A DNA stretch of 20,000 nt from an uncultured virus (IMG/VR IMGVR_UViG_3300009285_007005) (Duplodnaviria > Heunggongvirae > Uroviricota > Caudoviricetes), in the IMG/VR virus record IMGVR_UViG_3300009285_007005. One strand, given 5' to 3'. Of the stretch, positions 1 to 20,000 are shown piece by piece. The position numbers and the translations under genes were made by a program. Below the pieces are notes generated by a model. It had not been told where the DNA came from. It did not search any database and saw only the letters and a program-made list of their open reading frames with translations. Positions within the stretch are counted from its first letter, which is position 1; every line of letters starts with the position of its first letter.

Positions 1-2
1 CG

Positions 3-170
3 GTTGCGGGCGGATCGCTCAAATGGCTCGATGACTTGCGTATGGAGGTCGTTGAACTCCGCAAGGACCGCGCGCGGCTGAAATATCTCCTGAGCGTTTC
101 AGACGAATTCGACACGATTGAAGAAATCGACGCCGCCATGGAATCAACCAGAGAGGGGAAACCGCGATGA
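3..170 (+). CDS. Partial (5'-truncated) phage hypothetical protein, Ead/Ea22-like C-terminus
   Basis: Open frame from the window edge: ...ELRKDRARLKYLL...EEIDAAMESTREGKPR*. The LRKD..R...L / IDAAM pattern resembles small phage accessory proteins. Its stop overlaps the next start (ATGA). Confidence 0.55.
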   Translation, partial: VAGGSLKWLDDLRMEVVELRKDRARLKYLLSVSDEFDTIEEIDAAMESTREGKPR

Positions 171-484
171 AAAAGCTTTGGTACGTGCTGGATAAAAAGG
201 GGTTTGTACGGGGGAGTGAAGCGACAAAAAGAAAAACACTTTCAGCTGCCTCAAGGTTGCCGCGCCAGCGCTCATTGCGGATTATGGATGTAATGACTTG
301 GTGGGCAGAAGCGGAAAAGCGCGGCTGGACCTGCGTGCCCGCCTTCCCGGTGCAAGCGCCGGAAAAAGAAATCCAATGCCACCGCGATCTCAAAAAGCAT
401 CCCGACTGCGACGTGGAGAACGCCCTGGTCTGCCTGTCTTGCCCCGAATCGAAACCCGCGAAGAAAAAGCGAGGCGCGAAATGA
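167..484 (+). CDS. Phage hypothetical protein (Cys-containing C-terminus)
   Basis: GAGGGG RBS and ATGA overlaps at both ends; 105 aa. Confidence 0.7.
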   Translation: MKKLWYVLDKKGFVRGSEATKRKTLSAASRLPRQRSLRIMDVMTWWAEAEKRGWTCVPAFPVQAPEKEIQCHRDLKKHPDCDVENALVCLSCPESKPAKKKRGAK

Positions 485-711
485 TCGATCTTGAGGCGGT
501 GAAAAAGCTGGCGGAAGAGGCGCTGGGTGATTCGGCTCTTCTGAAAAAACCTTACTGTAAATTAACCAGCCGTTCCGACGTGCCCTACCTCGCCAAAGCG
601 GTGAAGGACATGGCGGTGGAACTCGGTGAGAAGGATCGGGAGATCGCACGGTTGAAAAAACTTCTTTCCGAATATCGGGAAGACTTTGCGGCGAGGCACG
701 ATCATGATTGA
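481..711 (+). CDS. Phage hypothetical coiled-coil protein
   Basis: GAGG RBS and ATGA overlap at 481. MIDLEAVKKLAEEA...RSDVPYLAKAV...EIARLKK. This start is preferred over the ORF-track start at 298. Confidence 0.7.
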   Translation: MIDLEAVKKLAEEALGDSALLKKPYCKLTSRSDVPYLAKAVKDMAVELGEKDREIARLKKLLSEYREDFAARHDHD

Positions 712-928
712 CCTCGAAGGGCGGAAAATGAAACCAGAGACAAAACTTGTATGGAAGACGTTTGGATCGGGACGTATCAAAGTCACACTCCAGACATCCT
801 ATGTCTTCGCGCATGTCCTTGAGGACAAGGATGACACAATCACCCTGATCTATCCGAGCGAGGCGAGACGGCTGATTCGTCTTTTGACGCAGGCGTTAGA
901 TTGGCATGAGGGGAGGCTTAGGAAATGA
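704..928 (+). CDS. Phage hypothetical protein
   Basis: GAGG RBS before ATG 704; overlaps the upstream stop. Confidence 0.65.
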   Translation: MIDLEGRKMKPETKLVWKTFGSGRIKVTLQTSYVFAHVLEDKDDTITLIYPSEARRLIRLLTQALDWHEGRLRK

Positions 929-1002
929 TTCTCTGGCTTTCAATCGACATGCCCATGCTCGACGGTAAAGCGTGGGCGCAATTCCCGGAGGTGAAAACGT
1001 GA
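925..1002 (+). CDS. Small coupled ORF, 25 aa (MILWLSIDMPMLDGKAWAQFPEVKT)
   Basis: ATGA overlap with the upstream gene and GTGA overlap with the downstream gene; fills the gap exactly. Confidence 0.45.
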   Translation: MILWLSIDMPMLDGKAWAQFPEVKT

Positions 1003-1442
1003 AGCGCATCAACGAAACAGCTTTTTTGCATTGGCTTTTTGTGGGGCGTCGTGAACGGACATTTCTCGATTGGTACGCTGAAAACACGCGCTCTGCCAGG
1101 ATCGGACAATGGATGCTCGATTGGGATTTGCTTTCCTGGAAAAAGGTGTGGTCGCTTCTGAAGCGCATCCGCTACCGCTTTTGGGCCGCGTTGGCCTGGG
1201 CGCGTTTCCTAGATCGATTCACGAAACGCCGATACACCTGCGCCTTTCAAACGCGATGGTTCGGCGCACAGTATGAAGACGGCATCTGCCGTGGCGGGCG
1301 GATGTGGGATTTAGATTCCGACAACAATACAGGAGACGGCCTTCTTTATTCCGGCGGCGAGGATCGATGCCCTATTTGCAAAGGCGCTGGGAAAATCGGC
1401 CCGCATCTTTATTTTCTCGCACATGGACGGAAGCAACGATGA
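999..1442 (+). CDS. Phage hypothetical protein, Trp-rich with C-terminal CPICKG zinc knuckle
   Basis: GGAGG RBS before GTG 999; CxxCxG motif. Confidence 0.65.
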   Translation: MKRINETAFLHWLFVGRRERTFLDWYAENTRSARIGQWMLDWDLLSWKKVWSLLKRIRYRFWAALAWARFLDRFTKRRYTCAFQTRWFGAQYEDGICRGGRMWDLDSDNNTGDGLLYSGGEDRCPICKGAGKIGPHLYFLAHGRKQR

Positions 1443-1855
1443 CATGCTTGAACTCGAAAACGATGCAACGGGGCATAAAAAGCCTCGCGAGGAATTCTGA
1501 TATGACCGACCTCTTCGCACTCTTCGCACACTGCCGCGGCTGCCAGGCGTTCACGAAGGCCGGATGCTCCGAGGGCGTCTGGGCTACAAGGACGGTCTTC
1601 GAAAAGCCGCCGCCGACAACGCCCTGCGAGATGTGGGCCGAAAAGCCACGGAAGCCTCGGGACGACACAAAGGTCAAGGAGTATTGGGAGCGCTACCGGA
1701 AAGAGGCGAAGGCGGAGCGCGCGAGGCTATATAAGCGATTCAAGGCGAGCAACCTGTGCCGGTCGGCGTTCCGCGACGAGGAGCGGATCGGCTGGGACAA
1801 GCTGAAGCAGGCGATTGCGGAGAATGAGAAACCGACGGAAAGGATTGACGGATGA
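1439..1855 (+). CDS. Phage hypothetical protein with Cys cluster (CRGC..C..C)
   Basis: ATGA overlaps at 1439 and 1852; basic helical C-terminus. Confidence 0.6.
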   Translation: MTCLNSKTMQRGIKSLARNSDMTDLFALFAHCRGCQAFTKAGCSEGVWATRTVFEKPPPTTPCEMWAEKPRKPRDDTKVKEYWERYRKEAKAERARLYKRFKASNLCRSAFRDEERIGWDKLKQAIAENEKPTERIDG

Positions 1856-2883
1856 CCGAACAGGATTTGGAATACAAAGTTCACCCGTACACCGAAATTT
1901 TTCCTTTGATGACGGAAAAGGAACTTTTGGATTTGTCCATCGATATCAAGGATCACGGCTTGGAATTGCCGATCCTGAGACTTCCCGACGGCCGGATTAT
2001 CGACGGACGGAACCGCTTTCTTGCATGTAAACGTGCCGGCGTCACTCCCATTTTTAAGGATCTCCAGACCGGCGGGTCTGCAAAAGTTCTCCTGGCCAAG
2101 GTCGTCAGCTTGAATCTCCCCCGGCGGCATCTCACGGAATCGCAACGCGGCATGGTCGCGGCGAAGATTGCGAACATAAAGTTTGGCGACAATCAGTATC
2201 TCAGAAAGGGTACATCAACTGATGTACCCATAGTTTCCCAGACGAAGGCTGCTGAGATGCTTCAAGTGGGGAAAGCCACGGTTCAACGCGCTAAAACCGT
2301 TCTCACTTCCGGCACTCCCGAACTCCAAAATGCCGTCGAATCCGGCGCCATCTCAGTAAATGCCGCCTCCCGTGTCGCCGCCCTTCCTAAGAAGGATCAA
2401 CGCGAGATAGCCAGCTTCGGCGACGCCCGGAAGGCTGCGGGAGCACTGGAAAAGATTCGATCACAAGCCCCTTCCGCGGTGGTTCATCTACATGCCTGTA
2501 TGCTCTGCGGGGAATGCCGGCAAGTTCCTCTCGGAAAAAATGACGAGGACCGCAAGCCCCTCCTGCATTGTAGAAAAAAGCGATTCGAAGCCACCGAGCA
2601 GAGCAACCTTCCGGCGATCAACGTCTATCAAAACGGCACCTGCGATTGCCCGAAAGCCGATCTCGACGAGGACTATTTCCGGGAAGTCAAAACCGACTGC
2701 CAGATCAAGATGTCAACGCACCTGAGCGCGTCCATCATTTTCCCGGAAAAACTCCTTGTGAAAATCTACAAGCATCTCCCGATCTCGCCTTGTAAGGTCT
2801 ACTTCAAAGCCGAGCACCTATTGTGGCCTGAAAGGAAATCGAAGAGTGCGACGAAGCAAGGAGGCTGTGTTGTCCGGCGATGA
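1852..2883 (+). CDS. ParB/Srx N-terminal domain protein with HTH and C-terminal Cys-rich domain
   Basis: HPYTEIFPLM...L..DIK.HGL..PI...IIDGRNRFLAC (GxxRxxA box), NLPRRHLTESQR, HTH SQTKAAEMLQVGKATVQRAK, then CMLCGEC...CDC. Confidence 0.85.
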   Translation: MTEQDLEYKVHPYTEIFPLMTEKELLDLSIDIKDHGLELPILRLPDGRIIDGRNRFLACKRAGVTPIFKDLQTGGSAKVLLAKVVSLNLPRRHLTESQRGMVAAKIANIKFGDNQYLRKGTSTDVPIVSQTKAAEMLQVGKATVQRAKTVLTSGTPELQNAVESGAISVNAASRVAALPKKDQREIASFGDARKAAGALEKIRSQAPSAVVHLHACMLCGECRQVPLGKNDEDRKPLLHCRKKRFEATEQSNLPAINVYQNGTCDCPKADLDEDYFREVKTDCQIKMSTHLSASIIFPEKLLVKIYKHLPISPCKVYFKAEHLLWPERKSKSATKQGGCVVRR

Positions 2884-3562
2884 AGACCCCAAAGCCGTCG
2901 AAGCCCGGATGGATAAAAACGAAGAGCCGCCGCAGTGCAATTGGATCGATCAGACGAGCGGCCGGCGGTGCGTGGCCACGTCCCTGTTCGGTTATCTCAG
3001 GTGCGCGAAGCATCTTGTCGAGGAAAAGGCCGCTCCCGAACCGCCGCCGGAAATTACAACCGCCCTTGCCAAATTGCCGCCGGAAGGCACGAATCTGCCG
3101 GGACTCGCGATCCATTCGGCGCAACGGATGAGCCCGACGGAGCGGTACATCTACGATCTCACCCGCAAGGGCCTTGTGGAAGAGTACCCGGAATTGGATA
3201 AGGGCGCCGATGCGATGATGCTGCACCTGGTCTGCTTTCACTTCGCACGGTTCCAGAGCCTTCTTTTCTACGGCGGAAGGCCCCTGAGTCTGAAACGGAA
3301 GGGGAAGGAACAGCAGGTCGAAGAGCACGAGCATCGTGTCAGTGTAATTCTGAGTCAGTTGGGGATACGCCGCGATGTCCGGAAAAAAGTCGAGGCGCCG
3401 CCGAAGGGACGCGACCCGGCCAACCTTAACGTCCTCATCATGGAGGTCATGAAAGCGAAGGGCTCAGACGACGCTTTTTCTGGCAAGGTTCTTCCGGGCA
3501 GGGTTATCGACATGGAGGACGCCGAAATGCAAGAGGAAGACGAAAACGAGGGAGAGGAATGA
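2870..3562 (+). CDS. Possible terminase small subunit-like protein with N-terminal C-C-CxxH zinc finger
   Basis: AAGGAGG RBS at 2858-2864 favours a start at 2867 or 2870. C-x10-C-x10-CAKH finger, helical core ending ILSQLGIRRDVR (resembles P27-type TerS C-termini), acidic tail. No large subunit is adjacent, so the function is tentative. Confidence 0.45.
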   Translation: MSGDEDPKAVEARMDKNEEPPQCNWIDQTSGRRCVATSLFGYLRCAKHLVEEKAAPEPPPEITTALAKLPPEGTNLPGLAIHSAQRMSPTERYIYDLTRKGLVEEYPELDKGADAMMLHLVCFHFARFQSLLFYGGRPLSLKRKGKEQQVEEHEHRVSVILSQLGIRRDVRKKVEAPPKGRDPANLNVLIMEVMKAKGSDDAFSGKVLPGRVIDMEDAEMQEEDENEGEE

Positions 3563-3828
3563 GCGGAATCAGGTTTACGATTTCTCCGGGCACCTTGACG
3601 ATTCAGGTTGCTGAAAAATTACGTGAAGCCGTGGAATCCGGGGAATTCGCAGAAAAGATTGTCGAGGTGGTGCGCCGCGAAGTCCGGAAAGCCTTTCCGG
3701 GTTGGGAGTTCAAGGAGTGGTACGGCATTTTCAAAACGCCGGAGCGGGGCGGTTATTGGATGGTGGTTTCGGAATTCCCGGTCGGGCAAGCGGACCCGGA
3801 CGGGCATTTGAAGGAGGTGGAAAGATGA
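3559..3828 (+). CDS. Phage hypothetical protein
   Basis: GGAGAGG RBS and ATGA overlaps at both ends. Confidence 0.7.
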   Translation: MSGIRFTISPGTLTIQVAEKLREAVESGEFAEKIVEVVRREVRKAFPGWEFKEWYGIFKTPERGGYWMVVSEFPVGQADPDGHLKEVER

Positions 3829-4112
3829 CCAATCAAGAGGTTTTCAACCGAATCCGGGAAGCCCTCGACCTCCCCATCGCGGAAGTCGAGCGGCGGCTTG
3901 ATGAGTTCGAGCGGGACGACGTGCTGTTTCACCGGCTGCGGGAGTATGAGGGCGATTCGAGGCGGCTGCTCCTGGCTGTTTTGGAGCATCGTGGGATGCT
4001 CCTACGGTCTGAGTTTATCCGTGCTTTGGAGCAGGTTGTAAATCCGTTCATCATCCCTCCATCCCGGCCACCCGCAGCGCCACCGCCTCGCATGGGAGTG
4101 AAGTATGAATGA
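3825..4112 (+). CDS. Phage hypothetical protein
   Basis: AAGGAGG RBS and ATGA overlap at 3825 (MTNQEVFNRIREAL...). Confidence 0.7.
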   Translation: MTNQEVFNRIREALDLPIAEVERRLDEFERDDVLFHRLREYEGDSRRLLLAVLEHRGMLLRSEFIRALEQVVNPFIIPPSRPPAAPPPRMGVKYE

Positions 4113-4156
4113 TCCCCTTATAGTGCCATTCTATATAATGCTTCGCAATTATCCCC

Positions 4157-4185
4157 TTGACAAAGCAGACAAAAAGCCTTATATT
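4157..4185 (+). promoter_or_regulatory. Sigma70 promoter overlapping element A left TIR
   Basis: TTGACA (4157-4162), 17 bp spacer, TATATT (4180-4185); GAGGGG RBS before ATG 4211. Confidence 0.8.
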
Positions 4186-4210
4186 TTAGCTTAGAAAGAG
4201 GGGAAATGCA

Positions 4211-5116
4211 ATGAATCTGCTTGAAATAGGAAAAATGACCGAAAGCGAAGCCCGGAAACTTCTTGAGGGTATCCGATGGCCGAACAGTGTCCGTTGTGCT
4301 CATTGTGGTTCCGAGAAAGTGACCAAGCTTGAAGGCGACAAGCACCGCGACGGCGTTTACCAATGCAACGAAACAGCATGCCGCGAGCAGTTTACGGTGA
4401 CTGTCGGAACGATCCTGCACAAGTCGAAAATACCTCTCGTTAAATGGGTCATGGCTTTCCATCTTCTTTGCTCCAGTAAGAAAGGCATCAGCGCTCATCA
4501 GCTTTATCGACAGTTGGGGCTTGGGTCTTACAAAACGGCGTGGCATCTTTGCCACAGGATTCGTTGGGCTATGTGCAATGGGGAAGACAAGGTTTTGCTT
4601 GGATTGAATGGTGGAATCGTCGAAGCTGACGAAACCTACATCGGCGGAAAACCGCCAGAATATTTTTCCGAAACTGCTATCAGGTCCGCTAAAAATCTTG
4701 CCGATGCGGTGGGCACGACAGAGGATGACGACACAAGTTTAAAACTTTTGTTCAATCAATCGACAACCCAAATAACGCATCATATATCCGCGAATATAAT
4801 AGATATGTTCAAGGCGGCATATGAGGATTACGGCTCCATCGAAGGGCGCGTAAACCTAATTTCCGACAAGGGACAACTGAAATTCGATGTTCACGACGAC
4901 CTTTATGATAAAGATATTCATTGTATTGCAAAAGATGAGCATTTAGAAATATTTATGCAGGCATTCCGAAAACGAGTTGAAGTTTATGGAATGATTCGCT
5001 ATCGCCGCGACGGTGTTCCAAATAATATCGTTGTGGAAAGAGTTGAAATTTTCCCGGCCCCAGAGGATCTGCCAAGTTTTGATGATGTTAGGGGAATTTT
5101 AAGGGGATTGCTTTGA
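4211..5116 (+). pseudogene. Chimeric ORF: IS1595 transposase N-terminus (aa 1-148) fused in frame to the C-terminal part of a cargo protein
   Basis: Zn ribbon (CAHC...CNETAC), HTH (ISAHQLYRQLGLGSYKTAW) and VEADETYIGGK are present. The remaining DDE motifs are absent. After about 4654 the sequence resembles the 7734-8555 protein. Confidence 0.8.
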
Positions 5117-5289
5117 AAGATCGCATTTATTGGGATTCAGATTGTTTCTTGGGTTGGCTCCAAGGTGAGCCGGGAAAAGAGAAACTATGCCATGATACGA
5201 TAGAGAAAGCAAAAAAGAGAGAGGTACTAATTGTCACATCAGCCTTGACGCTGACTGAAGTTCTGGCGGTGAAAAAATTAAAAAAAATT
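5113..5289 (+). pseudogene. Truncated PIN/VapC-like nuclease (first 59 aa)
   Basis: RIYWDSDCFLGWL...VTSALTLTEV is a PIN N-terminal half. It is interrupted by the element B TIR at 5290; the ORF-track extension to 5451 is read-through into IS sequence. Confidence 0.8.
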
Positions 5290-5312
5290 GGCGATTATGC
5301 ACTTGACAAACC
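5290..5312 (+). repeat. Terminal inverted repeat of element B (cargo end)
   Basis: 22/23 inverted match to 9590-9612. Confidence 0.93.
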
Positions 5313-5355
5313 AAAGCCCGATTCCGGACTTTTCTGGCGCGATCCGCACCCGATC

Positions 5356-5520
5356 CTACCGGCCCGACTTCGCCGTCAACTTCCGACGAGCCGTTTTCCG
5401 GCGTGGCTTCGGTTTTGCGATCTTCACCTTGCGGATGGGCGGCACTCCTAGCGCCTGACTCATCATCGCGTCGAAGTCAGCCATGCTGATCCGCTTCTTG
5501 GGTGTCTCTTTCGGCGGCAT
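5356..5520 (-). CDS. Small basic protein, 54 aa (MPPKETPKKRISMADFDAMMSQALGVPP...), last ORF of element B
   Basis: Below the ORF-track cutoff. AGAGG RBS overlapping the MTase stop, ATG 5520, TAG 5358-5356; K/R-rich tail. Confidence 0.7.
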   Translation of the reverse strand: MPPKETPKKRISMADFDAMMSQALGVPPIRKVKIAKPKPRRKTARRKLTAKSGR

Positions 5521-5534
5521 TGCCAGTTTCCTCT

Positions 5535-7013
5535 CTACAGAAGATCGATTTGCTTGCCCGCATTCGCGGCGCGTTGAGCAGCCTTTAATACTTCAAGGCT
5601 CATCGGAATTTCTAAGCGCTTACCGTCCTCTACTATCTCGCGTATCGTAACGATTTCGATCTTGTCATAACTTCGGCCCATATCTTCATGTTTAAACTGC
5701 CCAGCAGATTTGGCTTCGGTATTCATCGGATTATTCTTCGGATTGCTGGGTTCTTCAAGTGTTATAAATACCGACAAGGCCGCGCCTACTCTTTCCATGT
5801 CGCCTCGAAGCGTTGCGATATCTCCGCGCTTTACCCCGCCGGATTTGACCTGGAAAATGATCTTTGCGTTGTCGCTTTTCCCAGTCTTAAAATATGCGAT
5901 ACCGTCAATCCCAGCATCGGCACCTTTCTTCTCGTTGATGACTGCTCGGTTGTTTGTATAAGTCAGAACGGCCCATTTTTCAAATTCCTTGCGCAGTCGA
6001 TCATCTTTCTTATGCGCCAGCGCAACGGCTGATTTCATGTCTTTGGGTATTCCGTCAATCGTGATCCCATCGATTATTTTTTTACCGTACGTTTTTTCAA
6101 GTCGCAGTAGAATGAGGGCGATGGACTGATAGGTTATATCCATTCCTATCCATTTCCGTTTAAGCCTTTCTGCGACGGCTATGGTGGTCCCACACCCGCA
6201 ATATGCGTCCAGAATCAATTCCCCTTCATTGCTAGATGCTTTGATGATGCGTTCCATAAGCGCCTCTGGCTTCTGCGTGGGATAACCAAGGCGCTCAAAA
6301 GAGGTCGGACTCAACAATGGTGTAATATCAGGCCACCAATCACTCATTACAGCACCTTCAGAGCGAAGTTCGTATTTTTCGTTCATTTCCTTCTTGCAAG
6401 TAGTCAATCCCCGCTCAAGGGTTCCGTCAGAATATGGTCGATATTGGGTGTTGAATTTGAAGTCCTTGCTTTTCGCGTAGAAAAAAATAATATCGTGCTT
6501 CTTCGCAAAATATTTCTTTGATACACCACCACTGGCATAACACCATACTATCTCATTTTTGAAAGTACCTCCCTGTGAACAAAATATACTATCTAAAACG
6601 ACTTTTAAGTAGTGACTTGCGGTTGGATCGCAATGTAGGTAAAAACTGCCAGTGACCCTAAGCACTCTTTGGATTTCAGTCACGCGGAGCGACATACTCA
6701 CGAGATAAGCCAGCAGGCTACCCTCGTGCAGTACCGAATGAAGACCTTTGATGAGATCAACCAGGGTAGGTTGAAAGCGTCCTTCGGTGTTGCACAAAAT
6801 CTCATCATAGCCAGCAACGGCGTGCTCATCCCAAACCCATGTGTCGATAAATGCCTGGGCTTGTGCGCGATCCTCGCCGCCAATGTTGTTGTAGATTTGA
6901 TTGTAGTTGCGCTTGGAATTAAAGGGAGGGTCTATGTAGCAGAGGTCAACCGTCTCATCCCGAATCTTGTTCCGAAGGATGTCTAAATTGTCGCCGTAGA
7001 AAAGCTTATTCAT
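5535..7013 (-). CDS. Beta-class N6/N4 DNA methyltransferase fused to C-terminal Mrr-like PD-(D/E)XK domain
   Basis: GDNL, YIDPPF (motif IV), YPTQKP, ILDAYCGCGTT (motif I); C-terminal FEKWA...DAGIDG...IIFQVKSG. Confidence 0.9.
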   Translation of the reverse strand: MNKLFYGDNLDILRNKIRDETVDLCYIDPPFNSKRNYNQIYNNIGGEDRAQAQAFIDTWVWDEHAVAGYDEILCNTEGRFQPTLVDLIKGLHSVLHEGSLLAYLVSMSLRVTEIQRVLRVTGSFYLHCDPTASHYLKVVLDSIFCSQGGTFKNEIVWCYASGGVSKKYFAKKHDIIFFYAKSKDFKFNTQYRPYSDGTLERGLTTCKKEMNEKYELRSEGAVMSDWWPDITPLLSPTSFERLGYPTQKPEALMERIIKASSNEGELILDAYCGCGTTIAVAERLKRKWIGMDITYQSIALILLRLEKTYGKKIIDGITIDGIPKDMKSAVALAHKKDDRLRKEFEKWAVLTYTNNRAVINEKKGADAGIDGIAYFKTGKSDNAKIIFQVKSGGVKRGDIATLRGDMERVGAALSVFITLEEPSNPKNNPMNTEAKSAGQFKHEDMGRSYDKIEIVTIREIVEDGKRLEIPMSLEVLKAAQRAANAGKQIDLL

Positions 7014-7741
7014 TTCTCAGGCTCCTGAATCGCTATTTTATCCGATACGAGTAGTTCAGGAGTTTCATTGATTTGCTCAGATTTTACCGGATCGGGGGTT
7101 GCCTCGCCTTCGGCGACCGATGAATTCTTGCCGTCGCCAAGAGTTTGTATGGAGGCTTCCTTTTTTTCCGTCGCCGGCGGCTCTGGTTGACCTGATTTGG
7201 TCGGATCTTGGCCATCAAACAAATCAGCAATGCGATATTTGTCCGGGATGTATGAGGTTTCACGAGGATTGATCACGAGAAGGTTGAATTTGCGAAGTTG
7301 TTCTTTCCTCTTTAAAATCCCCGGATCGGTAGTGGCGAATTCATTGCATTCTTTTCTAATGGCGGATGCGACATGGAGTCCGTCAGCCCCGCCCAAATTA
7401 ATGCCATGTTTCCATCGAAGATTGCGTGCTTCAATTGCCGCAAAATAATCAGCCTGAAGAAGAATGATAACCTCGCCGGAAGTGAGGACAGAATTTATAA
7501 CCCTTTGCGTCTCTTCGCTTGGCGGTGATCCCTCGTCATGGCAATGAAGGCACTCCGCAATTGTCAACGTGGACGTATACAGATCAATTTCGTGGTCTCT
7601 GGCGGCTTTCAACAGGTGCTGTATAGACCATAAATCCTTTTCCTTATCAGGATCAGGCGGCAGGGACTTTTTGTGCTCAATTTGCGTCATATAATCAATC
7701 AAGCAGCAGGTTTCAATATAAATCCGAGGATTTTTAGCCAT
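7010..7741 (-). CDS. PIN-domain (VapC-like) ribonuclease with C-terminal low-complexity tail
   Basis: RIYIETCCLID, TSTLTIAEC, GADGLHVASA, FATTD give the PIN acidic residue pattern; about 70-aa P/E/K-rich tail. Confidence 0.85.
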   Translation of the reverse strand: MAKNPRIYIETCCLIDYMTQIEHKKSLPPDPDKEKDLWSIQHLLKAARDHEIDLYTSTLTIAECLHCHDEGSPPSEETQRVINSVLTSGEVIILLQADYFAAIEARNLRWKHGINLGGADGLHVASAIRKECNEFATTDPGILKRKEQLRKFNLLVINPRETSYIPDKYRIADLFDGQDPTKSGQPEPPATEKKEASIQTLGDGKNSSVAEGEATPDPVKSEQINETPELLVSDKIAIQEPEK

Positions 7742-8555
7742 TCCCGCGACTCCGAATTTTATTAATAAATTGTTCCGTAGTCATGTCGCCGATAAGGTTC
7801 GGCTGGATACCGCGCAATTTTTCAATATCGCCCTCTTGGTATTTCTCGGCAACTTCGATTCGCTCCACCATAAGAATGTCGATCTTATTTTCGGCCTGAA
7901 TCAATTTTAACTTGCCGAACACATGTACGACGGCGTTCCTTTCTTGTAAGGCTTCAACAACAGCGCCATATTTATCTGCCGGAAAAACACATTTGATCCG
8001 ATCACCAGTGCTTAAATCTCGTAAGGTAAAATATGGCGGCGTAACTCCTTTTTTTAAGTTGTCAATCCTTCCCTGAATCGAACCATCGTATTCAATAATT
8101 TTTTCGATTTTCGCTTGCAATTCGGCGGCACTCTTTTTGGTAAAATCAATCCATTTGTCCGGCTCGGAAGGTCCGTTGCGATATAGTCCAAAAATTATTT
8201 TTTCGTCCGCGTCGATTGATTTAGACATTTTGACGTACTGTTTCATAGTTACCGTTCTAATTTGCGCCAAAGACGCCGAACCATTGCTGGTCAACGCGGA
8301 AATTTCTTCAAAACTCTGATTAAAAGAAGCAATAAGGTTTTCAGTCGTGGCGCGGCCCGCCAGTTCGGCATCACACTCAAACGAACCGTCTTTAATGCGT
8401 ATAGCAATCCAGTCGCCTATGCTAGATTCAATTCCGACATCTTCTCCTAGCATACGAAGAAATTTCTCGAATTCTTCGCTGACCCTGGCGAGTTTGACCA
8501 AAGGGACGCCCACTCGGCCCTTGTTGATTTCCAGGCGCACGCGGAGGGTAGCCAT
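7734..8555 (-). CDS. Uncharacterised PIN-associated protein, C-terminal beta-rich (possible OB-fold) domain
   Basis: GGAG RBS; overlaps the PIN start. C-terminal GSIQGRI...IKCVF...VHVFGKL...VERIEV. The fold is inferred from the strand pattern only. Confidence 0.75.
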   Translation of the reverse strand: MATLRVRLEINKGRVGVPLVKLARVSEEFEKFLRMLGEDVGIESSIGDWIAIRIKDGSFECDAELAGRATTENLIASFNQSFEEISALTSNGSASLAQIRTVTMKQYVKMSKSIDADEKIIFGLYRNGPSEPDKWIDFTKKSAAELQAKIEKIIEYDGSIQGRIDNLKKGVTPPYFTLRDLSTGDRIKCVFPADKYGAVVEALQERNAVVHVFGKLKLIQAENKIDILMVERIEVAEKYQEGDIEKLRGIQPNLIGDMTTEQFINKIRSRGNG

Positions 8556-8596
8556 GATCTTTTCTCCCAGAACGCCGCCTCCGCACTTTCTGGTTT

Positions 8597-9565
8597 CTAA
8601 TTCGCGGCGGCCGATGAGTCCCGGTATTGGAGCCGTTTTCCAGACATTCCGCGCAGGGCTACGTCAGTCCGTGCGCCGTCGCTGATTTTTCTATTATTGT
8701 ACTTATGGTCCAATTCCGCAAGGTATAGCGGAAGGTGCTTGCCGGAAACGTGGTGGTGCGTCCCGTCCAGGCTTCGTTTACTGTTCCCGAAGAAGCCCTC
8801 GACTGTGTTCGTCGTCGCCAGTCGCCCCGTATCTTCGTCGTGGCGGGCGTATTCCTCAGCCGAATGATTTACGGTGTCGTGCGAGGCAAAGCCTTGACCC
8901 GGCCAAATGTAAAGCGGCGACTCGTCCGTATTCAGATGGGCGGTCGGCATGACGTGCTGCTTGAGCAAGCGGTTCAGTTCCTCTCCGGTCACTTTTTGAA
9001 CCGTTTGAGACCGCACGCATCCTCCGCGTTCCACAAGAGAGACGACGGCGGTTTTGTTCCCGGTGTAGCGCCTTCCCTTGCCTCGCACCTTGCCGCCGAC
9101 ATACGTTTCGTCCGCTTCTACGAAGTTCTTTAGTTTACCACTCGGTGCGACATCCTTCAAGGCGTAGCGGATGCGGTGACACAAAAACCAAGCCGTCCGG
9201 TAGGAGCCAAGTTCGAGTTGCCGCTGGATCTGGAGCGCGGAAATTTGCGTCTTGCTCGCGCACATCAAGTAGAAGGCGGCAAGCCATTTATTCAAGGGGA
9301 TATGGGAATCCTCGCAGACCGTGCCGACCGTGACCGTGAAATGGTTGTCACATTCGGCGCATGTATAGAGGCCGGGGCGGATTTTCTTCGCGGGGTTGGC
9401 TTCCAATTTGTAAATCGGTTTTTCCCCCGAATTGCCGCAACGGGGACATACCGGGCCGTTCGGCCAGCGGATGTGTTCGAAGTATTCCCGCGCCGACTCT
9501 TCGGTGGAAAAGCGGGCCATGATCTGCATTAGCGTTAGGTCTTGGTTTTTGTCTTGTGTCTTCAT
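8597..9565 (-). CDS. tnp: IS1595-family (ISXO2-like) DDE transposase
   Basis: RWPNGPVCPRCG..CAEC Zn ribbon, HTH, VEADETYVGGK, LNTDES, VNHS, TNTVEGFF, YLAE. Confidence 0.95.
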   Translation of the reverse strand: MKTQDKNQDLTLMQIMARFSTEESAREYFEHIRWPNGPVCPRCGNSGEKPIYKLEANPAKKIRPGLYTCAECDNHFTVTVGTVCEDSHIPLNKWLAAFYLMCASKTQISALQIQRQLELGSYRTAWFLCHRIRYALKDVAPSGKLKNFVEADETYVGGKVRGKGRRYTGNKTAVVSLVERGGCVRSQTVQKVTGEELNRLLKQHVMPTAHLNTDESPLYIWPGQGFASHDTVNHSAEEYARHDEDTGRLATTNTVEGFFGNSKRSLDGTHHHVSGKHLPLYLAELDHKYNNRKISDGARTDVALRGMSGKRLQYRDSSAAAN

Positions 9566-9571
9566 GCTGCT

Positions 9572-9599
9572 AATATAGCACTTCTGCTAGGTTTGTCAA
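9572..9599 (-). promoter_or_regulatory. Transposase promoter overlapping TIR (extended -10, probably leaderless)
   Basis: On the minus strand: TTGACA, 16 bp, TG-c-TATATT, then 6 nt to the ATG; no Shine-Dalgarno. Confidence 0.7.
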
Positions 9600-9612
9600 G
9601 GGCATAATCGCC
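9590..9612 (-). repeat. Terminal inverted repeat of element B (transposase end)
   Basis: 22/23 inverted match to 5290-5312. Confidence 0.93.
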
Positions 9613-9614
9613 AA

Positions 9615-9866
9615 ATGAAAACGTGTACAGATTGTGCGTGGTTGATGGCATGGAAGCAGAAAATCGACGGGGAAAGTAAAAAGAAAAAAGAGACCCGCGA
9701 GTATGGTTTTTGCAGGAATACTGGGGTTAGATATCCTGCGAGCAAATTGTTTCCTCTCGGATATTTTCGGGATGCAAACGCTTGTCCGTCATGGGTCAAG
9801 AGGGCGAAAGTGAGTCAACCAGCCTCTTCGCCACCGCAAGCGCCACGTTCCCGGCGCACTCCCTGA
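9615..9866 (+). CDS. Small Cys-rich phage protein (CxxC...C...C)
   Basis: MKTCTDCAW...YGFC...ACPSW. The ATG lies 2 bp after the TIR. The 3' end overlaps the convergent helicase gene by 71 bp. Confidence 0.6.
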   Translation: MKTCTDCAWLMAWKQKIDGESKKKKETREYGFCRNTGVRYPASKLFPLGYFRDANACPSWVKRAKVSQPASSPPQAPRSRRTP

Positions 9867-12800
9867 GCACGCGCGCCGTGTCGGTGCCGATTTTCCCGTC
9901 AATCGCGGCGTCGATCGCGCGCTGCTTGGCCTCGGTGACGGCGTACATGACTTCTTGAATGGTTCCCCGAGAGAACAGGTAGTGGATATGAACTTCCTTG
10001 GTCTGGCCGGGGCGGTGTACGCGGTCCTCGGCTTGACGGTGCGGTTCGGGGGTGTAACGGATGTCTGTTATGATAACTCGGTTGGCCTTCGTGATCGTGA
10101 AGCCGCGGTTGAGGATTTCGAGCCCGGTCACAATGGCGGTCTTTTCGGGATCGGCCTCGAAAGCCTTGATGAGCGCGTGGCGTTTTTTGCTCTGGGCGTC
10201 GGCCAGAATCGAAGTAATGCCGTAGGTCTTCAGGTCGGCTGCGATGGCGTCCTGCATGTCTTGGAGGCCAGAAAAGATCAATACCTTGTCGTCGGCGGCC
10301 TTTGCCTCTGCCATGATTTCGCGGATTCGCGTCAAAACTGCGGTGTCGGTTCCTTCGGGAAGTGCGCCGGGGATATGGTCTCGGGCGGTCGGGACCGTGG
10401 CGGCGAAGCGCATCCGCCAAAGTTGCCTGGAAATCACGCCCATGTTGACCTCGCGGCTGTTCCGTCCGGCGTTGATGAACTCCCGGCGGATTTCTTCCAC
10501 GGCATTGGACGAAACGGAATCGTAGAGGTCGGCGTGGTCCTGGTGCATGATGAGGGTTTCGACGTGCCGGAATTTCTCAGGGAGCGCCTTGAGTTCCGGC
10601 ATATCGCTTTTGAGCCGTCTTACCGTCATGGGCGCGATGAGGCGGCGGAAGCGGGAAAGATTTGAGACTTCCGGGATGAGTTTCGCGCGGCCCTTGCTCA
10701 AGCTGTCGGCGAATTCCTTATCGACGCGCTCATAGGTGGCGAACTCATCGAGGAAACGCCGGGAGCCCGCACGCCAGGGATAGGGGAAAAGAGGCGTGTC
10801 GTGGCCGTAGAGCCATCCGACCGTCCAGTAAAGATCGGTGACGAAGCCTTTCAGGAGTGTTCCGGTAAGCACGAGTTTCCCGTCCGCTCGGATGGACCGC
10901 ACGGCTTGACCTCTGAGACTGCCCTTACTCTTGATCGTCTGGGCCTCGTCGCAGAGCACGCACCCGAAAAGTTTCCGGACATACCGGATTGCGGGGAAGC
11001 TGGTTTTCGCCGTTCGCTCCCGCCCCTTGCCGTAGGTGAAGGCGCGGTATCCGCACTTGCGGCAGAATCCGCTCCATCCCTCGCGGTTCTGGCATTTCGG
11101 GCAGACGGGATGCAGGGTTAAGAAATCCCGTCCGCATTCCCGGCAGGCGTGGGAGGTGTTGCCCTCGATGTGATGCGGCGGCTGGTCCTGCATTTCCCGG
11201 TGACAGGTCCAGGGATCATAGGCGCGGTCGCCGAGGGACAGGAACTCGTAGCTGGTGACGAAAAATTCCGTGTCATGGGATTTGTCCGGGGACTTCTTCT
11301 CGGCGGCGATCCGGGCGCGAAGGTCGCCTACGGCGGAATGGCTGCGGAGTTCCGAAATCTTGAAGCCGAAGTTTTTCAGTTCCGCAAGCCAGTTCGGCAC
11401 AAGGCCGGATTCGCATACCACGAGCACGCGGCGATATTGGCGGAGGGAAGCCCATGCGGCGCTGGCGATCGTCTTCCCGCCCCCCATTTCGTAACCCAGA
11501 TATCCGGTCGGCTTGCACGCGAGCCGCGCCACGTCTTCGGCTTGGTAGTCGAAGAGGAAAGGGGCGACGGCACTAAGGCGGTTCCGGTAGGCTTTTATTC
11601 TCTCCGGGAAAACTTCTTCCACGGATCGCGCCGCGGGAAGTCCGAAAGTTCGGATGAGCCTGCGCACGGCTTCATGGTCACGCTCATCGATGACGACGGG
11701 GCCGGTCTCGGCTTGAACGCGGATCAAAAAGTATCGGGCTTCGATGTGGGTTGATTCGGCATGGCGGTCCTTCTTCTCTCCGACCATTTCCGTCTTCGTA
11801 ACTTTGTCCTCGGTTTCCCAGCCGGGCCGGAAGTGGTAGGCGGTTCCTTTTTCCCAGAGCACGGCGCCGGATTCGTCCGTCATGGTCTGCTGGGCGACGT
11901 AGGGACGGTCCAGGAAGTAGGCGAGGCGGTCTTGCGGGGCGACGGGCATGATGGGCGCGGCGCGGTCCTGGAATTTCTTGCGGAGGGCTAGGAGTCGGGT
12001 CATGTCGCGTTCATTCGGCGGCGTGACGGCAAAGCCGATGTCCGCGAGGTAGGCGGCGGCGCGCTTCGGGCCGGAGTGCAGCAGGGCGATTTTCGAGGCA
12101 ACGGCGGAGATCGCGCCGCCCTGTATCCCGCGCACGGGGTCATATTCCTGATAGGTTTCGTCCAGGAAGTCGAGCAGGGCGGCGGCGGCCGGGGAAGCAA
12201 CGGGGCCGCGTGTGGTGAGTGAAACGCTGTAATCCACCTTGATCGCGTCGAGGCGCGAGAGGTCCGGGAGCCGGGGCGGTGTGTTTACCTCATCAAAGGG
12301 GAGCATGTTGTCGTCGGTCCAGATTTTTCCCCAGAGGCCCGCAAGGTCGGCCTTCCAGGATTTTTCGGAATAGTTGATTTCGCCTGTTATTGTCTCGGCG
12401 CGGTGGTAGCCGTGATTCTGGCTGACGTGGATCGCCTGGAGCCGGACGGGGACGGAGATCCCGTATTCGGGTTTGAAAAGGTTGGCCACATCGATGTCGA
12501 AAATAAGGCGTTCGTGGTCCATGCGCCGGATGCGCTCCAGGTGCCGGGGGCTGGTCGCATAGTGGACCGGGAGAATGGCCAGGATGAGGCCGGAGCGCCG
12601 GTATCCGGTATCCAGGGCGGAGAAAGCCGCGTCGATGGCGGCGAGTTCGGACGGAAGGGTCGTGTCGTCGTCCCGCACCGTGGAATAGTGAAAAAGGTTT
12701 TCCTTGCCTTCGATATTCCAGAAAAGCCCGAAAGGCGGGTTGGTGACAACGATGTTGGCCTTATCCTTCAGGTGCGGGATGTAGCCGAGCAGGTCGCCGC

Positions 12801-13170
12801 AACCGACTGAAGCCGCGCCGAGCAGGTGGCGGGCCTGGGTCGCGGCCTGCTGATCGAGTTCGACGCCGAGGATGTGGTGGCCGGCCTTCTTCCACGGATG
12901 CAGAAGCCGCCCGGTCCCGCAAGTCGGATCGAGGACCACGGCCTTCTTGCCGTTCAGCCAGGGTGCCGCGAGGTCGCAGAGCGTCCGGGCGAAGTCAACC
13001 GGCGTGAAATACTGCGCTTTCTTCGACGCGGACCAGCGGCGGAAGCCGAGGTCGTGATTCGCCTCGCGCCCGGAATTGGAAAGCACGGATTTCTCCGTTA
13101 CCAGTTCGAGCTTGCGTTCGGACGGTTTGGGCATGGTCGGAAGGTCCGTGAAAAGGGCTGCCTGCATCAT
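9796..13170 (-). CDS. DarB-like N6-adenine methyltransferase / SNF2 helicase fusion
   Basis: MTase: QYFTP, LDPTCGTG, GVELD, NPPF. SNF2: YQ, EMGGGKT, DEAQ, LTGT, KVLIFS, GFTIT, QAEDRVHRPGQ. ATG 13170 (GGAG RBS, ATGA overlap) is preferred over 13185. Confidence 0.88.
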   Translation of the reverse strand: MMQAALFTDLPTMPKPSERKLELVTEKSVLSNSGREANHDLGFRRWSASKKAQYFTPVDFARTLCDLAAPWLNGKKAVVLDPTCGTGRLLHPWKKAGHHILGVELDQQAATQARHLLGAASVGCGDLLGYIPHLKDKANIVVTNPPFGLFWNIEGKENLFHYSTVRDDDTTLPSELAAIDAAFSALDTGYRRSGLILAILPVHYATSPRHLERIRRMDHERLIFDIDVANLFKPEYGISVPVRLQAIHVSQNHGYHRAETITGEINYSEKSWKADLAGLWGKIWTDDNMLPFDEVNTPPRLPDLSRLDAIKVDYSVSLTTRGPVASPAAAALLDFLDETYQEYDPVRGIQGGAISAVASKIALLHSGPKRAAAYLADIGFAVTPPNERDMTRLLALRKKFQDRAAPIMPVAPQDRLAYFLDRPYVAQQTMTDESGAVLWEKGTAYHFRPGWETEDKVTKTEMVGEKKDRHAESTHIEARYFLIRVQAETGPVVIDERDHEAVRRLIRTFGLPAARSVEEVFPERIKAYRNRLSAVAPFLFDYQAEDVARLACKPTGYLGYEMGGGKTIASAAWASLRQYRRVLVVCESGLVPNWLAELKNFGFKISELRSHSAVGDLRARIAAEKKSPDKSHDTEFFVTSYEFLSLGDRAYDPWTCHREMQDQPPHHIEGNTSHACRECGRDFLTLHPVCPKCQNREGWSGFCRKCGYRAFTYGKGRERTAKTSFPAIRYVRKLFGCVLCDEAQTIKSKGSLRGQAVRSIRADGKLVLTGTLLKGFVTDLYWTVGWLYGHDTPLFPYPWRAGSRRFLDEFATYERVDKEFADSLSKGRAKLIPEVSNLSRFRRLIAPMTVRRLKSDMPELKALPEKFRHVETLIMHQDHADLYDSVSSNAVEEIRREFINAGRNSREVNMGVISRQLWRMRFAATVPTARDHIPGALPEGTDTAVLTRIREIMAEAKAADDKVLIFSGLQDMQDAIAADLKTYGITSILADAQSKKRHALIKAFEADPEKTAIVTGLEILNRGFTITKANRVIITDIRYTPEPHRQAEDRVHRPGQTKEVHIHYLFSRGTIQEVMYAVTEAKQRAIDAAIDGKIGTDTARVLRECAGNVALAVAKRLVDSLSPS

Positions 13171-13277
13171 GAATCGGTTCTCCATTCCCGATGAAAATTA
13201 TTCTCCGCCTTTGTGGTGGTCATCGTTATCTCCTCGCCCGAATTATCTTTTTTGCGGGGACCATCTTCTTCAAGCAT
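13167..13277 (-). CDS. Small coupling ORF, 36 aa (MLEEDGPRKKDNSGEEITMTTTKAENNFHREWRTDS)
   Basis: GGAGG RBS; overlaps the upstream stop, and its TGA overlaps the helicase ATG. Confidence 0.45.
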   Translation of the reverse strand: MLEEDGPRKKDNSGEEITMTTTKAENNFHREWRTDS

Positions 13278-13830
13278 AGCATTCCTCCATTTTAAAAAGT
13301 TCCCTGACATCTCTCTCCGAGCACTTCCGTCTCGCGGGTTCCCATTCCACCATGATCCCTGCCGCGCCGCCCGCCTCGTCCTGCTGGCGTGTCACCGCAT
13401 CCCATCCGAGGATGTGCCGGGGTAATTGCTCCGTCGCCGCCAGTTCCACCGATTTAGCCCGCACCGCTTCGTCCGTTATTGTGAGTCCATGCCGGCGGAC
13501 CAGGGACCGGAGGGCCAGGAACCAAGCCCCGGCCTCGGTGGGGGCGATGAAAAGCCATTTCGCGCTTTTGGCATCCGTCTCATAGTTCACGAGGTCTTTC
13601 CGGTAAACCGTGAAGACCACCGTTTTTCCGGCCTTGGTCCGGATCAAGTTATGCTTGGCGTCCGGTAAATCGTCCTTGGTGAGCGGCGCGCGGCCGGTGA
13701 GTTGGGCGAAATAGAGTGCCTTGGGCGTGCCGTTATAGTCCCAGGCGGCGAAGAGGCGGAGGGCCTGGAAGTTGACGCCGTTCCAGTCCAGGAAGGTCGC
13801 GCCGTCGTGGGTGAATTTCCGAATGTCCAT
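13270..13830 (-). CDS. Hypothetical protein
   Basis: 186 aa, GAGG RBS, co-oriented in the operon. Confidence 0.7.
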   Translation of the reverse strand: MDIRKFTHDGATFLDWNGVNFQALRLFAAWDYNGTPKALYFAQLTGRAPLTKDDLPDAKHNLIRTKAGKTVVFTVYRKDLVNYETDAKSAKWLFIAPTEAGAWFLALRSLVRRHGLTITDEAVRAKSVELAATEQLPRHILGWDAVTRQQDEAGGAAGIMVEWEPARRKCSERDVRELFKMEECYA

Positions 13831-13833
13831 CGG

Positions 13834-14199
13834 TCACGCCCTCGTCCTCGGCGTGGCGTCCTCGATGCCGATCCCGTCGAGGATTTTCTTGACTCTATCG
13901 ACGGTCGGATTTGGGAAGTTTTCGGGCTGCGCCGCCGTGGCGAGTGCGCGGAAAAGGGCTTGGATTTTCGGCTCGTCGAAGATCGTCCATGCGTCATGCC
14001 AGATTTCGATTTTGGGCGCGACTTTGCCGCCGATGCGTTCCCAGCGGATCGTGAATTCTCCAGCGGTTCCGCCGGACGGGTAATTGAGTCCGATGTTGAT
14101 ATCGTCCACGAGGTCATCGGTGCGGTTGTTCAGGTTGGCTGGGCCGTACCATGCTTCGGATAGGACGATGAATTGGAGTGTCGGTTTTTCGGTGCTCAT
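13834..14199 (-). CDS. Hypothetical protein
   Basis: 121 aa, AGGAGG RBS. Confidence 0.75.
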   Translation of the reverse strand: MSTEKPTLQFIVLSEAWYGPANLNNRTDDLVDDINIGLNYPSGGTAGEFTIRWERIGGKVAPKIEIWHDAWTIFDEPKIQALFRALATAAQPENFPNPTVDRVKKILDGIGIEDATPRTRA

Positions 14200-14245
14200 G
14201 CTAGTCTAGCCTCCTGTGTGGGGCCTGCCTGTCGGGGCGGGCCTG

Positions 14246-14755
14246 TTATTCTTCGGTCGGTAATCCAAGAGCGCGGGCTTCCTCGATGATCTGGTCGCAT
14301 TCCCTTTCGGTCCATGTCGAATTTTTCATGGAAAATCCTCGACTTGGCTTATTGTAAGTCGGCACAAACACGACGGGCTCACCGTCGGCAAGGTATAAGG
14401 TTCCGCTGGGTGTGATTTCGGTTGTTACGGTCGGCATTGTTCGTTTCTCCTGGCCTCTCGGCCTGTATTCTTCGGGTGTCGTGAGTCCGTCGAAAATCTT
14501 TTTGAGTTCCGCGCGGACCATGGCGGCGAAAATCTCTGTGCAAGGGTCGCCTTCGTCGTGCAACCTCGCAAGTTGTTTTGCGGGGGCCTCGGTGGGGGCG
14601 GCGGCAAGCATGTAATCGCGTCCGTAGGCGTCAATCGACGGCTCGCCATATCGGGCGGCAATGAAGCTGGCCGCCTGTGCGGGTGTAAAGTCCGGGCTGC
14701 ATTCGTCCCGCGTCAATTCTTCGGCGTCTCCGTGTTCGATCAAGTAAGCTTTCAT
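14246..14755 (-). CDS. Hypothetical protein (with internal in-frame start at 14437)
   Basis: 169 aa, GAGGAG RBS. Confidence 0.7.
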   Translation of the reverse strand: MKAYLIEHGDAEELTRDECSPDFTPAQAASFIAARYGEPSIDAYGRDYMLAAAPTEAPAKQLARLHDEGDPCTEIFAAMVRAELKKIFDGLTTPEEYRPRGQEKRTMPTVTTEITPSGTLYLADGEPVVFVPTYNKPSRGFSMKNSTWTERECDQIIEEARALGLPTEE

Positions 14756-14824
14756 TTTCGTTTCTCCTCGTGGCCGGTTATCGGCCCTTATCCGGGCGTC
14801 CCTGGGGGCGACCGGGAAAGGCCG

Positions 14825-15115
14825 TTAGGCTGGGATAAATTCTCCGATTGCCAAAAGTCGGCCCGTCACCGTCATGGGTGCGGGTTTCGGTCTCAGGTTT
14901 TCGGGTTTGTAAACGATTGAAAAAGTTTGCCCGAGCGGTGTCATCGCGTGGATCTGCACGCCGTACCATAAGCCGGGGCTTTTCAGTCGGCGGTCAAGGG
15001 CCGCGAAAAGTTCTCCATCGGCGTCCCCGAGTCCATCAAATGTGCCGTTGATCTCGATTTTTCGTCCGTTCATCTTGTGGGTTATGGCATGGTAAGAGCA
15101 CGTCCATTTTTCCAT
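14825..15115 (-). CDS. Hypothetical protein
   Basis: GGAGG RBS before ATG 15115 (MEKWTCSYH...). Confidence 0.65.
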   Translation of the reverse strand: MEKWTCSYHAITHKMNGRKIEINGTFDGLGDADGELFAALDRRLKSPGLWYGVQIHAMTPLGQTFSIVYKPENLRPKPAPMTVTGRLLAIGEFIPA

Positions 15116-15116
15116 T

Positions 15117-15308
15117 TCATCCTCCGAAAGCCGTTTGAATGTTCTTCTCGTGCTGCGCCCGGACTTTCTTGAGGTTCCCGGCGAGATAGGCTTGGAGCAT
15201 CGCGCCCTCGTCCCCGCGCTGGTGCAATCGGATGTAGCAGCATTCCGCATTGCGTCCCGCAAGGCCGAAAGACTTTCCGAGCTTGCTACCGTATTCTCGG
15301 ATATTCAT
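15117..15308 (-). CDS. Hypothetical protein, 63 aa
   Basis: GGAGG RBS and TAATG overlap with the upstream gene. Confidence 0.6.
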   Translation of the reverse strand: MNIREYGSKLGKSFGLAGRNAECCYIRLHQRGDEGAMLQAYLAGNLKKVRAQHEKNIQTAFGG

Positions 15309-15586
15309 TATTCGGCCTCCTCTTCGTCTTCGGGGTTTTCCTGAAATCCGCAATCACACTCTTCATCGGCGTACATTTCGCCGCATTTCGGGCACTCGGA
15401 AAAGCTGCCGTTTTTGATCTCGCAGTCTTGCCAGTCGTTGAAATGGGTCCGATAGGCGGTCGGATCGATTTCCTTCAAGGCGGCGCTGGGTTGGTATTCC
15501 AGGCCCAAAATTTTTACGGTTTCGCTGGTGTCGTCGATAAAATCGTTAAACATTTTCTCAAGTTCGTTCTCGTTGATTGTCGCCAT
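15308..15586 (-). CDS. Highly acidic small phage protein with C-terminal CxxC..CxC
   Basis: AGGAGG RBS before ATG 15586; 92 aa with 26 D/E and 6 K/R by hand count; VKILGLEY..S.ALKEIDPTAY...FNDW motif. Confidence 0.75.
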   Translation of the reverse strand: MATINENELEKMFNDFIDDTSETVKILGLEYQPSAALKEIDPTAYRTHFNDWQDCEIKNGSFSECPKCGEMYADEECDCGFQENPEDEEEAE

Positions 15587-15743
15587 TTTCGGCCTCCTAT
15601 TGGTTGCAGTTATCCTCTGAGAATCGCGCCGCACTGACAGCAGCCGACGCAAACGGTTTGATCGTGGGCGGTCCAGGCGTAGAGCCTTGCCGGGGGATGC
15701 GGACAGAGCCGCCGGGCTTTCCCCGTCTGTTGGAGCGCGCATG

Positions 15744-16001
15744 TTAAAACCACCTTGTTTGAAAGTCGATTTTCCCGCTCTTATCGACGCGGAAACAATG
15801 CTTTTTCTCGTGGTATTCGATCTGGGCAAACCAGGTCGGACGGATCCCCGTTCCGTCATCGGGTATTCGCGTATTCACGGCCTGGGCGGATCTCTGAAGG
15901 TTATCCCTGAAGCGGATAGCCTCATCGATGCTGTCCGTCCATAGGGCGGCGGGTTGCCAGTTCCCGCGCGGATCTACTTCTCTCACGGAAAATTTCCTCA
16001 T
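15744..16001 (-). CDS. Hypothetical protein
   Basis: 85 aa, GAGGAGG RBS. Confidence 0.7.
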   Translation of the reverse strand: MRKFSVREVDPRGNWQPAALWTDSIDEAIRFRDNLQRSAQAVNTRIPDDGTGIRPTWFAQIEYHEKKHCFRVDKSGKIDFQTRWF

Positions 16002-16077
16002 TTTTAAACCTCCTCGGGCCTGCTGTTATCGGGCTTTTCGCCTCTCCCCGCGTCCCCCTGGGCGGCGCTGGGGTGGG

Positions 16078-16131
16078 TTAATTCCATTCCCCGGCTTCTT
16101 GGCCGAAAAGGTCAAGCTGTGGTTGTTGCAT
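16078..16131 (-). CDS. Putative 17-aa micropeptide MQQPQLDLFGQEAGEWN
   Basis: AAGGA upstream; overlaps the end of the upstream gene; ends in TAA-C like neighbouring genes. Confidence 0.45.
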   Translation of the reverse strand: MQQPQLDLFGQEAGEWN

Positions 16132-16339
16132 GGTCGGGGTTTCCTTGTGGCGTGATTTGTGCCCAGTGGTTGAAATCCGGTAAATCGGTGTCAATCCAGG
16201 TGAAAACATAGATTTTCCCATTGACTTCAAAGGTCAAATCCTTGTCTTCGGGTCCTCCGATATATTTCCCTTCGATTGCCTCGGCGTGGGAAAATATCTC
16301 TTCAGAAAAACGGTAGTAAACGCGCGGGGTTTCGGTCAT
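16112..16339 (-). CDS. Hypothetical protein (acidic), 75 aa
   Basis: GGAGG RBS and ATGA overlap at 16339 (MTETPRVYY...). Confidence 0.7.
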   Translation of the reverse strand: MTETPRVYYRFSEEIFSHAEAIEGKYIGGPEDKDLTFEVNGKIYVFTWIDTDLPDFNHWAQITPQGNPDHATTTA

Positions 16340-16605
16340 GGTTGGACCTCCGGGAAGGGGTAAATGTATGAAAATTCGCTGTGTCCGTTTAGGTCGGATT
16401 GTTGAATGCTCGAAAAGCCGTCGGGCCATGCGTTGACCATGATGCGGCATTTCTCGATTGAGAGTGTCGGGCTATTGGGTCCTGCCGTCCTGATATCCTG
16501 GTCCTGGGGAAAAACATCGCGGGCGCTGATAACTTGGCGCACTATGGCGGCATAGGCTCCGGGCAGTTTTTCTTCTTTGGCTGTCAATCGGAGAAACGGT
16601 TTCAT
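16336..16605 (-). CDS. Hypothetical protein
   Basis: 89 aa, ATGA overlaps at both ends. Confidence 0.7.
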   Translation of the reverse strand: MKPFLRLTAKEEKLPGAYAAIVRQVISARDVFPQDQDIRTAGPNSPTLSIEKCRIMVNAWPDGFSSIQQSDLNGHSEFSYIYPFPEVQP

Positions 16606-16808
16606 GGCTTGGCTTCCCTTTCTGCCGTGTAAACCACGGATTTGAGAAGGTTATTGAAAACCACGACGGGCAAGGTCGGGAAAGTCTTTTTTCTCTTGTC
16701 GGCCCATTCCTCGGCCCGTTCCCTTACGTCAAAGTTTTTCGTCGCGCCGGTCGCGTTCGGGTCGTCATACCAGCCGATTTTTACGGTGTACTTCGGTTTT
16801 TCGGTCAT
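16602..16808 (-). CDS. Hypothetical protein
   Basis: 68 aa, GGGAG RBS. Confidence 0.7.
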   Translation of the reverse strand: MTEKPKYTVKIGWYDDPNATGATKNFDVRERAEEWADKRKKTFPTLPVVVFNNLLKSVVYTAEREAKP

Positions 16809-16821
16809 GGCGTCTCCCTTG

Positions 16822-17046
16822 TTATTGAATCGGGCGGCCGATTTTCGAGTTTTCGTAGGCTTGGCGGTTCCGGAGGCGGCGCCGGGACTGGTCCAGGTTC
16901 AAAGCGCGGACGTGGGCGCAATATTCAAGCCATTCCGTTTCTGTCATGGCGTAATTGATATCTGCGCCGTCCACGATTTCAACGTGAGTCGCGCCGTTCG
17001 GCATGGCGTACTCTTCAACGGTTCGGCCTGTACTGAGTAGCATCAT
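16822..17046 (-). CDS. Hypothetical protein
   Basis: 74 aa, AGGAGG RBS. Confidence 0.7.
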   Translation of the reverse strand: MMLLSTGRTVEEYAMPNGATHVEIVDGADINYAMTETEWLEYCAHVRALNLDQSRRRLRNRQAYENSKIGRPIQ

Positions 17047-17248
17047 TGGGGCTTCCTCCTGTGGTTGTTAATCCGTCCGGTCTTCCCTCTCCTCGAAAGG
17101 GCGGGCCGCAGGGGTTAATTTAGGGCGTGGTCCCTGCCGTTCTGAAGTCCGGATTCCCGGTAAATCTCGGCGGATCGGGCAATGCCAGGGCCGTAGTGGC
17201 TGCTTAGGGTCAGCCAAATTTCGGCGGCGAATTTTCCGTGAAATGGGC

Positions 17249-17512
17249 TTAACTCCTTATAGTCAGCTCGGCGGACAACTCTAACCCCCATACCCGATGC
17301 TCCGGCTTGGTTGCCAGTTCGCCCCATGAGGCGACGATGTGATCGACGGCGGCGCCGAGGTTGGGCAGGGGGACGGGAGGATCGATGACCTCCCCGGAGT
17401 CGCTGACGAGGCGGAAATTGAGTCTGCCATCGAGCAAGGTGTCGTCCATTTCCAGATTGATCCCGATTCGATTTTCCGTGCAGCTTTCTAAAATTGTCGC
17501 AAGTCGTATCAT
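17249..17512 (-). CDS. Hypothetical protein
   Basis: AGGAGG RBS spaced for ATG 17512. Confidence 0.65.
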   Translation of the reverse strand: MIRLATILESCTENRIGINLEMDDTLLDGRLNFRLVSDSGEVIDPPVPLPNLGAAVDHIVASWGELATKPEHRVWGLELSAELTIRS

Positions 17513-17694
17513 GTTTCGCATCCTCCTGGGTTATCGGCCTCCGATTATCGGAGGGGTTACGGTCTCACGGGTCCGGCCCGAGGGCCGGGAGCGTCAAACC
17601 GTAAAAAGGTACGAGTAAAAATCCCGTCTTGGCTGTTATCTCTCCGGAGGGCTCCCGCAAGGGCCGGGAGTTGACCGGAAGGATAAGCGGCGGA

Positions 17695-17778
17695 TTAGTC
17701 GCGGATGATGGAATTGACCATTGCCGGAATTCCGAACAAGAGAACCAACATCAGGAAATGGCTAAGGAAAATGGACAT
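17695..17778 (-). CDS. Small hydrophobic single-TM peptide, 27 aa (MSIFLSHFLMLVLLFGIPAMVNSIIRD)
   Basis: GGAGG RBS before ATG 17778; one hydrophobic stretch; below the ORF-track cutoff. Confidence 0.6.
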   Translation of the reverse strand: MSIFLSHFLMLVLLFGIPAMVNSIIRD

Positions 17779-17792
17779 AGAGACCTCCGTTT

Positions 17793-18509
17793 TTAGAATG
17801 GACAATCGACTGGGTTATTGACACAATTCTCGCCGACGGCCTTAGCCGCCGGATTTTCGAGTTTTACAAATCTCCCGACAGTGCTACGAGATACGTTCAA
17901 ACGTTCCGCAATGACGCGGATTGACAGGCCGGCGGCCCGAAGGGCTTGAACCATTGCGCCGTCAAACGTTGCCCCAGGCCGGCCGATATGCCGACCCGCG
18001 TCACGAGCGGCCCGGAGCCCAGCCCCAATAGCGTCCCGTCGCTCCCTGTCCCGCTCTTCCCGGCCCCGGAGGTACTCGTTGTATCGGTCCTCCGCCCGTT
18101 CCCGGTCGGCCTCTGCCTGCTCATAAATCGCATCGGTCACTATTGCGGGCGGGATTGCGCCCGGCCACAATTCAGCGAGGATGCCGAGAGCCTCCCACAG
18201 CGGATGACCTACCAGCGCCGCACGCGCGGCCGCGTACCAGACCTCGGACTCCCTCGCCTCCCTGGGGTGTCGCCTCTGCCCGTCCGCACATCGGACTAGG
18301 CAGGGTCTCCCTCTCTCACGCGCGCGCTCAGTTAGGTAGTCGATAAGGCTTGCGATCGGGATGCCGTGACCGTCGCGCGTTGCGGCTCGGTGGCCTACTG
18401 CACGCGCGCCGTCGTCGTAATTTTCGGCCTGCGCGAGCGCGTCCTCGGCAATCCGCCCGGCGAGCGCTCCATCGATCAAGCGGGTAGGGGAGTGGCCTCT
18501 GGGCTTCAT
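17793..18509 (-). CDS. Protein with resolvase-type C-terminal arm and HTH, unrecognised N-terminal domain
   Basis: AGLRAARDAGRHIGRP...LRAAGLSIRVIAERLNVSRSTVGR resembles the serine-resolvase DNA-binding tail. No YxRxS catalytic motif. Confidence 0.75.
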   Translation of the reverse strand: MKPRGHSPTRLIDGALAGRIAEDALAQAENYDDGARAVGHRAATRDGHGIPIASLIDYLTERARERGRPCLVRCADGQRRHPREARESEVWYAAARAALVGHPLWEALGILAELWPGAIPPAIVTDAIYEQAEADRERAEDRYNEYLRGREERDRERRDAIGAGLRAARDAGRHIGRPGATFDGAMVQALRAAGLSIRVIAERLNVSRSTVGRFVKLENPAAKAVGENCVNNPVDCPF

Positions 18510-18703
18510 GCGTCGGCCCTCTCGTCTAACTCGAACTCAACTCGGTCGGCCTGCGCCTCGGCGATCTGTGCGCGGAGGTCATCTACCCTGCGTTGCGCGC
18601 GAGCCTCGGCGGCCGAGGAATGAGGGAAAGCCTGCTCGGCCGCGGTCAGGTCGGCGAGGGCATTGCGGAGGCGGAGGGTGCGGTCGTCGGTCGGTCGTTT
18701 CAT
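18506..18703 (-). CDS. Small helical hypothetical protein, 65 aa; first gene of the leftward operon
   Basis: AAGGGG RBS before ATG 18703; ATGA overlap downstream. Confidence 0.65.
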   Translation of the reverse strand: MKRPTDDRTLRLRNALADLTAAEQAFPHSSAAEARAQRRVDDLRAQIAEAQADRVEFELDERADA

Positions 18704-18749
18704 TTCGGTTCCCCTTGTGTTTTCAAAGCTAGTCCTACCGTCTGGAACA

Positions 18750-18778
18750 TTGGTAGTATGGTTTATTGGCCATGTCAA
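18750..18778 (-). promoter_or_regulatory. Candidate promoter of the leftward operon
   Basis: Perfect TTGACA (18778-18773) with a weak -10 (TACCAA) at 17 bp. Confidence 0.3.
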
Positions 18779-19052
18779 TCTTTATTTCTACAAGGATTGA
18801 AAAAACATGGCACGGCTTATGCACATGCGCGCGCGTAATCTCTCATGATACTACATAGCATAAGAGTGATATATCTATACTTAACTAGTTAGGAAGCGGG
18901 GTTCGGTCATGCCGCCGTGCTAATATAGGGATTATGCTATATCGCGGGGGGCGAGAGTGTTCGGCCCGAGCCGCCTGGGTTACAGCCTAAAATCCTCCGA
19001 AAATCGGAGGGTCCGAAAATCGGATGGTGCCCCTAAACGTTGACTTCGGGAC

Positions 19053-19080
19053 ATTGAGCATAATGCACACTATGTGCAAT
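19053..19080 (+). other. dif-like tyrosine recombinase site
   Basis: ATTGAGCATAA-TGCACA-CTATGTGCAAT versus E. coli dif GGTGCGCATAA-TGTATA-TTATGTTAAAT: 20/28, same 11-6-11 layout. Confidence 0.55.
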
Positions 19081-20000
19081 GTCCCGAAAAGATAAAGCGC
19101 CGCAATATCATGCACTTGTGCTTATGAGCCCTCGGAAACCCCAATAAAAGTGTGGGGTTTCGTGCAATAGCACGGAACGGCGTTAGAATGCCCGTCTTTA
19201 TTGGGCTTCGTGCGCCTTGTGCCCGTAACTATGCGGAATCACGAGCCTTTTTACCCCTCCCCGGTTCGCATTTCAAAAAAGTAATATAGAGATAACGCTA
19301 GAACCCTTGCACACCCTCTCTCTCATCGCCCTGTTTTTTGCTTATAACCCTGTGATCTTGTTGAGTATTTCCTATGTAATCGGTTCATTCCTGTAATTGG
19401 GATATGGCCCTTGGTCCTTGACTGCTGCTTATCCTGGCTTTCCCTCGGCTGATTCCTGGGCCTCAGTCGGCTTGTGCGGGGCTTCCTACTCATGTGACAC
19501 CCCTTTCTTTTGCCTCATGGGGGGTGACAGCATGGCGGGCATCTGGGCGGCTCTGGTGCGGGTTCAGAGCCGGGGTAGGACGGTTCCAGCGCACAGTGGG
19601 AGCCGCGGGAAGGTGGCGCTCAGGATGGGTGAGAGCCGGGGATAGGCGGCGCTAGCGGCCGAAGAGACCTCTTGACTCTGGGGGTGGGGCTGGTATGCTT
19701 CGTTCGTCCCTTCCGTTTCATCTCCTTTCACTTGCAGGGCTCGGGGCTTCCCGGGCCTTTGCTTTTGCGGGTAGGCCCTCTGGGGGTTTGAATCCGAAAA
19801 GGTTTTCAACTTGCGAGCTTTGGAGAGTCGGGGCTTGAATTTTTAAAATTGGGAAGGGGTATTTTGGGTGGTAGCCCCATCAGCCCCGGCTGAACACTGG
19901 TGAAAGTGGGAGGAAGGGCCTGTGGGGGAGCGAGAAGTGGGGATGAGGGGGCAAAAGAGGGGGTGAAGTGGGAAAGTGGTGATTTCTGGTTGGTACGGGT

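Follow-up and report, generated by a model that had tools for sequence, protein, structure and literature searches.

A candidate toxin-antitoxin-like X-PIN cassette carried by nested IS1595-family elements in the DNA of an uncultured virus

Introduction

Most members of the IS1595 family of insertion sequences (IS) encode a transposase only, and the canonical VapB antitoxins are proteins of roughly 70-100 aa. In transposons of the Tn3 family, toxin-antitoxin pairs, PIN toxins included, adjoin the transposition genes, and antitoxin-then-toxin is the usual type II gene order, according to the sections of the Tn3 work drawn on here (Lima-Mendez et al. 2020, PMC7157771). The IS1595 family, too, is already known to include transporter IS, for which the portions of two sources used here name transcription regulators (ISNha5) as passengers and make no mention of a PIN pair (10.1101/2021.05.26.445724; PMC11891212). 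As for defence, the part of a further source used here names DUF6575 (PF20215) as one of the domains present in E. coli anti-phage defence systems obtained by experimental selection (Vassallo et al. 2022, PMC9519451). A limited literature search found no description of the gene cassette considered below.

This cassette lies in a window of 20,000 nucleotides, the whole stretch of DNA analysed here, from an uncultured virus of the Caudoviricetes (IMG/VR IMGVR_UViG_3300009285_007005). The original prediction held that two different IS1595 elements carry the same gene pair, an unnamed protein (here called X) followed by a PIN nuclease, which might form a mobile defence or toxin-antitoxin system; our analysis partly confirms the observation and partly supports the interpretation. 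Judging function from sequence, we consider it on balance probable that the nested IS1595-family transporter IS copies carry X-PIN as a toxin-antitoxin-like addiction or defence cassette.

Results

Layout of the nested elements

The window holds two related IS1595-family elements, with the intact element 2 (~5288-9614, minus strand, ~4.3 kb) inserted into the older, decayed element 1 (4142-5287, plus strand). Element 2 carries genes for a transposase (Tnp2), for X2 and PIN2, and for a DNA methyltransferase whose tail is Mrr-like, and from its sequence it looks functional. Its 25-nt terminal inverted repeats, absent from the original prediction, lie at 5288-5312 (distal, plus strand) and 9590-9614 (transposase-proximal, minus strand) and are 96% complementary. 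The transposase-proximal repeat of element 1 (4142-4164, plus strand) is 87% complementary to 9592-9614, and by analogy with the ends of relatives the IS itself would end at about 4144. The core of the repeat has three matches in the window and none in 200 shuffles; the end sequence GGnnATTAT is one which we take to be the signature of the ISNwi1 subgroup. Promoter-like sites accompany both transposase-proximal repeats: TTGACA-17-TATATT at 4157-4185 in element 1, and TTGACA-16-TATATT at 9599-9572, with TG ahead of the second hexamer, embedded in the repeat of element 2 and directed into its transposase and cargo operon (11/12 matches each).

Tnp2 (8597-9565, minus strand) is an intact DDE transposase of 322 aa that matches PF12762 (DDE_Tnp_IS1595) over positions 1-153 of 153 (E 1.6e-30), PF12760 (Zn_ribbon_IS1595; E 3.2e-13) and NF033547 (E 4.5e-56). 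A gap of 41 nt separates it from X2, and its GC content of 56.1% (GC3 68%) differs from that of X2 (44.5%), PIN2 (46.6%) and the methyltransferase (46.0%), which counts toward the cassette being separable from the transposase. GC content reaches 59.9% in the segment at 5313-5534, compared with about 46% in the cargo genes. There, past the methyltransferase stop and before the distal inverted repeat, an ORF scan alone gives a candidate ORF of uncertain status (5356-5520, minus strand) for a small, very basic protein of 54 aa.

Decay of element 1

What is left of element 1 consists of a chimeric 301-aa ORF (4211-5116) and a truncated PIN gene. The first part of the ORF (4211-4654, plus strand) is the N-terminal 148 codons of a transposase, namely the Zn ribbon (PF12760, E 2.3e-11) and the DNA-binding part, ending just past the ADETYIGGK motif and covering only positions 1-75 of 215 of NF033547. 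It is 52% identical to residues 21-159 of Tnp2 (144 residues, E 3e-43), which together with the domain matches of Tnp2 bears out the presence of two different IS1595-family elements. The second part (4655-5116, plus strand), fused to the first in frame, is X1, the C-terminal 153 residues of an X protein from a second subfamily, without its first 99 residues. The missing portion is clear from P0174, a full-length relative of 252 aa, whose residues 100-252 are 71% identical, with no gap, to ORF residues 149-301, and which itself matches the X profile (probability 96, E 2.9e-9). Among the 16 proteins found, the transposase Zn ribbon occurs in the chimeric protein of the window only.

Direct comparison of X1 with X2 is weak (26% identity, 78 residues, E 0.009), and so is the match of an 8-sequence X profile to the 301-aa ORF (probability 8.9, E 0.0037); with a profile of 107 sequences the C-terminal alignment claimed in the original prediction becomes significant (hhalign probability 89.5, E 1.9e-6, positions 99-240 against ORF 149-282). 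X1 and X2 belong to different X subfamilies, in agreement with the earlier view that the module is conserved and diverged, not the product of a recent duplication.

The PIN gene of element 1, PIN1 (5113-5287, plus strand), retains its first 58 codons; at 5288 the inverted repeat of element 2 interrupts it, and from there its ORF runs on by chance to 5451. Its relation to PIN2 was correctly claimed: the two are 27% identical over 60 residues (BLASTP E 0.001), and the PIN profile matches PIN1 residues 2-55 (hhalign probability 81, E 1.2e-5). The described overlaps of the X and PIN genes are likewise present, 4 nt for X1/PIN1 (5113-5116) and 8 nt for X2/PIN2 (7734-7741). The same pair was said to stand directly behind both transposases, and this holds for element 2; in element 1 there is neither a separate upstream gene nor an intact PIN gene, the arrangement being a deletion fusion followed by a PIN stump. 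No continuation of PIN1 was found in the DNA right of element 2 (9615 onward), and target duplications are lacking. An internal deletion brought the N-terminal part of the transposase into one frame with the 153 C-terminal residues of X1, and one end of element 2 cut the PIN gene at codon 58; the lack of target duplications suggests that an IS-mediated adjacent deletion removed the remainder of element 1.

The X protein family

X2 (7734-8555, minus strand) is a protein of 273 aa, modelled confidently by AlphaFold (pLDDT 92.7, pTM 0.79). An unassigned alpha/beta domain (~1-150) at its N-terminus is followed by an OB fold (154-239) and by a helical tail (243-271), also conserved, at its C-terminus. 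Its family comprises 593 representative clusters at E<=1e-3 and matches no Pfam, NCBIfam, PADLOC or PHROGs family; as PADLOC has no family for PIN either, we agree that the pair is not a named system. The OB fold guessed at earlier proves right for residues 154-239, which are of the SSB/anticodon-binding type: 84 residues align to the SSBs 5gqo_B and 4dam_A (VIA Z 9.7), and the best Foldseek matches are ExoVII XseA, LysRS/AsnRS, Stn1 and RPA. Weak sequence matches exist to the XseA OB fold (NCBIfam search, E 0.0032) and, in 4 of 107 X members, to PF01336, and no RHH, AbrB, Phd or HTH domain was matched in Pfam. The best 150 of 593 X matches are 121-295 aa long; no fused X-PIN protein was found among these or, as weak evidence, among 8000 longer candidates. 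A tblastn search of 72,556 plasmids and 50,697 phage records found no relative, and the X model has three full-length structural matches in phage proteomes.

PIN nuclease and methyltransferase

PIN2 (7010-7741, minus strand) is a PIN-domain nuclease of 243 aa (PF01850, E 3.5e-6, 28.1 bits, cut-off 23.6), whose domain covers about residues 1-170 and is followed by a low-complexity acidic/proline-rich tail. In alignments of 16-17 sequences, E63 and D120 are invariant, E10 is D in most relatives and D138 is N in 2 relatives. An unusual, conserved Cys-Cys stands at positions 12-13, after the first acidic residue, and no NCBIfam VapC model matches the protein. PIN domains like that of PIN2 are usually RNases.

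The third cargo gene, absent from the original prediction, encodes an N6/N4-class DNA methyltransferase of 492 aa (5535-7013, minus strand; PF01555 E 2.1e-38; PADLOC MTase_II E 1.8e-55). A 4-nt overlap joins its start to the stop of PIN2, and X2, PIN2 and the methyltransferase form a translationally coupled operon. Its C-terminus has an Mrr-like PD-(D/E)xK domain (PF04471 Mrr_cat, 24.8 bits, cut-off 21; PF22722 at 25.2 bits is below its cut-off of 27). A methyltransferase 67.6% identical stands directly behind the PIN gene of locus L022, with the same 4-nt overlap. The methyltransferase is an optional extra, because it is absent inside the elements of L001, L002 and L003, where target duplications and inverted repeats enclose transposase-X-PIN only, and because a tblastn survey of 25 X loci, which did not yet include L034 and L035, found it in L022 only.

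Linkage, mobility and exchange in relatives

In all 25 related loci with downstream DNA (23 + 2), a PIN gene starts at the X stop or no more than 75 nt from it. About five of these loci are duplicates (L012 and L021 of L003, L019 of L002; L017 and L020 nearly so of L016 and L018), and the sample is drawn from only a few clades, chiefly Acidobacteriota and metagenomes of soil or peat, in a family of 593 representative clusters. This linkage, which had been proposed as a check, spans X identities of 26-38% to X2. Spread by IS1595 transporters was also proposed, and in part it stands: an IS1595 transposase lies upstream of X in 17 of 27 loci, and the transposase-X-PIN unit is flanked by 8-bp target duplications in L001 (GGTATTTC), L002 (CAAACTTG) and L003 (AGCTGACT), so the whole unit moves. 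However, the cassette also occurs outside IS, since L034 and L035 have X-PIN pairs with no transposase, the former beside a Schlafen-AlbA_2/HATPase_c_4 gene and a resolvase. In L005 the pair adjoins a HipA_C gene.

Pairwise identities over 10 loci correlate with r = 0.98 for X and PIN and with r = 0.49 for X and transposase. Between L001 and L010, X and PIN are each 82% identical and the transposases 39%, and the cassette has been swapped between transposases only 35-42% identical. The X-PIN cassette is thus exchanged between transposase lineages and separable from the transposase. Genome G002 has 4 IS1595 transposase matches and 1 X match; behind another of its IS1595 transposases come genes for an m5C methyltransferase, an HNH nuclease and Vsr, which indicates that selfish or defence-type cargo of other kinds also travels on IS1595 elements in these hosts.

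Discussion

In the explanation that we favour, the promoter-like site in the transposase-proximal inverted repeat would drive the transposase and then the X2-PIN2-methyltransferase operon, X-PIN being a self-contained two-gene cassette. PIN would act as a toxic Mg-dependent nuclease, most likely an RNase as in VapC, and X, made first from the common transcript, would bind it as its cognate partner, restraining PIN and/or aiming it via the OB fold. PIN would be released, and the cell arrested, once the element is lost or a phage shuts off the expression of host genes; such release would stabilise the IS together with its carrier replicon and could abort infection. The order of partner first and PIN second, the overlapping genes and the conserved acidic residues of PIN make the pair resemble type II modules. 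On the other side, X has 2.5-4 times the length of known VapB antitoxins and none of their DNA-binding domains (Pfam), the first acidic position of PIN2 is Glu rather than Asp, neither protein matches any PADLOC model, and no relative was found in the plasmid and phage records searched by tblastn. In L009 the X gene is frameshifted near its C-terminus and PIN is intact, which is awkward if PIN is neutralised by the X tail; since L014 and L024 also contain frameshifts, the contigs are probably error-prone and the case is not decisive.

An OB fold suits a substrate-recruiting subunit as well as an inhibitor. X and PIN might be two subunits of one nuclease, X serving to activate or target PIN rather than to neutralise it. 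The OB fold would then recruit a particular RNA (for instance a tRNA) or foreign single-stranded DNA and hand it to PIN, and the pair would act as a defence or RNA-processing effector with no addiction logic. The resemblance of X 154-239 to ssDNA- and tRNA-anticodon-binding folds, the agreeing XseA and PF01336 matches and a size far exceeding any VapB speak for such a complex, as does one phage structural match, a DUF6575 protein (E 8.4e-10, 264 columns). We nevertheless hold it to be rather unlikely: a constitutively active nuclease pair would be costly on a multicopy mobile element, gene order and overlap suit antitoxin-then-toxin, no fusion of the two was seen among the proteins surveyed (weak evidence for the longer candidates), and the DUF6575 link is structural only, the X profile reaching a probability <1 against two DUF6575 proteins (hhalign).

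The recurrent tie to IS1595 transposases raises another explanation, in which X and PIN would assist transposition in this IS1595 subgroup as accessory proteins: a PIN flap or strand nuclease, for instance, might work with an ssDNA-binding partner to process the non-transferred strand; TnsA, which complements TnsB in Tn7, offers a model. X-PIN does stand directly behind the transposase, under the promoter-like site of the inverted repeat, and its association was formed anew with two distinct transposase lineages, suggesting that selection favours having them together. Yet X-PIN lacks a transposase over a distance of 4 kb or more in L004, L034 and L035, the other IS1595 transposases of G002 have no X-PIN, most IS1595 members encode the transposase alone, and swaps between such distant transposases are hard to square with a tightly co-adapted transposition machine, which makes this role highly improbable. 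Least probable of all is a single restriction-modification-like unit, in which the methyltransferase would mark self DNA while PIN and the Mrr-like domain attack unmarked nucleic acid bound by X, for although translational coupling links the three genes in the window, the PIN-methyltransferase junction recurs in L022 and the Mrr_cat match exceeds the Pfam cut-off, the methyltransferase is missing from the L001-L003 elements and from every other locus of the tblastn survey, and such PIN domains usually cleave RNA.

Comparison with known systems

The toxin-antitoxin-like cassette that we favour can be set beside four described systems. The X model aligns over its whole length with a phage DUF6575 protein (Foldseek, BFVD; E 8.4e-10, 264 columns, TM 0.41), and an ESM Atlas structure search points the same way; the differences are that sequence and profile similarity to X are lacking and that the Pfam domain covers the N-terminal part of ~410-aa proteins. 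VapBC is matched in having a PF01850 PIN with conserved acidic residues, an upstream and overlapping partner gene, and a place on mobile DNA. It differs in its partner, as X has 273 aa against roughly 70-100 aa for VapB and an OB fold in place of any RHH, AbrB, Phd or HTH match, and in its nuclease, as PIN2 matches no NCBIfam VapC model and the PIN family here has the Cys-Cys past the first acidic residue.

With the IS1595 transporter IS, the elements share an IS1595-type transposase, short terminal inverted repeats with passenger genes within them and, in relatives of the window elements, 8-bp target duplications. Compared with the pairs embedded in Tn3 transposons, X-PIN travels on an IS1595-family transporter IS that has a DDE transposase only, with no resolvase or res site, and the partner is an OB-fold protein of 250-275 aa rather than an RHH, Phd/YefM, AbrB or HTH protein. 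In the sections of the Tn3 work used here, those type II pairs are nevertheless like X-PIN in being two-gene modules beside a transposition gene and inside the element, in having PIN and PIN_3 among their toxins, and in mostly placing the antitoxin-like gene first, as X precedes PIN; modules of both kinds have been acquired or exchanged several times between transposon lineages (PMC7157771).

Results

Anatomy of the intact element

The window carries two related IS1595-family elements, and the one called element 2 (about 5288-9614, minus strand, ~4.3 kb) is intact. Its terminal inverted repeats (5288-5312 and 9590-9614; 25 nt, 96% complementary) enclose a transposase, a protein of an unnamed family termed X here, a PIN-domain protein and a methyltransferase. 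The repeat core occurs in three copies in the window versus none in 200 shuffles, and an inward promoter-like site, TTGACA-16/17-TATATT with 11/12 matches, lies inside both transposase-proximal repeats. The ends of element 2 read GGCGATTAT, and those of two related loci read CGGAATTAT (L001) and CGACATTAT (L003); for the ISNwi1 subgroup of IS1595 we take the end signature to be ggnnatTAT, and likewise assume a size range for its passenger-carrying forms.

The transposase Tnp2 (8597-9565, minus strand, 322 aa) has an N-terminal Zn ribbon (PF12760, E 3.2e-13) and an ISXO2-like DDE domain aligned over positions 1-153 of 153 (PF12762, E 1.6e-30) in the Pfam scan, and matches NF033547 in the NCBIfam scan (E 4.5e-56). 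After a gap of 41 nt comes X2, the X protein of element 2 (7734-8555, minus strand, 273 aa), followed by PIN2 (7010-7741, minus strand, 243 aa), whose match to PF01850 at 28.1 bits is above the cut-off, and then by an N6/N4 DNA methyltransferase of 492 aa (5535-7013, minus strand) with a C-terminal Mrr_cat-like domain, the start of which overlaps the PIN2 stop by 4 nt. As originally observed, each upstream protein overlaps the start of its PIN gene, by 8 nt in element 2 and by 4 nt in the second, decayed element.

The methyltransferase matched only generic methyltransferase models in PADLOC-DB 2.0. Its C-terminal domain passes the Mrr_cat cut-off and, as read by eye, keeps the GIDG...QVK arrangement of Mrr-like nucleases; judged from sequence, the product may be a fused methyltransferase-nuclease rather than an orphan methyltransferase. 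Between its stop and the distal repeat lies a segment of 222 bp (5313-5534) with 59.9% GC, versus 44-47% for the cargo, which contains a minus-strand ORF (5356-5520) encoding 54 very basic residues and beginning 14 nt past the methyltransferase stop; this segment could be left over from the IS backbone, or the ORF could be a small gene.

The decayed copy and the junction

Element 1 (4142-5287, plus strand) starts with the third copy of the repeat core (4142-4164), just upstream of an ORF of 301 aa (4211-5116, plus strand). Residues 1-148 of this ORF derive from the N-terminus of another IS1595 transposase; they share 52% identity with Tnp2 (E 3e-43) and cover only positions 1-75 of 215 of NF033547. 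From residue 149 onward the match is to the X family. Residues 149-301, used as a database query, returned 16 proteins, of which 15 are free-standing with 225-253 aa, and the transposase Zn ribbon is present in one of the 16 only, the window's own. The closest relative, P0174 (252 aa), aligns ungapped through its residues 100-252 with ORF residues 149-301 at 71% identity, and itself matches the X profile over 215 columns (probability 96). The chimeric ORF and this alignment indicate that the transposase was fused by a deletion, at a point immediately past its first catalytic motif, to an X protein of a second subfamily (X1) lacking its 99 N-terminal residues.

The PIN1 gene begins at 5113 (plus strand), overlaps the preceding ORF, and breaks off at 5288, where the terminal repeat of element 2 sets in; against the PIN profile only its residues 2-55 match (probability 81, E 1.2e-5). 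To the right of element 2 lies an unrelated small Cys-rich ORF and not the remainder of PIN1. Hence the claim that the same pair stands behind two IS1595 transposases holds in that two related elements are present, but the left copy is a deletion chimera with a PIN stump. The claimed C-terminal alignment of the two upstream proteins is weak in pairwise comparison (26% identity, E 0.009) and with an 8-sequence X profile (probability only 8.9), but is recovered by a 107-sequence profile (probability 89.5, E 1.9e-6, 131 columns). The high divergence noted between the copies is borne out: the X proteins belong to different subfamilies, although the transposase N-termini of the two elements are 52% identical and their repeats 87% alike.

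An 8-bp target duplication was not found around element 2 or around both elements together, where the flanks of element 2 are AAAAAATT and AAATGAAA and the left flank of element 1 is TAATGCTT. The duplication-less copy fits a later rearrangement, in which an IS-mediated adjacent deletion would have joined element 2 to the PIN1 stump. The in-frame fusion at 4211-5116 retains the Zn-ribbon, DNA-binding N-terminus of transposase 1 behind the strong promoter-like site; one may speculate that this truncated protein, given the likeness of the repeats, could bind those of either element and inhibit transposition.

Setting of the two elements

To either side, the DNA resembles that of a phage- or plasmid-like element, with a ParB-like protein, a methyltransferase-SNF2 helicase and many small unknown genes. 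The first is a ParB-like nuclease/partition domain protein (1852-2883; phrog_21315 with E 1.2e-22, and phrog_4715) with a Cys-rich C-terminal half; a search of viral contigs, aimed at an empty site, gave no close relative of it. The second (9796-13185, minus strand, 1129 aa) combines an N-terminal N6 methyltransferase with an SNF2 helicase, an architecture common on mobile elements, and is similar to phrog_62. It also shows PADLOC similarity to the helicase regions of ZorD and DpdE (E 2.2e-33), with a Cys-rich insert in the helicase part. Rfam and tRNA scans of the window found nothing.

Linkage of X, PIN and transposase in relatives

Linkage was read by a local tblastn survey, ORF reading and Pfam in 27 X2-type loci, 5 from species genomes (all Acidobacteriota MAGs), 20 from metagenomes and 2 from a sample of 401 Acidobacteriota genomes, in which X matched in 3 genomes, one of them already known. 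About five of these loci duplicate others, so that the independent sample is nearer 20. Together with 3 X1-type loci, the 27 are the sample of a family of 593 representative clusters. One further match, in Pontibacillus (L006), lies within a CCA-adding enzyme gene and was dropped as false.

In all 25 loci with downstream DNA a PIN gene follows X, either overlapping its stop or beginning no more than 75 nt away, just as the neighbourhood check on X homologs had called for; the remaining two contigs end inside X. An IS1595 transposase lies directly upstream of X on the same strand in 17 of the 27 loci. Among the ten others, the upstream DNA is shorter than 800 bp in six and 1012 bp long in one, and in three (L004, L034, L035) it extends for at least 4 kb without a transposase, L004 carrying a truncated one downstream on the opposite strand. 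In L001, L002 and L003, inverted repeats comparable to those of the window enclose transposase, X and PIN, and exact 8-bp direct repeats flank the unit (GGTATTTC, CAAACTTG and AGCTGACT, respectively), which indicates that the whole three-gene unit of ~2.8 kb transposes. The proposed spread by IS1595 is thus supported in these loci, but it is not the only setting of the pair: X-PIN is free of IS1595 in L034, where its neighbours are a Schlafen-AlbA_2/HATPase_c_4 gene and a resolvase, and in L035, whose context is unannotated. In another relative, L022, a methyltransferase 67.6% identical to that of the window directly follows its own, very different PIN gene with the same 4-nt overlap.

Searches of plasmids and phages with X2 by tblastn, and of plasmids with the X1-type protein P0182, gave no match, nor did a scan of viral contigs with the alignment used to find the metagenome loci (A1) give any locus; the same scan with an X1-subfamily alignment (A6) gave two. 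In both viral contigs (L036, L037) the X1-type gene is followed by a PIN stump alone, of 57 or 63 codons. In L036 (2640-3602) an IS1595-type terminal repeat, CGGGATTATATACTTGACAAAC, directly precedes the intact X1-like gene with no transposase between, the stump after it has 57 codons, and upstream there is a DnaB-like helicase; the locus may be what is left of an element that lost its transposase, or a partner gene kept by the phage. Asymmetric decay, in which X persists while PIN is lost, was considered as a signature of toxin-antitoxin pairs and dropped: L036 fits, L009 shows the opposite, and the numbers are too few. Frameshifts in metagenome contigs (X in L009 at ~800-1000; PIN in L014 at ~2010-2080 and in L024 at 1700-1969) could be assembly errors or real pseudogenes and were left out as evidence.

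Histories of the cassette and of the transposase

Among ten loci with all three genes, pairwise identities of X track those of PIN (r 0.98) and not those of the transposase (r 0.49). L001 and L010 share 82% identity in X and 82% in PIN versus 39% in the transposase, and L001 and L007 share 59% in the transposase versus 37% in X and 41% in PIN. The composition differs in the same way: Tnp2 has 56.1% GC and 68% GC3, versus 44.5-46.6% and 46-50% for X2, PIN2 and the methyltransferase, and in element 1 the transposase part has 50% GC versus 40-41% for X1 and PIN1. Identity tracking and composition together indicate that X-PIN is a co-inherited two-gene cassette, combined with IS1595 backbones more than once; its re-pairing with different transposase lineages points to selection for the combination.

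Two neighbouring observations concern other genes. In L005 (2380-3642) the X-PIN pair is followed, after 245 nt, by a gene for a HipA_C-domain kinase, which suggests a small cluster of toxin-type genes. In L038 (G002:C65, 2109-5005) another IS1595 transposase, 36-37% identical to the X-linked one of the same genome (G002), is followed with stop/start overlap by a C5 cytosine methyltransferase, an HNH endonuclease and a Vsr mismatch endonuclease, and looks like an element with a whole restriction-modification unit as cargo; from this it follows that selfish or defence-type passengers are a more general feature of the IS1595 elements of these hosts.

The X family and its predicted fold

Relatives of X2 numbered only 8 in a word-indexed search, and an exhaustive profile search found 593 representative clusters at E<=1e-3 (398 at <=1e-10, 198 at <=1e-30), the best 150 of which all have 121-295 aa. 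A set of 8000 candidates held no longer or fused form, though as evidence this is weak. All ten representatives that were looked up come from metagenomes; four are named 'hypothetical protein' and six are nameless. None of the 30 nearest ESM Atlas clusters has a common Pfam family, and their commonest phyla are Acidobacteriota, Actinomycetota and Pseudomonadota.

Pfam, PADLOC and PHROGs hold no family for X2, and NCBIfam gave a weak match alone, to the N-terminal OB domain of XseA (E 0.0032). In a per-member Pfam scan of 107 relatives at E<=0.1, with 25 of the 26 matched families listed, tRNA_anti-codon (PF01336) was found in 4 of the 107 and no other listed family in more than one member. The original prediction had set the partner apart from canonical VapB, and rightly: X2 has 273 aa, and RHH, AbrB, Phd/YefM and HTH families are absent from it and from the families listed for the 107 members. 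The best match of the X profile to PDB sequences has E 0.18.

The AlphaFold model of X2 reached pLDDT 92.7 and pTM 0.79 with the 107-sequence alignment versus a pLDDT of 69.9 with the 8-sequence one. It predicts an alpha/beta region over the N-terminal 150 residues, an OB fold at residues 154-239, and two helices in the C-terminal 30 residues, which hold the most conserved motif of the family. The OB fold had been a guess, and the model bears it out: the best VIA-align matches are the SSBs 5gqo_B (rmsd 4.3) and 4dam_A (rmsd 3.4), with Z 9.7 over 84 residues each, followed by OB domains of PriB, RPA, MCM and Asp/Asn-tRNA synthetase, and the best 50 all fall within residues 151-256, mostly 154-240. 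Foldseek placed ExoVII XseA (E 1.0e-3) first, with LysRS, Stn1 and RPA at ~1e-3, and had no PDB match below 0.001. In the model this part of X is a five-stranded beta-barrel that superposes on solved OB domains, a putative nucleic-acid-binding domain.

Three viral predicted structures match X over the whole length, with E 8.4e-10 for a DUF6575 protein, 3.0e-9 for a myovirus protein of 270 aa and 1.0e-8 for a protein of Leptospira phage LE1; they stand well apart from the next match at 6e-4. DUF6575 (PF20215) as the family of X was rejected by sequence: hhalign gave probabilities of 0.3 and 0.8 for two DUF6575 proteins, and the domain is absent from the 25 of 26 Pfam families listed for the 107 members. 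We therefore take the resemblance, between predicted structures, as a structural lead only. The domains named for E. coli defence systems that were selected by experiment include DUF6575 (PMC9519451).

The PIN partner

The acidic positions are retained among 16-17 aligned PIN partners: E63 and D120 never vary, the window and L023 carry E at position 10 where the others have D, and position 138 is D in 14 of 16 sequences and N in two. A near-invariant Cys-Cys at positions 12-13 is unusual, and past residue 170 the tails vary and have low complexity. PIN matched none of the NCBIfam VapC models and none of the PADLOC models, and the PIN profile versus PDB sequences gave E 0.45 at best. At E<=0.01, PADLOC-DB 2.0 returned no family for X2, PIN2, PIN1 or the 301-aa ORF, in agreement with the expectation that this is not a named system.

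Discussion

The best-supported reading, towards which we lean slightly, is an IS1595 transporter IS with a toxin-antitoxin-like X-PIN cassette, its binding, toxicity and phage protection being putative; PIN would be the effector and X its cognate partner, travelling as passenger of the element. For this reading speak the translationally coupled genes in antitoxin-then-toxin order, the strictness with which X and PIN are inherited together, the independence of the cassette from any one transposase, and the precedent of toxin-antitoxin pairs embedded in Tn3-family elements (PMC7157771).

A wider reading, tentative and rather doubtful, takes X-PIN for a widespread and so far undescribed two-component immunity/addiction system, in which an OB-fold X, DUF6575-like in structure, licenses PIN. 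The signal that X senses would be either single-stranded nucleic acid of foreign origin or the loss of X synthesis, and IS1595 would have captured the pair repeatedly, sometimes with a methyltransferase-nuclease; the X1 copies without transposase or PIN in L036, L037 and the window could then be antidotes retained by phages. If true, a minimal insertion sequence would become a self-stabilising vehicle moving defence genes between genomes and phages.

It is unlikely, in our judgement, that X is instead a substrate-recruiting or targeting subunit for PIN, an alternative which the predicted OB fold suits just as well and for which the dissimilarity of X to any known antitoxin also speaks. A role of X-PIN accessory to transposition is very improbable, and so is a three-gene restriction-modification-like unit of X, PIN and methyltransferase.

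Insertion sequences are usually regarded as bare transposase genes, and here a minimal IS family repeatedly carries one cassette of a nuclease and its partner. In the sizeable X family, an OB fold partners PIN where a classical antitoxin would be expected. With 273 and 243 aa the two proteins are small, and the pair is easily tested in a laboratory strain: if toxic and rescuable it would be a new antitoxin architecture, and if protective against phage a new defence system with an IS as vehicle.

Comparison with known systems

Within the literature searched the cassette is not described; ISfinder may list passenger genes of such elements. IS1595-family transporter IS are a known category (10.1101/2021.05.26.445724; PMC11891212), and element 2 shares with them the transposase type, the terminal repeats and the passengers inside the repeats. 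With VapBC-like type II systems X-PIN shares the acidic residues of PIN and the coupled partner-then-toxin order, but the small DNA-binding antitoxin is replaced by an X of 273 aa with predicted alpha/beta and OB-fold parts; no component model of the anti-phage systems in PADLOC-DB 2.0 matches X or PIN. The closest precedent is the toxin-antitoxin pairs of Tn3-family transposons, which, PIN toxins included, adjoin the transposition genes and are exchanged between transposons (PMC7157771). The carrier type and toxin-antitoxin cargo in transposons are already known, whereas the X family, its obligate pairing with PIN, the repeated capture by IS1595 and the nested arrangement in the window are new.
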